From: Myxococcota bacterium
Lineage (GTDB): Bacteria; Myxococcota_A; UBA9160; JAFDDA01
Length of the DNA stretch: 64,000 nt
Direction: 5' to 3'
Assembly: GCA_965228475.1 (NCBI GenBank)
Contig: OZ245817.1
Span: 896,001 to 960,000 of the forward strand
How positions within the stretch are numbered: the stretch's first letter is position 1; every line of letters begins with the position of its first letter. The translations under genes and the position numbers were made by a program. Below the pieces are notes generated by a model that saw nothing but the letters and a program-made list of their open reading frames with translations, did no database searches and was not told the DNA's origin. Of the stretch, positions 1 through 64,000 are shown in pieces.

Positions 1-73
1 CGCAGTTCTCGCAGCCGCAGTTCCACTGGGGCAGGCCGCCTCCGGCGCACGAGCCGAGCACGCGGACCTTCAC
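1..73 (-). CDS. pqqB: PqqB-like metallo-beta-lactamase-fold protein, N-terminus only (runs off window edge)
   Basis: Not in ORF track. Minus strand from GTG at 73 reads MKVRVLGSCAGGGLPQWNCGCENC, matching the PqqB N-terminal signature (VLGSxAGGGxPQWNCxCxNC). Confidence 0.75.
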   Translation of the reverse strand, partial: MKVRVLGSCAGGGLPQWNCGCENC

Positions 74-123
74 GGGCTAGCTCGTTCCTGTCGCGACCGA
101 GCGCGCCTTCACGGCCTAGCTCG
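67..123. repeat. Direct repeat (period 39) duplicating the ACAD stop / pqqB start junction
   Basis: ccttcacgggctagctcg (67-84) vs ccttcacggcctagctcg (106-123). Confidence 0.85.
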
Positions 124-1858
124 CGTTCGCGGCTTCGAGGGCGAGCACGCGCGCGTCGCGATCGAGGCGGCCTTCGGCGTTCTCCGCGATGCGGCGGGCG
201 AGCGCCTGGTCGACGATGGCCCGGCGGCGGATGAAGGATTCCGCGACGTCGAGGCGGCTCGGGTCGGTGCCGGCCTGGCGCAGCAGCTCCGCGCCGGCGA
301 TCACGTCGATCACCATCTCCGCGACGAGCTTCGCCCGCATGAGCGCGTAGGAGAGATCCGCGAAGAGCACCTTGGCCGAGTCCTCGACGTGCCCGATGCC
401 CTCGACGAGCAGGCCCGCGAGCGGCGCCCGGGCGTCGTCCTTCATGGCTTCGAGCTCGGCCCGGACCTCGCCGAACACCACGCCCAGCGCTCCCTTGCCG
501 ATCTCCTTCAGCGCGAAGGAGGCCTGGATCTCGCTCGTGCCTTCGTAGACGGTCATGATCAGGCTGTCGGCGTGGAGCTTCGCGACGTGGGCATCCATGG
601 TGAAGCCGATCCCGCCGAAGACCTGCATCGCGTCGCGGGTGACCTCGGTGCAGATCTCCGTCGCGAAGTACTTGCAGAGCGGCGTCAGCAGACGGACGCG
701 GACCTCTTCGTGCTCGAGCTTCGCCTGGAGCTCGCCGCGCTCCGCTTCCGAGAGCCCCTCGCGCAGGAGCGCGCGGCGGCGCGCCTCGTTGCGGTCGGCG
801 ATCTCGACGGCGCGGTAGAGCAGGGCGCGCGCGGCTTCGATGTCGACGCGCATCTTGGCGACCATCTCGAGCACGAGCGGCTGCTTCAGGATCGGCTGGC
901 CGAACTGCTCGCGCGTCTGGGCGTAGGCGTAGGCCTCGGCGAAGGCGGCCTCCGCGATGCCGATGGCCTGGGCCGCGACGCCGAGCCGCGCGTTGTTCAT
1001 CAGCTCGAGCATGGCCCGGAAACCCTTGCCCTTCTCGCCGATGCGCTGGCCGATGGCGCCCTCGAAGACGACCTCGCAGGTCGGCGAGCCATGGATGCCG
1101 AGCTTGCTCTCGAGGCGCGAGACCCGCACGCCGTTCGAGCTGCCGTCGTCCTTGTGGCGCCGCACGACGATCAGCGAGAGGCCGTTGGTCGTGCCCTTCG
1201 ACTCCTCGAAGTTGTCGTCATCCCGGGCGAGCACGAGGTGCACCTCGCCGCCGCCGTTGGTGATGAAGATCTTCTGGCCGTCGACCTGGATGTTGCCGTC
1301 GGGCAGCTCCTTGGCGCGCGTGGTGATGCGGCCGAGGTCGCTGCCGGCCTGGGGCTCGGTCAGGTCCATGCAGCCCTGCCACTCGCCCGAGGTCATGCGC
1401 GGCAGGATCGCCTGCTTGACTTCCTCGTCGCCGAAGACCGCGATGTCCCCGGCGGCACCGGCCTGCAGGCCGACCACGGTCATCAGGCTCGTGTCCGCCC
1501 GCGAGATCATCTCGAGGTACATGATGTTCACGAGCATCGGCAGGTCCGGGCCGCCGTAGGCCTCGGGGACGGGCAGGCAGATCAGGCCGTTCTCGGCGAG
1601 CTGCTGGTAGGCGGCCCGGATGTGGGCCGGCGGTTCGGCGCCGCCGTCGGGGGTGAGCGTCGCCTCCTCGGCCCAGGCCTCCCGGGCCGGCTCTTCGAAG
1701 CTCTCGGCGAGGCTCTCGACGGTCTCGAGGACGGTGCGGTAGGCGCCGGTCTCGGCGTCGGCATCGACGCCTTCGCCCGCCCGGAGGGTGAGCAGGTTCT
1801 CCCAATCGACCAGGCGATCGAGGTAGAGACGCATGGCGGGCGCGAAATACGAGGGCAC
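116..1858 (-). CDS. Acyl-CoA dehydrogenase family protein
   Basis: MDLTEPQAGSDLG, GQKIFITNG, KLGIHGSPTCEV, MNNARLGVAAQ, QVFGGIGF, VYEGTSEIQ motifs. Confidence 0.93.
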   Translation of the reverse strand: MPSYFAPAMRLYLDRLVDWENLLTLRAGEGVDADAETGAYRTVLETVESLAESFEEPAREAWAEEATLTPDGGAEPPAHIRAAYQQLAENGLICLPVPEAYGGPDLPMLVNIMYLEMISRADTSLMTVVGLQAGAAGDIAVFGDEEVKQAILPRMTSGEWQGCMDLTEPQAGSDLGRITTRAKELPDGNIQVDGQKIFITNGGGEVHLVLARDDDNFEESKGTTNGLSLIVVRRHKDDGSSNGVRVSRLESKLGIHGSPTCEVVFEGAIGQRIGEKGKGFRAMLELMNNARLGVAAQAIGIAEAAFAEAYAYAQTREQFGQPILKQPLVLEMVAKMRVDIEAARALLYRAVEIADRNEARRRALLREGLSEAERGELQAKLEHEEVRVRLLTPLCKYFATEICTEVTRDAMQVFGGIGFTMDAHVAKLHADSLIMTVYEGTSEIQASFALKEIGKGALGVVFGEVRAELEAMKDDARAPLAGLLVEGIGHVEDSAKVLFADLSYALMRAKLVAEMVIDVIAGAELLRQAGTDPSRLDVAESFIRRRAIVDQALARRIAENAEGRLDRDARVLALEAANAS

Positions 1859-1953
1859 GGGGGATTCTCCGGTTCGAAGAGGATTGCTGGAAGCCGCGGG
1901 GAGGGCCGATCGGGGGTCCTCCCGCGGGCTACGTAGGGTAGCTTATGCGCCCC

Positions 1954-4900
1954 ATGAGCAATGCCGTGTTCGAGCAGGTCGCCCCCGTCGCGAACTTCCC
2001 CGAGGTCGAGGCCGAGATCGTCGCCTTCTGGCGGGAGCGCGAGATCTTCCGCCGCTCGCTCGAGCGCCGCGCCGAGGGCCCGCGCTGGACGTTCTACGAG
2101 GGGCCGCCGACGGCGAACGGCCTCCCGCACAACGGCTCGGTCCTGACGCGCGTCATGAAGGACGTCTTCCCGCGCTACCGCTCCATGCGCGGCCACCACG
2201 TCCCGCGCATCGCCGGCTGGGACACCCACGGCCTGCCGGTCGAGATCGAGGTCGAAAAAGAGCTCCGCATCTCGGGCAAGCAGGCCATCGTCGACTACGG
2301 CGTCGAGCCCTTCGTGAAGCGCTGCATCGAGAGCGTCTTCCGCTACGTCGGCGAGTGGGAGCGGCTGACGGAGAAGCTCGGCTTCTGGGTCGACCTCGAC
2401 CGCGCCTACGTCACCTACCACGAGGCCTACGTCGAATCGGTCTGGTGGGCCCTCTCCGAGCTCTTCAAGCAGGACCTGCTCTACCAGGGGCACAAGGTGG
2501 TCTGGTGGTGGGCCCAGGGCGGAACGGCGCTCTCGGCGGCCGAGGTGGGCGACGGCTACAAGCAGGTGGACGACCCGTCCCTCTACGTTCGCATGCCGCT
2601 CGAGGACGGAAGCGGCCGGTCGCTCCTCGCCTGGACGACCACGCCGTGGACGCTGCCGAGCAACTGCTTCGCAGCGGTCCGGCCCGAGTTCACCTACGCG
2701 GACGTGCGCGACGGGGAGGACGTCCTCGTCGTGGCCGAGGCGCTCGTGCCGACGCTGGCCGAGAAGGTCGGCCGCGATCTCGCGGTGGAGCGCACCTACC
2801 CCGGCTCCGAGCTGGTCGGGCTCCGCTACACGCCGCCCTTCGACTGGTTCCACGGTGCGAGCGACCGTCCGGGCGGGGAGGACGGCTACTGGCGCGTGGT
2901 CGCCGCGCCCTTCGTCGAGCTCGACGCCGGCACTGGCATCGTCCACGCCGCGCCCGCCTACGGCGAGGTCGACTTCGAGTTGCTCCAGACCGAACGCAAA
3001 GCCCGCGACCTGCCGCTGGTGAACGCCGTCCTGCCGGACGGAAGCTACGAGGCGGGCGTGGCACCGGAGGCCTACGCCGGGCGCTGGGTGAAGTCCTGCG
3101 ATCGGGACCTCATCCGCGAACTCAAGGAGCGCGGCCTCGCCTGGCACGCCGAGACGATCCGGCACGACTACCCGTTCTGCTGGCGGGCCGAGCAGGATCC
3201 CCTGATCCAGTACGCCCGCCCGGCCTGGTACGTGCGCACGACCGAGCGCGTGCAGGAGGCGCTCGCCAACAACGCCGAAGTGAACTGGCTGCCCGAGCAC
3301 ATCCAGGAAGGCCGCTTCGGCGACTTCCTGCGCAACAACGTGGATTGGGCGCTCTCGCGCGAACGCTTCTGGGGCACGCCCCTCAACATCTGGATCAACG
3401 ACGAGACCGGCGCCATGGATGCGCCGGCGTCCGTCGCCGAGATCCTCGAGCGCAACCCCGAGGCCTTCGCGCGCTTCGACGCCGCGAAGGCCGAAGACCC
3501 GGACCTCTCGCCGCATCTGCGCGTGCACAAGCCGTGGATCGACTACGTCACCTGGCAGAAACCCGGCGAGCCCGGCACCTACCGGCGCGTCCCCGAGGTG
3601 ATCGACGCGTGGTTCGATTCCGGCTCCATGCCCTTCGCCCAGTTCGGCGCGCCGCACCGCAATCGGGCCGACTTCGAAGAGGCCTTCCCGGCGGACTTCA
3701 TCTGCGAAGCGATCGACCAGACGCGCGGCTGGTTCAATTCGCTCCTCTGGATCTCGACGCTGCTCTTCCCGGATCAGTCGAAGCCGCACCCCTACCGCAA
3801 CTGCATCGTGCTCGGGCACGTGTGCGACCGGGAGGGGCGCAAGGAGTCGAAGAGCAAGGGCAACTACACGCCGCCGGAGATCATCCTCGACCGCGTGCGC
3901 CTCGAGTTCGCCGTGCTCGATGCCGAGGCGGACCTCCCCGCAGGCCGCGCGCGCATCGGCCGCGAGGACTACGAGGGGCTCGACTTCACCGGCGAGGGTC
4001 AGGCCGTCCGCGTCTACCGCGGCGATGCGGAGGGGGAGGGCGTCGAGCTCGTGCTCGAACCCGCGGCGCTGCCGCGCCGGGTGATCGAACTCTCGGCGGC
4101 GGATCGCGAGAAGCTCGGCGTCGCGGAGGCGCCCCACGGGCGCGAGACCCAGCTCGGCGAGGTGCCCGGCCTGCCCGCGGATCGGAAGCTCTTCGTCGAG
4201 GATCCGAACACGCCGGCGCCCGGGGCCGATGCCTTCCGCTGGTTCTTCTTCGCGGCGAACCCGCCCTGGAACAACACGCGCCATTCCCTCGGCGGCGTCC
4301 GCGCCCTCCAGCGCGACGTCCCGATGAAGCTGCGCAACGTCTACGCGTTCTTCTCGATCTACGCGAACGTCGACGGCTTCGACCCGGCGGACGCGGCCTG
4401 CCGGGAGGGCCGCCGCCCCGCCGGCGAGCGGGCGCTCCTCGACCGCTGGATCCTCTCGGAGCTCGCGCTCACCAACCGCCGCGTGATCGAGCACATGGAC
4501 GGCTACCGGCTCTACGACGCGACCGGCGCGCTGTCGTCCTTCGTCGATGCGCTCTCGAACTGGTGGGTGCGCCGCAGCCGCGACCGCTTCTGGGCCAGCG
4601 GCCTCGGCGAGGACAAGCTCGATGCGCACTGGACGCTCTACGAGTGCATCGTGACGCTCGCGAAGCTCCTGGCACCCTTCCTGCCCTTCGCGAGCGAAGA
4701 GATCTGGCAGAACCTCGTGCGCCGGCCCTTCCCGGAGTCCGACGACGAGAGCGTCCACCTCTGCGATTTCCCGGAGCCCGACGAGAGCCACGTCGACGCC
4801 GCACTCTCCGAGGCCATGGCGCTCGTGCGCGAGATCGTCTCGCTCGGCATGCAGGTGCGGACCGCGGGCAAGCTGAAGGTGCGCCAGCCGCTTTCCGCTG

Positions 4901-5553
4901 CGGAGGTCGTGCTCGCACGTCCCGAGCAGGCGGCGGCGATCGAGTCGCACCTCGAGCTCATCCGCGACGAGCTGAACGTCCACGAGGTCCGCTTCGTTCC
5001 GAAAGCCGACGAGTACGTGAGCTACCGGGTGCAGCCGAACTTCCGGGCGCTCGGTCCGCGGGTCGGCAAGCGCATGCCCGCGCTCAAAAAGGCTCTCGGC
5101 GAGGCCGACGGCGCGAGCCTGCTCGCCCAGCTCGAGGCGGACGGCGAAGTGACGATCGAGATCGAGGGCGAACGCTTCGCGCTGTCTCCCGACGAGATCG
5201 CCGTGAGCCTCGAAGCGAAGGAAGGCTTCGCGGCGGCTGCGGGAAGCGGCGGGGTGGTCGTCCTGCGCACGAGCCTGACCGAGGAGCTCGTGGCGGAGGG
5301 CCGCTACCGCGAGGTCCTGAACCGGGTGCAGACCCTGCGCAAGGAGCTCGACCTCGCCTACACCCAGCGCATCCGGCTGACCCTCGACGGTTCGGCGACC
5401 CTGCTCGACGCCGTGCGCCCGCGCGTCGAGAGCCTGGCCGGAGACGTGCTCGCCGTGGAGGTCGAGCTGGGCGCGGAGCCCGCCGCCGGCGCGCAGGCGC
5501 GCGAAGTCGCCATCGACGGTGAGCCGCTGCGCATCGGCCTCCTCGAGGCCTGA
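1954..5553 (+). CDS. ileS: Isoleucyl-tRNA synthetase, type 2 (eukaryote-like), with variant signature motifs and an insertion
   Basis: FYEGPPTANGLPH, GWDTHGLPVE, WTTTPWTLPSN, GTGIVH, DWALSRERFWGTPL, WFDSGSMPF, FPADFICEAIDQTRGWF, long type-2 C-terminus (KVRQPL). Start could be 1945 or 1954. Confidence 0.96.
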   Translation: MSNAVFEQVAPVANFPEVEAEIVAFWREREIFRRSLERRAEGPRWTFYEGPPTANGLPHNGSVLTRVMKDVFPRYRSMRGHHVPRIAGWDTHGLPVEIEVEKELRISGKQAIVDYGVEPFVKRCIESVFRYVGEWERLTEKLGFWVDLDRAYVTYHEAYVESVWWALSELFKQDLLYQGHKVVWWWAQGGTALSAAEVGDGYKQVDDPSLYVRMPLEDGSGRSLLAWTTTPWTLPSNCFAAVRPEFTYADVRDGEDVLVVAEALVPTLAEKVGRDLAVERTYPGSELVGLRYTPPFDWFHGASDRPGGEDGYWRVVAAPFVELDAGTGIVHAAPAYGEVDFELLQTERKARDLPLVNAVLPDGSYEAGVAPEAYAGRWVKSCDRDLIRELKERGLAWHAETIRHDYPFCWRAEQDPLIQYARPAWYVRTTERVQEALANNAEVNWLPEHIQEGRFGDFLRNNVDWALSRERFWGTPLNIWINDETGAMDAPASVAEILERNPEAFARFDAAKAEDPDLSPHLRVHKPWIDYVTWQKPGEPGTYRRVPEVIDAWFDSGSMPFAQFGAPHRNRADFEEAFPADFICEAIDQTRGWFNSLLWISTLLFPDQSKPHPYRNCIVLGHVCDREGRKESKSKGNYTPPEIILDRVRLEFAVLDAEADLPAGRARIGREDYEGLDFTGEGQAVRVYRGDAEGEGVELVLEPAALPRRVIELSAADREKLGVAEAPHGRETQLGEVPGLPADRKLFVEDPNTPAPGADAFRWFFFAANPPWNNTRHSLGGVRALQRDVPMKLRNVYAFFSIYANVDGFDPADAACREGRRPAGERALLDRWILSELALTNRRVIEHMDGYRLYDATGALSSFVDALSNWWVRRSRDRFWASGLGEDKLDAHWTLYECIVTLAKLLAPFLPFASEEIWQNLVRRPFPESDDESVHLCDFPEPDESHVDAALSEAMALVREIVSLGMQVRTAGKLKVRQPLSAAEVVLARPEQAAAIESHLELIRDELNVHEVRFVPKADEYVSYRVQPNFRALGPRVGKRMPALKKALGEADGASLLAQLEADGEVTIEIEGERFALSPDEIAVSLEAKEGFAAAAGSGGVVVLRTSLTEELVAEGRYREVLNRVQTLRKELDLAYTQRIRLTLDGSATLLDAVRPRVESLAGDVLAVEVELGAEPAAGAQAREVAIDGEPLRIGLLEA

Positions 5554-5571
5554 GGCGCCGCAGCCCGCGGG

Positions 5572-6714
5572 CTAGCTGGTGCTCGGCCCCGGCGTGTCCG
5601 CCCCGGACTCCGGCAGCGTCGGCGGCGCGATGTAGTTCGCATCGACCCGGCCCGTCAGCGATTCGAGGAACGCGAGCAGGAGCCGCGTCTGCTCCGCGTC
5701 GAGCTGGCGGCCGAGCTGGTGCTTCGCCATCAGCCGGACCGCTTCCTCGAGGCTCGCGATGCTGCCGTCGTGAAAGTAGGGCCCGGTCTCCGCGATGTTG
5801 CGCAGGGACGGCACCTTGAAGAAGAACTTGTCCGCCTCGTTGCCCGTCGCCTTGAAGCGTCCGGTGTCCTCGGTCTCGTAGGGCTCGACGAGCCCGAGCT
5901 TCTGGTACATCCCGCCGCCGAGGGCCGCGCCGTTGTGGCACGTGGTGCAGCCGACGTCGAGGAAGATCTCGAGCCCGGCCTGGGCGTCCGCCGAAAGGGC
6001 GGCGTAGTTGCCCTGGAGGAAGTCGTCGAGGGGGCCGGGGGTCATGAGCCTGCGCTCGAAGGCGCCGATGGCGATGCCGACGTTCTCGTAGGTCAGCGCC
6101 TGGCCCTCGGCCTCGGGGAAGGCGGCGGCGAACAGGCCCGGGTAGTCCGGGATCGAAGCCAGAACGGCGAGCACGTCGGCTTCGCTCGCCATGGCCATCT
6201 CGACGGGGTTGAGGATCGGTCCGATCGCCTGGGCCTCGACGTCGGGTTCCCGGCCGTCCCAGAACTGGGCGACGTGCAGGGCGGCGTTGTAGACGGTCGG
6301 CGAGTTGCGGTCGCCCCGCTGGCCTTCGTGGCCGGGCGAGGTCGGCTCGCCATCGACGCCGAAGCGGTCGAGCTGGTGGCAGCTGTTGCAGGAGATGTCG
6401 TGGTTCGCGGAGAGCCGGGTGTCGTAGTAGAGCATCCGGCCGAGGTCGATGCGCTCGGCGGTGAGCGGCCGCTCGGCCGTTTCCGCGTCCGCGGGCAGGA
6501 TCCCGAGCACGGGCTTCGCCCGCTCGGCCAGGGCGCGGGCCTCGGCCGACGTGTCGGCCACCGGCGCAGGCTCCGGGACCGCCGCGGGTTCTTCGCTTCC
6601 GCCGCAGGCCACGAGGCCGGCCGCGGCGAAGGCGGCGAGGGCACCCGCCCGCAGGCAGAGCGGCGTTCGGGCGCTTCGGATCGGTCCATGGTTGCGTGCT
6701 CGGTGGTGCTTCAC
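5572..6714 (-). CDS. Di-heme cytochrome c peroxidase (CcpA/MauG family), probable lipoprotein
   Basis: Two CxxCH (CNSCH, CTTCH), RNSPTVYN, QFWDGR, FKVPSLRNI, PYFHDG; lipobox-like LVAC. Start moved to GTG 6714 after a GGGGAGGA RBS. Confidence 0.92.
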   Translation of the reverse strand: MKHHRARNHGPIRSARTPLCLRAGALAAFAAAGLVACGGSEEPAAVPEPAPVADTSAEARALAERAKPVLGILPADAETAERPLTAERIDLGRMLYYDTRLSANHDISCNSCHQLDRFGVDGEPTSPGHEGQRGDRNSPTVYNAALHVAQFWDGREPDVEAQAIGPILNPVEMAMASEADVLAVLASIPDYPGLFAAAFPEAEGQALTYENVGIAIGAFERRLMTPGPLDDFLQGNYAALSADAQAGLEIFLDVGCTTCHNGAALGGGMYQKLGLVEPYETEDTGRFKATGNEADKFFFKVPSLRNIAETGPYFHDGSIASLEEAVRLMAKHQLGRQLDAEQTRLLLAFLESLTGRVDANYIAPPTLPESGADTPGPSTS

Positions 6715-6803
6715 GACGTCCTCCCCGTGTGAGCTTCGCATCGTAGGCTAAAGTCCCGTCTCGACAAGCGCTCCCCCCCGCGCGGTCACGCTCTGGGGGA
6801 ACC

Positions 6804-8612
6804 ATGTCCGCGGCCCACCGCCACCTCGGCCTGCATCGTCGTCCTCGTTTCGTCTCCGTCCTGCTCGGTCTGGCACTGCTCGTCCTGGGCGGTTTCCCGT
6901 CCGGTGAGGCCGCCGCCCAGGAGGCGGAGCCCGCGGCCGAAGCCGCCGCCCCCTCCCAAGTGGAGGAGGTCCCCTACGACGAGTTCGATCGCGGGACGCC
7001 CCGCGGGAGCGCCGTCGGGTACCTCGAAGCCGCGCGCGCGGACGACTACGAGCGGGCCGCCCGCTATCTCGATCTGCGGCGCATCGACCCTGGGCAGCGG
7101 GCGACCCGCGGGCCTCGCCTCGCCCGGGAGCTCAAGCTCGTGCTCGACCGCGAGCTCTGGGTGCCGGTGGACGAGCTTTCGGAGCGGGCGGAAGGCTTCC
7201 AGTCGGACGGCCTGCCGAAGGACACGGACCGCATCGGCGACATCGCCTCCGAGTCCGGGACCGTGCACGTCGACCTGAAACGGGTTCCCCGGGGAGACGG
7301 GACCCTCGTCTGGCTCTTCTCGGACGAGGTTCTCGCCCGCGTCCCCGCGCTCTACGAAGAGTTCGGCCACGGTCCGCTCGAGCAGTACCTGCCGAAGGTG
7401 TTCTTCGAGACCCGGGTGCTCGAGGTGCTCCTTTGGCAGTGGGCCGCGCTGATCGTGCTGCTCTTCGTGGCGTGGCTGCTCTCGTACGCGGTGGCCGCGG
7501 CGGTGGTCGGGGTGCTGCGCCCCGTCGTCGCGCGCACCGAGACCGACATCGACGACCGCCTGTTCGAGAGCACGCTCCCGCCGCTGCGGCTCGTCGCGGC
7601 GGTCTTCGTGTTCTGGGCAGGAACGCTGCCCCTCGGTCTGAACGTTCCGGCGCGGGAGTTCCTCTCGGCCGCCGAGCGCGCCCTCGTGCTGGTCGCCATC
7701 ACCTGGCTCGTGATCCGGCTCGTGAACCTGGTCGCCGAGATCGTCGAGAAGCGGCTCGAGGCCCAGGGTCAGGAGGAGGCCGTCCCGCTCGTCGCGCCGG
7801 GCCGCAAGGCGGTGAAGGCCGCGATCTACCTGATCACCTTCGTCGCGATCCTCGACAACTTCGGATTCAACGTGACGGCGCTCGTCGCCGGCCTCGGCGT
7901 CGGCGGCATCGCGGTGGCGCTGGCCGCCCAGAAGAGTCTCGAGAATCTGTTCGGCGGCATCATGCTCTACGCGGACCGGCCGATCCGCGTCGGCGACTTC
8001 TGCAAGTTCGCGGGCCAGGTCGGCACGGTCGAGGACATCGGCATGCGCTCGACGCGCATCCGCACGCTCGACCGCACCGTCGTGACCGTGCCGAACGCCG
8101 AGTTCTCGAACCTCCACATCGAGAACTACGCCATGCGGGACTTCATCCGCTTCTACACGGTGCTCGGCCTCCGCTACGAGACCAGCGCCGAGCAGCTTCG
8201 CCACGTCCTCGTCGAGATCCGCAAGCTCCTCTACGCCCACCCGAAGGTCTCGAAGGACCCGGCCCGCGTGCGCTTCATCAGCTTCGGCGCGTACTCGCTC
8301 GACGTCGAGGTCTTCGCCTACGTCACCACGTCGGACTGGGCGGAGTTCGTCGGCATCCGGGAGGACCTGATGCTGCGCATCATGGACCTCGTCGACGCCA
8401 GCGGCAGCGGCTTCGCCTTCCCGTCGCAGACCCTCTATCTCGGGAAGGACGACGGCCTCGACGGCGAGCGCGCCACCGCGGCGGAGGCCGAGGTGCGAGC
8501 CTGGCGCGAGCGCGAAGAGCTGCTCCTGCCGGACTTCCCGGACGCCACGATCCGCGAGCTCGAGGGCCAGCACCCCTGGCCGCCGGAAGGGGCGCCCGCA
8601 AAGCGGACCTAG
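6804..8612 (+). CDS. MscS-family mechanosensitive channel with large periplasmic N-terminal domain
   Basis: Signal peptide, TM segments, LVAGLGVGGIAVALAAQ, DRPIRVGDFC, GTVEDIGMRSTRIRT, VTVPN, FAFPSQT. Confidence 0.92.
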   Translation: MSAAHRHLGLHRRPRFVSVLLGLALLVLGGFPSGEAAAQEAEPAAEAAAPSQVEEVPYDEFDRGTPRGSAVGYLEAARADDYERAARYLDLRRIDPGQRATRGPRLARELKLVLDRELWVPVDELSERAEGFQSDGLPKDTDRIGDIASESGTVHVDLKRVPRGDGTLVWLFSDEVLARVPALYEEFGHGPLEQYLPKVFFETRVLEVLLWQWAALIVLLFVAWLLSYAVAAAVVGVLRPVVARTETDIDDRLFESTLPPLRLVAAVFVFWAGTLPLGLNVPAREFLSAAERALVLVAITWLVIRLVNLVAEIVEKRLEAQGQEEAVPLVAPGRKAVKAAIYLITFVAILDNFGFNVTALVAGLGVGGIAVALAAQKSLENLFGGIMLYADRPIRVGDFCKFAGQVGTVEDIGMRSTRIRTLDRTVVTVPNAEFSNLHIENYAMRDFIRFYTVLGLRYETSAEQLRHVLVEIRKLLYAHPKVSKDPARVRFISFGAYSLDVEVFAYVTTSDWAEFVGIREDLMLRIMDLVDASGSGFAFPSQTLYLGKDDGLDGERATAAEAEVRAWREREELLLPDFPDATIRELEGQHPWPPEGAPAKRT

Positions 8613-9913
8613 CCGGTGCTCGCGCCCATCGCCTCGAGCACGTTCGCGCGGTGGCCGAGCGTGTGGGCGATGCCCGAGAGCAGCGAGAACACCCGGCCGA
8701 CGAGCACGAAATCGCTCGGCACGCGCACGACCGGGTTCTCGCGGATCGCCTCGAAGAGCTCGTCGGTCATCTCCTCGGTGAACTCGCCCTCGAAGCGGCC
8801 CGTGTCGCTTCGGCTCATCATGCGGCGGGCGATGCCGACGAAGGTCGTGGTGTCGCCGCTCTTCGTCTCGAAGCCGAGCTCCTGGAAGGCGCGCACCATC
8901 GCCGCTTCGTTGAGCGTCATCATCGAGAACATCAGCTCGAACAGGCCGAGGCCGAAGCCCTCGGGGAGCTCCTTGGCGAGGCCGAAGTCGAGCAGGACGA
9001 GGCCGCCGTCCGGGCGCACGAAGAGGTTTCCCGGGTGCGGGTCCGCCTGGAAGAAGCCCTGGGCGAGGATCATGCGGACGTAGCTCGAGAGCAGGAGCTG
9101 CACGAGCTCGGCGCGGCCGACGCCCGCGGCGTCGAGCGCCTCGCGGTCCGTGATCTTCATGCCCTCCATGAGTTCCATCGTGAGCACGCGGCGGGAGCAC
9201 CATTCGCGGTGGATCTCGGGGACGTGGATGGCGGGGTCGTCGGCGAAGAGCTCGCGGACGCGGTCGGCGTTGTCGGCTTCGCGAACGAAGTCGAGCTCGA
9301 GGGCCAGGTGCTTCGTCAGTTCGTCGAGCAGGGGGAGGAGTTCCATCGGCTGCGGGTCGAAGTACTCGTAGACCCGGCAGGCGCGCCGCAGGTTCGCCAG
9401 GTCGTGGGGGACGAGCTGTTCGATCTCCGGGTACTGGACCTTCACGGCGACGGCGCGCCCGTCGTGGAGCCGCGCGCGATGCACCTGGGCGAGGGAAGCC
9501 GACGCGAGCGGCTTCGGGTCGAACTCGGCGTAGACCGCATCGAGGGGCTTGCCGAGTTCGCGCTCGACGACGGCGCGCACCGTCGCGAAGTCGCGCGGCG
9601 GAACGGCGTCGTGACACTGCTTCAGGATCTCGATGAAGGGCGGCGGAAAGACGTCCGCGCGCGTCGCGATCACCTGGCAGGCCTTGATCACGACGCCGCG
9701 CAGGGAGAGGGCGGTGGCCAGGGCCTCGCGGGCGGCCCGTTCGTGGGTGGCGTCGAGGTTCTCGGGCTCCGGCCGACGGAGCGCGCGCCGCGCGTACTCG
9801 GGAACCTTGTAGACGGCCCAGATCACGATGCCCGCGCGGGCGATTCGCACGGCGCGGCGGGCGCGCTCGAACAGACCGACGGGCGCGCCCGCCGGAACGG
9901 AGGGATCCGTCAC
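8609..9913 (-). CDS. ABC1/AarF/UbiB-family atypical kinase
   Basis: IKACQ (KxGQ-like), PLASASLAQVHRA, VAVKVQYP, FFQADPHPGN, LLDFG. GTG start overlaps the upstream TGA (GTGA). Confidence 0.9.
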   Translation of the reverse strand: MTDPSVPAGAPVGLFERARRAVRIARAGIVIWAVYKVPEYARRALRRPEPENLDATHERAAREALATALSLRGVVIKACQVIATRADVFPPPFIEILKQCHDAVPPRDFATVRAVVERELGKPLDAVYAEFDPKPLASASLAQVHRARLHDGRAVAVKVQYPEIEQLVPHDLANLRRACRVYEYFDPQPMELLPLLDELTKHLALELDFVREADNADRVRELFADDPAIHVPEIHREWCSRRVLTMELMEGMKITDREALDAAGVGRAELVQLLLSSYVRMILAQGFFQADPHPGNLFVRPDGGLVLLDFGLAKELPEGFGLGLFELMFSMMTLNEAAMVRAFQELGFETKSGDTTTFVGIARRMMSRSDTGRFEGEFTEEMTDELFEAIRENPVVRVPSDFVLVGRVFSLLSGIAHTLGHRANVLEAMGASTG

Positions 9914-11043
9914 GCGGCTTCCGGGGAGCCCGGCTCGCCGTCTCCGGCGCGTTCGCCGGGCTCGAAGCCCGTCGAGGCCGGCGGCGTCCACGGGCTCTCG
10001 AGGGCATCGAGCCGTTCGATCAGGTCCTGCCCCTTCCCGGCGCGCTCGATGGCGGCGGCGAGCCCCTCGCGCACGTCGCCGCGGTTCTCCTTCGGGCGCT
10101 GGGTCGTGAGCATCTTCAGGTTCGCGTGCATCAGGCGACGCACGGCGGTTTCGCCCGAGAGCGACTTGCCGTCGACGGTGCGGAGCGTCCGCGCGGCGAC
10201 CTCCGAGAGCGCGGTTCGCAGGTATTCGACGTGGGGCGACTCGTCGCTCCGGATGTAGGAAACCATCGCGCCGGCGCGCTCCGGCTCCGCCGAGGCCTCG
10301 GGGTCCGAGAGCAGGCGCTCGCCCCAGTCGAAGGTGCGCGCCGCGAAGATCTCGATGGCGAGGACGCCGGCCATGGTGCCGAGCATGCGCTCGAGCTCCG
10401 GCGCCAGCTCCGGCAGGAGCCGGGTGCGCTCCCGCTTCGCGCGTCGGCCCATGATGCGCATGAGGACGTCGCTCGGAACCTTCGGGTTCTCGAAGGCGAG
10501 ATCGCGCGCCGCTTCCCACATCTGCTTGTGGCCGCCCTCGTCGCGGTGCCCGGCTTCGTCCCGGGCGTGGGCTTCGAAGAGCCCGCGGTCGAGGTGGGCG
10601 AGGGCGGTCCCTTCGATGGGTTCGACGAGATGCTCGCGCAGCGGCGGAACCGGAACGTCGCGGATGATGGCGCCGAAGCCCTCGACGATCGAGATGATCG
10701 TGAGCGCCCGGACGATCGGCTCCGTCACCCCTTCGGAGATCAGCAGCTTGGCCTGCTCGACGCTCGGGTACTGCGGCGGCATCAGGCCCGGTGCGACTTC
10801 GAGCAGCGCGTGGCCGTCGCGCTCGAGCTGCGCCTGCCAGGCGCGGATCGCGGGCACGCGGTGGGCGGTGCGGGGGGAGCGGTAGGTCCCCGCCTCGTCG
10901 AAGCCGCCGTGGCAGCGGATCTCGCCTGCGAACAGCGGCGCTTCGTATCCGCCGCTGTCGAGAAGTTCGTTCGCTTCGTACTCGGTCCGGTCGTCGAACG
11001 AGTTCTCTGTTTCGTACTCGGTCCGGTCGTCCATGTCGTCCAT
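9910..11043 (-). CDS. Uncharacterised ferritin-like (diiron carboxylate) protein
   Basis: Paired E...DExxH pattern: IVEG...RDEAGH and IEIF...SDESPH. ATG overlaps the yqgE TGA (TGATG). Confidence 0.65.
   Translation of the reverse strand: MDDMDDRTEYETENSFDDRTEYEANELLDSGGYEAPLFAGEIRCHGGFDEAGTYRSPRTAHRVPAIRAWQAQLERDGHALLEVAPGLMPPQYPSVEQAKLLISEGVTEPIVRALTIISIVEGFGAIIRDVPVPPLREHLVEPIEGTALAHLDRGLFEAHARDEAGHRDEGGHKQMWEAARDLAFENPKVPSDVLMRIMGRRAKRERTRLLPELAPELERMLGTMAGVLAIEIFAARTFDWGERLLSDPEASAEPERAGAMVSYIRSDESPHVEYLRTALSEVAARTLRTVDGKSLSGETAVRRLMHANLKMLTTQRPKENRGDVREGLAAAIERAGKGQDLIERLDALESPWTPPASTGFEPGERAGDGEPGSPEAA
10975..11031. repeat. 21-bp direct repeat (period 36) duplicating DDRTEYE at the ferritin-like protein N-terminus
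   Basis: ttcgtactcggtccggtcgtc at 10975-10995 and 11011-11031. Confidence 0.9.
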
Positions 11044-11618
11044 CAGTGAACTCCTGGGGTGGCGACGAGGCTGCTCGGGTCGACCCCGAGGCCGCGGACC
11101 ACGTGTTCCCACATGTCGTCGGGCGCGACGCGAAAGACGGAATCGGCGCAGAGCGGCGCCAACAGCCAGGCGCCCTCGGCAAGCTCGTCCTCGAGCTGGT
11201 GCGGCCCCCAGCCGGAGTAGCCGAGCATCATGCGCAGGGGCTCGGGCGGGGAGGGGGCGAGGCCGCGGAGCGTTTCGAGGGAGCCACACACGGCGATCCC
11301 CGGTGCGAGCCGGTTCACCCCTCCTTCGGGGTCGGCGATGCGCGCCTCCGGGATCGAGCGGTCGTCGAAGACCACCCAGCCCGTGTCGGGCTGGACCGGG
11401 CCGCCGAGACAGAGGCGCTCCTCGGCGTCGCCGTTCCAGGTGATCTCGAGGTCTTCACAGAGGGTGCGGATCGGGATCTCGGTCGGGCGGTTCACGACCA
11501 GGCCGAAGGTGCCTTCGTCGTCGTGATGGATCAGCAGGACGACCGAACGCTTGAAATTCGGGTCGAGGAGCTGCGGCATGGCCACCAACAGGGCCGGTGC
11601 GAGCGAGGGCCCGGACAC
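11043..11618 (-). CDS. yqgE: YqgE/AlgH (UPF0301) family protein
   Basis: LLVAMPQLLDPNFKRSVVL, GLVVNRP, GGPVQ, GYSGWGPHQLEDEL. GTG start 6 nt after a TACCCT -10 box. Confidence 0.92.
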   Translation of the reverse strand: MSGPSLAPALLVAMPQLLDPNFKRSVVLLIHHDDEGTFGLVVNRPTEIPIRTLCEDLEITWNGDAEERLCLGGPVQPDTGWVVFDDRSIPEARIADPEGGVNRLAPGIAVCGSLETLRGLAPSPPEPLRMMLGYSGWGPHQLEDELAEGAWLLAPLCADSVFRVAPDDMWEHVVRGLGVDPSSLVATPGVH

Positions 11619-11671
11619 ATCGGAAGGGTAGCAGCCCCCGTCCGCGTGGCCGGATCCACTACGCTGCGGCC

Positions 11672-12550
11672 ATGGACGATCCCCGCGCGAGCGCCCCGGG
11701 GCCGGACGGCGCCGAGCCGACCGGCACCGCCTTCGCCCCGCGCGTGGCCGAGGCCGCGGCCTGGTTGGCGGCCGCTTTCGCCTTCTTCCTCGCGGGCTCC
11801 CGCATGCCGCGCGGCGGACCCGAAGCGATGGCCTGGGTCGCGGGCGCGACCTCGGCCGGCCTGCTGTGCTTCGCCCTGTTCGGGGCGGCCCTCTCGAATC
11901 GCTCGAAGGCCGTCCGGCTCGGTTGGACGCCCTCGGGCCTCGCACCGGCGGTCCAGGCGGGCCTCGTCCTCGGCCTGCTCGCGGCGAGCCAGCTCGTCGA
12001 CTGGACGATCGCGCTCGCGGGACTGCGCGAGGTCGGGACGCTCGCCGAGTTCCGGGAGGAGGTCGCGGGCGTTTCCGGGTGGACCTTCCTGGCCTGTCTC
12101 GTCGGCCTGGCCGTACTCCCGGGTTTCGGGGAAGAGCTCGCCCTGCGCGGATTCCTCCAGCGCGGGCTCGCGCCGCACCTCGGCGCGCCCGCCGCGGTGG
12201 CCGTGGCCTCCGCGCTCTTCGCGGCCCTCCATGCGGACTGGATCCATTCTGCAGGGGCCTTCGTGCTCGGCCTCTATCTCGGCGCGGTGACGGCGCTCGC
12301 CGGGAGCGTGCGGCCGGCGATCCTCTGCCATCTGGTGAACAACCTGATCGCCACGACGAGCGTCGCCACGGGCTTCCACGCCCTCGGCCCGGCGCTGGTC
12401 GTGTCCGGCCTCCTCGCGGGCCCCTGGGCCTTTCGGCGCCTGACGTTGCACGCGCGAGCTGCGCGTCGCGTGAGCGAAGCTGCGTTCCGGCCGCTCGACC
12501 GAACCCCCGACGCGCCCTCGGGTGGAGCCCCGGGGTCGCCGCCCGTCTGA
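11672..12550 (+). CDS. CPBP (CAAX protease-like) intramembrane glutamic endopeptidase
   Basis: EELALRG, FAALH and HLVNN motifs, multiple TM helices. Start 6 nt after TACGCT. Confidence 0.88.
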   Translation: MDDPRASAPGPDGAEPTGTAFAPRVAEAAAWLAAAFAFFLAGSRMPRGGPEAMAWVAGATSAGLLCFALFGAALSNRSKAVRLGWTPSGLAPAVQAGLVLGLLAASQLVDWTIALAGLREVGTLAEFREEVAGVSGWTFLACLVGLAVLPGFGEELALRGFLQRGLAPHLGAPAAVAVASALFAALHADWIHSAGAFVLGLYLGAVTALAGSVRPAILCHLVNNLIATTSVATGFHALGPALVVSGLLAGPWAFRRLTLHARAARRVSEAAFRPLDRTPDAPSGGAPGSPPV

Positions 12551-12563
12551 CGCACGCCGAGGT

Positions 12564-12590
12564 TCACCCGGGCCGCGATTCGGTCGATGC
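12564..12590 (+). promoter_or_regulatory. Putative sigma28-like promoter for the PilZ gene
   Basis: TCAC-N15-GTCGATGC versus the FliA/SigD consensus TAAA-N15/16-GCCGATAA. Confidence 0.35.
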
Positions 12591-12648
12591 AGCGGAGAGG
12601 ATGCCTCCTCACGTTTCGAGGAAGGCCTCCGCGCGAAAGGCCGAACCC

Positions 12649-13725
12649 ATGTCCTTCCCTCCCTCCGTATTGATGCTCGACGACGGCGAACTCGGTGACG
12701 TCCGCCGCCTGCTCGAAGACCTCGGCGTCGACTTCGTCCACCTGCGGGGCGCGGCCATCAGCGACGGCCTCGAAGCGCCGCGCGATCTCCTGCTGACGAC
12801 CTCCCGCCGGGCCCAGACCATTCCGCGCAGCGCGGCGGGCCCCGTCCGCGTGGTGGTGGCGAGCGAGGACGCCGAGACCCTGCGCGAGCGCCTGCGCAAG
12901 GACGGCGTCGACTTCATGGTGCGGCGCCCCGTCCATTCCGAAGCGCTCCGCCTGCTGGTGCTGCGGGCGCTCTACCGCGGCCCCGAGAAGCGCCGCGCGA
13001 TCCGCGTTCCCTTCGGCGTGCCGGTCCTGTGCCGGATCGACGGCTCGCGCAGCGAAGCCGTGCTCGCGGAGCTCTCGACCGGCGGCTGCCGCCTGCTCCT
13101 GCCGACGCCCTGTGCCGTCGGAAGCGAAGTCGAGGTGAACGTCCCGGCGGAGGCCGATGGCGAGGCGCCCCTGGTGCTCACGGGCACCGTCCTGCGCGCC
13201 CACGACGATCCCCACGAGACCTCGGTGGCGCTCGCGTTCCCGGAGTTCGATGCGGACACGGAGGCGGGCCTCGCACGGGCCCTGCTGCGCCGCGCGGTGG
13301 CGAGCCCGGAGGGCGGGGTGAGCGAAACCGCCAGCGACGAAGAGCGCCGCAGCCACGCGCGGCGCCCCTTCGAGACGACCGTGACGGACCTGACGCGTGA
13401 GGCGAGCCGCGCGCTCGTCGGCCGCGACATCTCGCTCGGCGGCATGCGCATCGACGCGCACCCGGAACTCAAGGTCGGCGACGTGCTGACCCTGGCGGTC
13501 TACGGGAACACGGACGGCCCGCCCCTCGAGGTGAAGGCCGAAGTCGCCCGCGATGATGGGGAAGAAGGGCTCGGTCTCGTCTTCCGGGACGTCTCGGCCG
13601 ACGCCGCGCAGCGCCTGGAAGCGTTGGTGCTCGCCATGCCGAGCATCGAGCCCCTGGCCGACGGGGAGGCCGCCGCCATGGGCGCCGTCCTCTCCCGCAT
13701 CCTGCCCGATCGCGAAGAGGGCTAG
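12649..13725 (+). CDS. Tandem PilZ-domain protein with degenerate receiver-like N-terminus
   Basis: Two RxxxR...(D/E)(I/L)SxGG motifs: EKRRAIR...ELSTGG and ERRSHAR...DISLGG. Confidence 0.88.
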   Translation: MSFPPSVLMLDDGELGDVRRLLEDLGVDFVHLRGAAISDGLEAPRDLLLTTSRRAQTIPRSAAGPVRVVVASEDAETLRERLRKDGVDFMVRRPVHSEALRLLVLRALYRGPEKRRAIRVPFGVPVLCRIDGSRSEAVLAELSTGGCRLLLPTPCAVGSEVEVNVPAEADGEAPLVLTGTVLRAHDDPHETSVALAFPEFDADTEAGLARALLRRAVASPEGGVSETASDEERRSHARRPFETTVTDLTREASRALVGRDISLGGMRIDAHPELKVGDVLTLAVYGNTDGPPLEVKAEVARDDGEEGLGLVFRDVSADAAQRLEALVLAMPSIEPLADGEAAAMGAVLSRILPDREEG

Positions 13726-13759
13726 CGCTTCCCGAAACGAAGGCCCTGGGTGTGCGGCG

Positions 13760-13864
13760 CTAGCCCTGTTCCTTGGCCGCCGCCTTCTTGCGCTTCAGCC
13801 GGCGCTTGCGCTTGTGGGACCAACGGGTGCGCTTGATCTTCTGCTTGTTCTTGCTGCGAGCCAT
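13760..13864 (-). CDS. Small Lys/Arg-rich protein (34 aa)
   Basis: MARSKNKQKIKRTRWSHKRKRRLKRKKAAAKEQG, strong GAGGAGG RBS, GC3-rich codons (AAG/CGC). Confidence 0.75.
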   Translation of the reverse strand: MARSKNKQKIKRTRWSHKRKRRLKRKKAAAKEQG

Positions 13865-13917
13865 GAATCCTCCTCGCCGCGCCGATGCGCCACGATGTTT
13901 CGTGTCTTCGGGCCGCG

Positions 13918-14475
13918 CTAGAGCGCGACGACTTCCTGGATCTCCGGAATCTCCTGCCGCAGCCGCTCTTCGATGCCCATCTTGAGCGTCATCGTCGAGC
14001 TCGGGCAGCCGGCGCAGGAGCCCTGGAGGTAGACCTCGACCCGGCCGTCCTGGTAGCCGGCGAAGATGATGTCGCCCCCGTCCTGGGCGACGGCGGGCCG
14101 GACCTCGCTTTCGAGGATCTCGCGGATGCGGTCGGCGACCTCGCCGCCCGGTCCGCTCTCCGAGGGTTCCCATTCGGGCCCGAGCGCGGGGACCTCGGCC
14201 GCCACGTGGGCCTTGATCGCGTCCACGACGAACTGGGCGAGATCCGCCCAGTCGAGCTCCTCGCGCTTGGTGACCGTGACGAAGTTGCCCGCGACGAAGA
14301 CGCCCTCGACGCCGTCGACGGCGAACAGGCGGGAGGCCAGCGGCGAGACGCCCTCGGAGACCGGCTCGTCGAAATACGCACCGCCGGCACCTTCCACGAG
14401 CGGCTGACCGAGTACCCACTTCACGCTGTTCGGGTTCGGCGTGCGCTCCGCGTGCATCCGGAATCCGAGATCCAT
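13918..14475 (-). CDS. NifU/Nfu-type Fe-S cluster carrier (Nfu_N plus NifU_C)
   Basis: TPNPNSVKW, VRPAVAQDGGDI, LQGSCAGCPSSTMTLKMGIE. Confidence 0.93.
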   Translation of the reverse strand: MDLGFRMHAERTPNPNSVKWVLGQPLVEGAGGAYFDEPVSEGVSPLASRLFAVDGVEGVFVAGNFVTVTKREELDWADLAQFVVDAIKAHVAAEVPALGPEWEPSESGPGGEVADRIREILESEVRPAVAQDGGDIIFAGYQDGRVEVYLQGSCAGCPSSTMTLKMGIEERLRQEIPEIQEVVAL

Positions 14476-14518
14476 CGCCTCTCCTCGCGCCCCGTCCAGT
14501 CGGAGCCCAGGGAGGGTA

Positions 14519-15391
14519 TCAGCCCGACAGGGCCGCGGACAGGAGCGTGTCCGAGGATTCCGCGGCCGCGACGACCTCGACGGTCAGCTCGCTGACCTTG
14601 CCCTCTTCGACGCCCAGGGCTTCGAGAGCGGCGGCGTCCCGGGGTTCGGGCTCGGCCGGAGAGCAGCGCCCGTTCTGGCCCAACACGAAATCGGCGGCGG
14701 CGACGACCAGCACGAAGTCCCGGCCGTCCTCGGGCGCGCCGCTCGCGCGGTGGTGGTGCTCGGCGGCTGCGGCGACCTCGAGCGGCAGGCCCCAGCGGCG
14801 GATGAGCGCCGCCCCGGCCTGCTGGTGGTCGGCCCCGAGCCGTTCGAGCTCCACCTCGTGGAGGACCTGTCCCTTGGCGCGCGCCTCGGAGACGAGCTCC
14901 GTGAACTCGTCGCCGAGGTGCTGGAGGAAGAGCAGGCTTCCGACGTCGTGGAGCAGCCCGGCCAGGAAGTAGGGGTTGTCGCGCGGGTTCCGCGGCGCCT
15001 GGATGCCCGGGACGCACTGGGCAACGGCTCCCGCGGCGACCGCGCTCGAGAAGCTGTGGCGCCAGAACTCGCCGAAGTCGAGCCCTTCGAGCCCGTCGAA
15101 GGTCCGAACCACGCCGATCGAGACGACGATGTTCCGCACGCTGCGCAGGCCGATCCGGCCGATGGCCTCGTGGATCGAGGTGGTCGAGAGCCCGCAGGCG
15201 TTGAACATCACGCTGTTCGCCATGCGCAGGATCTGTCCCGTGAGCGCCGGGTCCTGGGCGATCAGGTTCGCCACGGTTTCGACGTCGACGTCGTCCGCGT
15301 CGAGCGCCTGCATCACGCGGGTCACCACCTCCGGGAGCGTCGGCAGGGCGTCGACCTCGGTGAGTTCCTTCATGATGTCGCGGTCCGCCAA
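14519..15391 (-). CDS. HDOD-domain protein
   Basis: LPTLPEV, QDPALTGQILRMANS, FWRHS, LAGLLHDVG, RWGLP, HHH. Start TTG 15391 or ATG 15373. Confidence 0.92.
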   Translation of the reverse strand: MADRDIMKELTEVDALPTLPEVVTRVMQALDADDVDVETVANLIAQDPALTGQILRMANSVMFNACGLSTTSIHEAIGRIGLRSVRNIVVSIGVVRTFDGLEGLDFGEFWRHSFSSAVAAGAVAQCVPGIQAPRNPRDNPYFLAGLLHDVGSLLFLQHLGDEFTELVSEARAKGQVLHEVELERLGADHQQAGAALIRRWGLPLEVAAAAEHHHRASGAPEDGRDFVLVVAAADFVLGQNGRCSPAEPEPRDAAALEALGVEEGKVSELTVEVVAAAESSDTLLSAALSG

Positions 15392-15443
15392 CGCAGGGTC
15401 CCCCGGACCCGTGCCGGAATTGGCGCGCGCGGTCCTATCCCCC

Positions 15444-15471
15444 GTTTCGAGTCATTGGGCGCGCGACTTGA
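15444..15471 (-). promoter_or_regulatory. Putative sigma28-like promoter for the HDOD gene
   Basis: Minus strand TCAA-N16-CTCGAAAC. Confidence 0.35.
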
Positions 15472-15507
15472 GAAATCTCGATGCATGGCCCCAGGCGGGG
15501 CAGGGTT

Positions 15508-16266
15508 TCACCCGAGGAGCTGCGAGAGGTCTTCCGGCCGGCAGACCCGGAAGCCGCGCTCGCGCGCCAGGGCGTGCTCGCGTTCGCCGTTGTAGCCCCA
15601 GGCGGCGAGTCCGCAGCGCACGCCGAGCGGCGCCACGGCGTCGAGGTGGTTCAGCTTGTCGTCGATGAAGGCGATGGCTTCGAAGCGCGTGCCGGTCCGT
15701 TCGGCGAGGGCCGTGAGGTGCCGCGACTTGTCCTTGCCGGTCTCCTTGTCGAGCACGCGCTCTTCCGGGAAGAGCGGGCCCAGCCCGTAGTGGTCGAGCA
15801 CGGTGCGCACGGTCCGGCGGTCCTTGGCCGTGGCGATCGCCAGCGTGACCCGCTGCGAGAGGCCAGGGAGCGCCGAGACGACCTCGGCGTAGGGGCGCAT
15901 GCCGTCGAGCCAGGCCTCCGGGTCTGCCTCGGCGAGCCGCGCGCGCTCGCGGTAGAAGCGCTCGTGAAAGGCTTCGAGCCACGCGCTCGGCAGGCCGTCG
16001 CGGAAGGCGTCGTAGGCCTCCTGGGTTTCGACCGCGGCGCCCCGCTCGAGGATCTTCAGGGCGATCCCGAAGTCTTCCGCGCGGTTGCCGAGCGGCATCA
16101 GGGGCAGGAACGCCTCGCGGAGCGCCTCGGGGCTTCCGGTGTCGAGGGGAGAGTCCGGCTCGAGCTGGCGCCAGGTCGCGCAGGCCACCGCGAGGCACTC
16201 GCGCAGGCTGTCGGAGACCACGCCGTCGAAGTCGAGGGCGAGCAGTTCGATGGCGGGCCGATCCAT
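15508..16266 (-). CDS. HAD-superfamily hydrolase
   Basis: Motif I DFDGVVSDS, IATAK, FIDDK, WGYN. Confidence 0.88.
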   Translation of the reverse strand: MDRPAIELLALDFDGVVSDSLRECLAVACATWRQLEPDSPLDTGSPEALREAFLPLMPLGNRAEDFGIALKILERGAAVETQEAYDAFRDGLPSAWLEAFHERFYRERARLAEADPEAWLDGMRPYAEVVSALPGLSQRVTLAIATAKDRRTVRTVLDHYGLGPLFPEERVLDKETGKDKSRHLTALAERTGTRFEAIAFIDDKLNHLDAVAPLGVRCGLAAWGYNGEREHALARERGFRVCRPEDLSQLLG

Positions 16267-16372
16267 GCCCGCTTCCATAGCACGGACGCCGGGCGCGGCC
16301 GGCGTGCGAGGGCTCTCGCGAAGCCCGACATCCGCCGCCCGGACGGCCTCGGAAGCGGTATCCTCGCCGCCC

Positions 16373-17341
16373 GTGACCCGACGCTGGCGGCACGTGCTCC
16401 CTTGGCTGATCTCGGCTGGACTTCTGGTCTACGTCTTCGGTTGGGCGACGGATTGGGCGAGCCTTCGCCGGGCGCTCTCGAACGCCGACGTCCCCGCCTT
16501 CCTCTTCTTCACGACCCTCGACCGCCTGGTCTACTTCGCCGTCTGGACCGTGATCACCGCGGCGGCCATGCGCCGCTTCGCCGCCGACGTCTCGACCTCC
16601 TCGGTCTTCGCGATCCGCGGCGGTGCCGAGCTCTTCCGCACCGTCAGCAATCCCCTCGCCGACGGGGTCACCCTCGTCGGGCTCGGGCAGCTCTGCGGCG
16701 GCCGCCTCGACGTCGTGGTCGCGGCGGCCCTCGTCCCCGCGGTCTGCCACCTGTTCGTGATGCTGGTGCAGGTGACCCTGGCCCTGGCCTTCCTCGAGGG
16801 CGGGCTCGGAGGCAACCAGGACGTCGCCATCACGGCCGGCATCCTGTGGGTCGTGGTGATCGGCGGCGCGATCGCCGTCCGCTACTCGCGTTCGCACGAG
16901 GTGCCGGGCCTCGGCCGCGTGACGGACTTCCTCGAGCGCTTCCCCCTGCGCACGATCGCCCCGTTCCTGCTCGCCTTCGTGGGCGTCACGATCTTCGACG
17001 TGATGATCCAGGGCGCCGCGACGCGGGCCTTCAACACGCCGATCGAGTGGACGGCGCTGATGGCCCGCATCCCGCTGCTCTACCTGGCCCTGGTGGTTCC
17101 TTCGCTCGGCAACTTCGGAACCCGCGAGCTGGCCTGGGCCGAGCTCTTCGAGGGCGCTGCCCCGCGCGACGAACTGATCGCCTTCGCCCTCGCGACGAAC
17201 GGGATCTTCCTGGTGCTGAACCTCGGCCTCGGCCTGGTCTTCCTGCCGAAGGCGCTCGCCCTCGTGCGGGAGTTCCGCCGCCAGCGAAAGGCCGGAGAGA
17301 AGGTCCCGGAGCCGATCCTGCACGACCCGGTCGACTCCTAG
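16373..17341 (+). CDS. Lysylphosphatidylglycerol-synthase-TM / flippase-like membrane protein
   Basis: Multi-TM, N-terminal LPWLISAGLL, C-terminal PSLGNFGTRE motif. Start 8 nt after TATCCT. Confidence 0.6.
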   Translation: MTRRWRHVLPWLISAGLLVYVFGWATDWASLRRALSNADVPAFLFFTTLDRLVYFAVWTVITAAAMRRFAADVSTSSVFAIRGGAELFRTVSNPLADGVTLVGLGQLCGGRLDVVVAAALVPAVCHLFVMLVQVTLALAFLEGGLGGNQDVAITAGILWVVVIGGAIAVRYSRSHEVPGLGRVTDFLERFPLRTIAPFLLAFVGVTIFDVMIQGAATRAFNTPIEWTALMARIPLLYLALVVPSLGNFGTRELAWAELFEGAAPRDELIAFALATNGIFLVLNLGLGLVFLPKALALVREFRRQRKAGEKVPEPILHDPVDS

Positions 17342-17363
17342 CCCGGACGCGAGCCTGCCGGCG

Positions 17364-17669
17364 CTATGCCGTGGCGGGCTCGTCCTTGGCGGCCCGGTGC
17401 ACCAGGTAGGCGAGGGCGCCGATCGAACCCGCGGCGAGGGTCAGCACCAGGTAGGGGAGGGCGGGCAGGCCCCGCTCGCGCGCGTCGCGGACCATCCAGA
17501 ACAGGAAGAGAACCAGCGCGATCACGAGGTCCACGAAGAGCTGCCCCGCCCAGGGTTCGGCCAGGATCAGCGTGGGGACGGCCGCAAGGCCCTGGTCGAG
17601 GACGACCCCGACGGTGTAGGCGGTGAACGCGACGAGTGCGGCCAGCAGGATCCAGAACTGGGACTTCAT
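17364..17669 (-). CDS. Small membrane protein (DUF2834-like)
   Basis: Three TM helices, FVDLVIAL...WMVRDAR...GSIGALAYL; GGAGG RBS. Confidence 0.6.
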   Translation of the reverse strand: MKSQFWILLAALVAFTAYTVGVVLDQGLAAVPTLILAEPWAGQLFVDLVIALVLFLFWMVRDARERGLPALPYLVLTLAAGSIGALAYLVHRAAKDEPATA

Positions 17670-17743
17670 GGAGCCCTCCCTTCGCGCCCGATCTTGCCCG
17701 GAATCGGGCCGCGGGTCCACGCGGTTCGTTCCCGGTGGGGCGG

Positions 17744-18355
17744 CTAGCGGGCGTGGGCGCGCAGACGGTCGAGCAGGGCGACGACGTCCTCGTGCAGCTC
17801 GTCCTGGCGCAGGGCGCGTGCGATCCGGCTCGCGGAGACCGGCCGGCCGACCGCCCGGGTCAGCGCGCCGTCGCGGCCGAGCAGCCGCTTGGCGTCGAGC
17901 CGCCGGTAAGCCGCCTCGTCGTCCTCGGGCGGCAGCTCCTCGCGCAGGAAGCGCTCGAGGCGGAAGCGCTCCCTCTTCGCCTCGACGCTCCGCCGGATCG
18001 CCTCGGCCACGAGCAGGTAGCTTTCGATGTGGCGGCGCTTCCAGACGTAGAAGTCGAGGCCGGGCTCTTCGTTCGCCGGATCGTCCGGGTCGTCGTGGTC
18101 CCGGTCGAGCACGCACAGGCCCGTGGCCTCGGCGTCGTCCGCGCGAACGCCGCGGAAGTGTTCGGCGGCGCGGTGGGGCTGCCGTCCGCCGAGGATGACC
18201 GCGCCGTCGACCAGGTCGAGGAGCTCCGGGGCGTGACGCTGGGTCCAGATGCGAAGGATGTCGCGGTCGCGGGCGCCTTCGACGTAGAGCACGAAGCCCG
18301 CCGGCTGGCTTTGGGGCGCGCTTCCGCTGCGGGCCTCTCTGGATCGCGGAGACAT
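17744..18355 (-). CDS. Stand-alone TOPRIM-like protein (resembles OLD-family nuclease C-terminal domain)
   Basis: VLYVEGARD, VLDRD and RRHIESYLL motifs. Confidence 0.6.
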   Translation of the reverse strand: MSPRSREARSGSAPQSQPAGFVLYVEGARDRDILRIWTQRHAPELLDLVDGAVILGGRQPHRAAEHFRGVRADDAEATGLCVLDRDHDDPDDPANEEPGLDFYVWKRRHIESYLLVAEAIRRSVEAKRERFRLERFLREELPPEDDEAAYRRLDAKRLLGRDGALTRAVGRPVSASRIARALRQDELHEDVVALLDRLRAHAR

Positions 18356-18418
18356 CGTCGAAACCTCTGAAGCCGGTTTCCCTCTAGGACACGTTTCGTC
18401 GCGGAAGGCGCCCCGACT

Positions 18419-19642
18419 TTAGCGGTCCGTCTCCGCGGACGCCCGGGTGAAGACCGCGAGCGCTTCGACGTGGGGCGTCTGGGGGAATAGGTCGAAACCG
18501 CGAGCGCGCGTGAGCACGTAGCCGAGCCCGGCGAGGGCGCCCGCATCGCGCGCGAGCGTGGCCGGGTCGCAGGAGAGGTAGACGAGCCGCGGAGCGTGGA
18601 GCTCGGCCAGCGGCTCGGCGGACCCGGCGGGCAGGCCGGTCCGTGGCGGGTCGAGGACGACGACCTCCGGCGCGGCTTCGCGCACGGACGCGCTCTCGAG
18701 GGCGGCTTCGACCGAGCTCGCGAGCACCTCGACCTGGGCGAGCTCCGCGGCCGCGAGGTTGCTCTCGAGGTCGCGCAGGGAGCGGCGGTCGCCCTCGACG
18801 GCGAGCACGCGCGAAAACCCGGCGGCGAGGCCGAGGGTCAGGTAGCCCGCGCCCGCGAAGAGCTCGAGCACGGTTCCGCCGCGGCCGGCCGCGGCCACGG
18901 TCTCCTCGGCGACCCGTTCGAACAGCGGCCCGTTCGCCTGACTGAACCCGCCGAGGGCGCACTCGAAGCGTTGGCCGAACACGCGCCGGGCGATGCGGGG
19001 CGGCCGCCCGCGCTGGCCCGCGACCGGCATCGCTTCGACCTGTCCATCGTCTCCGGCGGCGAGCCACCAATCCCCGAAGCGCCCGCGTGCGCGTCGCGGG
19101 AGCGTCGGAAGCACGGCTTCGAGCTCGGGCGCGAGCACCGGGCAGTGTTCGGTGGCGCACAGGGCGTGGGAGCGCCGGCGGCGGAAACCGGCGCGGCGCC
19201 CCTCGACCGCGACTCGGCTGCGAATCCGGTAGCCGTAGGCGCTCGGGCACGGCTCGACCGGGACCGCGCCGTCGAGGTCGAGGTGGCCGATGCGGCGCAG
19301 GGCGTCGGCGATGAAGTCCGCCTTCTGGGCGAGCTGCGCTTCGTAGGGGACGTGCTGCCAGGCGCAGCCGCCGCACTCGCCGAACACGGCGCACGGCGGT
19401 TCGACCCGCTCGCCCGGTTCGATCACGCGCACGATCTCGGCGCGTGCGAAGCGGGCGCGGTCGTCGACGATGCGGACGAGCACGCGGTCGCCGGGTGCGG
19501 TCAGCGGGACGAAGACCACCCGCCCCGAGGGTTCCCGCCCGACGCCGTCGCCCCCCGGCGAGAGGCGTTCGATGCGGAGCTCGACGGGTTCCGGCGCTTC
19601 GGGGCCGCTCGTGGGCTTCGGGTCAGTGTCCGGTTCCGCCAT
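18419..19642 (-). CDS. TRAM-domain RNA m5U methyltransferase (RlmD/TrmA family)
   Basis: TRAM N-terminus, CAVFGECGGC Fe-S motif, FSQAN, ELFAGAG, DPPRTG, YLSCDPATLARD, DLFPQTPHVE. Confidence 0.93.
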   Translation of the reverse strand: MAEPDTDPKPTSGPEAPEPVELRIERLSPGGDGVGREPSGRVVFVPLTAPGDRVLVRIVDDRARFARAEIVRVIEPGERVEPPCAVFGECGGCAWQHVPYEAQLAQKADFIADALRRIGHLDLDGAVPVEPCPSAYGYRIRSRVAVEGRRAGFRRRRSHALCATEHCPVLAPELEAVLPTLPRRARGRFGDWWLAAGDDGQVEAMPVAGQRGRPPRIARRVFGQRFECALGGFSQANGPLFERVAEETVAAAGRGGTVLELFAGAGYLTLGLAAGFSRVLAVEGDRRSLRDLESNLAAAELAQVEVLASSVEAALESASVREAAPEVVVLDPPRTGLPAGSAEPLAELHAPRLVYLSCDPATLARDAGALAGLGYVLTRARGFDLFPQTPHVEALAVFTRASAETDR

Positions 19643-20078
19643 GGGGCCCCCGGGCGTGCGGGTTCGGGGTGCCCTCGCCCGGCAGGGGGTCGAGGCGGAC
19701 GACGACGGCGCTCCCGACGTCGCGGAAGCTGCGGACGAGCGTCTCCGCCACCCCGTACTTCTCCGCGAGCTTCGTGTTGAGCTCCGCGCGCAGGGCGGCG
19801 TCCTCGACGGGCGTCGCGCGGTAGTGTCGGCTCCCGTCTTCGCGCTCCAGTTCGACGAGCGGATGCAGGATCAGGCGATCGAGCCACGCCGCCTGCGGGT
19901 CGCCGGCGCGCAGGTAGAGCGCGCCGTCGACGCCGTCCATCACCCAGAGCGTGCTCTCGTGGGCGCCGCCGTTCTCGTCCATCGTGTGCAGCGTGACGAG
20001 TTCGCCCATGGGGAACAGATAGGCCGCGGCGGTGGTGATGCAGAGGAACGCCACGAAGCCGAGCAGGAAGGTTCTCAC
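19623..20078 (-). CDS. Membrane-anchored split-barrel / deazaflavin-dependent nitroreductase-like protein (DUF2255-like)
   Basis: N-terminal TM, VTLHT...STLWV...LYLRAG...WLDRL...PLVEL...EKYG. GTG overlaps the upstream TGA. Confidence 0.55.
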   Translation of the reverse strand: MRTFLLGFVAFLCITTAAAYLFPMGELVTLHTMDENGGAHESTLWVMDGVDGALYLRAGDPQAAWLDRLILHPLVELEREDGSRHYRATPVEDAALRAELNTKLAEKYGVAETLVRSFRDVGSAVVVRLDPLPGEGTPNPHARGPHGGTGH

Positions 20079-21988
20079 GCGTTCTCCTCCGGCCCGGCGA
20101 AGCCGAGTGCTTCGAGTTCCCCGCGCAGCTCGCTGCCGGGGGCGAGCAGGCGGCGGAGCCGCGCGACGGCCGGGAGATCCCGGCGCGCGCGCGGCACGAC
20201 GAGGTCGTAGTGCTCGTCCTGCAGCGGATGGAAGGAAAGTCCGGCGCCCTTCGCCACGGTCTCGATCGTGACTCCCCAATCCGCGCGGCCCTGGGCCACC
20301 GCGGCCGCGACGGCGTAGTGGGAACGCGGCTCGTAGGCATGGCCCGGAGGCCGTGCGTCGCCGAGCAGCCGGTCGATCAACACGCGCGTACCGCTGCCCC
20401 GGTTGCGGTTCACCATGCGCCGGTGCGGGTCGGCCACGAGCGTCTCCGGCGTGGCCTCCTCTCCCGGGCGGGTCACGATGCCCTGCATGCGGCGGTAGCC
20501 GGGGAGAAGCTCGAGGCTCTCGTCCAGGAACGGGCGGTTGTACTCGCCGGTCTCCGGGTCGAGGAGGTGGATGGGGGCGACGTCGCACTCGCCGCGCTGG
20601 GCCGCGGCCAGGCCGGCCTGGCTGCCGACCGCCATCAGCTTCACGCGCAGGCCTTCGCGGGCGAGCGCGCTCGCGATGCGGTCGAGTCCCGCGCAGTGGC
20701 TCCCGATCACGACGAGATCGGCGACGGTGAGGTCGCGCCCGATCAGGGTGACGTCGACCTCGGCGCGCTCTTCGACGATCTCGACGTTGCGCGGGATGCG
20801 GACGAACCCATCGGCGCGGCTGAAGGCGGTGACGCTTCCGCTGCCCTTGCCCATGGGCCAGGCCGCAAGCCCGCCGGCGGCCCGCTCCGAGTGGACGAGC
20901 CCGACGAGCAGGTATTCGAGGCGGCCGCGGTCGGACTGCACCGGGAGCGCGAGCTCCGCCTGCCGCGCTTCGCTGCGCTCCGGCGGCAGGCCCGCCATCG
21001 CGCGCACGACCGGCGCCACGAACTCGTGGAACGTGAAGACGGCCGAAGTCGGAAAGCCGGGCAGGATGACGACGGGCTTGTTCCCCTGGGCAGCGAGGCA
21101 GATCGGCTTGCCGGGCTTGAGCGCGACGCCGTGCACGAGAATGCCCGGCTCGAGCTCGTCGACGACCCGCGCGCACAGGTCGCCTTCGCCCTTCGAGGTT
21201 CCGCCCGAGAGCAGGACCACGTCGGCATCGGCCACCGCGCGGGTGAGCGCATCGCGCAGGGCCGCCTCGTCGTCGCGGAAGGCCCCGAGGAACCAGGGGT
21301 CGCCGCCGAGCTCCCGGACCGCGTCGGCCAGGATGCGGCCGTTCGAGTCGAAGACCAGGCCGGGCCGCATGGACTCGCCCGGTTGGACGATCTCGTCCCC
21401 CGTCGAGAGGATGGCGACGCGCGGCCGGCGGTGGACCGCCACCGCCTCGCAGCCGATGGCGGCCAGCACGCCGGTCTCCCGGGAGGTCAGGCGCGTCCCG
21501 GCGAAGAGCACCGTCTCGCCGCTTCCGACGTCGGTTCCGGCGAACGAGATCGCCTGGCCCGGGACGGCGGCCTTGTTGACGACGATCGTCGCGCCGTCCT
21601 CCTCGAGATCCGTGTGCTCGACGGGCACGACCGCATTCGCGCCGCGCGGAAGCATGCCGCCGGTGGCGATGGTCGTCGCGGTGCCGGGCTTCACCTCGAT
21701 CTTCGGCTCGATGCCCGTCGGGATCGTCTCGGTGTTGGCGGTGAGCCGAAGCGGCGTCGCCTCGGCGGCGCCGAAGGTGTCCTCGGCCCGCACCGCGAAG
21801 CCGTCCATGTTCGAGCGGTCGAAGCCCGGCACGTCGGGCTCGGCCGTGACGTCGCGCGCGAGCACGCGGCCGAGGGCCTCGGCCAGGGGCACGGTCTCCT
21901 CGCGCGTCGCCGGCGTCTCGATGACGGTTCGCCAGCGTCGCTCGGCCTCGTCGCGGTCGAGGGCGGTCAGGAACTGGGTCTGCTTCAC
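20075..21988 (-). CDS. moeA: MoeA fused to a C-terminal periplasmic-binding-protein (LysR-substrate-like) domain
   Basis: PGFDRSNMDGFAV, STGDEI, SGGTSKG, KPGKP, LPGFP; C-terminal GSHC...APIHLLD...VNRNRGSGTR...AVAQGRADWG. Confidence 0.92.
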   Translation of the reverse strand: MKQTQFLTALDRDEAERRWRTVIETPATREETVPLAEALGRVLARDVTAEPDVPGFDRSNMDGFAVRAEDTFGAAEATPLRLTANTETIPTGIEPKIEVKPGTATTIATGGMLPRGANAVVPVEHTDLEEDGATIVVNKAAVPGQAISFAGTDVGSGETVLFAGTRLTSRETGVLAAIGCEAVAVHRRPRVAILSTGDEIVQPGESMRPGLVFDSNGRILADAVRELGGDPWFLGAFRDDEAALRDALTRAVADADVVLLSGGTSKGEGDLCARVVDELEPGILVHGVALKPGKPICLAAQGNKPVVILPGFPTSAVFTFHEFVAPVVRAMAGLPPERSEARQAELALPVQSDRGRLEYLLVGLVHSERAAGGLAAWPMGKGSGSVTAFSRADGFVRIPRNVEIVEERAEVDVTLIGRDLTVADLVVIGSHCAGLDRIASALAREGLRVKLMAVGSQAGLAAAQRGECDVAPIHLLDPETGEYNRPFLDESLELLPGYRRMQGIVTRPGEEATPETLVADPHRRMVNRNRGSGTRVLIDRLLGDARPPGHAYEPRSHYAVAAAVAQGRADWGVTIETVAKGAGLSFHPLQDEHYDLVVPRARRDLPAVARLRRLLAPGSELRGELEALGFAGPEENA

Positions 21989-21995
21989 GCCGGGC

Positions 21996-23294
21996 TCACT
22001 CGTTGCCGCCGACGGGCCCGGCCCCCGGGGCCGGCGTCCGCGCGCCCGCGCCGCGCTCCGGGGCCGGCGCATCGTCGTAGAGCAGGACCTCGACCTCCGC
22101 CCACTCGGGGTAGCCCTCGGCCTCGCGGGGGACGATCACGCAGCCGTCGGCGCGCACCGTCGAAGACAGGATCGAAGCGCCCGAGGTCGCCAGGGGCACG
22201 ATGCGTCCGTCGACGATCTGCACGCGGACGTAGTCCGTGCGCCCGAGGGAGGAGCTGATCTTCTTCGCGAGGGCCGCCTTCGTGCGGCGGTGAGGCCAGG
22301 CGCGCGAGCGTCCGCCGAGCGCGCGGATCGTCGGCCCGGCGAAGAACTCGTAGGCGCACAGGCACGAGACCGGGTTTCCGGGCAGGAGGAAGACGGGCCG
22401 CCCTTCGACGCGGCCGATGCCCGAGGGGCTCGAGGGCCGCATGGCGATGCCGTGGAAGTCGAGCGTGCCGAGCTCGGCGAGGAGGCGCGGCGCGTGGTCT
22501 TCGCGCCCGACCGAGCTGCCTCCCGAGACGAGCACCACGTCGGCCTCGCCCGCGGCGATGGCTTCGCGGATGCGCTCGGGTTCGTCCGGCAGGATCTCGA
22601 AGGGCAGGGTCGTCCCGCCATCGCGCGCGACGAGGGCACGCAGCATGACCGAGTTGCTGTCGACGATCTGGACCCCGCTCGGGACGCTGCCGGCCGCGAG
22701 GAGTTCGTCTCCGGTCACGACGAGCCGGACCCGCGGCGAGCGCACGCAGGAGACCTCGGCCACGCCGATCGAGGCCAAGAGCGCCGCGTCCTGGGGCCGG
22801 AGCACGCGGCCGGGCTCGAGCACGCGCTCGCCCGAGCGGATGTCTTCGCCCACCGCGCCGACGTTCTTCCGGGGAGCGACGGCTTCGCGCACGAGAACCG
22901 CGCCTTCGTCTTCTTCGCAGACTTCGGCCATGACCACGGCATCGGCGCCGGCGGGAACCGGCGCGCCCGTCATGATGCGGACGGCCTGGTTCGGAAGCAC
23001 CTCTTCGGCCGCCGGGCGTCCGGGCATGGACTCGCCGACGAGCTCGAGGCGGATCGGGTCGAAGGGGGAGGCGCCGAAGGTGTCCTCGCCGCGGACGGCG
23101 TAGCCGTCCATGGCCGAGCGGTCGAAGCCCGGCACGTCGACGCCGGCCGCGACGGGCTCGGCCAGCACGCGGCCCACGCACGCGGCCAGAGCCACGGTCT
23201 CGGCGGGCAGGCCGATGAACTGCTCGGCCAGGAAGCGTTCGACGTCCTCGACGTCCGCCCGCTCCGCGAAGCCGCGCATCCGGACGTCACGCAT
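21996..23294 (-). CDS. moeA: Molybdopterin molybdo/tungstotransferase MoeA
   Basis: PGFDRSAMDGYAV, IMTGAPVPAGADAVV, TGDEL, SGGSSVG, LPGNPVS. Confidence 0.94.
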   Translation of the reverse strand: MRDVRMRGFAERADVEDVERFLAEQFIGLPAETVALAACVGRVLAEPVAAGVDVPGFDRSAMDGYAVRGEDTFGASPFDPIRLELVGESMPGRPAAEEVLPNQAVRIMTGAPVPAGADAVVMAEVCEEDEGAVLVREAVAPRKNVGAVGEDIRSGERVLEPGRVLRPQDAALLASIGVAEVSCVRSPRVRLVVTGDELLAAGSVPSGVQIVDSNSVMLRALVARDGGTTLPFEILPDEPERIREAIAAGEADVVLVSGGSSVGREDHAPRLLAELGTLDFHGIAMRPSSPSGIGRVEGRPVFLLPGNPVSCLCAYEFFAGPTIRALGGRSRAWPHRRTKAALAKKISSSLGRTDYVRVQIVDGRIVPLATSGASILSSTVRADGCVIVPREAEGYPEWAEVEVLLYDDAPAPERGAGARTPAPGAGPVGGNE

Positions 23295-23349
23295 GGAATC
23301 CCTCGACCCTTCGTGGCGCCGTGAAGATCCGGGGCGCCGACCCCTCGAA

Positions 23350-25083
23350 TCAGCCCGTCGCCTTGGTGGCCCAGAGCTCGTCGCGCGCCGGGAACCGCTT
23401 GGCCTTGGCTTCCGCCACGACGTCGGCGCTCACGTCGAACTTGAGCGCGTTGTCCGGGCCGATGCCTTCGTCCGTGATGCACGCCGGCAGCACGTCGTCC
23501 TCGGCCGTGAAGCCGGCGCCCTCGTTGAACTTCCACTCGTCCGCCAGGCACTGCCAGCCGATGTCGGCGACCTGCTCCTTGGTGACCTCTTCGCCGTAGA
23601 GGCTCGAGTAGAAGCCGGCGATCTCGGGCATGTTCGGCTGGAGGAACTGGCAGAAACCCGACGAATCGCAGGCCGCGTTCACGAGCTGCGATTCCTGGGA
23701 AGCCTGGGCGAACTCCTCGGGCGGCAGGCCCGGGTTCACGATCAGGCCGGCGGTGTGGTCGCCGCCCATGGGGCTCGTGCAGTACGTGACGCCCGTGGCC
23801 TTGAGCGGGCGCGGGTCCCAGGCGGGGAGGGCCTGGCCCTTCGCCACCGGCACGCGGTGGTGCTTCTGCTTCTTTCCGATCGAGACGGCACCGTTGCCGA
23901 TCGCCTTGCCGAGCTCGGTGCCCTCGGCGATCTCGCGCAGGATGCGCTTCGCGCCCTCCGCGTCGCCGTACTCCATCGCACCGGAGTCCATGAAGATGGC
24001 GATCGCCGCGCCGGTCTCGATGGTGTCGAGGCCGACCTCGTCACAGAGCCGGTCGAGGTCCGCGACGTCCTCCCAGCTCGCGATGCCGCAGCAGGAGCCG
24101 AGCAGGGTCAGGGTCTCGAACTCGAGGGCCGAGGTCTTGTAGTTGCCGTCCGCGTCGTGCACGACGTTCGAGCACTGGACGATGCAGCCGGTCATGCAGT
24201 TGTGCATGCCGCCGCCGCGCGTCTCGAAGCTCTCGACGATGCGAGCGCCGTCGAGGGTCTGGGCGTCGGGCGACTGGCCCTCGGTGCGGTTCTTGTAGGG
24301 GAAGGTGTTGAGCATGTTCGCGACGGGCACGATCGCGCTCGTCCCGTACTTGAACATGTTGGCCTTCGGGCCCTCGCGGAACTCCTTCGTGTAGCTCTTG
24401 CACAGGCCGAAGAAGGCCTTGGTGTCCGCCGGGCGCCGGACGGCGGCCTTGCCCGGGTCGACCATCACGTACTTCAGGCCCTTGCTGCCCATGACGGCGC
24501 CGAGGCCGCCGCGCGCCGCGTGGCGGGCCGGGCGGCGATCCTGGTCCGCATCCGTGCAGGCGACCGAGGCGCCCGAGAGCTTCATCTCGCCGGCGGGACC
24601 GATCGAGATGAACGAGGCGGTCTCGCTGTACTTCTTGGTGAGGTGCTCGATCAGGGCGTAGTTCCACATGCCCTTGGAATCATCGGCCTCGACCACCGCG
24701 AGTTCGTCGCCGTTCACCTCGAGGGCGTAGCGCTTCTCCGGGTCCGCGGGCTGGCCCTTCACGATCACCACGCGGTAGCCGAGCTTCATCAGGTCCTGGC
24801 CCGGGTTGCCGCCGGCGTTGGCCTCCTTGATGCCGCCGGTCAGCGGGCTCTTGCCGCCGATCGAGATGCGCCCCGAGGTGGGCGCCGCGGTTCCCGAGAG
24901 CACGCCGGGCGCCATGACGAGGACGTTGTCCGGGCCGAGCGGGTCGCACTGGGGGTCGCATTCCTCGAGGAGGATGCGCGCCGAGAGGGCTCGGCCGCCC
25001 AGGAGCTTCCACTCCGCGGGGTACGGCTCGGCCGTCGCGGTCAGGTTCGTCATGTCGACGCGAATCAGGCGGTCCTCGGACAC
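23350..25083 (-). CDS. aor: Aldehyde:ferredoxin oxidoreductase family (W/Mo-bis-pyranopterin, 4Fe-4S)
   Basis: KSPLTGGIKEANAGG, SIGPAGE, RGGLGAVMGSKGLK, CMTGCIVQC, EFETL, LCDEVGLDTIETG, DSSGFCQF. Start GTG 25083 after GGAGGAG. Confidence 0.92.
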   Translation of the reverse strand: MSEDRLIRVDMTNLTATAEPYPAEWKLLGGRALSARILLEECDPQCDPLGPDNVLVMAPGVLSGTAAPTSGRISIGGKSPLTGGIKEANAGGNPGQDLMKLGYRVVIVKGQPADPEKRYALEVNGDELAVVEADDSKGMWNYALIEHLTKKYSETASFISIGPAGEMKLSGASVACTDADQDRRPARHAARGGLGAVMGSKGLKYVMVDPGKAAVRRPADTKAFFGLCKSYTKEFREGPKANMFKYGTSAIVPVANMLNTFPYKNRTEGQSPDAQTLDGARIVESFETRGGGMHNCMTGCIVQCSNVVHDADGNYKTSALEFETLTLLGSCCGIASWEDVADLDRLCDEVGLDTIETGAAIAIFMDSGAMEYGDAEGAKRILREIAEGTELGKAIGNGAVSIGKKQKHHRVPVAKGQALPAWDPRPLKATGVTYCTSPMGGDHTAGLIVNPGLPPEEFAQASQESQLVNAACDSSGFCQFLQPNMPEIAGFYSSLYGEEVTKEQVADIGWQCLADEWKFNEGAGFTAEDDVLPACITDEGIGPDNALKFDVSADVVAEAKAKRFPARDELWATKATG

Positions 25084-25096
25084 GGGTGGGCTCCTC

Positions 25097-25132
25097 CGGC
25101 TCTTGGCGCTCGTTCGGCTCTGGGCACTCGTT
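25097..25132. repeat. 18-bp imperfect tandem repeat in the moaD-aor spacer, abutting the aor RBS
   Basis: cggctcttggcgctcgtt then cggctctgggcactcgtt. Confidence 0.8.
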
Positions 25133-25155
25133 CGGGATGTGAAGGGCACATCCTA

Positions 25156-25416
25156 TCAGCCACCGGCGATGGCGGCGAGCACCTCCACTTCGTCGTTTTC
25201 GGCGACGGGGGCCTCGGGCGGCGCCTGATCGCCGTTCACGAAGAGCTTCACGAAGGTGTGGGGGCTGCCGTCCGCGGCGAAGATCAGCGGGCCGAAGCCG
25301 GGGTGCGCGGCCTCGACGGCATCGAGGCATTCGCGGACCGTGGCTCCGGCGACCTCGAGCACGTCGATGCCGCCGGTGGGGCCCCGGTAGGGCGGCGGGA
25401 TGAGGACTTTCGGCAT
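25156..25416 (-). CDS. MoaD/ThiS-family sulfur carrier
   Basis: 86 aa, ubiquitin-like pattern, C-terminal IAGG. Confidence 0.92.
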   Translation of the reverse strand: MPKVLIPPPYRGPTGGIDVLEVAGATVRECLDAVEAAHPGFGPLIFAADGSPHTFVKLFVNGDQAPPEAPVAENDEVEVLAAIAGG

Positions 25417-25425
25417 GCCCGAACC

Positions 25426-27006
25426 CTACCGCGCAGCGGCGTCCGCGTCTCCCGCCGGGGGCGCCGGGCCGTCTTCGGCACGGGCCGCGGCCTCTTCGCC
25501 CGGGGCGTCACTCGCCTCCTCGGCTTCCGGGCGCGGGCGGGGCACCCACCGCTCCGGGACCGCCACCTTCACGAGGAAATCCTCCGGGAGACCCTCGCCC
25601 ACGGCGAGCCCGTTCATCAGGGCGGTCTCGTCCCGGCCCCATTGATTGAGCGTCCGTGCCGAGAGCCCGTCGATGGACTCGCGGGGGCGCGTCTCGGCGA
25701 CGCGGAGCCGCGTCACGCGCACGCCGTCGCGCTCGCTGTCCGAGAGCCGCCGGAAGCTCCGCGCGGTGCGGCTCGTCGACGAGGTCTGGATCAACCGGGT
25801 CGGTGGCACGACGTGCAGGATCCGGTAGATGGCCCCGCCGTGGGCGATCCAGGTGGCGTCCGCCTTCATCTTCTTGCCGCCGACCTCGACCACGGTGCGC
25901 GCGCGGAACGCCGCGTTGCCGTGGATGACCCGGTTCTCCTCGTCACTGAACTTCGCCTCGGTCTTCTCGGCGTACTCGCGGGCGGCGGCCTCGGGGTCTT
26001 CGCCCTTGCCCTGGAGCTCGAGGATCACCATGGCATCGCGCCGCGGGGAGACCGCACGGACCGCGCTGGCTTCGTTCACCGTTCGCCAGCCGTCGGGGAA
26101 GCGCAGGGTGAAGCCGAGCCCGGGGTGGAGGAAGCGGGACCCCTGGAAGTAGCCCTCGTCGGGGTTCGGCCCGACCACGATGCCTTCGACGTTCTCGAGG
26201 TAGGTCTCGCGGCCGCGTTCGTCGTCGGGCAGGGGCGTGGCGTGCTCGTAGCGGACCTTCGCGTTGGCTTCGCGCTCGAGGCTCCCGGGGTGCGTGTCGA
26301 AGTAGCCGCCGGAGCGCGAGGCGCCGTGTTCGAAGCGCGTGAGCTGATCGAGGGAGCGCAGGAAGCTCGCCATCGCGAGCGGATCCCAGCCGGCATCGCG
26401 GGCGATCGCCTGGCCGAGGGCGTCGGCCTCGCGCTCCTGGTCCCGGGTGTACGCGGCGAGCATGCCGTGGCCGGCGATGAGGAACCCCTGGGCCGCGACC
26501 ACGGCGCCGCCCGGGCCGCCCGCGAGGGCCCCGGCCAGCACGGCGAGGGCCCCGAGCCACTTCGTCTTGCGCACCTCGAGTTCCCGGTAGGCGTGATGCT
26601 GCAGGGCGACGTGCGCGATCTCGTGGGCGAGCACGTTCGCGAGCTCCTCCTCGGAGTTCGCCAGGGCGAGGAGCCCGCGGGAGACGTAGATGTGGCCGCC
26701 GGGGAGGGCGAAGGCGTTCGGCTCCTGCATCTCGACGACGTTGAAGCGGTACTTCACGTCGCGCCGCGGCGAGTTGCGGGCGAGGCGTTCGCCCACGTCC
26801 TCGACGTACTCGATCACGTCGTCGTTGCCGATCCGGCCGAGGGTCCGGGCGATGGCGGTCGCGGCCTCTTCGCCGACCTCCTCCTCCTTCGCCGTCGACA
26901 TCAGCACGTTGTGGGAGCGGGCGAGCTCGCGCTGGGATTCGCAGCCCGCGAGCCAGGGCAAGCCGAGCAGGGCAAGCAGCAAGGGAATCGACCGGGGCCA
27001 GCGCAT
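25426..27006 (-). CDS. M48-family metalloprotease lipoprotein with C-terminal extension
   Basis: Lipobox LAGC, PNAFALPGG, HEIAH, EREAD, THPG. Confidence 0.9.
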   Translation of the reverse strand: MRWPRSIPLLLALLGLPWLAGCESQRELARSHNVLMSTAKEEEVGEEAATAIARTLGRIGNDDVIEYVEDVGERLARNSPRRDVKYRFNVVEMQEPNAFALPGGHIYVSRGLLALANSEEELANVLAHEIAHVALQHHAYRELEVRKTKWLGALAVLAGALAGGPGGAVVAAQGFLIAGHGMLAAYTRDQEREADALGQAIARDAGWDPLAMASFLRSLDQLTRFEHGASRSGGYFDTHPGSLEREANAKVRYEHATPLPDDERGRETYLENVEGIVVGPNPDEGYFQGSRFLHPGLGFTLRFPDGWRTVNEASAVRAVSPRRDAMVILELQGKGEDPEAAAREYAEKTEAKFSDEENRVIHGNAAFRARTVVEVGGKKMKADATWIAHGGAIYRILHVVPPTRLIQTSSTSRTARSFRRLSDSERDGVRVTRLRVAETRPRESIDGLSARTLNQWGRDETALMNGLAVGEGLPEDFLVKVAVPERWVPRPRPEAEEASDAPGEEAAARAEDGPAPPAGDADAAAR

Positions 27007-27026
27007 GCGGCCTATACTCGCCGATC

Positions 27027-28010
27027 ATGCGAACTCCCGCCGCGCGACCCCTCTCCCCGCGAATCGCCGCCTCTCGCCGCCTCGGGCTCTCCTGCGCCGG
27101 GCTCGCGCTGCTCCTCGCGGCAGGGCCGGCGGCCGCGCAGCACGGCTACATCCCGCCCGAAGACCGCGTCCTTCACGTCCGCCTCGCGGAGGCGCGCATC
27201 GTGGCCGTCGGGGAGGTGGAGCGCGTGGAGACGGGCCGGATCCTCGTGCGCAAAGCACGGGCGATCGTCGGCACCGTCGAGGACCGGTTCGAGGTGAAGC
27301 GCGCGCCCGGGACGCCGCCGCCGTGGGTCGAAGGCGAGCGGGTGCTGCTGCTGCTCGCGGGGGCCCGAAGCCCGTACCGCTGGGTCGAGAAGCCCGTCGA
27401 GGCGGAGTCCCTGCGGCTGAAGGACGAAGCGGACGAGGCGCGCTGGAGCGAAGCCCTCCGCGCCCTGCACGCGGTCCGCACGGCGCCCGGGGCGCGGCGG
27501 GACCTCTACGCCTCGTGGGTCGACAGCGGCGACGCGGCCCTGCGCGAGGTCGGCATGCGCGCGCTCATGGATGTCGAGAGCATGCTCTCGGCCATGGACG
27601 AAGACTTCGCGAAGCGCCGCCTGGCCGTCGCCCTCGACGAAGGCCGCGCGATCACCGTGCGCCGCGACGCGGCCCGGATCGCCGTGCGCCATCCGGTGGG
27701 AATCGCGGGGTTGCTCGGCTACCTGGGCGAGCGCCTCGAGAAGGTCGACGCGGTGCTGACCGAGATCGTGCTCGAGGCGGGCCTTCGGGTTCGCGACGAA
27801 CAGGTCGAGGGAACGCTCTCGGAGCTCCTGCGCAACGGGTCTCCAGAGCAGCAGACCCTCGCCGTGCGCCTCGCCGTCTTCGCCCAGGGGACCGAGGCGG
27901 AGCAGGCGCTCGCCGAACTCGCCGTCGGCCACCCGAAGGAAGCGTTGCGCAACGACGCCATGGTCGCCCTGAAGAAGCTCCGCAAGAACCGCGAGCGCCG
28001 CGGCAGCTGA
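27027..28010 (+). CDS. Secreted hypothetical protein with HEAT-like helical C-terminus
   Basis: Signal peptide (PAAA-Q), helical repeats; TATACT -10 box 8 nt upstream. Confidence 0.6.
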   Translation: MRTPAARPLSPRIAASRRLGLSCAGLALLLAAGPAAAQHGYIPPEDRVLHVRLAEARIVAVGEVERVETGRILVRKARAIVGTVEDRFEVKRAPGTPPPWVEGERVLLLLAGARSPYRWVEKPVEAESLRLKDEADEARWSEALRALHAVRTAPGARRDLYASWVDSGDAALREVGMRALMDVESMLSAMDEDFAKRRLAVALDEGRAITVRRDAARIAVRHPVGIAGLLGYLGERLEKVDAVLTEIVLEAGLRVRDEQVEGTLSELLRNGSPEQQTLAVRLAVFAQGTEAEQALAELAVGHPKEALRNDAMVALKKLRKNRERRGS

Positions 28011-28028
28011 CGCGCGGGCCAACCCTGT

Positions 28029-28355
28029 CTAGGCGAGCCGCTCGGCCTTGGCGGCCCAGACGAAGTCGCTCTCGGTCAGGCCGTCGATCGTGTGGGTAAA
28101 GATCTCGAGGCGGACCTTTCCCCAGGACAGGTGGATGTCCGGATGGTGGGCCTGGGCCTCGGCGAGCTCCCCGATGCGGTTGGTGAAGGCGAGGGCCTCC
28201 CCGAAGTCGGCGAAGCCGAACTCCTTCTCGAGATGGTGACCGCCGACGACCCGCCAGCCTCCGCCGAGCTCGGCGAGCAGGCCGTCGAGGGCCTCGCCGG
28301 CGAGGGGCGGGACGCCGCCCTTGCAAGGAACGCACTCCTTCGAAGCCAGATCCAT
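28029..28355 (-). CDS. Pterin-4-alpha-carbinolamine dehydratase
   Basis: CVPC N-terminus, [27 protein letters not shown]. Confidence 0.93.
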
Positions 28356-28423
28356 GGGTTCCTCCCGGCTACATTGTAACCGCGCGCGCGAAGCGGTATC
28401 CGAGGAGCAGCGACGGAGGGACG

Positions 28424-28836
28424 ATGGCCAAGGTCGAGAAGACGGAGCAGGAGTGGCAGGAGCAGCTCTCGCCGGAGGCGTTCGCGGTGTGCCGCAAGAA
28501 AGGCACCGAGCGCGCCTTCACCGGGCGCTACTGGGATTGCAAGGAAGACGGCACCTACGTCTGCGCCTGCTGCGGCGCCGAGCTCTTCCGCTCCGACACC
28601 AAGTACGATTCCGGCACCGGCTGGCCGAGCTTCTACGAGGCGTTGAATTCGGAGGCCGTGCGCACCGAGCGCGACGCGTCGCTCGGCATGGAGCGGGTGG
28701 AGGTGCTCTGCGCGGCCTGCGACGCCCACCTCGGACACGTCTTCCCCGACGGCCCCGCGCCGACGGGCCAGCGCTATTGCATCAACTCGGTGTCGCTCGA
28801 TCTGAAGGCCGACGGAACCGACGGCGAGGAGCCGGG

Positions 28837-28840
<4 letters not shown>
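28424..28840 (+). CDS. msrB: Peptide-methionine (R)-S-oxide reductase
   Basis: [32 protein letters not shown]. Confidence 0.96.
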
Positions 28841-29412
<572 letters not shown>

Positions 29413-29974
29413 AGGCGCAGGGGCATCGCGAGGACGAACGCCCCGGTGAAGGCCGCGGCGATGGCATCGCCGGCCATCGCGCTCCCGAAGAACGTGAAGC
29501 CGAAGATGAACCAGAGGTACCAGACGCCCGCCGTGTGGAGCTTCCGCCAGGCGTTTCGCCCGAGCCGCGCCGCGGTGACGTCGAAGGAGGTGGCCACCAT
29601 GGCGGCGAGGAAGAGGTAGGCGATGCCCGCGGCGACGAGGGTGAACGGGTCCGGCTCGAACTCGGAACGCTGCATGTACATGTAGATCGCGTAGCCGTGC
29701 ACCGCGTGGGAGACGCCGACGCCGACCCCGAGCGGCCGCCGGTTGCGGAGCAGCCAGGCCGTCGCGCCGCTCCGGGAGAGGCGCCGGAGCGGGCGAGCGA
29801 GGAACGTCGCCAGGAGCAGGACGCCCGAGATGCGCGCCGTCGCGCGGATCAGCTGCCGCCAGCCCTCGGCCTCGGTTCCGTGCAGGGCGAAGCCCGCCGC
29901 CGCGGCCAGCGCCACCGCGAGGGCGGCCCAGCCGACGAGCGGCCAGCCTTCGAAGACCCCGGCGCGGTTCCCGC

Positions 29975-30847
29975 TCACGCCGCCGCCTCGCCTTCGGGGA
30001 TGGGACCGTCCGGGCCGTAGTAGCGGCGCTGCGCCGGCACCTGCCAGAAGTTCGGGTCGGGGAGCGCGAAGGGGTCGACCCGGTCGAGGGCCGGGATCCA
30101 GGCGGTCAGGTAGGTGGCGCGCCGGCCGTCGTGGTGGACGCAGGCGCTGTCGAGCCCGCGAAGGCGCGGCGCGACGTGGAGGCCCTGGACCGCCCAGTGG
30201 CCGTAGACCACGCCGTAGTCCGGCTCGGCCCCCGACCAGGCGTGGTGCCAGGCGTCGTTCGGCGTCTCCGGGTCCCGCGAGGACCAGCGGCCGCGGGAGC
30301 GGACCCGCCGGCAGCGCGTCAGCCGGGCGAGGTCGTCGGCTGTGGGGTCGTCCTCGCGCTCGGCGGCGAGCAGGGCGCGGGCGACCTCCTCGTCGTCCGC
30401 GCCGAGCCGGGCTTCGATGCCCCGCGCCCGGCGGAGCGTCTCCTCGAGGCTCCAGCCCGGGGCGACGGCGGCATGCACCATCACGAAGGGCCGGGCGCCG
30501 AGGGTCCCGCTCTCGGCGACGGGGCGCCGGCGCAGCCAATCGATCCAGTCGTCGGCCTCCGGGTCGTCGAGGACGTCGGCGAAGGTGTCGAGCGGGTGCG
30601 GCGTGCGCAGACCCCAGGCGCTTCGCAAGAGCGAGATCTCGTGGTTGCCGAGGACATAGCGGCAGCGACCCCGCTCCACGCGCTCCCGGACCTCCCGCAG
30701 CAGGGCGAGGTTCGACGGGCCCCGGTTGATCAGGTCGCCGACCTGCCAGAGCTCCCAGGCCGGGCCGAAACGGGCGTCCGCCCGGGCCAGGAGCTCGGCC
30801 ATTTCGGCCCCACAGCCCTGCACGTCGCCCAGGAAGACCGGCTGCAT
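29975..30847 (-). CDS. apaH: Symmetrical bis(5'-nucleosyl)-tetraphosphatase ApaH-like
   Basis: GDVQGC, VGDLINRGP, VLGNHE, MVHA, YGHWA, LDSACV. Confidence 0.88.
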   Translation of the reverse strand: MQPVFLGDVQGCGAEMAELLARADARFGPAWELWQVGDLINRGPSNLALLREVRERVERGRCRYVLGNHEISLLRSAWGLRTPHPLDTFADVLDDPEADDWIDWLRRRPVAESGTLGARPFVMVHAAVAPGWSLEETLRRARGIEARLGADDEEVARALLAAEREDDPTADDLARLTRCRRVRSRGRWSSRDPETPNDAWHHAWSGAEPDYGVVYGHWAVQGLHVAPRLRGLDSACVHHDGRRATYLTAWIPALDRVDPFALPDPNFWQVPAQRRYYGPDGPIPEGEAAA

Positions 30848-31061
30848 CGCGCCAGACTAGCGACTCGATACACCATTGAAAACGAATACTTAGAGAGGCT
30901 GGCCCGTCGCGGTCCCCGGGGGGATGCGCGGCGCTCGACGCGGCGTCGATCCGCTACTCTCCCGGCTTCGTTCGCGCCGCCTGCGCCGCAGGGGCCGGAC
31001 GATGGGTTCCAACTCGGCCTTCGCCCCCGGCGAACGCGGCCGACCCCATGGGGTGAGAGTC

Positions 31062-32453
31062 ATGTCACGCCGGATCATCCTCTGCGATGGAGCAGAGCTC
31101 GCGCGCCTGTGGAGCCGCATCGGCACGGGCGAGAAAGAAGAGCTGATCTGGGTCCCGCGCGAGGAAGAGGCGCGGGCGCGCCCCCGGGGTTTCCGCACGC
31201 TCCAGGGGCGGCTCTCGGGCGAGGGCATCGAGAAGCTCGATCCCAAGCCCGGCGACGAGTTCGCCATCGTGAGCGAGGAGGCGGGCTTCGTCCGGACCGC
31301 GGCCAAGGCCATCGAGAAGATCGCCCCGACGGCGCCGGTGCTCGTGCTCTCGGACCGGCTCGAGCCCGACGACCTTCCCCACCACCCCTGTCTGCGCCGC
31401 ACCGGCATGCGGACCCAGATCCGCGACGACATCGACGACGAGTTCTCGCACCTCGGCAACCTCTCCCGCGTGGTCGCCGTGCGGAACCTGCTCGGCTCCC
31501 GCGAGAAGATCGGCATCCTGCTGCAGCCCGACCCGGACCCGGACGGCATCGCCTCGGGGCTCGCGCTGCGGGCGCTGCTCGGCCGCAAGCGGTCGACGGC
31601 GCCCTTCATCTCCTTCGGCGAGGTCGAGCGCCCCGAGAACCGCGCGCTCGTCGAGGCGCTCGGCATCCAGGTCCGCACGCTGCTGCCCGAAGAGCTCGAC
31701 GAGTTCGACGGCCTCGCCCTGGTCGACGTCCAGCCGACCGTCTTCGGGGACGACCCGCCGGCGCGCGTGCGCTCGGTCGACGTCGTGATCGACCACCACC
31801 CGGAGCGAAGCGGCTACGACGCGGTCATGCGGGACATCCGCACCGCCTACGGCGCCACCTCCTCGATCCTGACCGAGTACCTGCGCGCTGCGGACATGGA
31901 CATCGGCCCGAAGCTCGCGACGGGCCTGCTCTACGGCATCAAGAGCGACACCCAGGTGCTCGGCCGCGAAACGAGCCCCCACGACGTCGATGCGTTCTCG
32001 TACCTGCACGCGCTCCACAGCCCGGCGCTCCTGCGCCGCGTCGAGCGCCCGGCGGTTCCGCTCGACGGGCTGAAGGCGCTCGGCCGGGCGCTTTCGCGTT
32101 CGCGGGTCGTCGAGGGCGTCCACGTCGTGGTGCTCGGCCGCGTGCGGGAGGACGTGATCCCCCAGGCGGCGGACTTCGCCCTCCAGGCCGAGGGCGCCGA
32201 GTGGGCCGTGGCCGCGGGCCTCGTGAACGGGAACCTCGTGTTCTCCGTCCGCAACGTCGGCCACGTGCGTTCGGCGGGCGAGATCGTGCGCGCGGTGGTC
32301 GAGGGCCTCGGCGTGGGCGGCGGTCACCGCTCCATGGCGAAGGGCATCATCCCCGTGAAGGCCTTCCGCGAAGCCTACGGCGGAACGGACCAGAAGCGCG
32401 TCCACGACGCGCTCGAGAAGGCCTTCACCGACGCGATTCGCGGCGGCGAGTAG
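31062..32453 (+). CDS. DHH/DHHA1 phosphoesterase with Rossmann-like N-terminal extension
   Basis: PDPDGIAS, IDHHP, GATSSIL, GIKSDT, GGGHRSMA. Confidence 0.88.
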   Translation: MSRRIILCDGAELARLWSRIGTGEKEELIWVPREEEARARPRGFRTLQGRLSGEGIEKLDPKPGDEFAIVSEEAGFVRTAAKAIEKIAPTAPVLVLSDRLEPDDLPHHPCLRRTGMRTQIRDDIDDEFSHLGNLSRVVAVRNLLGSREKIGILLQPDPDPDGIASGLALRALLGRKRSTAPFISFGEVERPENRALVEALGIQVRTLLPEELDEFDGLALVDVQPTVFGDDPPARVRSVDVVIDHHPERSGYDAVMRDIRTAYGATSSILTEYLRAADMDIGPKLATGLLYGIKSDTQVLGRETSPHDVDAFSYLHALHSPALLRRVERPAVPLDGLKALGRALSRSRVVEGVHVVVLGRVREDVIPQAADFALQAEGAEWAVAAGLVNGNLVFSVRNVGHVRSAGEIVRAVVEGLGVGGGHRSMAKGIIPVKAFREAYGGTDQKRVHDALEKAFTDAIRGGE

Positions 32454-32472
32454 GTCTCCCGCCCAAGCGCTC

Positions 32473-33948
32473 CTAGCGGCCCCGCGTCAGGTTCCCCACC
32501 GAGATCAGCTTGCGCACCTTCTTGTCCGGCGGCGGCGTCGCGACGAGGTCCCAGGACTCGCGCCGCCAGCTTCCGGACTCGGCGAGGTTCGCGAAGGCGG
32601 CGCCCATGGAATCGATCACCCGCACCGGGCGCGCCTCGTCGTCGGGCCAGCGCGGGTAGTCCGCGCGGTCCTCGCTCCACCGGCCGACGAACATGCCGAG
32701 GTCGACGATCTCGTCGCGCACGTCGTAGGCGATGTAGTAGAGCGGATGGAGCGTCTGCAGGTCCACGTACTTGATGAAGCGCGCCGTGTGCTGACCGCCC
32801 GGCGCGTCCTTCATGCGGCCCTCGATCACGAGCGCGCGGCGCAGATCCCAGCGGTCGTTCGCGAAGGAGAGCCCCCACGGGCCGAAGGCGCGCTCCTCGG
32901 TCTCGGGGTACATGGGCGTCACCGCGTTGATCGGCGCGAGCACGTCCTGGACGCCGAGGACGCGGTTCTCGTAGAGGATGGGGCGCGCCTCGAGTCCTTC
33001 GAACCCGCTGCGCTTGGTCTGGATGGTGGTGGCGCCCGCACCGCCGACGCCGCCCGCGCCGACGGAGGCGCCGCCGAGACCGCCCCCGCCGCCCATCGCC
33101 ACGGCGAGCTGCCGCGCCGGGACCGTTCCGACCGAGAACGACGGCATGTAGAGGCCCTCCACCTCCGCCGCGTTCAGGCGCCGCACCCGGCGCCACTCGG
33201 GCAGGTAGGCGTGGAGCTCGTCGCTGCGCCGCCGCACGGTCTGGTGCTCGACGTGGCGGTACTGGCGCCAGGCGAACTCGCGGGCCGGCTGGGGCTCGGT
33301 GAACTTTCCGCCCGAGACCCAGTGGCGGTCCTTCGCTCCCTTCGCCTCGTAGCCGCTCTCCGGCCGGTCCGCGCGGTAGGACATCTGGATCTTGAAGATG
33401 TTGCCGAGGAAGGGTTCGGCCCGGCCGATGCGGCCGACGAGGTCCGAGATGCGGAAGCGCTCCGAGAACATCCCCGCGGCCTGGTAGCGGTGGGCGAGGT
33501 TCCAGGCCCACTTCTGGCCGGCCTGGGGGTCGCCCGGGTCGATCTGCGCGGGAGGGAAGGGCAGCCCGGCCTGGTAGCCGGCGAGGCCGCCGTCTTCGGT
33601 GAGGGACGCCTTGCCCGCGTTCGCCGCGGTGGCTTCTCGGAAGAACGCCGGCGGCGCGTAGTCCCGGAAGCACGGCCCGATCTCGAGCTTCATGCCCTCG
33701 AAGAAGAAGCGCTCCCGGTACTGCCAGATGGCTTCGGGCAGGAACTTCTCGAGCATCGGGAGCTGCTCGACGCTGACGACGTCGCCGGTCGCGAAAGGCG
33801 CCGGCCCCGCGTCCTGGCCGAGCGGCCAGCCGCGCAGCCCGTCCGCCGGCGCGCAGCTGCCTTCGGCCGGCAGATCCCAGGGGCCCGCCTGGGCCGGCGC
33901 CGCGGCCCAGCCCAGCACGGCGAGCGCCAGTGCGAGTCCCCGCCTCAC
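32473..33948 (-). CDS. DUF1329-like secreted protein
   Basis: Signal peptide (PAQA), GLPFP..IDPxDPQAGxKxAWN, YLPEWRRVRR. GTG start overlaps the AKR TGA. Confidence 0.75.
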   Translation of the reverse strand: MRRGLALALAVLGWAAAPAQAGPWDLPAEGSCAPADGLRGWPLGQDAGPAPFATGDVVSVEQLPMLEKFLPEAIWQYRERFFFEGMKLEIGPCFRDYAPPAFFREATAANAGKASLTEDGGLAGYQAGLPFPPAQIDPGDPQAGQKWAWNLAHRYQAAGMFSERFRISDLVGRIGRAEPFLGNIFKIQMSYRADRPESGYEAKGAKDRHWVSGGKFTEPQPAREFAWRQYRHVEHQTVRRRSDELHAYLPEWRRVRRLNAAEVEGLYMPSFSVGTVPARQLAVAMGGGGGLGGASVGAGGVGGAGATTIQTKRSGFEGLEARPILYENRVLGVQDVLAPINAVTPMYPETEERAFGPWGLSFANDRWDLRRALVIEGRMKDAPGGQHTARFIKYVDLQTLHPLYYIAYDVRDEIVDLGMFVGRWSEDRADYPRWPDDEARPVRVIDSMGAAFANLAESGSWRRESWDLVATPPPDKKVRKLISVGNLTRGR

Positions 33949-35471
33949 GACGGGAAGGTCAGCAGATCGTGCGCCCCCGTCATCCGCTCGGGGATCGCCA
34001 CGCCGGTCGGGCAGCTCCCGAGACACGGGCCGGTGCAGGAGGCGCAGACCGAGGCGTTCTTCTCGAGCTTCGCGTAGAGGCGCATCGCCTCCTTCTCCTC
34101 ACCGTAGTCCTCGAAGTACATGCGGTGGCGCAGCACGTCGTGGATCGGCAGGCCCTCGGGGCAGCGGTCGAGGCACGCGCCGCAGTGCGGCGCGCAGTAG
34201 CTGCCCAGGATCTCGCGGTCGTACTTCTCGAGCACCGCCACGTCCTGCGCCGTCACGCCCTGGCCCGAAGCGGCGAGGTACTCGTCGCAGTGGGAGAGCT
34301 GACGGAAGGAGATCACCGTGCAGGAGACGTTCGGGTTCGAGAGCGACCACTTGAGCGCGGCCTGGGAGTAGGCGTTCGCCTCGGTCTTGAATCCCTCGAG
34401 GCCGTGGTGCTTCGCGCCCTTGAGCGTCTTCATGGCGACGATGCCCATGTCCTGCTCGGCGGCGGCGCGGTCGATGATGCCGCCGATCTCCGGCCAGATG
34501 CCGTGGTGGTAGGCGAGCATCATCACGTCGAAGCGGCCCGACGCGATGGCCTGGTTGGCGACGGGGACGAGCTTCGGCGTGTGGGTCGAGACGCCGAGGA
34601 AGCGCGCCTTGCCCTGCTCCTTCAGGCGGTCGAAGGCCTCGTGGACGTTCGGGTCCATCAGACGGTCGAGCTCGTCGCAGCTGTGGATGTGGATCAGGTC
34701 GACGTGGTCGGTGCGCAGCCGGACGAGGCTCTCCTCGACGGCGGCGACGTACTCCGCGACGGGGGTGCCCGGCGGCAGGTGGCCGAGGGCGTTGCAGAAC
34801 TTCGTGGCGACGAAGATGTCGTCGCGCCGCCCTTCGAGCGCCGCGCCGATGCACTCTTCACTGCCGTTCGCCGAGTAGTCCGGCGAGGTGTCGACGTAGT
34901 TCACGCCGCGGTCGAAGGCGAGCCGGGCGATGGCGGTGCCCTCTTCGCCCTTGAGCCCGCCGCTCCCGAGCACGACGTCCGAGATCTGGAACTCGGTGCG
35001 GCCGAGCCGGCGGTAGGCCTTCACCCGGCTGCCCTGCCAGGCCGCCGGCGGATTCTCGTGGGTTCCGGGAACGCCCGGCGCGCTGATGTTGCCTGCGATC
35101 GGTCGCCAGCCCGGGCCGCCCGTCGCCAGGCCGAAGTAGGCGCGGCCGAAGGCCGCCGCGCCGGCCGCCGCACCCGTGCCCAGGGCGGCGGCGCCGGTCA
35201 GGAAGCGCCGGCGTCCCGGCGCCGGTGCCGCGATCCGCCGCGGCAGTACGAAGAGCGAGGCGATGACGAGAAGCAGGATCAGTCCGATCGCCAGCACGAG
35301 GCCGCCGATCGCGTTCGGGGCATCGGGGGCGAGCTTCTGGAGCGTCTCTCCCATCGGGAAGGCGCTCGGCGCGAGCCCGATGAACGAGTCGTAGAGCAGC
35401 GGTCCCGAAACGAAGAATCCGAGAATGGCGGCAATGGCGATCCAGAGGCCGACGAAGCGACGTCCCGACAT
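33945..35471 (-). CDS. Aldo/keto reductase with N-terminal TM helices, internal twin-arginine motif and C-terminal Fe-S cysteines
   Basis: YRRLGRT, GVNYVDTSPDY, IFVATK, SLVRLRTDHVDLIHIH, GKARFLGVSTH; CAPHCGACLDRCP and CASCTGPCLGSCP. Confidence 0.9.
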   Translation of the reverse strand: MSGRRFVGLWIAIAAILGFFVSGPLLYDSFIGLAPSAFPMGETLQKLAPDAPNAIGGLVLAIGLILLLVIASLFVLPRRIAAPAPGRRRFLTGAAALGTGAAAGAAAFGRAYFGLATGGPGWRPIAGNISAPGVPGTHENPPAAWQGSRVKAYRRLGRTEFQISDVVLGSGGLKGEEGTAIARLAFDRGVNYVDTSPDYSANGSEECIGAALEGRRDDIFVATKFCNALGHLPPGTPVAEYVAAVEESLVRLRTDHVDLIHIHSCDELDRLMDPNVHEAFDRLKEQGKARFLGVSTHTPKLVPVANQAIASGRFDVMMLAYHHGIWPEIGGIIDRAAAEQDMGIVAMKTLKGAKHHGLEGFKTEANAYSQAALKWSLSNPNVSCTVISFRQLSHCDEYLAASGQGVTAQDVAVLEKYDREILGSYCAPHCGACLDRCPEGLPIHDVLRHRMYFEDYGEEKEAMRLYAKLEKNASVCASCTGPCLGSCPTGVAIPERMTGAHDLLTFPS

Positions 35472-35558
35472 GTGTTCCCCTCCGGGTGCGCGCCAGGCGG
35501 GCGAGGCGCACCGATCGGATCATCATAACCTTTCGGGCACTTCGGAATGGCGCTGGCT

Positions 35559-36503
35559 TCACGCGAAGGCGGAACGAAAGCGCTCGAGGAAGGCTGCGAG
35601 GCCCGCGAGCTCCGGATCCTTCAGGGCATCCTCAGGCTCGGCCGGGAGGAGGAGGTCCAGGGCCGCGCCCGGGAGCTCGCCGGCGGCGGCGCCGTAGGCG
35701 TCGAGCAACGCCTCGGCTTCCGCGAGCCGCCCCGCACCGTGGAACCAGGTGATCCGGGCCGGCGCTGCGCCACCCGCGCCGAGCTCGAGGAAGTGCCGCG
35801 CAGCCTCGAGCGAGTCCGTCAGCAGCCCCGTCTCGAGGCGCGCGGCACGCGCGACCGCCCCACGCGCCGTCGCCGCGATCCAGAGCGGAGGGTGGGGACG
35901 CTGGCACGGCTTCGGGTGGACGCCGACGCTCTCGATGCGGTGGTGTTCGCCTTCGAAGGTGACCGCCCCGTCCTGCCAGGCTTGGCGGAGCAGGGCGACC
36001 GCTTCCTCGAGCCGGGTGGTGCGCTCGGCGAGCGCCACGCCGAACCCGTCGAAGCCCTCGGCGTGGTCGCCGAGGCCGACGCCGAGTTCGAGCCGTCCCC
36101 CCGAGAGCACGTCGAGACTCGCGGCGTCCTCGGCGACCCGCAGCGGGTGGTGGAGCGGGAGCGGGAGCACGCCCGTCGCGAGGCGCGCGCTCCGGGTCCG
36201 TGCGGCGATCGCCGCGAGCAGCGGGAAGGCGGCGGGGAGCCGCGCACCGGGTGCGAAGGGCCGCTCGGCCACCCAGAGCACGTCGATTCCCGCGCGCTCC
36301 GCCGCCTCGGCGTGGCGCAGCAGGGCCTGATAGGCCTCGGCCGGCTCCGACGGTCCGGACGCACCGGCGTCGTTCGGGTCGGCGCGCAGGTCGTAACGCA
36401 GGCCGACCCGGCGGCCGCTCGTGACCGAAGGGTCGTCTGCGACCCGGCGGCCGTTCGTGACCCGGCGGCCGTTCGTCGCGTTGGGTCGATCGGTCTGCGA
36501 CAT
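35559..36503 (-). CDS. LLM-class flavin-dependent oxidoreductase
   Basis: LWVAERPF, LPLHHPLRVAEDAASLDVLSGGRLELGVGLG, PKPCQRPHPPLWIA. Confidence 0.88.
   Translation of the reverse strand: MSQTDRPNATNGRRVTNGRRVADDPSVTSGRRVGLRYDLRADPNDAGASGPSEPAEAYQALLRHAEAAERAGIDVLWVAERPFAPGARLPAAFPLLAAIAARTRSARLATGVLPLPLHHPLRVAEDAASLDVLSGGRLELGVGLGDHAEGFDGFGVALAERTTRLEEAVALLRQAWQDGAVTFEGEHHRIESVGVHPKPCQRPHPPLWIAATARGAVARAARLETGLLTDSLEAARHFLELGAGGAAPARITWFHGAGRLAEAEALLDAYGAAAGELPGAALDLLLPAEPEDALKDPELAGLAAFLERFRSAFA
36405..36476. repeat. Three 18-bp copies encoding T(N/S)GRRV in the LLM N-terminus
   Basis: gacccggcggccg(c/t)tcgt at 36405, 36441 and 36459. Confidence 0.9.
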
Positions 36504-36511
36504 CCGGGCGG

Positions 36512-36519
36512 ATTATAGT
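36512..36519. promoter_or_regulatory. Overlapping divergent -10 boxes (TATAAT on minus, TATAGT on plus)
   Basis: ATTATAGT lies between ATG 36503(-) (8-nt spacer) and GTG 36526(+) (6-nt spacer). Confidence 0.7.
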
Positions 36520-36525
36520 CTGCCG

Positions 36526-37044
36526 GTGCTCGGCTCCCGCACCCTCCAGGCCGTCTATCTCGGCGCGGAACCCTTCGAGAAGGACGGCACCTTCGGCCTG
36601 TTGCTCTGCTTCCGTCCGCTGCGGGCGCGCATCGATGCCGATCGCATCGAAGACCCGGCCGAACTCGGCCCCGAACTCACGATCCCGGCGGTGGCGGGGA
36701 TCGGCAAGGTTCTCCGCATCCTGCGCGCCGCGAAGATCGCCGCGCCCGAGGACGGGGTCTCCCTGCTCGGCGACAGGGCCCGGATCGAGCGGCTGCTCGC
36801 GCGCGCCGAGGGAACGCGGCTCGTCCTGACCCTCCTCCGCCGCACCCGCGTCCGCTACGTGGCCTGGACCGAAGCGGGCGTCGAGACCGTCGAAGACGTC
36901 GCCGACGTGATCGAGGGCGAGGACGAGACCCTCGTCCTGCGGCGCGGCGAGCGCCTGCCCGTGCGCTTCCGGCGCGAGGAGCTCTCGCGCGGGCAGACCG
37001 AGCGCGAGGCCTGGTACCAGGTCCTCGAGATCGATCGAATCTAG
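36526..37044 (+). CDS. Hypothetical protein
   Basis: Open frame with GC3-biased codons, GTG 6 nt after TATAGT; no recognised motif. Confidence 0.65.
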   Translation: MLGSRTLQAVYLGAEPFEKDGTFGLLLCFRPLRARIDADRIEDPAELGPELTIPAVAGIGKVLRILRAAKIAAPEDGVSLLGDRARIERLLARAEGTRLVLTLLRRTRVRYVAWTEAGVETVEDVADVIEGEDETLVLRRGERLPVRFRREELSRGQTEREAWYQVLEIDRI

Positions 37045-37094
37045 CCCGCGATCGTTCGGATCGGGGACCCCGGGCAGCGGGCTATGCTCCGGGC

Positions 37095-38735
37095 ATGCGC
37101 GTGGCGCTCGCCCAACTGAACCCGACCGTCGGCGACCTGGCCGGCAACCGCCGCCTCATCGAGGAGGCCGCGGCCAAGGCGGCAGCGGCCGGCGCCGAGG
37201 TGCTGGTCGCCCCGGAGCTCGCCCTGACCGGCTACCCGCCGATGGATCTGCTCGAGCGCGACGGCTTCGTGCGCGACCAGCTGCGCGAGCTCGAGACCCT
37301 CGCCGAGAGCTCGAAGCGCATCGACCTCGTCGTGGGCGCCGTGGTGCCCCACGAGGGCGCGGGGCCGAAGTCCGTCGTGAACGCGGCGGTCGTGCTCTCG
37401 GGCGGGCGGCGCGTGGCCTCCCGCGCGAAGTCGCTGCTGCCGAGCTACGACGTCTTCGACGAGAAGCGCTACTTCGCGCCCGCCGAGCGCCGCGAGCCGG
37501 TGCCGCTCTCCGGGCAAAGTCTCGGTCTCACGGTGTGCGAAGACGTCTGGGTCGACGAGCAGACCTACCGCGTGGACCCGGTCGGCGAGCTGGTCGCGGG
37601 CGGGGCGGAGATCGTGCTCAACCTCTCGTGCTCCCCCTGGCGACACGACAAGCCCGAGATTCGGCGCGGCGTCGTCGGCGAGCTGGCGCACCGCCACGGG
37701 GTGCCGATCGTCTACGTGAACCAGCTCGGCGGAAACGACGAGCTGATCTTCGACGGCGGCTCCTTCGTCGCGGAGGCCGACGGCCGCATCCGCTGCCAGC
37801 TCCCGCTGTTCGAGCCGGCGCTCGAGGTCGTCGACCTCGAGTCTCCGTCCCGCGCCGTGGCGCCGGGCGAGGTGCCGGAGCCCGAGCGCATCGCCCAGCT
37901 CGAATCCGCCCTCGTGCTCGGCATCGGCGACTACTTCCGCAAGCAGGGTCTCCCGCCCGGGGCCGTGATCGGCCTTTCGGGCGGCATCGACTCGGCGGTG
38001 ACGGCCGACCTCGCGGTGAAGGCGCTCGGCGCGGACCGGGTCGTCGGCATCGCGATGCCCGGGCCGTTCTCCTCGGACCACAGCGTCGACGACGCACGCG
38101 CGCTCGCGGAAAACCTCGGCATCGAGCTCCGCATCGCGCCGATCGCGCCCATGTACGACGCGTACCGGGACGCCTTCGCCGGCCTCTTCGGCGAACGCGA
38201 CGACTACGGGCTCACGCAGCAGAACATCCAGTCGCGCATCCGCGGCGCGCTCCTGATGGCCGTGTCGAACGACGAGAATCGCCTGGTGCTCGCGACGGGG
38301 AACAAGAGCGAACTCTCGATCGGCTACTGCACGCTCTACGGCGACACGGTCGGCGGCCTGTGCGTGCTCGGCGACGTGTACAAGCACGACGTCTACGCCC
38401 TGGCTCGCCACGCCAACCGCGACGGCGTGCGCGTGCCCGAGAACACGATCGACAAGCCGCCTTCCGCCGAGCTCGCTCCGGACCAGCTCGACACCGACGA
38501 TCTCCCGCCCTACGACGTGCTCGACGCCGTCCTGGCCCAGGCCGTCGAAGGCGAGCTCGGCGTCGACGCGATCACGCCGCCGCCGGGGGCCGACCGGGAG
38601 ACGGTGCGCCGCATCGTGACGCGCCTCGACCGCAACGAGTACAAGCGCCGTCAGGCGCCGCTCGTCCTGCGCGTCTCGGAGAAGGCGTTCGGGTCCGGCC
38701 GGCGGCTGCCGATCGTCCATCGCTACGCGGATTGA
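37095..38735 (+). CDS. nadE: Glutamine-dependent NAD+ synthetase
   Basis: Nitrilase-like N-domain (PELALTGYPP, FDEKRYF, VCEDVW) plus GLSGGIDS, NIQSRIRG, TGNKSE, PPSAEL, NEYKRRQ. Confidence 0.96.
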   Translation: MRVALAQLNPTVGDLAGNRRLIEEAAAKAAAAGAEVLVAPELALTGYPPMDLLERDGFVRDQLRELETLAESSKRIDLVVGAVVPHEGAGPKSVVNAAVVLSGGRRVASRAKSLLPSYDVFDEKRYFAPAERREPVPLSGQSLGLTVCEDVWVDEQTYRVDPVGELVAGGAEIVLNLSCSPWRHDKPEIRRGVVGELAHRHGVPIVYVNQLGGNDELIFDGGSFVAEADGRIRCQLPLFEPALEVVDLESPSRAVAPGEVPEPERIAQLESALVLGIGDYFRKQGLPPGAVIGLSGGIDSAVTADLAVKALGADRVVGIAMPGPFSSDHSVDDARALAENLGIELRIAPIAPMYDAYRDAFAGLFGERDDYGLTQQNIQSRIRGALLMAVSNDENRLVLATGNKSELSIGYCTLYGDTVGGLCVLGDVYKHDVYALARHANRDGVRVPENTIDKPPSAELAPDQLDTDDLPPYDVLDAVLAQAVEGELGVDAITPPPGADRETVRRIVTRLDRNEYKRRQAPLVLRVSEKAFGSGRRLPIVHRYAD

Positions 38736-38765
38736 GGGGAGGGCGGCGCGGCCGCCGGGCGAGGC

Positions 38766-39230
38766 CTAGGCCGGCGGCGCTTCGCTGACCGCCTTCACGA
38801 GCTCGGCGCGCGGCCCGCGCGGGCCTTCCTGGACGACGTACTCGACGTTGTCGCCCTCGTTCAGCGAGTCGTACTCCGAGCCCCCGAGGCCCGAGCGGTG
38901 GAAGAAGACTTCCTTGCCGTCCTCGCCGCGGATGAACCCGAAGCCCCGATCGCGGACCATCTTCTTGATGCGGCCCTTGGACTTCGGCCCGCTCGGCATG
39001 GTGCGCGCGGCCGGCGCGCGGCGGCGCGAGCGCCCCTTGGGCTGACGGAACGCGCCGGTGAGCGCGAACTCCTGCTGGAACAGTCCGAAGGGAACCACGA
39101 GGTCTTCCATGTCGGAGGCGTCCGGCGAGAGCAGGACTTCCTCTTCGCCCGCGTCCACGATCGTGTAGCGAAGGCCCGTGTTCTTGTGGGTCACGCTGGA
39201 GCCCGGCTCCAGTTCTTCGAACGTCAACAT
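38766..39230 (-). CDS. Cold-shock domain protein with ~80-aa N-terminal extension
   Basis: C-terminal KGRIK...RGFGFI...VFFHRS...LNEGDNVEY...GPRGPRA. Confidence 0.85.
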   Translation of the reverse strand: MLTFEELEPGSSVTHKNTGLRYTIVDAGEEEVLLSPDASDMEDLVVPFGLFQQEFALTGAFRQPKGRSRRRAPAARTMPSGPKSKGRIKKMVRDRGFGFIRGEDGKEVFFHRSGLGGSEYDSLNEGDNVEYVVQEGPRGPRAELVKAVSEAPPA

Positions 39231-39376
39231 ACGAGACCTCGGATCGCGTTCTGGGGTGGGCAGGAAGAGCCCGGGAGCCGCGCACTATAGAAGATGGGGC
39301 CCCCGCGGGCAAATTCCCGGACGTCCCCTTCGCCGCGGCGCCGGGGGGCTTTCCCGCGGCGCTAGAGTCCGTCTCC

Positions 39377-40663
39377 ATGCGGCTCCCGGCGTCGTTTTCG
39401 TTGCTCGCTCTCGCGCTCGGCTGCGCGGCCGGACCGCCCGCGCCCGCGGGTGACGAGGGCCTTCGTGTCGGCACCCCCGGCGACTATGCACCCTTCAGCG
39501 TGGTGGGCGGGGCGGGCTTCCCCGCCGTCGACGGTTTCGACCTCGACGTCGCGCGCGCCTTCGCCGCCGACACCGGACGCGCGCTCACCCTTCACCGCTT
39601 CCTCTGGCGCGAACTCTCCGCCAACGTCCGGGCCGGAGCCTTCGACGTCGCCATGGGGGGCGTCACCGTTCGCCCGGAGCGGTCGGTGATCGGGCGCTTC
39701 AGCGTGCCGGTCGCCGAGAGCGGTGCGGTCGTCCTGGCCCCCGCGGCGCGGGCCGCGGGCGGGCTCGCAGCCCTCGATCGGGCCGGGGTCACGCTCGGCG
39801 TGAATCGCGGCGGGCACCTCGAGCGCGTCGCGCGCAGGCGCTTTCCGCAGGCGCGCCTCGAGACGTTCCCCGAGAACGACGCCGTCCGCCGCGCGCTCGC
39901 GGCCGGCCGCGTCGATGCGATCGTCACCGACACCATGGAGGCGCCGCACTGGCAGCGGACCCTGCCCGGCGTGGTGCCGCTCGGCCCCTTCACCCGGGAC
40001 CGCAAGGCCTACCTCTGGGCGCCTCCCTTCGACGAGCGAGCGGCCCAGGCCCTCGATGCCTGGCTGCTCGCCCGGGAGGCCCGCGGTTGGCTGGCGGAGC
40101 GGCGCGCGGAGCACATGGGTGCTGCGGGCCGCCCCACGGCGACCGCGGAGGCCGCCCTGACCGCGGCGGTCGGCGAACGCCTCGCCCTCATGCCGTTGGT
40201 GGCGGAAGCCAAGCGCGGTCGCGGGGGCGGCGTCCGCGATGCGGCCCGCGAACGGCGTGTTCTCGAAGCGGCCTGGCGCGCGGTCGCGCGCGAGGCCGCC
40301 GCCCTGGGCGTGGCGCCACCCGAGCGCGGCGACGTCGAGGCCTTCTACCGCGCCCAGATCGAGCTGGCCGTGGAGGTGCAGCGCCGGGCTCTCGAGGGGG
40401 TGGCCCCCGGCGGAGAGCGCTTCCGGCTGGCCGAGGATCTGAGGCCCGCCCTGTTGCGCGTCGGCGATCGGATCGCCTGGCTGCTCGTGCGCCTCGAGCG
40501 GGCCCCGGCGCCGGAGCAGGTCCACGCCGAGCTCGAGCGCTTCGCGGTTCGCCCGGAATCTGCCGCCCGGCTGGTGCGCGCCCTCGAAAGGCTCGTTCAG
40601 GGGCGGGTGAAGGCGCGCGCCAGCAGTCCGGCGATCACCGGCAGGATGATCGAGACCCCGTAG
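39377..40663 (+). CDS. Cyclohexadienyl dehydratase-like SBP domain fused to a chorismate mutase-like domain, probable lipoprotein
   Basis: Lipobox ALGC; LRVGTPGDYAPFS, FDVAMGGVT, NRGG, IVTDTME, PFT..KAY (PheC-like); ERLALMPLVAEAK...VRDAARE...AQIE...LRPAL (AroQ-like). Confidence 0.8.
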   Translation: MRLPASFSLLALALGCAAGPPAPAGDEGLRVGTPGDYAPFSVVGGAGFPAVDGFDLDVARAFAADTGRALTLHRFLWRELSANVRAGAFDVAMGGVTVRPERSVIGRFSVPVAESGAVVLAPAARAAGGLAALDRAGVTLGVNRGGHLERVARRRFPQARLETFPENDAVRRALAAGRVDAIVTDTMEAPHWQRTLPGVVPLGPFTRDRKAYLWAPPFDERAAQALDAWLLAREARGWLAERRAEHMGAAGRPTATAEAALTAAVGERLALMPLVAEAKRGRGGGVRDAARERRVLEAAWRAVAREAAALGVAPPERGDVEAFYRAQIELAVEVQRRALEGVAPGGERFRLAEDLRPALLRVGDRIAWLLVRLERAPAPEQVHAELERFAVRPESAARLVRALERLVQGRVKARASSPAITGRMIETP

Positions 40664-41124
40664 CGAAGCGCCGTCATGCGCGGGCCGAGGATCGGGAGCT
40701 CCCAGGCCAGGGCGCGGTGTACCGCGAGCAGGGACCAGCCCGTCAGGAAGGCGACCACGGGGCCGACGCCGGCCCCCGCCCGGATCATCACCGCGGCGAT
40801 CGGCATCGCCACGAAGGGCCCGGCCGGTGTGAGCGCGCCGACGCCCGTTCCGATCAGGATCCCCCGCAGGCCCGAGCCCTCACCGAGGGTTCGGCTCACC
40901 CACTCGTGCGGGACGAGCACTTCGGCGAGCCCCGCCGCGAGGAAGGAGACGACGAGCAGGGCGCTGTAGCGCACCAAGAGCTGTGCGCCGCCCGAGAGCC
41001 CGGTGCGCAGGAGCTCCGGTCCGCCGGTTCGCCACGCGAGGAAGGCCAGGCCGACCAGGGCCAACAACAGGATGAAGAAGACCGTGTCGATCAACGGGCG
41101 TGCTCCCGAAGTAGGGTTCGGCAT
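40597..41124 (-). CDS. Permease (DUF318/ArsP-like)
   Basis: Multi-TM, GALTPAGPFVAMP, VAFLTGWS, WELPILG. ATG overlaps the upstream TGA. Confidence 0.75.
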   Translation of the reverse strand: MPNPTSGARPLIDTVFFILLLALVGLAFLAWRTGGPELLRTGLSGGAQLLVRYSALLVVSFLAAGLAEVLVPHEWVSRTLGEGSGLRGILIGTGVGALTPAGPFVAMPIAAVMIRAGAGVGPVVAFLTGWSLLAVHRALAWELPILGPRMTALRYGVSIILPVIAGLLARAFTRP

Positions 41125-42083
41125 CAGTAGAAGGGGGTGCGCGTTCGATGGCGCGGGCGGGCCTTGATGGCGGGGGACTGGCCGCGGTTCCAGAGCCATC
41201 CGTCGAGGTCCGAGGCGGTGGTCGGGACGCCGCGCGCGGCCATCCGCTCGACCATGCGCTCCACGGCGACCACCCCCGCCGCGCGGATCTCGACCTCTTC
41301 CGGAGAGCCCGCCGGAATGAGCTCCTCCGCATCGATGCGTGCCGCGAGATCTTCGGTGTAGTGCAGGACGCCTTCCATGCGCAGGACGTGGGGGACGAGG
41401 TTGTCGGCGAAGCTCGTCAGGCGTTCGAGTCCGCCGAGGCGTTGGCGCTGCTCGCCGATGTCCGCCGCGGCGAGGTCCGCGACCGTGAGCTGCGCGCGCT
41501 TGAAGAAGGGAACCTCGAGATCCTCGTAGCGGGCGACGTCGCGGTAGAGCGGCATCGTTCCGAGGAGTTCGGCGATGCGCTCCGCCGAGCCGTCTCCTTC
41601 GGCGAGCGGCCCGGCGAAGCGGCCGCCGTAGCGCTCCGTCAGGAACGCGCCGAGCTCGTTCCACGCCTGCGCGAAGAGGGTCATGAGCTCGGCCGGTTCG
41701 GCCCGCGTGAGGTCCTGATCGAAGATCTCGGCGCAGTCCTCGGGCTGGAGGCGCGAGAGCCGAGCGGCGGAGAAGGGGCCGTCGCGATCGAAGCGTTCTT
41801 TCAGCGAGGTCGCGATCGTGAAGTAGCCCGAGAGGCCGGGCCGCTTGCGCAGGTGCGGGAACCAGCCGGAGCCGAAGTTCACCGCGCCGAGCGTGACGAC
41901 GAAGGCGAGACAGTCCTGGGGTTCCCCGGTGAAGTGGTGCGCGGGGTCCGGCGGGGCGGTGGGCGGGGGCTTGCCGTCGAAGGCGTCGGCCAGGGTCTCG
42001 AGGGCTTCGTCGTCGAGCCGGACGAACCGGGCGCGCTCGCACACCGCTGCCGTGGCAGATCGGATGCGTTCGCCGAGGGTCAC
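41124..42083 (-). CDS. Queuosine salvage protein (DUF2419/Qng1-like)
   Basis: AVNFGSGWF, YRDV...FFKRAQL, LTSFADNLVPHVL, EVEIRA, LDGWLW, HRTRTPFY. Confidence 0.88.
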   Translation of the reverse strand: MTLGERIRSATAAVCERARFVRLDDEALETLADAFDGKPPPTAPPDPAHHFTGEPQDCLAFVVTLGAVNFGSGWFPHLRKRPGLSGYFTIATSLKERFDRDGPFSAARLSRLQPEDCAEIFDQDLTRAEPAELMTLFAQAWNELGAFLTERYGGRFAGPLAEGDGSAERIAELLGTMPLYRDVARYEDLEVPFFKRAQLTVADLAAADIGEQRQRLGGLERLTSFADNLVPHVLRMEGVLHYTEDLAARIDAEELIPAGSPEEVEIRAAGVVAVERMVERMAARGVPTTASDLDGWLWNRGQSPAIKARPRHRTRTPFY

Positions 42084-43000
42084 GGGGTGACCACGCGCAG
42101 CGCCGAAGGCAGGATCTCGAAGCTCGCGTGCGCGGCCGGGAGGCACTCGCCATCGACGTCGAGGAGCAGCGGCCCCCGCGGCTCGAGGACGAGGCGCTGC
42201 CCGGTCCGGAAGATCACCTCGGGGCGGTCGAGATGGCGGCCCCGGTAGAGCTCAGGCATCGCCGAGAGGAGACGCCAGCGCGGGGCGCCCGGGATCACGA
42301 CGACGTCGAGCCGGCCGTCGTCGAGGCGGGCTTCCGGCGCGACGTGCATGCCGCCGCCGAAGTAGCGGCCGTTCGCCGCCGTCGCCAGGACGATCGGCCC
42401 GTCGTGCAGGACGTCGCCGTCGAGTGCGACGCGGCAGGGGACGTCCCGGTAGGTGAAGAGCGCGCGCAGGGTTCCGATCAGGAACGAGGCGGTGCCGCCG
42501 AGGCTCTTCGGCGCTTCGTTCACGAGCCGATCGACGCAGCCCGAGAGCCCGCCGCTCGCGATGTTCACGAAGTGGGTCCGGTGCGGGTCGCCCGCCGGAG
42601 TTCGCACGTCGAGGCGGCCGGCGTCGATGCGCCGCTCGCGCCCGGCGGCGATGGCCGCGGCCGCTTCGGGCACCCGGGGCGGCGTGCCGAGCGTGCGGCC
42701 GAGATCGCCCCCGGTTCCGAGGGGCAGGAAGGCCAGGCGCACGGCGTCGCCCGCGCCCGCGCCGAGCAGGCCGGCGACCACCTCGCTGGCCGTGCCGTCG
42801 CCTCCGGCCACGATCAGGGTCTCGGCCCCCGCGGTGACCGCTTCGCGCGCGATGCGTTCGGCGTCCCGGGGCCCGCGCGTCGCTTCGACCCGCAGCTCGC
42901 CGAGCCGCTCGCGCAGCGCGTCCTCGACCTGGCGGAATCGGCGGCCGGTCGCCCTGTTGCGGCTGGCGGGATTCACGATCACGACCGTGGGCGAGCCCAT
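42080..43000 (-). CDS. Diacylglycerol/lipid kinase family (YegS/DagK-like)
   Basis: IVNPAS, AGGDGT, LPLGTGGD, NGRYFGGGM, DDGRLDV, DVDGE. Confidence 0.92.
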   Translation of the reverse strand: MGSPTVVIVNPASRNRATGRRFRQVEDALRERLGELRVEATRGPRDAERIAREAVTAGAETLIVAGGDGTASEVVAGLLGAGAGDAVRLAFLPLGTGGDLGRTLGTPPRVPEAAAAIAAGRERRIDAGRLDVRTPAGDPHRTHFVNIASGGLSGCVDRLVNEAPKSLGGTASFLIGTLRALFTYRDVPCRVALDGDVLHDGPIVLATAANGRYFGGGMHVAPEARLDDGRLDVVVIPGAPRWRLLSAMPELYRGRHLDRPEVIFRTGQRLVLEPRGPLLLDVDGECLPAAHASFEILPSALRVVTP

Positions 43001-43024
43001 GGACGCAAGTTAGTGGAAGCGCGC

Positions 43025-43102
43025 GGAGCGGGTCAGGCCGTGCGGGGAGCGAATCTTGCCGCGCAGGGAACGAATCTTCCGCGCGAGGAGCGGGTCAGGC
43101 CG
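43025..43102. repeat. Compound direct repeats duplicating the glpD stop region
   Basis: ggagcgggtcaggccg at 43025 and 43087; internal cgaatctt(g)ccgcgc at 43050 and 43071. Confidence 0.85.
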
Positions 43103-44777
43103 CGCTGGCCGCGCTCTGCGGGCCGGCCTGGCCGGGCGCGATCTGGTAGCGGCGCGTGACGACCGCGCGGTACTCGGCGGCCTCCCGCGCGATGCGCTCC
43201 GGGCTCCAGCCCGCGGTCTCGCCCGCGAGGGCGGCGATGGCCGGCAGCTCCGGAAGCCCCTGGCCCACGGCGAAGAAGGCCATGCGGATGCGGTGTTCGA
43301 GAAGGTCGCTGAGCGTCACCGGGCATTCGGTGTTCACGACGAAGGGAATCTCCGCCCAGACGTAGCGGCTCGTGCCGATGCTCGTGCGCTGCTCGGCCGG
43401 CGCGGCTTCGAGCAGGGTCTGCGCATCGCGGCCGTAGGTCTGCACGAGGTGCCCGGCCGAGAGCGGCGAGAGGCCGTAGTCCTCGGTGAGGGCTTCGGCC
43501 AGGGCGCCGCCGTCGAAGGCGTCGTCGCGCAGGGGCAGGGTGCGGGTTCGCGAAGGGCCCGCGGCGCGGCGTCGCGTCTCCGGGAGCTTCGCCAGGGCGC
43601 GGTCCACGAGGGATTCGCCCATCGCGCGGTGGGTGGTGAGCTTCCCGCCCGCGGCCGAGACCAATCCCGATTCGTCCTCGTAGATCTGGTGCTCGCGGGA
43701 CACCGAGCTCGGCGGAACCGATGCGTCCTGCGCGGCGACGAGCGGGCGGACGCCCGCGTAGACGCTCACGATGTCGTTGGTCGTGAGGGTCACGCCCGGG
43801 AAGGCGGCGTTGGCCGCCGCGAGGAGGTAGTGGACCTCCTCGATCGTGACGACGGGCTCGTCGATCTCTTCGGTGAAGTCGTCGGTGGTCCCGATCAGGG
43901 CCAGGTCGTCCCAGGGCGCGAGGAACATGTGCCGCCCGTCGGCGGCGTCGAAGGTCACGGCTCCCTCGCAGCGCACGCGATCGCCGCGGATCACGAGGTG
44001 GACGCCCTTGGCCGGCCGCAGCTCCGTCTGCGGGAGCGGATGGTCGAAGCCGCGCACGCGTTCGAGGCCGGGTCCGACGGCGTTCACGACGGCGTGGGCC
44101 CGCACGCGGTGGGTCGTGCCCGTGGTGCGGTCGTGGACGGTGGCGCCACGGACCCGGCCGCCCTCGTGGAGGAGCGCGGTGACCTCGGCGTGGTTCACGG
44201 CTTCGGCGCCGAGCGCCCGCGCGCTGCGGACGGTCTCGAGGACGAGACGGGCGTCGTCCGCCTGGCCATCGTGGTAGACGGCGGCCGTGCGGAAACCCTC
44301 GCGCTTGAAGTCCGGGGAGAAGGCATGGGCCTGCTCGGCACCGAGTAGCCGGAAGCGCGCGCTCTTGCGGAACCCCGCCATTGCCCAGTAGGTGAGCATG
44401 GCGGCGCGCACCTGCCAGGCCGGGACCTTGCCGCCGGCGAAGCTCGAGAAGAGGAACGGCGTCATGCGTACGAGGTTCGGATGCAGGGCCACGAGCCGGT
44501 CGCGCTCGCGGCAGGCCTCGGCCGTCACGCGGAACTGGCCCTCCCCGAGGTAGCGCAGGCCGCCGTGGATCATCTTGGAGGAGCGGCTCGACGTCCCGGA
44601 AGCGAAGTCCGCGCGCTCGACGAGCAGGCATCGCAGTCCGCGCGAGGCCGCGTCGCGCAGCACCGCGGCGCCGGTGATTCCGCCGCCGATCACGAGGAGG
44701 TCGTAGGGCTCCGGCGCGCGCCCGGCCTCTTCGAGCGCGCGCGTGCGCCCGGCCTCGTTCCAGGGGGCCGCGCTCAA
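43095..44777 (-). CDS. glpD: FAD-dependent glycerol-3-phosphate dehydrogenase/oxidase
   Basis: IGGGITG, DFASGTSSRSSKMIHGGLRYL, DDARL, KGVHL, IGTTD, AGVRPL, GGKLTTHRAM. Confidence 0.93.
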   Translation of the reverse strand: MSAAPWNEAGRTRALEEAGRAPEPYDLLVIGGGITGAAVLRDAASRGLRCLLVERADFASGTSSRSSKMIHGGLRYLGEGQFRVTAEACRERDRLVALHPNLVRMTPFLFSSFAGGKVPAWQVRAAMLTYWAMAGFRKSARFRLLGAEQAHAFSPDFKREGFRTAAVYHDGQADDARLVLETVRSARALGAEAVNHAEVTALLHEGGRVRGATVHDRTTGTTHRVRAHAVVNAVGPGLERVRGFDHPLPQTELRPAKGVHLVIRGDRVRCEGAVTFDAADGRHMFLAPWDDLALIGTTDDFTEEIDEPVVTIEEVHYLLAAANAAFPGVTLTTNDIVSVYAGVRPLVAAQDASVPPSSVSREHQIYEDESGLVSAAGGKLTTHRAMGESLVDRALAKLPETRRRAAGPSRTRTLPLRDDAFDGGALAEALTEDYGLSPLSAGHLVQTYGRDAQTLLEAAPAEQRTSIGTSRYVWAEIPFVVNTECPVTLSDLLEHRIRMAFFAVGQGLPELPAIAALAGETAGWSPERIAREAAEYRAVVTRRYQIAPGQAGPQSAASAA

Positions 44778-45553
44778 CGGGACGTTCCGTCCGGGCCCGC
44801 GGCGGCCGCACCGCCTCCGATCACGCCGGCGGCTTCGAGCCGCGCGGCCTCGTCGAGGATCGCGCGCTCGCTGTACTCGAGCATCACTTCGAGGATCTCG
44901 CGGGCGCGCACCGGGTCGCGGGCTTCGAGGGCGTCGAGGAGCCGGCGGTGTGTCGCCTGGGAACGCCGGAAGTCGCGCTTCTCGTTGTAGTAGAGCGGGC
45001 CGAGCCGGCGCAGGAGCTTCGTGAAGAGGTTCGTCACGACCCGGTACATGAGGTTGCCGCTGGCTTCGCCGAGCAGGCGGTTCATCTCGACGTCGAGGGC
45101 GAGGGCGCGCGCCGGGTCGCTGCCTTCCTCGCCTTCGCGCTCGAGCAGCGCCCGGGCGTGGGCGACCTGTTCGTCCGTGCGCTCCGTCGCCGCCAGTTCG
45201 ACCACGCGCAGCACGATGTCGCGCCGGAACTGGAGCGTCTGGCGCAGGAGGTCCGTCGTGATGAGGCGCGGCTCGTCGAGGAGCGCGTCCACGATCCCGA
45301 GGGCCGAGGAGTCCGCGGCGCCTCGCACGAAGGTGCCCTGGCCGTGGCGGACCGCCACGAGCTCGAGCCCCTGGAGCCGCTTCACCGCTTCGCGGACCGA
45401 GCCGCGGTTCACGCCGAGGCGGGCCGCCAGCTCGCGCTCGTTCGGCAGGCGCTCGCCCGCGGGAATGGCGCCCGAGAGGATCTGGCTCCGGAGCTGTTCG
45501 AAGACGCTGCTGCTGCGGCTCGGGGCATCCAGGCGCTGGAGGTCGAGGCTCAT
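44774..45553 (-). CDS. FadR/GntR-family transcriptional regulator
   Basis: GERLPNERELAARLGVNRGSVREA...RHGQGTFV wHTH plus FCD-like C-terminus. Confidence 0.92.
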   Translation of the reverse strand: MSLDLQRLDAPSRSSSVFEQLRSQILSGAIPAGERLPNERELAARLGVNRGSVREAVKRLQGLELVAVRHGQGTFVRGAADSSALGIVDALLDEPRLITTDLLRQTLQFRRDIVLRVVELAATERTDEQVAHARALLEREGEEGSDPARALALDVEMNRLLGEASGNLMYRVVTNLFTKLLRRLGPLYYNEKRDFRRSQATHRRLLDALEARDPVRAREILEVMLEYSERAILDEAARLEAAGVIGGGAAAAGPDGTSR

Positions 45554-45631
45554 CGGGATTCCTTCGGGTTGGGCCGTTTCCGGCCCGTGGCTTCCGCTCC
45601 GGGAACCGCGGCAGCCTAGCACGGGGGTCCG

Positions 45632-45645
45632 AGGTCCGACCACTT
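45632..45645. promoter_or_regulatory. Putative FadR-family operator
   Basis: Minus strand AAGTGGTCGGACCT matches the FadR box TGGTCNGACCA, just upstream of a TAGGCT -10 for the regulator gene. Confidence 0.6.
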
Positions 45646-45689
45646 CCGAATCCACAAGAAGATCAAGGGTTTCCCGCTATGCTCGCCGC

Positions 45690-46415
45690 GTGATTCGCCG
45701 CCTCTGGGAGCGCTACACGCGGGAGATCCTGCTCGTCGGGGTCCTGGTCCTGCTCGTCCTCGGGCGGCTCGTGGCGAGCCGGCTCGGCATCGAATGGAAT
45801 GCGGAGTCGGTGCGCGAGCTCGTGCTCGGTCTCGGAGGCTGGGGGCCGGTGCTCTTCGTCGCGCTCGTGACCTTCCGGCAGATCACCCTGATCCCCTCGC
45901 AGATCCTGCTCGTCGCGGGCGGCCTGTGCTTCGGCGTCGCGGCCGGCACCGTCTACGGCGCGATCGGCATCGCCGCTTCGGCGACGATGGTCTTCCTGCT
46001 CGCGCGCTACGCCGGCAAGGACGCCATGCTCGCGCGCGTTCCCCAGGAGATGCGCCCGCTGCTCGACGCCGCGGGGCGCCGCGCCGGCCCCGCGCTGGTC
46101 GCCGTCGGGACGGGCTACCCGGTCGGACCGCTCACCGCCTACCACATCGGTGCGGGCATCACGTCCATGTCGCTCGGGGCCTTCGTCGCCGCGGTTTCGA
46201 TCGGGGGCCTCATCCGCGGGCTCGTCTTCACGACGCTCGGCAGCGCCCTCATGGAGGGCATGGGAAAGCAGTTGCTCCTGGCCGGGTTGCTGCTGCTGCT
46301 TGCCGCCACGCTGCCGCTCGCCTCGCCGCGTGCACGCCGTTGGCTGCTCGGCAGCTCGGGCGCGGCGGATCCGGAAGAGAAGCCCGAGAGCCCCTCCGAA
46401 GAGGATCGAGCCTAA
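45690..46415 (+). CDS. TVP38/TMEM64 (VTT/DedA-like) membrane protein
   Basis: WGPVLFV, LIPSQILLVAGGLCFG, FLLARYAG. GTG 6 nt after TATGCT. Confidence 0.85.
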   Translation: MIRRLWERYTREILLVGVLVLLVLGRLVASRLGIEWNAESVRELVLGLGGWGPVLFVALVTFRQITLIPSQILLVAGGLCFGVAAGTVYGAIGIAASATMVFLLARYAGKDAMLARVPQEMRPLLDAAGRRAGPALVAVGTGYPVGPLTAYHIGAGITSMSLGAFVAAVSIGGLIRGLVFTTLGSALMEGMGKQLLLAGLLLLLAATLPLASPRARRWLLGSSGAADPEEKPESPSEEDRA

Positions 46416-46440
46416 GGAGGGCAGCGAGAGCCGTCGATGT
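46413..46440 (+). promoter_or_regulatory. Putative sigma28-like promoter for the 7TM-PAS gene
   Basis: TAAG-N16-GTCGATGT. Confidence 0.4.
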
Positions 46441-46462
46441 ACGGGGGGCCGAAGGACGCCCG

Positions 46463-47431
46463 ATGACCCCGCACGCGATCGCACTCGAGCTGACCCTGAT
46501 CCTGGCCACCTGGCTCGCGATCGGCGCCCTGCAACGGGACCACCACGTTCCGGGCCGGCTCACCTTCGCCGCGGCGGCCGGAGCGGTCGCGCTGTGGGTC
46601 GGTGGCAACCTGCTCTCGCTGCGGGCGGACACGACCCTGCTCGGGCTTCGCATCAGCATGGTCGGCGCCCTGGCGCTGACACCGCTGTGGTTCGGGGTCG
46701 CGGCGCACTCGGTCAAGCTCCCGCTGATCCGGCGCACGCCCTGGCTCCCCTTGATGCTGATGGCCCCGTTCGTGCCGGTCTACGGGCTGCTCTATGCGGG
46801 CCCCTGGAGCGTGCTCTTCATCCCGACCCACGCCGTCGGCGAAACGGCCCACGGCCCGCTCTTCTGGTGGACGCTCTTCTATGCGTGGGGCCTGGTCCTG
46901 GCGGGTCTCGGCGTCCTGATCCATGGGGCGTGGCAGGCCGATTCGCCGGACCTGCGGCGCGGCCGCGCGCGCATGGCCGCCTCTGCCCTGGTTCCGCTGG
47001 CGGCGAACCTCTACTGGGCCTGGCAGGTGATCGGGAACGGTTCGGCCTCGAGCGAGATCACGCCGATGATGCTCGCGATCACGCTGCTCGCCTTCCGCCG
47101 CAGCATCCTCTCCGGAGGGGTGCTCGACGTCGTGCCGATCGCCCAGCGCGACATCATCCGACACCTGCCGTTCGGCGTGGTGCTCGCCGACGACGCGGGG
47201 GTGGTGATCGACGTGAACCCCGCCGCGGAGGAGCTGCTCGACCTCGCCTGCGCCGACGCCCTGGGCCGGAGCCTCGAAGCGGTGATCAGCCGCGCGCCCC
47301 TGGAGGTCCGCATCGAGATCTCGAGCGTGCGCACGCGCGGCGGAGAGTCGGCGCGCTTCGCGCTGCTCGAAGCGCCCAAGGCGCCGATTCCGGCGGCACC
47401 CGCACCGCCGATCCGACCCATCGAAGGCTGA
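46463..47431 (+). CDS. HisKA_7TM-like sensor plus PAS domain, no output domain
   Basis: Seven hydrophobic segments, HGPLFW motif, then PIAQRDII...GVVLADDAGVVIDVNPAAEELL; ends in a Pro-rich tail. Confidence 0.75.
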   Translation: MTPHAIALELTLILATWLAIGALQRDHHVPGRLTFAAAAGAVALWVGGNLLSLRADTTLLGLRISMVGALALTPLWFGVAAHSVKLPLIRRTPWLPLMLMAPFVPVYGLLYAGPWSVLFIPTHAVGETAHGPLFWWTLFYAWGLVLAGLGVLIHGAWQADSPDLRRGRARMAASALVPLAANLYWAWQVIGNGSASSEITPMMLAITLLAFRRSILSGGVLDVVPIAQRDIIRHLPFGVVLADDAGVVIDVNPAAEELLDLACADALGRSLEAVISRAPLEVRIEISSVRTRGGESARFALLEAPKAPIPAAPAPPIRPIEG

Positions 47432-47457
47432 GACCGGGCGGCGCGCCGCCGGAAGGG

Positions 47458-49728
47458 TCAGCTCTTGCGCAGGACGTTCAGCGCCGAGCCGGCCTGGAAC
47501 CACCCGATCTGGTCGTCGTTCAGGGTGTGGTTCGCGGCGAAGCGGTCTTCGCTGTCGTCGGCGTGGTGCAGCACGACCTCGACCGGCCGGCCGCGCTCGA
47601 GCTCGCCGAGGCCGAGCACGCTCACGCGGTCGTGCTCCGCCACCTTCTCGTAGTCCGCGGGGTCCGCGAAGGTCAGGGGCAGCACGCCCTGCTTCTTCAG
47701 GTTGGTCTCGGCGATGCGCGCGAAGCTTCGGACGAGCACCGCGGCGCAGCCCAGGTGCCGCGGTTCCATCGCCGCGTGCTCACGGCTCGAGCCCTCGCCG
47801 TAGTTCTCGTCCCCGACGACGACCCACTGCAGCCCCTCGGCCTTGTAGCGCCGCGCGATGACCGGGAAGGACACGCCGGTCTCGCCCGAGAGCTGATCGA
47901 CGCCTTCGCCGGCGGCACCCGTGAAGGCGTTGATCGCGCCGATGTACATGTTGTCGCTGATCCGATCGAGATGGCCGCGGAAGCGCAGCCACGGGCCGGC
48001 CATCGAGATGTGGTCCGTCGTGCACTTGCCCTTGGCCTTCAGCAGGAGCGGCAGCTTCTCGAAGTCGCCGCCGTGCCAGGCGGCGAAGGGCTCGAGGAAG
48101 GCGAGCCGTTCGCTGTCCGGGTCGATCTCGACCTCGACGCCCGCACGGTCCGCCGGCGGATCGAGGTAGCCCTCGGAGCTCATCACGAAGCCGCTCTCCG
48201 GGACGTCCGGCGCCGGCGCCGGCGGCTCGAGGCGGAACTTCGTGCCGTCCTCGGCGACCACCTCGTCCGCGAGCGGGTTCCAATCGAGGGTTCCCGTGAG
48301 GGCGTAGGCCACGGTGATCTCGGGGCTCGCGATGAAGGCGAGCGTCTCCGGGTTGCCGTCGTTGCGCTTCGGGAAGTTCCGGTTGAACGAGGTCAGGATC
48401 GAGTTCGACTCGCCCTTCTCGACGTCGTCGCGCCGCCACTGGCCGATGCACGGGCCGCAGGCGTTCGCGAGGACGACCGCGCCGATCTCCTCGAGCTCGG
48501 CGAGCTGGCCGTCGCGCTGGATCGTCTTGTGGATCTGCTCCGAGCCCGGCGTGCACCAGAGCTTCGTCTTGGCGCGCGCTCCGCGGCTCGAAGCCTGCCG
48601 CGCGACGTCGGCCGCACGCGAGAGATCCTCGTAGGAGGAGTTCGTGCAGCTTCCGATCAGGCAGGAGGTGAGGTTCAGCGGGTAGCCGCTCTTCTTCGCG
48701 TCCGCCGCGAGTTCCGAGACCGGGCGCGCGAGGTCGGGCGTGTGGGGGCCGACGACGTGCGGCTCGAGCGTCGAGAGATCGATCTCGACGATCTCGTCGA
48801 AGAAGCGCTCCGGGTCGCTCTCGACCTCGTCGTCCGCGCGCAGCAGCTCCGCGTTCCGGTTCGCGAGATCGGCGAGCGCCTCGCGCTCGGTCGACTTCAG
48901 GTAGAGCTCCATGCGCGCGTCGTACGGGAAGATCGAGGTCGTGGCGCCGAGCTCGGCGCCCATGTTGGTGATCGTGCCCTTGCCGGTGCACGAGAGCGAG
49001 GCGGTGCCCGGGCCGAAGTACTCGACCACGCGGTTCGTGCCGCCCTTCACCGTGAGGTGTTCACAGACCTTCAGGATCACGTCCTTCGGCGCGGACCAGC
49101 CGGAGAGGCTGCCCGTGAGCCGCACCCCGACGAGCTTCGGGTAGAGCACCTCCCACGGGAAGCCGGCCATCACGTCGACGGCGTCGGCGCCGCCCACGCC
49201 GCAGGCGAAGGCGCCGAGCCCGCCCGCGTTCGGCGTGTGGGAGTCCGTGCCGATCATCATCAGGCCCGGGAAGGCGTACTTCTCGAGCACCACCTGGTGG
49301 ATGATGCCGGCGCCCGGGCCCCAGAAGCCGATGCCGTAGCGCGCCGACGCGCTGCGCAGGAAGTCGTAGACCTCGCGGTTGCTGACGCGCGCGCTCTCGG
49401 TGTCTTCGGCCGCGCCCTGGTAGGCCTGGATCAGGTGGTCGCAGTGGACGGTGGTCGGGACGGCGGTGTCGTCGCGCCCGGAGGAGATGAACTGGAGGAT
49501 CGCCATCTGGGCCGTGGCGTCCTGCATGGCCACGCGGTCGGGCTGGAGCTCGATGTAGCTCTTGCCGGGCTCGAGCCGGGCGCCCTTCGGGTCGGCCAGG
49601 TGGCCGAGGAGGATCTTCTCCGCGTAGGTCAGCGGGCGGCCGAGCCGCCCTCGGATGATTTCGAGGTTTCGGGCAAGCTGATCGTAGACCCGCTCCACCC
49701 GCTCCGGTGTGGTCGCAATCTCGGTCAT
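47458..49728 (-). CDS. acnA: Aconitate hydratase, mitochondrial-type AcnA
   Basis: [84 protein letters not shown] 49728 after an AGGAG RBS. Confidence 0.96.
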
Positions 49729-49811
49729 GAGTTCTCCTGGGAGGACTCCATTGTAGCGAACCTGCGCGCGTGTCCCGTTCGGGCCCGCCGCCGCGGGCCG
49801 TCTCCGGCCCG

Positions 49812-52460
49812 TCAGGAGCCGCGGGAGCCCACCACGAGCGCCGGGAGGACGACGAGGTTGCACAGGAGCACGAAGGCGATGCCGATGGTCAGCAGCTGGC
49901 CGAGGCTCGCCATGCCCGGGTGCGTCGAGAACGCGAGCGTCCCGAAGCTCGCGATCGTCGTGAGCGCGCTGAACGTGACGGCGCGGGCGGTGGTCGTCTG
50001 GAGCAGGTTCCCGCTGGCGGGAGCGGCCGTGCGGTAGCGGTGCACGAGGTGGATGCCGCTGTCGACCCCCATGCCGAGGAGCAGGGGGATCACGATCACG
50101 TCGGCGAAGTTGAACGGGATGTCGAGCAGCGTTGCCGTCGCGGCGGTGAGCATCGCCGCGAGGGAGAGCGGCACCATGACGAGCAGCGTGTCGATGACCG
50201 TGCGCCACAGGAAGAGCAGCAGCACCGTGATGATGGCCATCGCCGTGAGGAGCGCCTGACGCAGGGAGCGCACGACGGCCCGCTCGGACTCGATCATCAC
50301 GACGACGTTGCCGATGGCGTTGGGCGCCACGGTCTGCACGTCGTTCACGAAGGCTTCGAGCGCGTCGCCGTCCGAGAGGTTCTCCTTCGGGAAGACCTCG
50401 ATCCGGACGCGGCCGTCGCGCGCGACCATGCGGCTCACGAGGTCGAGCGGCAGGTTCTCGAGGGTGACCTCCTCCGCCCGGATCGCCTGGAACAGCATGT
50501 TCAAGCGCCCCGGCAGGGTTCCGAGGACCGACTCCTCGAGCGAGGCGATCCGCATCTCGGCGTCCGTGCCGACGTCCGCGAGGAACGCGGTGACCGCCCG
50601 ATGGAGCCTTTCGGCGGCGGCGCGCAGGGCCGGGTCGCCCCGCGCCTGGGAGAGCCGCGCGAGGCGTTCGTCGAAGCGGGCGAGGGCAGCGAGCTGTTCC
50701 TGCGTCGTCGGCGGCGGAACGCGCTCGACGTTCTCGGCGATCGGTTGGAGGAAGAACGACACGTCCTCGAGGATCGCGAGCTTCAGCGCCTGGTCCTTCG
50801 GAACGAAGTCCGCGAGGCCGAGCGCTCGCTCGACCGTCGGCAGTGCCTCGAACTCGGCCGCCAGCCGATCGGCTTCCGCTTCGTTCTCGACCACGACGTG
50901 CGCGCTCCACGGCGACATGGAGCCGCGCTCGAGGAGCTCCTGGAACACCTGGACCGACTCCGCCGACGGATCGCGCAGCTTCACCGGGTCGCGGTCGAAG
51001 CGCATGTCGGGCAGCACCGCGCCGGCCGCGATCGCGGCGACGAGGGCCCCGGCCCAGACGACGCGCGGGTAGCGCACCGGCAGGCCTCGCAGGCGGGCCG
51101 CGGCATCGACCCACGGCGGGGAAGCCCCGCGCGCGCGCACGCCCGGGGCGCGCTCCGGCCCGAGGGAGAGCAGCGCGGGCAGCAGCGTGAGGTTGCACAC
51201 GAGGCTGATGATCATGCCCGTGCCCGAGATCAGGCCGAGCTCCGCGACGCCCTTGTAGTCCGTCGGAACGAAGGCGTAGAAGCCGATCGCCGTCGTGGCG
51301 GCGCACAGCACGAGCGAGCTGCCGACGACGTCGCCGGTGTCCCGCAGCGCGGCGCCGTGGGCAAGGCCCTGCTGCGACATTTCGCGATAGCGGATGCAGA
51401 AGTGGATGCCGAAGTCGACGGAGAGCCCGATGAACAGCACGGCGAAGGCGACGGAGATCAGGTTCAGGTACCCGATCGCGGCCGTCGCGAAGCCGGCCGT
51501 CAGGATCAATCCGACGAGCAGCGTCGCCACCGCCGAGAGCACGAGTCGCGGCGAGCGCATCGCGAGCAGCAGGATGACCGAGACCAGCAGGAAGGAGGCC
51601 AGGCCGGCGAGGCGCGCCTGGTTCGCGACAAGCCCCATCTCTTCGTAGGCGAGCACCAGGTAGCCGGTCATGCGCACGCGGACGTTGTCGGAATCGTCGA
51701 AGCCCAGCTCGGAGAGCACCGCGTGGATGGTTTCGATCGAGGTCGCCGCGGGCTGGTACGCCTGGTAGTCGACCACGGGTTCGACCATCACGAGCCGCCG
51801 CCGATCCTCCGGCGTGCTCGGGCGGTCGAGGATGAGGTCCGTCCACGAGAGGCTGTGGGGCCGCCCCGCGACGGCGGCCTCGAAGGCGGCGCCCAGGTGG
51901 GTCAGGACGCCGACGAGGTCGCGGCCGCGCCCGTCGGTGCCGTGGGCCGCGTCGAGGGCTTCCCCGAGGATCCCGACGTAGCCGCGCAGGCTTCCGTCCC
52001 TCGAGAGTTCGGCGAGGTAGGGCTGGACTTCGGTCAGGTGGTCGGCGAGCGCGTCGAGCTCTTCGGGGGGCAGGTAGAGGAGGCCGTGGCGCGCGAAGAA
52101 CTCGCCGCCACCCGGCACGAACACGCTCGCGATCTGCTCGGGATGCTCCCGGAGCCGGGAGGCGATGCGCTCGGCGGCATCCTGGGCCCGGCCCGGCGTG
52201 TCGCCGTCGACGACGATGAGGATCGGGTCCGCGAGCGGCGGGAACTGGCGGTGGAAATCGTTGCGCAGGGCACGGAAGGGGAGCTCGTCCGAGAGCATGG
52301 CGGCGTCGTCGGAGTCGATGCCGAGGTGCGTGACCGTGTAGGAGAGGGAGGCGGCCGAGGCGACCAGCGTGAGTGCAATCACGGCCCGGGCGTGAGCGCG
52401 AACGAACTCCAGCCAGACGCCGAGCCAGCGGCCGAGATGGGTCTCGATCGGGTTGTTCAC
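49812..52460 (-). CDS. MMPL/RND lipid transporter, HpnN-like
   Basis: [74 protein letters not shown]. Confidence 0.88.
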
Positions 52461-52712
52461 CGCCTTTGCGCCTCCGCCCCCCGCGCGGCCCGCGGGCGAC
52501 CCCTGCTAGACTCCGCCTCCGGCGGGCCCGGGCTCCACGGACCGGACGAGCCGGGCCGGAGCCATGCCGGCCGGACTGTAGCGGTCGCAGCGGGGCGGCG
52601 TGAAGCGGTCGAGTGGACCGGCTGAAGCGGGTCGCTCGAGCGGGCCGCCCGTGACGGTTCGCCCCCAGGTGGCATTGAATCAAACGACGCCTTCGCGCGT
52701 CGTAGGGAGACG

Positions 52713-53381
52713 ATGGAAACGTTGCGCGCCTCACGAAGAAGCTTCCTGTTGGGGACCCTCGGGGCTGCCCTGCTCGGCTGGGCCAGCGTCGGGGCCGAGC
52801 CGGCCCAGGCCGACAATCTCGACGGGGAAGCTTCGAAGGTCATCGAAGCCTTTCACGGGGATCTGCTCGCGATCATGAAGGACGCGGAGACCCTCGGCTA
52901 CGAGGGCCGCTACGAGAAGCTCGGGCCCGGGCTCCAGCGGACCTTCGACCTCGACTTCATGGCGGAGAAGGCCGTCGGCAGCCACTGGCGGAAGCTCGAG
53001 GCCGAGCAGCAGGAACAGCTGCGCGACATCTTCTACCGCTTCACGCTCGCGACCTATGCGAGCCGCTTCTCCGGCTACACCGGAGAGACCTTCGAGATCG
53101 TGGCCGAGCAGGCGGCGCCGCGCGACACGGTCTTCGTGCGCACGCGCCTCCACCGAACGGACGGTGAGGACCCCGTCGAGATCAACTACCGCCTGCACCG
53201 CGGGATCGCGGGCTGGCGCGTGATCGACGTCCTCCTGCGCGGCACCGTGAGCGAGCTGGCCCTGCGCCGCTCGGAGTACTCCTCGGTGATCAAGCGGGAC
53301 GGCTTCGAGAAGCTCGTCGAGATCCTCGAGGGCAAGGTCGCCGACCTCGCCTCGGGCAAGGCCGAAGCGCCCTCCTCCTAG
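52713..53381 (+). CDS. HpnM/MlaC (Ttg2D)-family periplasmic lipid shuttle with Tat-like signal
   Basis: SRRSFLLG signal; [29 protein letters not shown]. Confidence 0.85.
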
Positions 53382-53391
53382 GAAGCCTGGA

Positions 53392-54234
53392 TCAGTCCGC
53401 GTAGAGCGGGTCGCCGTGCACCGAGTAGGGCGCGGCGCCGACGGCGGGCGCGTCGTCGTCGGAGGCCGTGGCGGAGACCGTGTTGATCTCGTTGGCCCGG
53501 TTGCTCAGATAGGCGAAGCGCATCGCCACGTAGAAATCGACGGAGCTTTCCTCCAGGGCCTTCAGGGCCTCGGAGTGCAGGTCCCGCAGGGTGAAGCCGT
53601 CGCTCCCCTGGTAGGCGGCGAAGACCCAGGTCGTCGGCCCGATGAACCAGGTCTGGGGGAGGAAGGCGAGGTCGACGAGGTCACCGAAGGCGTCGCGCGC
53701 GGTCGTCGGGCCGAGCAGCGGCAGGACGAGGTAGGGCCCGCTCCCGACGCCGTACTTCGCCAGCGTGATTCCGAAGTCCGTGTGATGGCCCTCGAGGCCG
53801 ATGCGGTCCGCGGCATCCCAGAGGCCGGCCACGCCCACCGTCGAGTTGATCACGAAACGGGCGCCGGTCACGCTCGCGCGCTTCGGCGAGAGCTGGAGCA
53901 GATCGTTCACCAGCACGGCGGGGGAGTTCAGGTTCACGAACACGCGACGAATCGCCCGGCGGGCGACCTTCGGGACGACGAAGGCGTAGGCCTCGGAGAT
54001 CGGGTTCACGAGGTAGCGGTCGAAACGCCGGTTGCCGTTGAAGATCCGCCGGTTGACCGCCTCGAAGGGGTCGTTGATCTCGGGCTCGATCGGGTCGTCG
54101 AAGAGCTCGTCGTACTCGAGGTCCGCCGGCGTGCCGGCGACGGTGCCCGGCGGGCCCTGCTGGCTGGCGCAGCCCGGGCCGAGCATCAGCGCGGCCAGCA
54201 GCAGGGCGGTGGTGGTGGCAAGGCGGTGGCGCAC
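53392..54234 (-). CDS. mlaA: MlaA/VacJ family lipoprotein
   Basis: Lipobox-like GPGC, DPFEAVNR, RFVINSTVG, DFGITL, GPYLVLPLLGPTTARD. Confidence 0.92.
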   Translation of the reverse strand: MRHRLATTTALLLAALMLGPGCASQQGPPGTVAGTPADLEYDELFDDPIEPEINDPFEAVNRRIFNGNRRFDRYLVNPISEAYAFVVPKVARRAIRRVFVNLNSPAVLVNDLLQLSPKRASVTGARFVINSTVGVAGLWDAADRIGLEGHHTDFGITLAKYGVGSGPYLVLPLLGPTTARDAFGDLVDLAFLPQTWFIGPTTWVFAAYQGSDGFTLRDLHSEALKALEESSVDFYVAMRFAYLSNRANEINTVSATASDDDAPAVGAAPYSVHGDPLYAD

Positions 54235-54245
54235 GGTTCCCTCTT

Positions 54246-54295
54246 CCCGTGAACGATCGGCTGGACTGGACCCGTAAACGATCGGTTGGACTGAA
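54246..54295. repeat. 25-bp imperfect tandem repeat just upstream of the mlaA start
   Basis: cccgtgaacgatcggctggactgga / cccgtaaacgatcggttggactgaa. Confidence 0.85.
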
Positions 54296-54434
54296 CGAAC
54301 GCCCCAGGGCGGGCGGCAGTTTAGCCTTTGGGGTGCGGCCAGGGCCCGGGTTTCCCCTCAGGCGGGGGGCCGGGTTTTCGCGGAGCGCCGCTCCCAACCC
54401 CGCCCCAGTTTCATTCTGAAAGTTGCGAAAAGCC

Positions 54435-54462
54435 TACACCCGGCCGGCACGCCGGACGATGC
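54435..54462 (+). promoter_or_regulatory. Putative sigma28-like promoter for flagellin
   Basis: TACA-N16-GACGATGC, about 65 nt upstream of the ATG. Confidence 0.4.
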
Positions 54463-54528
54463 CGCCCATGATAGTTGGTTTTTGGCTACACCGCGCCCGA
54501 TCGGAGCCGGTGGGCCGGGAGGCGAGTC

Positions 54529-55335
54529 ATGGGACTCCGAATCGGGAATCTTGCCGGTCTCGGCGCTCAGCGGAACCTGCTGCGGGCGGGCGAGGCCCTG
54601 AACCGGTCGCTCGAGCGGCTCTCCTCGGGCCGCCGGATCAACTCCGCCGCCGACGGAGCGGCCGAGCTGGCCATCAGCGAATCCTTCCGGGCGCAGATCG
54701 TCAGCCTCGGGGCCGCCCAGAACAACGCCGGGCAGGGCATCGCCCTGGCCCAGGTCGCGGACTCGGCCCTCGGCGAGACCTCGAACCTGCTGATCCGCAT
54801 GCGGGAGATCGCCGTGCAGGCCGCCAACGGCACCCTCGGCTCGAGCGAGCGCGCAAGCCTCGAGCAGGAGTTCGGCGACCTTCGGAGCGAGATCACGCGT
54901 CTGGCCAACACCACCGAGTTCAACGGCCGGAACCCGCTCACCGGGACGGACACGACGATCCAGGTCGGGGCGAACGGCGGCGACACGATCACCGTCAGCG
55001 GCGCCAACGCCACCGCGGCGGACCTCGGCATCGACGCGCTCGCCGTCTCCTCGGCCGCCGGCGCCAGCGGGGCCCTCGGGACCCTCGACAGCGCCATCTC
55101 CCAGGTCTCGAGCCTCCGCGCCCAGTTCGGCAGCGCCCAGCGGCGCCTCGAATCCGCCGTCCGCGTGCTCGGCGTCCAGATCGAAGGGACCTCCCAGGCG
55201 AGATCCCGGATCGTCGACACCGACTACGCCTCGGAAGTCGCCAACCTGACACGCAATCAGATCGTGCAGCAGGCGGGCGTCGCGGTGCTGACCCAGGCGA
55301 ACCAGAACCTCGGGCTGCTGCTCCAGCTCCTCTAG
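54529..55335 (+). CDS. fliC: Flagellin (minimal, 268 aa)
   Basis: ERLSSGRRINSAADGAAELAIS, RMREIAVQAANGT, TEFNG, IQVGAN, SRIVDTDYASEV, QANQ; GGAGG RBS. Confidence 0.93.
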   Translation: MGLRIGNLAGLGAQRNLLRAGEALNRSLERLSSGRRINSAADGAAELAISESFRAQIVSLGAAQNNAGQGIALAQVADSALGETSNLLIRMREIAVQAANGTLGSSERASLEQEFGDLRSEITRLANTTEFNGRNPLTGTDTTIQVGANGGDTITVSGANATAADLGIDALAVSSAAGASGALGTLDSAISQVSSLRAQFGSAQRRLESAVRVLGVQIEGTSQARSRIVDTDYASEVANLTRNQIVQQAGVAVLTQANQNLGLLLQLL

Positions 55336-55519
55336 GCCGCGCTTCCCCCGCAACGCGTTCCGAAGCCCCGAGCCGGAGGGGAAGGCCCCCGTGCGGGTGC
55401 GGGCCGGCCGCCCCGTCTTACCGAACTTTCACAGGGTGGGGGGTCTCCCGTCCCCCGCCACCCGGGGTATCCTCCGCCCCGCACGGGCCACCGCGGTGGT
55501 CGGACGCGGAGGGACACGT

Positions 55520-56602
55520 ATGCAGCCCATTCGGGTGGCCATCGCCGGCATCGGGAACTGTGCCAGCTCGCTGGTTCAGGGACTTCACTTCTACAAGAAC
55601 CACGACGACCAGGACGTCGCAGGCCTGATGCATCCGAAGATCGGTGCCTTCGGTCCGACCGACATCCAGATCGTCGCGGCCTTCGACATCGACCACCGCA
55701 AGGTGGGCCGGCCGGTCGAAGAGGCGATCTTCGCCGACCCGAACTGCACGCTGATCTTCGAGGGCAAGCCGCCCGTCTCCGACGTCGAGGTCCAGATGGG
55801 CCCGGTGCTCGACGGCGTCGCGCCCCACATGCGCGAGTACCCGGACGACCGCGCCTTCCGCGCCGCCGACGCTCCGCCGGTGGACGTGGCCCAGGCCCTG
55901 CGCGACGCGGGCGCCGAGGTGCTCGTCTGTTACATGCCCGTCGGTTCCGAGGAAGCGGTGAAGCACTACGCGGCCGCCTGTCTCGAGGCGGGCGTCGGCA
56001 TGGTGAACTGCGTGCCGGTCTTCATCGCGTCCGACCCGGAGTGGGCCAAGCGCTTCCGCGAGGCCGGCGTCCCGATCGTCGGCGACGACATCAAGAGCCA
56101 GGTCGGCGCCACCATCGTGCACCGCACCCTGACCCGCCTGTTCGGCGACCGCGGCGTGAAGCTCGACCGCACCTACCAGCTGAACACCGGGGGCAACACG
56201 GACTTCCTGAACATGCTCGCCCGGGAGCGCCTGGCTTCGAAGAAGATCTCGAAGACCGAGTCCGTGCAGTCGCAGCTCGACGAGCGGCTCGAGAACTCGA
56301 ACATCCACATCGGGCCCTCGGACTACGTGCCGTGGCAGAACGACAACAAGGTCTGCTTCATCCGCATGGAAGGGCAGGGCTTCGGCGGCGCGCCGATCGA
56401 GCTCGAGATGCGCCTCTCGGTACAGGATTCGCCCAACAGCGCCGGCGTCGTGATCGACGCCATCCGCTGCGCGAAGCTCGGTCTCGACCGCAAGCACGGC
56501 GGCCCGCTCGAGGCGCCTTCGGCCTATTACATGAAGAGCCCGCCGTTCCAGATGCGCGACAGCGTCGCGCACGACGAGACCAACGCCTTCATCAAGGGCT
56601 GA
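55520..56602 (+). CDS. ino1: myo-Inositol-1-phosphate synthase
   Basis: GIGNCASSLVQG, PVGSEEA, GDDIKSQVGATIVHR, QLNTGGNTDFLNM, SKKISKTESV, DSPNSAGV, MKSPP. Confidence 0.96.
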   Translation: MQPIRVAIAGIGNCASSLVQGLHFYKNHDDQDVAGLMHPKIGAFGPTDIQIVAAFDIDHRKVGRPVEEAIFADPNCTLIFEGKPPVSDVEVQMGPVLDGVAPHMREYPDDRAFRAADAPPVDVAQALRDAGAEVLVCYMPVGSEEAVKHYAAACLEAGVGMVNCVPVFIASDPEWAKRFREAGVPIVGDDIKSQVGATIVHRTLTRLFGDRGVKLDRTYQLNTGGNTDFLNMLARERLASKKISKTESVQSQLDERLENSNIHIGPSDYVPWQNDNKVCFIRMEGQGFGGAPIELEMRLSVQDSPNSAGVVIDAIRCAKLGLDRKHGGPLEAPSAYYMKSPPFQMRDSVAHDETNAFIKG

Positions 56603-56646
56603 TTCTCAAGGGCTGACTCGGCGTCCCCTCAAGGGCTGACTCGGCG
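56592..56646. repeat. Three copies of the ino1 3' end (tcaagggctga) filling the convergent spacer
   Basis: tcaagggctga at 56592, 56606 and 56629; 19-bp ctcaagggctgactcggcg at 56605 and 56628. Confidence 0.9.
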
Positions 56647-56649
56647 CCT

Positions 56650-57891
56650 TTACTCCGTGCGCGGAGGCTCGCCTTCCGCGATCTTCGCGATCTGGGCGAG
56701 CTTCTCCTCGCTCGGGCGGTGTGCGCCCGTGAGAGGGACGATCGCGCCCGGCAACGACCAGACGAGCTGGACGAGGCGGATGGCGACGCCCAGGAAGAGC
56801 ACCTGGGAGAAGTTGCCGTACGTCCCGCGGAAGAAGACCTGGAGCGTGGCGTCGAGGGTCCCGAGCCCCTGGTAGGAGACCGGGATCGCCGCCACCAGGA
56901 GCCCCAGCGAGAGGTAGACGAGGTAGTCCGGGTACGCGGCGAACCCGCCGCGCATGCCGAGGCCGAGCCCGGCCAGCATGAACGCCGTGACCGCGAGCCC
57001 CTGCAGCAGCACCGAGAGCGCGAGCGCGGCGCCGAGCAGGCGCGGGTGGCCGCGCATGCGGTGCACGGCGGCGTCGATGCGCGCGAGCTGGGCGCCGAAG
57101 GGCAGCTTCGGAAGCCAGTCGTCGACCCGCAGGCGGGCCCGGGCGCGCCGCGAGAACGCGACGAAGACGCCGGCGAGGAGCCCCACGTTCAGCAGCGCGA
57201 TCCACGGCACCCAGATCCGGATCTTCGGGTCGTCGATGCGCAGCAGCATCACGAGCAGGGTGATCACGACCAGCCCGACCATGCCGACGGCGCGGTCGAG
57301 CAGCACGGTGGTGACGGCTTCGGTCTTGCGGTCCGTGTGGGTCGAGACGTAGTAGGCCTTGAAGACGTCGCCCCCGGTGCTCCCGAGCGCCACGAAGTTC
57401 AGGAAGTTCCCGGCGTAGACGAGCTTCATGGACTCCCAGAGGGAGAGCGAGATGTCCTGGGCCTGCACGATCCAGCGGAAGCGGATCGACTGCAGGAAAG
57501 GCACCGGCGCGAAGCACAGGAGCGAGAGCCAGATCCAGCGCGGCTCCGCACTGCGTGCGGCCGTCGTGAGGCCGACCGCGATGCGGAGGTTGCCGTCCTC
57601 GTCCCGGGCCACCCGCGAGAGCGGGAGCGGGGCGCTCTCGCCCTCGATCTCGATGAAGAGCTCGCTCGCGGCGGCCGGGTCCTCGAGCCGCGGGTCGTCC
57701 TTGATCTCGGCCCAGTTCGTGACCCGCAGCTCGCGGCCGTCGTCGAGCGTGGCCCAATCGTCGAGGCTCACGCTGCGCAGGATGAGCAGCATGATGCCGA
57801 CGCCGACCACCGTCCGGACGACGATCCCGAGAATCTTCTTGTTTCGGGGATTCAAAGCGCGTGTGGGGTCCGGATGCTCACGGCGCGGCAT
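56650..57891 (-). CDS. Lysylphosphatidylglycerol-synthase-TM / flippase-like protein with acidic insertion
   Basis: GNFLNFV..GSTGGDVFKAY, VLLDRAVG, IPVSYQGLG. Start uncertain (57891 or slightly downstream). Confidence 0.8.
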   Translation of the reverse strand: MPRREHPDPTRALNPRNKKILGIVVRTVVGVGIMLLILRSVSLDDWATLDDGRELRVTNWAEIKDDPRLEDPAAASELFIEIEGESAPLPLSRVARDEDGNLRIAVGLTTAARSAEPRWIWLSLLCFAPVPFLQSIRFRWIVQAQDISLSLWESMKLVYAGNFLNFVALGSTGGDVFKAYYVSTHTDRKTEAVTTVLLDRAVGMVGLVVITLLVMLLRIDDPKIRIWVPWIALLNVGLLAGVFVAFSRRARARLRVDDWLPKLPFGAQLARIDAAVHRMRGHPRLLGAALALSVLLQGLAVTAFMLAGLGLGMRGGFAAYPDYLVYLSLGLLVAAIPVSYQGLGTLDATLQVFFRGTYGNFSQVLFLGVAIRLVQLVWSLPGAIVPLTGAHRPSEEKLAQIAKIAEGEPPRTE

Positions 57892-57904
57892 GCTATCACG
57901 CGGA

Positions 57905-59191
57905 ATGGCCCCGGGCTTCGCATCGGCAGCGGCGGACTTCCGCGCCCTCGAACACCGGGCGGACGGCGGCTTCGCCCCGGCCCGCTTCGGCTACGCCGGG
58001 AGCACGGAAGCGGGCTGGCAGGTCTCGCGCAACGAGGGTGCGCATCTGGCGCTCGGCCCCGGCTACCGGCTGCTGCGGGTGCGCCGCTGCGGCGTGTGCG
58101 CCACGGATCTGGCCCGGCGCTTCCTGCCGTTCCCGCTGCCCCAGGTGATCGGCCACGAGGTGCTCGCCGAGGACGAGGCGGGCGGGCGCTTCGTCGTCGA
58201 GATCAACGCCTCCTGCGTGGCCCGGGGCGTCGCTCCCTGTTCCCGGTGCCGCGAGGGCCTCGGCCACCACTGTCCGGAGCGGCGCGTGCTCGGCATCCAC
58301 GATCTGCTCGGAGGCTTCGGGCCCTTCGTGCTGGCGCCGGTCCGCGCGGTCCATGCCGTTCCGGACGCCCTGCCCGACGACACGGCGACCCTCGTCGAGC
58401 CGTTCGCGGCGGCGCTCCACGCGGCCGGCCGGGCGGATTGGCGGGCGGGGGATCGCGTGGCGGTGCTCGGGCCGCGGCGTCTCGGGATGCTGCTCCTGGC
58501 GGCCCTCGCGGCCGAGCGCGTGCGCCGCGGCATCGACGTGGAGATCGTCGCCTGCGTTCGCCGCGAAGGCCTCGGTCCCCTGGCGCGCGCGATGGGCGCG
58601 GACGAAGTCCTGCTGCTCGAGGGCGATGCTCCGCTTCCCGAGGGCTTCGCCGACGTCGTGTTCGACACGACCGGAACGGCCGAAGGCTTCGCCCGCGCGC
58701 TTCCCGGCGCGCGCCGCGAACTCCACCTGAAGTCGACCCACGGCCGGCCCGCCGGAGGGCTCACGCACCTCACCGAAGCCGTGGTCGACGAGCTTCGCTT
58801 CGAGCGCCTGCGCGGCAGCGAGGCCGGGCTCGAGGACGCCGCCGCCGTGGTGGTGCGCAACGCCGCCGAGGCCGACGCCGCCATCCGGCCCGAGCCGGGC
58901 CGGGAGGAGGCGGCCGTCCCGCCCTGCGGAACGATCCACGTGGACCCGGCGGCGGCGGACGACGACGCGCCGCTGCTGCGCCACGTCGCGGGCCGCGGCC
59001 TCGTGCTCGGAACCTCCCGCTGCGGGGACTTCGCGGCGGCCGTCGCCTGCCTCGTCGCCCACCCTCGGCTCCACGAGCTCGGGCCGCGCCTCGTCACCCA
59101 CCGCTTCGGCCCCGAGGCATTGGCCGAGGCCTTCGCGACCGCCGGCACGCCCGCGGCGCTGAAGGTCGTGGTGGAACACGCGCCTTCGTGA
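57905..59191 (+). CDS. Zn-dependent (MDR) dehydrogenase-like protein, atypical
   Basis: CGVCATD, VIGHE, C...CSRC...HC, LVEPFAAALHA, FDTTG; nucleotide loop reads GPRRLG. Confidence 0.8.
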   Translation: MAPGFASAAADFRALEHRADGGFAPARFGYAGSTEAGWQVSRNEGAHLALGPGYRLLRVRRCGVCATDLARRFLPFPLPQVIGHEVLAEDEAGGRFVVEINASCVARGVAPCSRCREGLGHHCPERRVLGIHDLLGGFGPFVLAPVRAVHAVPDALPDDTATLVEPFAAALHAAGRADWRAGDRVAVLGPRRLGMLLLAALAAERVRRGIDVEIVACVRREGLGPLARAMGADEVLLLEGDAPLPEGFADVVFDTTGTAEGFARALPGARRELHLKSTHGRPAGGLTHLTEAVVDELRFERLRGSEAGLEDAAAVVVRNAAEADAAIRPEPGREEAAVPPCGTIHVDPAAADDDAPLLRHVAGRGLVLGTSRCGDFAAAVACLVAHPRLHELGPRLVTHRFGPEALAEAFATAGTPAALKVVVEHAPS

Positions 59192-59198
59192 CCGTGCT

Positions 59199-59236
59199 AT
59201 CCCGTGGCGGGCATGGACGATCCCGTGGCGGGCATG
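59199..59236. repeat. 17-bp direct repeat (period 21) duplicating the epimerase start codon
   Basis: atcccgtggcgggcatg at 59199-59215 and 59220-59236. Confidence 0.9.
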
Positions 59237-60163
59237 AACGGCCAGCACTTTCTCGTGACCGGCGGCGCGGGTTTCCTCGGCGGCCACCTCGTTCCGGCGC
59301 TCCGGGCCCGGGGCGCTCAGGTGACGATCGCCGATCGCGTCGCCGGGGCGCCGTCGGCCGAGGTCTCCGTGCGGGTCGTCGATCTGCTCGAGGACGACCT
59401 CGAGGATCTCCTCGCCGAAGGCCGCTACGACGGCGTCTTCCATCTGGCCGGCAACGCCGAGGTGCCCCTCTCCGTCGAGCGGCCCGAGCTCGACTTCCGG
59501 CTCAACGCCGGGGTGACGCTTCGGCTGCTCGAGGCCCTGCGCAAGGTCTCGCCCGCGGCGTCCTTCCTGTTGGCTTCGACGGCGGCGATCTACGGTGAAG
59601 CCCTCGATGGCCCGTGCCGGGAGAGCCAGCCCGCGGACCCCGTCGCCCCCTACGGCGCGAGCAAGTGGATGGCCGAGTCCTACACCGAGCTCTACGCGCG
59701 CGAGCACGGTCTGCGCACCCGCCGCGCGCGCATCTTCTCCATGTACGGAGAGGGGCTCCGCAAGCACGTCGTCTACGACCTGATCGCGAAGCTCGCCGCG
59801 AACCCGAAGCGCCTCGAAGTGCTCGGGGACGGCGGCCAGGTCCGCGATTTCCTCTACGTCGAGGACGCCGTGCGCGCGCTGCTCGCGGTCCAGGAGCATT
59901 CGCCGGGGCAGGGGGAGGCGGTGAACGTCGCGAGCGGCGTGCCGCTCACGATTCGTCAGCTCGCCCAGGCCGTGGCGGACGCCTTCGGCGGCTCGCCCGA
60001 GGTCGCGTTCGGTGCGGCGGAGGCGGCGGGCCGCTCGCGCAGTTGGATGGCCGACGTCGGCCGGTTGCGGTCCCTGGGCTTCGCGCCGCGCCACTCGCTC
60101 GAGGACGGGCTCGCCCGGACCGTCGCCTGGTACCGCGAGACCGCGGCGGAAGCGGGCGCCTAG
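59213..60163 (+). CDS. NAD-dependent epimerase/dehydratase (extended SDR)
   Basis: LVTGGAGFLG, FHLAG, STAAIYG, YGASK, RDFLYVED. Start 59213 or 59234. Confidence 0.92.
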   Translation: MDDPVAGMNGQHFLVTGGAGFLGGHLVPALRARGAQVTIADRVAGAPSAEVSVRVVDLLEDDLEDLLAEGRYDGVFHLAGNAEVPLSVERPELDFRLNAGVTLRLLEALRKVSPAASFLLASTAAIYGEALDGPCRESQPADPVAPYGASKWMAESYTELYAREHGLRTRRARIFSMYGEGLRKHVVYDLIAKLAANPKRLEVLGDGGQVRDFLYVEDAVRALLAVQEHSPGQGEAVNVASGVPLTIRQLAQAVADAFGGSPEVAFGAAEAAGRSRSWMADVGRLRSLGFAPRHSLEDGLARTVAWYRETAAEAGA

Positions 60164-60167
60164 CGCC

Positions 60168-60689
60168 TTGAGCGATCGCGTCGTCATCGTCGACTACGAC
60201 CCGGCCTGGCCGGATCGCTTCGAGAGGGCGCGCGACCGCCTGCGCGGGCTCCTGCCGGAGAGCGCCCGCATCGAGCACGTCGGCAGCACCGCGGTGCCCG
60301 GGCTCGCGGCGAAGCCGATCCTCGACCTCCTGGTCGGCGTCGCGCGGCTCGCGGAGTTCGAGGCCTGCCTCGGCGCGCTCGAGAGCGACGGCTGGCACTA
60401 CGTGCCCGAACACGAAGCGGTGTTCCCCGAGCGGCGCTTCCTTGCGAAGCCCGAGGCGCGGCCGCGGACGCACCATCTCCACGCCGTCGAGATCGGCACG
60501 CCTTTCTGGAACGACCACCTGGCCTTCCGCGACCATCTGCGCAGACACGCGTCCGCGGCCGCGGAGTACGCCGCTCTGAAACGAGAGCTCGCGGCGCGGC
60601 ACCGGGACGATCGCCTGGCCTACACCGAAGCGAAGTCCGGGTTCGTCGAGGCGGTTCTCTCCCGCTGCCGCTCGGAGGCGTCCCGCTAG
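60168..60689 (+). CDS. GrpB-family nucleotidyltransferase-fold protein
   Basis: YDPAWP, IEHVGSTAVPGLAAKPILD, HLH, FRDHLR, YTEAKSGFV. TTG start inferred. Confidence 0.9.
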   Translation: MSDRVVIVDYDPAWPDRFERARDRLRGLLPESARIEHVGSTAVPGLAAKPILDLLVGVARLAEFEACLGALESDGWHYVPEHEAVFPERRFLAKPEARPRTHHLHAVEIGTPFWNDHLAFRDHLRRHASAAAEYAALKRELAARHRDDRLAYTEAKSGFVEAVLSRCRSEASR

Positions 60690-60710
60690 CCGGCGCGGTA
60701 TCCTCCCCCC

Positions 60711-61109
60711 ATGGAGCCGAACGTGGTGCTGTTCGACGGCGTGTGCAACTTCTGCAGCGACGCCGTGCGCTTCCTGATCGAGCGCGATCCGGCCGGGCGC
60801 CTGCGCTTCGCCTCGCTCCAGTCCGAGACGGGCCGGGAGGTGCAGGAGCGCTTCGGTCTCGACCCCGACGCCCTCGACACGATGGTCCTCGTCGACGGGG
60901 AACGCGTGCACCTGAAGAGCAGCGCGGCGCTGCGCATCGTCCGCCGCCTGTCCGGGGCCTGGCCCCTGCTCTCGGTCTTCCTGCTCGTCCCGCCGCCGAT
61001 CCGCAACTGGTTCTACGACCGCTTCGCCGAGCGCCGCTATCGCTGGTTCGGCCAGAGCGACGAGTGCCTCGTGCCCACGCCGGAAATCCGCGAGCGGTTC
61101 CTCGCCTAG
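60711..61109 (+). CDS. DCC1-like thiol-disulfide oxidoreductase (DUF393)
   Basis: LFDGVCNFC, FASLQS, RYRWFG. Confidence 0.92.
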   Translation: MEPNVVLFDGVCNFCSDAVRFLIERDPAGRLRFASLQSETGREVQERFGLDPDALDTMVLVDGERVHLKSSAALRIVRRLSGAWPLLSVFLLVPPPIRNWFYDRFAERRYRWFGQSDECLVPTPEIRERFLA

Positions 61110-61115
61110 CGCCGC

Positions 61116-61571
61116 ATGAGCGAGGGCCGCCCCGTCGAGATCCGGCTCCTCGGCGCACGCGACGCCTCCGTCCTCGACCTCGTGGCCGAGGAGGTCTTCG
61201 ATGACCCGATCGCGCCGGCCTCCCTCGCGGAATTCCTTTCGGACCCGCGGCACCACCTCGCCGTGGGCCTCGACCGCGGGCTCGTGGTCGGATTCGCCTC
61301 GGGCATCCACTACGTCCACCCGGACAAGCCGGCCGAGCTCTTCATCCACGAGGTCGGCGTGGCGCCGTCCCACCGGCGTCAGGGCCTCGCGAAGCGGCTG
61401 GTCGAGCGGCTGCTCCGCCGCGGCGAGGAGCTCGGCTGCCGCGAAGCCTGGGTGGCGACCGAGGCCGGCAACGGCGCGGCGCGGGCGCTCTACGAATCCG
61501 CGGGCGGGACGCCCGACGCCGAGCCCGCGGTGATCTTCAGCTTCCGCCTCGGAGGCGGCGCTTCTCAGTAG
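61116..61571 (+). CDS. GNAT acetyltransferase
   Basis: FIHEVGVAPSHRRQGLA, WVATEAGN..ARALYESAGG. Confidence 0.88.
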   Translation: MSEGRPVEIRLLGARDASVLDLVAEEVFDDPIAPASLAEFLSDPRHHLAVGLDRGLVVGFASGIHYVHPDKPAELFIHEVGVAPSHRRQGLAKRLVERLLRRGEELGCREAWVATEAGNGAARALYESAGGTPDAEPAVIFSFRLGGGASQ

Positions 61572-62512
61572 GCGCCCTGGGCTTCGAAGATCCGGCGCGG
61601 GTTCGCGACCGTCATCGTATCGACGTCCGCCTGGGAGACGCCGCACTCGAGCAGCGCCGGCACGACGTCGTCGGAGATGTGGCGGAAGTTCCAGCGTGGG
61701 GCGACGGTGCTCATGTCGATGCCGGGAAACCAATCGATGTGACAGCACGCGTCGTGCGAGAGCACCATCTGGTTCGCGTAGCCGCGCTTGCAGAGCTCGA
61801 CGATCGTGTCGACGCGCTGCTTCGTCGGCAGGATCATGTCGATGCCGAAGCGGTCCATGCCGATCGTGCTGCCGCGGGTGAGGATCGATTCGAGGTAGCC
61901 GAGGTCCTGGCTGTCGCCGCAGTGGCCGATCACCACGCGGGAGAGGTCGACCCCTTCGCGCTCGAAGACGTCCTGCTGCTTCGGGCCGACGCCGTGTTCG
62001 ACGCTCGTGTGGGTGGAGATCGGCGCGCCGCTCTGCCGGTGCAGGCGCGCGGCGACGGTGAGGAGCTTCTCGTTGATCTCGGTCACGCCGAGGTGGTCGG
62101 TCGCGCACTTGATGATGCCGGCGCGGACGTTCGTGCCCTCGATGCCCTCGGTGAGGTCGCGCAGCAGCCACTCGACCAGCGCGTCGGGCGGCCAGGCGGC
62201 GAGCCAGGGCTCTTCGGACCAGTAGAGCCCCGTCGCGGCGATGATCTGCATCTGCGCGCGTTCGGCGACCTGGCGGATGATTTCGATGTCGCGCCCGAGG
62301 TTGATCGGCGTGAGGTCGACGATGGTGGTGACGCCGCGTTCCTTTGCCGCGAGGACCTCGGCGGTGGCCTTCTCGACGTGGGCTTCGGGGTCGATCCAAT
62401 CCGGAAAGGCCTTGCGCATGGCCGGGTTCGCGATCAGCACGTGCTCGTGCATGAGCGTGAAACCGAGCTCGCTCGTCTCGATCGGGCCGAGCATGCCGGG
62501 AACGGTCGCCAT
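61565..62512 (-). CDS. Phosphotriesterase-related protein
   Basis: LGFTLMHEHV, IVDLTP..LGRD, IIKCATD, ISTHT, IGHC, LSHDA. Confidence 0.92.
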   Translation of the reverse strand: MATVPGMLGPIETSELGFTLMHEHVLIANPAMRKAFPDWIDPEAHVEKATAEVLAAKERGVTTIVDLTPINLGRDIEIIRQVAERAQMQIIAATGLYWSEEPWLAAWPPDALVEWLLRDLTEGIEGTNVRAGIIKCATDHLGVTEINEKLLTVAARLHRQSGAPISTHTSVEHGVGPKQQDVFEREGVDLSRVVIGHCGDSQDLGYLESILTRGSTIGMDRFGIDMILPTKQRVDTIVELCKRGYANQMVLSHDACCHIDWFPGIDMSTVAPRWNFRHISDDVVPALLECGVSQADVDTMTVANPRRIFEAQGAY

Positions 62513-62553
62513 GGGAACCTCCTCCCGGCCCTTATATCACGCGCCCCCGCCGA

Positions 62554-63396
62554 TCAGATGCACCCTTCGTGTTCGCGGCCGCGAACGAGGGTGTAGGGGC
62601 GGCTCGCGAGGATCGGGTGGCCATCCGCGAGGTACCGGCAACGGGCGCTCGCGAAGTGGGCCAGGATCATGCGCCGGAAGCCTTCGGTCCGGTTGCGCCC
62701 GGAGCCGTGCAGCAGGTACGGGTGAAACAGGATCGTGTCGCCCGGCTCCATCTCGACGTGGACGCGCTCCTCGCGTTCGGCCGCGTCGGTCTTCGCGCCG
62801 AAGTAGCCCATGTTCAACCACTCCCACTCGGGGTTCTCGTGGGCCAGGAGCCCGGCGTGGTGGCTTCCGGGCACGACCACGAGGCAGCCGTTCTCGCGCG
62901 TGCAGGGTTCGAGCGCCGTCGAGCTGCCGACCACGGCGTTCGCGGGCCGGAAGGGGAAGTAGAGCATGTCCTGGTGGAGCGGGTGCCGTCCATCCACGCC
63001 GGGCGGCTTGTTGATCAGCATGGTGTGGATCGACTTGATGTCCGGGCCCGTCAGCGGTTCGAGGAGCGAGAGCAGCCGTTCGTTGCGCACGTAGCCGTCG
63101 AAGAGGACCGGGTCGTTGTGGAAGTCCTGGATCTTGGCGATGCCGGCCGCGCGCGAGGCCGGCGTGACGGCGCCCTTGGCGACCATGACGTCGCGCATGA
63201 CGAGCATCCCTTCGGCGGGCTCGGTCTCGCCCTCGACGATGGCGGCGAAGCGTTCGCGCCACGGGGCGACCTCGGCCGCATCGAACAGGCCGCGCAGCAC
63301 CAGGTAGCCGCGGGTCTCGTATTCCTCGAGCTGCTCGGCCGAGAGAGCGGTCGGGGCGGACGGCGCACGGGAGACGGGGGAGGGCAGGGAACTCAT
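62554..63396 (-). CDS. Phytanoyl-CoA dioxygenase family (2OG-Fe(II))
   Basis: HTMLINKPP, HPLHQD..YFPFRP, NGCLVVVPGSH, GDTILFHP.LLHGSG.N. Confidence 0.92.
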   Translation of the reverse strand: MSSLPSPVSRAPSAPTALSAEQLEEYETRGYLVLRGLFDAAEVAPWRERFAAIVEGETEPAEGMLVMRDVMVAKGAVTPASRAAGIAKIQDFHNDPVLFDGYVRNERLLSLLEPLTGPDIKSIHTMLINKPPGVDGRHPLHQDMLYFPFRPANAVVGSSTALEPCTRENGCLVVVPGSHHAGLLAHENPEWEWLNMGYFGAKTDAAEREERVHVEMEPGDTILFHPYLLHGSGRNRTEGFRRMILAHFASARCRYLADGHPILASRPYTLVRGREHEGCI

Positions 63397-63475
63397 GGCT
63401 GGATTTCCGGCTGGAGTCGGGCGCCCGGCCTTTATACAATAGGAAAAATCGAGAGTCGATCGGAGAATTCAGCCC

Positions 63476-64000
63476 ATGGCCCCGCCCCGCACGACCCTGG
63501 CGATGGTCCAGACCGCTCCCCGCGTGCTCGAGGCCCGGGAGCTGCCCATCCCGGACCTGACCGAGGACACGGCGCTCCTGCGCATCGAGGCCTGCGGCAT
63601 CTGCGGGAGCGACGCCGAGCAGTTCGAGGGCGTCCTGCGAACGCCCATGCCGGCCATCCCCGGGCACGAGCCGCTCGGCATCGTCGAGGCCATCGGCGAG
63701 CGCGCCGCGCGGCGCTGGGGCGTCGACGTCGGCGACCGGGTCGCCGTCGAAACCATGCTGCCCTGCCAGCACTGCGAGGTCTGCCGCTCGGGCGACTACC
63801 ACCTCTGTACGCGGAAGCGCGTCTATTCCTACGTGCCGCTCGATCACGAGCACGGTCTGTTCGGCGCCTACAGCCAGTACCTGGTGCTCGACCCGCGCAG
63901 CATCGTCCATCGCATCGATCCGGCCCTGCCGCCGGAGATCGCGGTGATGTTCAACCCGCTCGGCGCCGGCTACCGCTGGGCGGTGGAGATCCCGGGCACG
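63476..64000 (+). CDS. Zn-binding dehydrogenase, partial (runs off window edge)
   Basis: Not in ORF track. From ATG 63476: MAPPRTTLAMV...ACGICGSD...PGHEPLG...GDRVAVE...CQHCEVC.......C. Confidence 0.88.
   Translation, partial: MAPPRTTLAMVQTAPRVLEARELPIPDLTEDTALLRIEACGICGSDAEQFEGVLRTPMPAIPGHEPLGIVEAIGERAARRWGVDVGDRVAVETMLPCQHCEVCRSGDYHLCTRKRVYSYVPLDHEHGLFGAYSQYLVLDPRSIVHRIDPALPPEIAVMFNPLGAGYRWAVEIPGT

Follow-up and report, generated by a model that had tools for sequence, protein, structure and literature searches.

A predicted double-psi beta-barrel nested behind the KMSKS loop of a type-2 isoleucyl-tRNA synthetase from Myxococcota

The stretch of DNA analysed here (64,000 nucleotides of the Myxococcota contig OZ245817.1, hereafter the window) carries ileS, the gene for an isoleucyl-tRNA synthetase (IleRS), whose features are collected in Table 1. 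The protein exceeded the TIGR00392 ileS cut-off of 621.4 bits with a score of 779, its match split into two stretches, and the Pfam domains tRNA-synt_1, Anticodon_1 and DUF5915 were recognised, with the anticodon-binding domain at residues 833-985 and DUF5915 at residues 1004-1199 (E 3.2e-45). The best solved relatives were IleRS2 structures, led by P. megaterium IleRS2 (8c8v), and the enzyme belongs to the type-2 IleRS. No second IleRS above the TIGR00392 cut-off was found in its own genome (96% complete, single contig), and this ileS is the housekeeping copy rather than a second resistance copy. The neighbouring genes in the window, on mixed strands, encode an acyl-CoA dehydrogenase, a di-haem cytochrome c peroxidase and an MscS-type channel; neither a partner gene linked to the insert domain described below nor a biosynthetic cluster adjoining ileS was observed within the window. 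The tRNA-Ile(GAU) of the genome is canonical and ordinary in appearance, which removes an unusual tRNA-Ile as an explanation of the insert, and an extra 'tRNA-Ile' call at 2410719 is an apparent false positive.

Table 1. Features of the ileS gene, with positions counted from the first nucleotide of the window
Feature	Residues	Position	Strand	Basis
ileS, type-2 IleRS, 1202 aa		1945-5553	+	TIGR00392, Pfam, 8c8v alignment
HIGH signature, reads HNGS (fourth His to Ser)		2128-2139	+	translation
KMSKS signature, reads KESKS		3841-3855	+	translation
Insertion proper, 108 aa	650-757	3892-4215	+	alignment to insert-less sisters and 8c8v
Predicted double-psi beta-barrel core	652-753	3898-4203	+	AlphaFold2, Foldseek, VIA-align
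Predicted core, first half	b1 652-659, b2 668-672, a1 673-678, b3 686-692
Predicted core, second half	b4 695-707, b5 713-716, a2 718-724, b6 748-752
First half motif GRARIGREDYEGLDFTGEGQAVRV (b2, a1, loop, b3)		3943-4014	+
Second half motif RRVIELSAADREKLGV (b5, a2)		4075-4122	+
Extension AEAPHGRETQLGEVPGLPADR of about 21 residues, short helices, between a2 and b6		4123-4185	+	long/short alignment, two models
GADAFRW, start of helix after insert		4222-4242	+	alignments, translation

The window enzyme departs from the canonical HxGH and KMSKS signatures, reading HNGS and KESKS, and the latter keeps both lysines and both serines of KMSKS. Among the 120 homologues listed, 98 carried HNGH, eight HNGS and one HNGP, and in 13 the N-terminus was cut, so that HNGH accounts for 98 and HNGS for eight of the 107 listed homologues with an N-terminus; HNGS appears from these sequences to be confined to a small subclade. 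KESKS was present in every insert-bearing enzyme read (120/120, 12/12 and, among short forms, 6/6). As to the co-occurrence of the insert with HNGS and KESKS that the initial annotation had raised as a check, KESKS was found also in insert-less and short-insert sister enzymes, and HNGS in the subclade only. Since this is the sole IleRS of the genome, the variant motifs should be compatible with activity, and from the sole-copy status we infer that HNGS and KESKS must permit it.

The boundaries of the insert were set against 8c8v and against eight HNGH/KESKS IleRS from the phylum that have no insert. Residues 20-645 of the query aligned with residues 12-602 of the 8c8v chain, and the alignment resumed at query residue 760 and chain residue 609, leaving 114 query residues against six in 8c8v. 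The KMSKS loop precedes the site, which is flanked by the NYTPPExxL stretch and its following short helix on one side and by the GADA helix on the other, in a region which we take to be the stem-contact fold. The initial annotation had placed about 110 extra residues here (3892-4221), after the KMSKS loop and ahead of the GADA helix; the alignments to 8c8v and to the insert-less sisters support this site and trim the insertion to 108 residues. The spacing from KESKS to GADA was 120-126 residues in 116 of the 120 homologues listed, and the short values of the other four came solely from a GADA inside their own insert; KESKS in 120/120 and the long spacing in 116/120 rule out an assembly artefact. 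The absence of intein termini, noticed from the start, was upheld: the insert opens at R650 and closes on T756-P757, after which comes A-P-G, with neither a Cys/Ser start nor a His-Asn end, and Pfam gave no match of the window insert to an intein family. A mobile element was likewise ruled out from the termini. At 0.75, the insert is richer in GC than its flanks (about 0.70-0.73), which its content of Ala, Gly, Arg and Pro explains.

Structure prediction indicates that the insert folds as a double-psi beta-barrel (DPBB). The AlphaFold2 model of the insert, built from a 104-sequence alignment, reached a pLDDT of 88.4 and a pTM of 0.81. Foldseek against the PDB returned 35 matches at E <= 1e-3 for the long form of the insert, with DPBB domains leading at a probability of 1.00; the top match was 7dg9, the DPBB of a VCP-like ATPase (TM 0.75 on target). 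VIA-align over 48,161 chains returned 32 at Z of at least 8, the best being the N domain of CDC48A (Z 12.6, rmsd 1.8 over 84 residues). The DPBB matches from both aligners comprised the N domains of CDC48, VAT and p97, designed DPBBs, FwdD and RNA polymerase barrels, and a viral structure library added matches to UFD1-N, RNA polymerase and RlpA barrels. A model of the short form (pLDDT 88.2) gave 257 Foldseek matches at E <= 1e-3, which were again DPBBs. In both of these independent models six strands are predicted in the order b1-b2-a1-b3 / b4-b5-a2-b6, the b-b-a-b unit thus occurring twice, and they superpose on solved DPBBs, so that the DPBB-like fold proposed in the initial annotation gains the agreement of two aligners and of a second form. 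The two interlocked psi loops of the fold are indicated by way of these structural alignments.

The two similar halves that had been read from the sequence stand on unequal ground. Comparison of one half with the other by hhalign gave only E 0.25 over 15 columns for the long form, in exactly the register first described, and E 0.0011 over 40 columns at a probability of 20% for the short relatives. The two-fold repeat is therefore weak in sequence and clear in the predicted structure, where the b-b-a-b unit is repeated.

Conservation within the insert is concentrated on a few residues. GRARIGREDYEGLDFTGEGQAVRV holds G667, D675, G678 and D680, which are conserved throughout the long forms, and in RRVIELSAADREKLGV R711 and R712 do not vary in any of 33 diverse long forms. 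All 23 aligned short forms have Lys at position 711, and the short form retains neither R712 nor the REDYEG motif. The AEAPHGRETQLGEVPGLPADR extension belongs to the long form only, which has also gained a conserved PxEVPxLP element. The flanks are at least 90% conserved at I647, L648, V651-A656, D753, A758 and P759; the link on the N-terminal side is about two residues long, and that on the C-terminal side is a conserved Pro-rich stretch. Only four positions in the body of the enzyme, F764 among them, differ with the state of the insert, which suggests that the insert touches the remainder of the enzyme at few points. The net charge was -2 to -11 in the long form (104/104), 0 to -6 in the f15 group (12 sequences) and -2 to +2 in the short form (6 sequences); a domain that is acidic to neutral by its sequence offers no argument for generic binding of nucleic acids.

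To search for relatives of the barrel, sequence comparisons were performed with the insert and with profiles of its family. Pfam gave no match to the window insert at E <= 10. The specific kinship with CDC48_N (PF02359) that had been suspected found no sequence backing: the family matched none of the 56 inserts (33 long and 23 short, E <= 1) nor the window insert (E <= 10), and no CDC48_N domain was found in the own genome. One short insert touches PEX-2N (E 0.069). The sole recurring Pfam family was Molydop_binding (PF01568), which at E <= 1 matched seven of 33 long and 14 of 23 short inserts. The best listed score was 24.5 bits (E 2.8e-5) against a gathering score of 26.8, and all 18 of the 56 inserts with bit scores listed (17 long, one short) fell below that gathering score; the best E-value of a short form, 3.4e-6, came from a member outside these 18. 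The own genome encodes seven Molydop_binding domains, and hhalign of the insert against them covered 22-23 columns at probabilities of 49% and 71%. These results are suggestive of a barrel derived from a molybdoenzyme barrel, and as sub-threshold matches alone they do not establish membership in any known DPBB sequence family.

Relatives of the insert in other proteins were not encountered. A profile of 33 inserts had no significant match among PDB sequences (best E 0.35; designed DPBB 7di0, E 0.49). With the insert as query, phmmer gave 21 matches in a set of 1.84 billion representatives, of which 18 had IleRS flanking motifs and two were bare fragments (74 and 107 aa); the match to P0138, a repetitive protein of 2857 aa, consisted of eight short stretches only and looks spurious. 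No stand-alone or otherwise housed relative was thus found among the 1.84 billion representatives, the short-form profile matched none of the proteins of 47-168 aa, the ESM Atlas gave no usable match to the insert, and the insert profile recovered from its own genome the IleRS itself and nothing else.

The distribution was examined in a sample of 401 genomes of the phylum, of which 80 carried the insert, 38 in the long form and 42 in a short form at the same site. The minimal form measures about 90 aa, and the long form about 108-120 aa with its helical extension of about 21 residues. The two forms aligned by hhalign with a probability of 94.6% (E 6.6e-8, 65 colinear columns) and are homologous as judged from this comparison. 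Among 14 HNGH/KESKS IleRS genes read from genomes with the KESKS pattern and no long-insert match, eight were insert-less, their KESKS-to-GADA distance, counted from the K, being 19 residues, and six had the short form. In a tree inferred under LG+G4, the long clade, the short clade and the entire KESKS clade were each supported at 100/100, and an AU test under the same model did not reject a topology uniting all insert-bearing enzymes (p 0.233). The KESKS lineage at the base (L068) is insert-less. An insert-less clade was placed beside the long clade with a support of 71/71 only, and a secondary loss of the insert is possible. The sequence record thus indicates an insert that is old and lineage-specific. 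We consider it highly probable that a complete DPBB lies nested in the catalytic body of IleRS2, that it entered a Myxococcota-specific HNGH plus KESKS lineage, most simply once, and that it now exists in two forms.

Compared with a genome of the same genus, in one gene pair, the dN/dS ratio was 0.235 for the insert, 0.189 for the whole gene and 0.249 for the C-terminal domain, which indicates purifying selection on the insert. Its identity to the window sequence in three groups was 54%, 38% and 16%, the lowest of the protein, and the next-weakest part, the C-terminal domain, reached 64%, 41% and 38%. The insert is thus, by these alignments, the fastest-evolving part of the protein. The purifying selection, the presence of the insert in 80 of the 401 sampled genomes and the position of the enzyme as the only IleRS found in its genome speak for a retained function. 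Insert-less sister enzymes exist, and the enzyme family as such does not need the insert.

The explanation that we favour, with somewhat less than even confidence, is that the DPBB domain acts as an accessory module near the KMSKS loop and the tRNA. As to the mechanism, we tentatively propose a rigid module that tunes tRNA-Ile binding or the movement of the KMSKS loop, an assignment that may well prove wrong. The barrel would be a rigidly attached accessory module and no flexible appendage, because of the N-side link of about two residues, the conserved Pro-rich C-side link and the conserved flanks. It would jut out of the stem-contact region, next to the mobile KMSKS loop. In class I synthetases the stem-contact/KMSKS side faces the inner corner and the acceptor arm of the tRNA. 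From that position the barrel could tune tRNA-Ile binding or loop movement during aminoacylation, and its working surface would be a small conserved patch rather than overall charge: the basic residue at 711 and, in the long form, R712, D680 and R692. That the barrel touches the tRNA or the KMSKS loop is purely our inference.

Several observations speak against a close functional tie: the fast evolution of the insert, the absence of R712 and REDYEG from the short form and the existence of insert-less sisters, and also the ordinary tRNA-Ile(GAU), the mere four body positions that differ with the state of the insert and the non-basic character of the domain.

A rival reading makes the barrel a nearly neutral passenger, accommodated in a tolerant surface loop and kept folded to spare its host enzyme with no added function. 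The insert is the fastest-evolving region, its net charge is unconserved, the insert-less sisters presumably work well, and a clade that may have lost the insert sits beside the long clade (71/71). Such a passenger, however, would hardly be constrained about as much as the C-terminal domain (0.235 and 0.249), be kept in both forms over many families (80/401 genomes), retain invariant residues of surface type (R711, R712 and D680 in the long form, a basic 711 in both forms) or acquire the conserved PxEVPxLP of the long form, and we regard this explanation as unlikely, though not negligible. Fast evolution around a small conserved patch is also common for protein-protein modules, and the barrel might instead be a docking adaptor, binding a peptide or partner protein and bringing to IleRS some lineage-specific factor; its function would then be a regulated or moonlighting one. 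The models for such an adaptor are the N-domain barrels of CDC48/p97, VAT, NSF and PEX1, and examples of what might be recruited are a regulator, an editing factor or another synthetase. The acidic-to-neutral surface, the few body positions that change with the state of the insert and the nearest structural neighbours, which are the adaptor-binding N domains of AAA+ ATPases, all agree with docking; but likeness of fold proves no function, a CDC48_N sequence signal is missing, and the neighbours in the window (acyl-CoA dehydrogenase, cytochrome c peroxidase and MscS-type channel genes) offer no candidate partner. Docking is accordingly given a low probability.

Two further ideas concern the catalytic site and seem very improbable to us. 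The initial annotation had suggested that the insert compensates for the altered HNGS and KESKS motifs, and KESKS does occur in every insert-bearing enzyme read (120/120, 12/12, 6/6); however, eight of 14 HNGH/KESKS genes are insert-less, the basal lineage L068 carries KESKS alone, and HNGS is limited to eight of 107 listed homologues. Because of these insert-less KESKS enzymes, the basal lineage and the HNGS subclade, the motif changes preceded the insert and are independent of it, and compensation retains little credence. The barrel could also form a lid by the KMSKS loop and the ATP site, so that antibiotics produced by neighbours or by the cell itself bind less well. The insert does adjoin the KMSKS loop, which in yeast IleRS contacts the inhibitor reveromycin A (PMC7955072), and mupirocin resistance has been tied to variants of type-2 IleRS whose signature motifs are altered (PMC10485003). 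Against such a shield, the window shows no biosynthetic cluster next to ileS, this ileS is the housekeeping copy and not a second resistance copy, and a position of the barrel over the active site is without support, which leaves it only a very slight chance.

Set beside known barrels, the insert shares its fold and strand order with the N-terminal DPBB of CDC48/p97/VAT (PF02359), the best structural matches; there the barrel is N-terminal, ahead of the beta-clam and AAA+ modules, whereas here it is nested in a synthetase. With the Molydop_binding/FwdD barrel it has the motif h-x-h-x-P-x-D-x-x-x-L-G in common, and the barrels of FwdD, NuoG and formate dehydrogenase are among its structural matches, but the molybdoenzyme context is absent here. 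DPBBs are more familiar from AAA+ adaptors, RNA polymerases and molybdoenzymes, and the openly available literature, searched as full text, yielded no description of a DPBB insert in IleRS. An ancient simple fold is predicted in a novel setting, where it adjoins the mobile catalytic loop of an essential enzyme.

Synthetases are textbook cases of growth by nested and appended domains. To our knowledge, every studied addition (editing domains, the LeuRS-specific domain, the IleRS2 INS) tunes tRNA handling. The leucine-specific domain of bacterial LeuRS is a small nested domain by the KMSKS loop that affects tRNA charging; it resembles the insert as an extra nested domain adjoining that loop in a class Ia synthetase and differs in being inserted before the loop, with another fold and in another enzyme. 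The tuning role proposed for the barrel would, by analogy, resemble that of this domain. Whether as a CDC48-N-like docking cradle wired to the KMSKS loop, by which Ile charging is coupled to a lineage-specific partner or signal, or as a new kind of contact with the inner corner of the tRNA, the barrel would be the first DPBB with a working role in an aminoacyl-tRNA synthetase, a prospect that we rate as rather unlikely. The three natural states of sister enzymes (none, short and long) are ready controls that make these ideas directly testable, and the insert bears on how new domains enter and persist in essential genes. Within IleRS2 itself, the accessible text of PMC13752280 (Nat Commun 2026) describes INS, a nested insertion of about 80 aa, gained and lost in prokaryotes, which touches the tRNA D-loop and tunes aminoacylation, and makes no mention of a post-KMSKS insert. 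As described there, INS is like the present insert a lineage-variable nested insertion in IleRS2, but it lies in the C-terminal ARD2, whereas the insert occupies residues 650-757 of the catalytic body, before the anticodon domain (833-985), and is by this location distinct from INS. Because the alignment runs unbroken through the C-terminal region of PmIleRS2, the window enzyme probably has INS too, and would thus bear both INS and the DPBB insert.

The insertion in the window's IleRS was confirmed, and its fold as a double-psi beta-barrel (DPBB) is supported by structure prediction. The alignment to P. megaterium 8c8v (E 1.9e-242), among the nearest solved structures, which are type-2 IleRS, stops at query residue 645 (chain residue 602) and restarts at query residue 760 (chain residue 609), and alignment to eight sister enzymes of the phylum that lack the insert placed the extra piece at residues 650-757. 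The coordinates and motifs of the initial annotation were correct. As it had also stated, intein termini are absent: the first residue is Arg, the end is Thr-Pro and His-Asn is missing, which rules out an intein. The links to the host enzyme are short and conserved, which argues from sequence for a rigid attachment.

The insert, aligned with 103 full-length homologues (alignment A1 of the window-type, or long, form), gave a model with pLDDT 88.4 and pTM 0.81, in which the predicted order of elements is that of a DPBB. Foldseek comparison of this model with the PDB returned 35 matches at E <= 1e-3, led by 7dg9, the DPBB of a VCP-like ATPase (E 1.8e-5, TM 0.75 on the target), and followed by designed DPBBs, FwdD, Msm0858, p97 N and aspartate decarboxylase. 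VIA-align, which is independent of Foldseek and compared 48,161 chains, ranked CDC48A-N first (Z 12.6; 84 residues superposed at rmsd 1.8). In all, 32 chains reached Z >= 8, and the nameable ones were DPBB proteins (PEX1, NSF, VAT, RNA polymerase barrels, FwdD, NuoG and formate dehydrogenase). Matches in a viral structure library were to UFD1-N, RNA polymerase and RlpA barrels. A shorter form from relatives is also predicted to fold, as a minimal DPBB (pLDDT 88.2, pTM 0.77; in Foldseek, 257 matches at E <= 1e-3). The DPBB first guessed from sequence is thus supported by structure prediction, Foldseek and VIA-align, and we regard the predicted fold as settled, the assignment being at the level of the fold with no family beyond it. 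The two similar halves that had been described are evident in the predicted structure and weak in sequence (hhalign of half against half, E 0.25 for the long form; E 0.0011, probability 20%, for the short relatives). The symmetric pairs D675/D720, L679/L724 and G678/G725 occupy positions at helix caps and turns that are typical of a DPBB.

No Pfam family matched the window's insert at E <= 10, and a profile of 33 inserts found nothing significant among PDB sequences. The only recurring Pfam signal was Molydop_binding (PF01568), itself a DPBB-type barrel as predicted for the insert, which appeared at E <= 1 in 7/33 long and 14/23 short inserts; its scores, listed for 18 of the 56 inserts, were all below the gathering score (best 24.5 vs 26.8 bits). 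The seven Molydop_binding domains of the own genome aligned with the insert profile over only 22-23 columns (probability 49% and 71%). CDC48_N was matched by no insert scanned, and no CDC48_N domain was found in the own genome. One protein from the phmmer search, P0138 (2857 aa), is built from repeats of about 250 aa that are nearly identical and carry the motif (V/A)PVR-x-DDA-x-x-QG; eight short stretches matched (E 1.5e-7 in total), and it was rejected as a relative, the similarity probably being chance summed over repeats.

Features of the ileS region and of the predicted insert structure
Feature	Position	Strand	Basis or remark
Acyl-CoA dehydrogenase	116-1858	-	upstream neighbour of ileS
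ileS, IleRS of 1202 aa	1945-5553	+	TIGR00392, solved relatives
HNGS	2128-2139		HxGH site
First Cys-pair site	about 2500-2550		residues about 186-201; 8c8v alignment
Second Cys-pair site	about 3400-3440		residues about 483-493; 8c8v alignment
KESKS	3841-3855		in place of KMSKS
Insert	3892-4215		alignment to insert-less sisters
Extension of long form	4123-4185		between a2 and b6
Di-haem cytochrome c peroxidase (CCP_MauG)	5572-6741	-	downstream of ileS
MscS-type mechanosensitive channel	6804-8612	+	downstream of ileS
b1, b2, a1, b3	7-14, 23-27, 28-33, 41-47		predicted structure, model numbering
b4, b5, a2, short helix, b6	50-62, 68-71, 73-79, 92-97, 103-107		predicted structure, model numbering

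The window's IleRS scored 779 bits against TIGR00392, the ileS model (cut-off 621.4). No second IleRS above this cut-off was found in the whole own genome (5.0 Mb, single contig, 96% complete), and the enzyme is therefore the housekeeping IleRS; the other matches, below the cut-off in frames of 828-912 aa, thus look like other class I synthetases. The genome's tRNA-Ile(GAU) is ordinary-looking. ARAGORN also called a second tRNA-Ile(GAT) at G000:C1:2410719-2410796, with a D loop without GG, no TTC and no CCA-like end; it is unlike a tRNA and was set aside as a likely false positive inside a coding region. None of the ileS neighbours in the window suggested a partner for the insert. A frame at 1833-5522 (+) of 1229 aa overlaps ileS in a different frame, and its Arg/Pro/Gly-rich translation was taken as a high-GC artefact; the window holds many more such shadow ORFs.

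Class I synthetases carry an HxGH signature, of which the fourth His is replaced by Ser in the window's HNGS. Among the 120 listed homologues the site reads HNGH in 98, HNGS in 8 and HNGP in 1, with the N-terminus missing in 13 (8/107 and 1/107 for HNGS and HNGP where it is present); HNGS also occurs in the distant P0139. Because the HNGS enzyme is the cell's only IleRS, HNGS must be compatible with activity. All 120 listed homologues have KESKS, which stands in place of KMSKS throughout the Myxococcota HNGH lineage, barrel or no barrel; a Glu where this loop normally has Met is, to our knowledge, unusual. Where the P. megaterium IleRS2 has Cys pairs (SPYCPSCQTSL and ECEGCQHQ), the window's enzyme reads WWWAQGGTAL and INDETGAMD, so the zinc-knuckle cysteines seem to have been lost in its lineage; P0139 retains part of them.

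A search with query residues 630-775 matched 1139 of 3700 candidate proteins at E <= 1e-3. Those listed, 120 in number, were either fragments or IleRS with lengths of about 1195-1226 aa, and the sources named among these matches were Myxococcota, Myxococcales or Deltaproteobacteria assemblies. The insert was present in 22/41 related genomes and in 0/17 of families f6, f7, f10 and f12. Across 401 sampled genomes of the phylum, the long insert matched in 40 (38 in IleRS-sized frames, 2 marginally elsewhere), concentrated in the window's order and family f15 (25/29); the f15 genes read combined HNGH and KESKS with an insert in the same position in 12/12. The KESKSxGN DNA pattern occurred in 91/401 genomes, including all 38 with the long form, and a reversed control pattern in 3. 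Of 14 other pattern-bearing genes read, six carried a shorter insert (86-96 aa) in the same position and eight were insert-less (19 residues from the K of KESKS to GADA), which contradicts the earlier suggestion that the domain compensates for altered catalytic motifs. The short-insert query matched 42/401 genomes at E <= 3.2e-6, with eleven weaker matches located elsewhere; together with the 38 long forms, about 80 sampled genomes therefore carry the barrel. Nineteen pattern-bearing genomes had neither form, including one chance KECKS match. The two forms are homologous (65 colinear columns in hhalign, probability 94.6%, E 6.6e-8), the main difference being a roughly 21-residue extension in the long form.

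Five insert-lacking related genomes carried other IleRS2 kinds, with HYGH/HFGH and KLSKR in three, KLSKR and a cut N-terminus in one, and GIHH and KMSKS in one. The last is L009 (genome G024, same order), and its GIHH resembles a swapped signature motif that PMC10485003 reportedly linked to mupirocin hyper-resistance; HYGH or HFGH with KLSKR was seen in other genomes of the order. Because these kinds coexist, the IleRS of the window's order come from at least three lineages.

Insert columns were removed in all trees; the cut gene L057 was omitted from every tree, and the long-branched L009 from the tree giving the following supports, the AU test and one further tree. The HNGH/KESKS enzymes formed a single clade (100/100) with one insert-less lineage basal (92/98), and the rest fell into short, insert-less (seven enzymes) and long groups (each 100/100). 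Concerning their branching order, insert-less and long were joined at only 71/71, similarly in other trees, and a constraint uniting all 28 insert-bearing rows cost 5.05 log-likelihood units and was not rejected (AU p 0.233). The simplest reading is a single gain, whether or not one loss followed.

Against a same-genus genome, the insert had a dN/dS of 0.235 (dN 0.174, dS 0.743; one gene pair, no statistical test), compared with 0.189 for the whole gene, about 0.15 for the Rossmann halves and 0.249 for the C-terminal domain. At greater evolutionary distances the insert changes faster than any other region, with identities to the window of 54% (own order, 10 rows), 38% (f15, 12 rows) and 16% (short, 6 rows), vs 64%, 41% and 38% for the C-terminal domain. 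The net charge ranges from -2 to -11 in 104/104 long forms, from 0 to -6 in 12 f15 forms and from -2 to +2 in six short forms. V651, D680, R711, R712, L724, D753, A758 and P759 are invariant in 33 diverse long forms, and residue 711 is always basic (Arg in long, Lys in 23/23 short forms). Only four body positions, E137, F764, L782 and G886, differ by insert state.

These analyses show a folded DPBB directly after the KMSKS loop of the cell's only IleRS, under purifying selection, with close sisters that lack it. From class I synthetase architecture, the barrel would sit at the tRNA-facing stem-contact region, and on this ground we propose that it would tune tRNA binding or KMSKS-loop movement. 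The acidic-to-neutral charge, fast evolution and few co-varying body positions weigh against such tuning; given the same observations, the barrel may instead be a protein-docking adaptor or a near-neutral passenger.

We found no description of a barrel, or of any insert, after the IleRS KMSKS loop in searches of openly accessible full-text papers, and the accessible parts of PMC10485003, PMC7955072 and PMC13752280 do not mention one. The INS of IleRS2, as described in the accessible part of PMC13752280, is a different insertion: it lies in the C-terminal ARD2 domain, whereas the window's insert follows the KMSKS loop.
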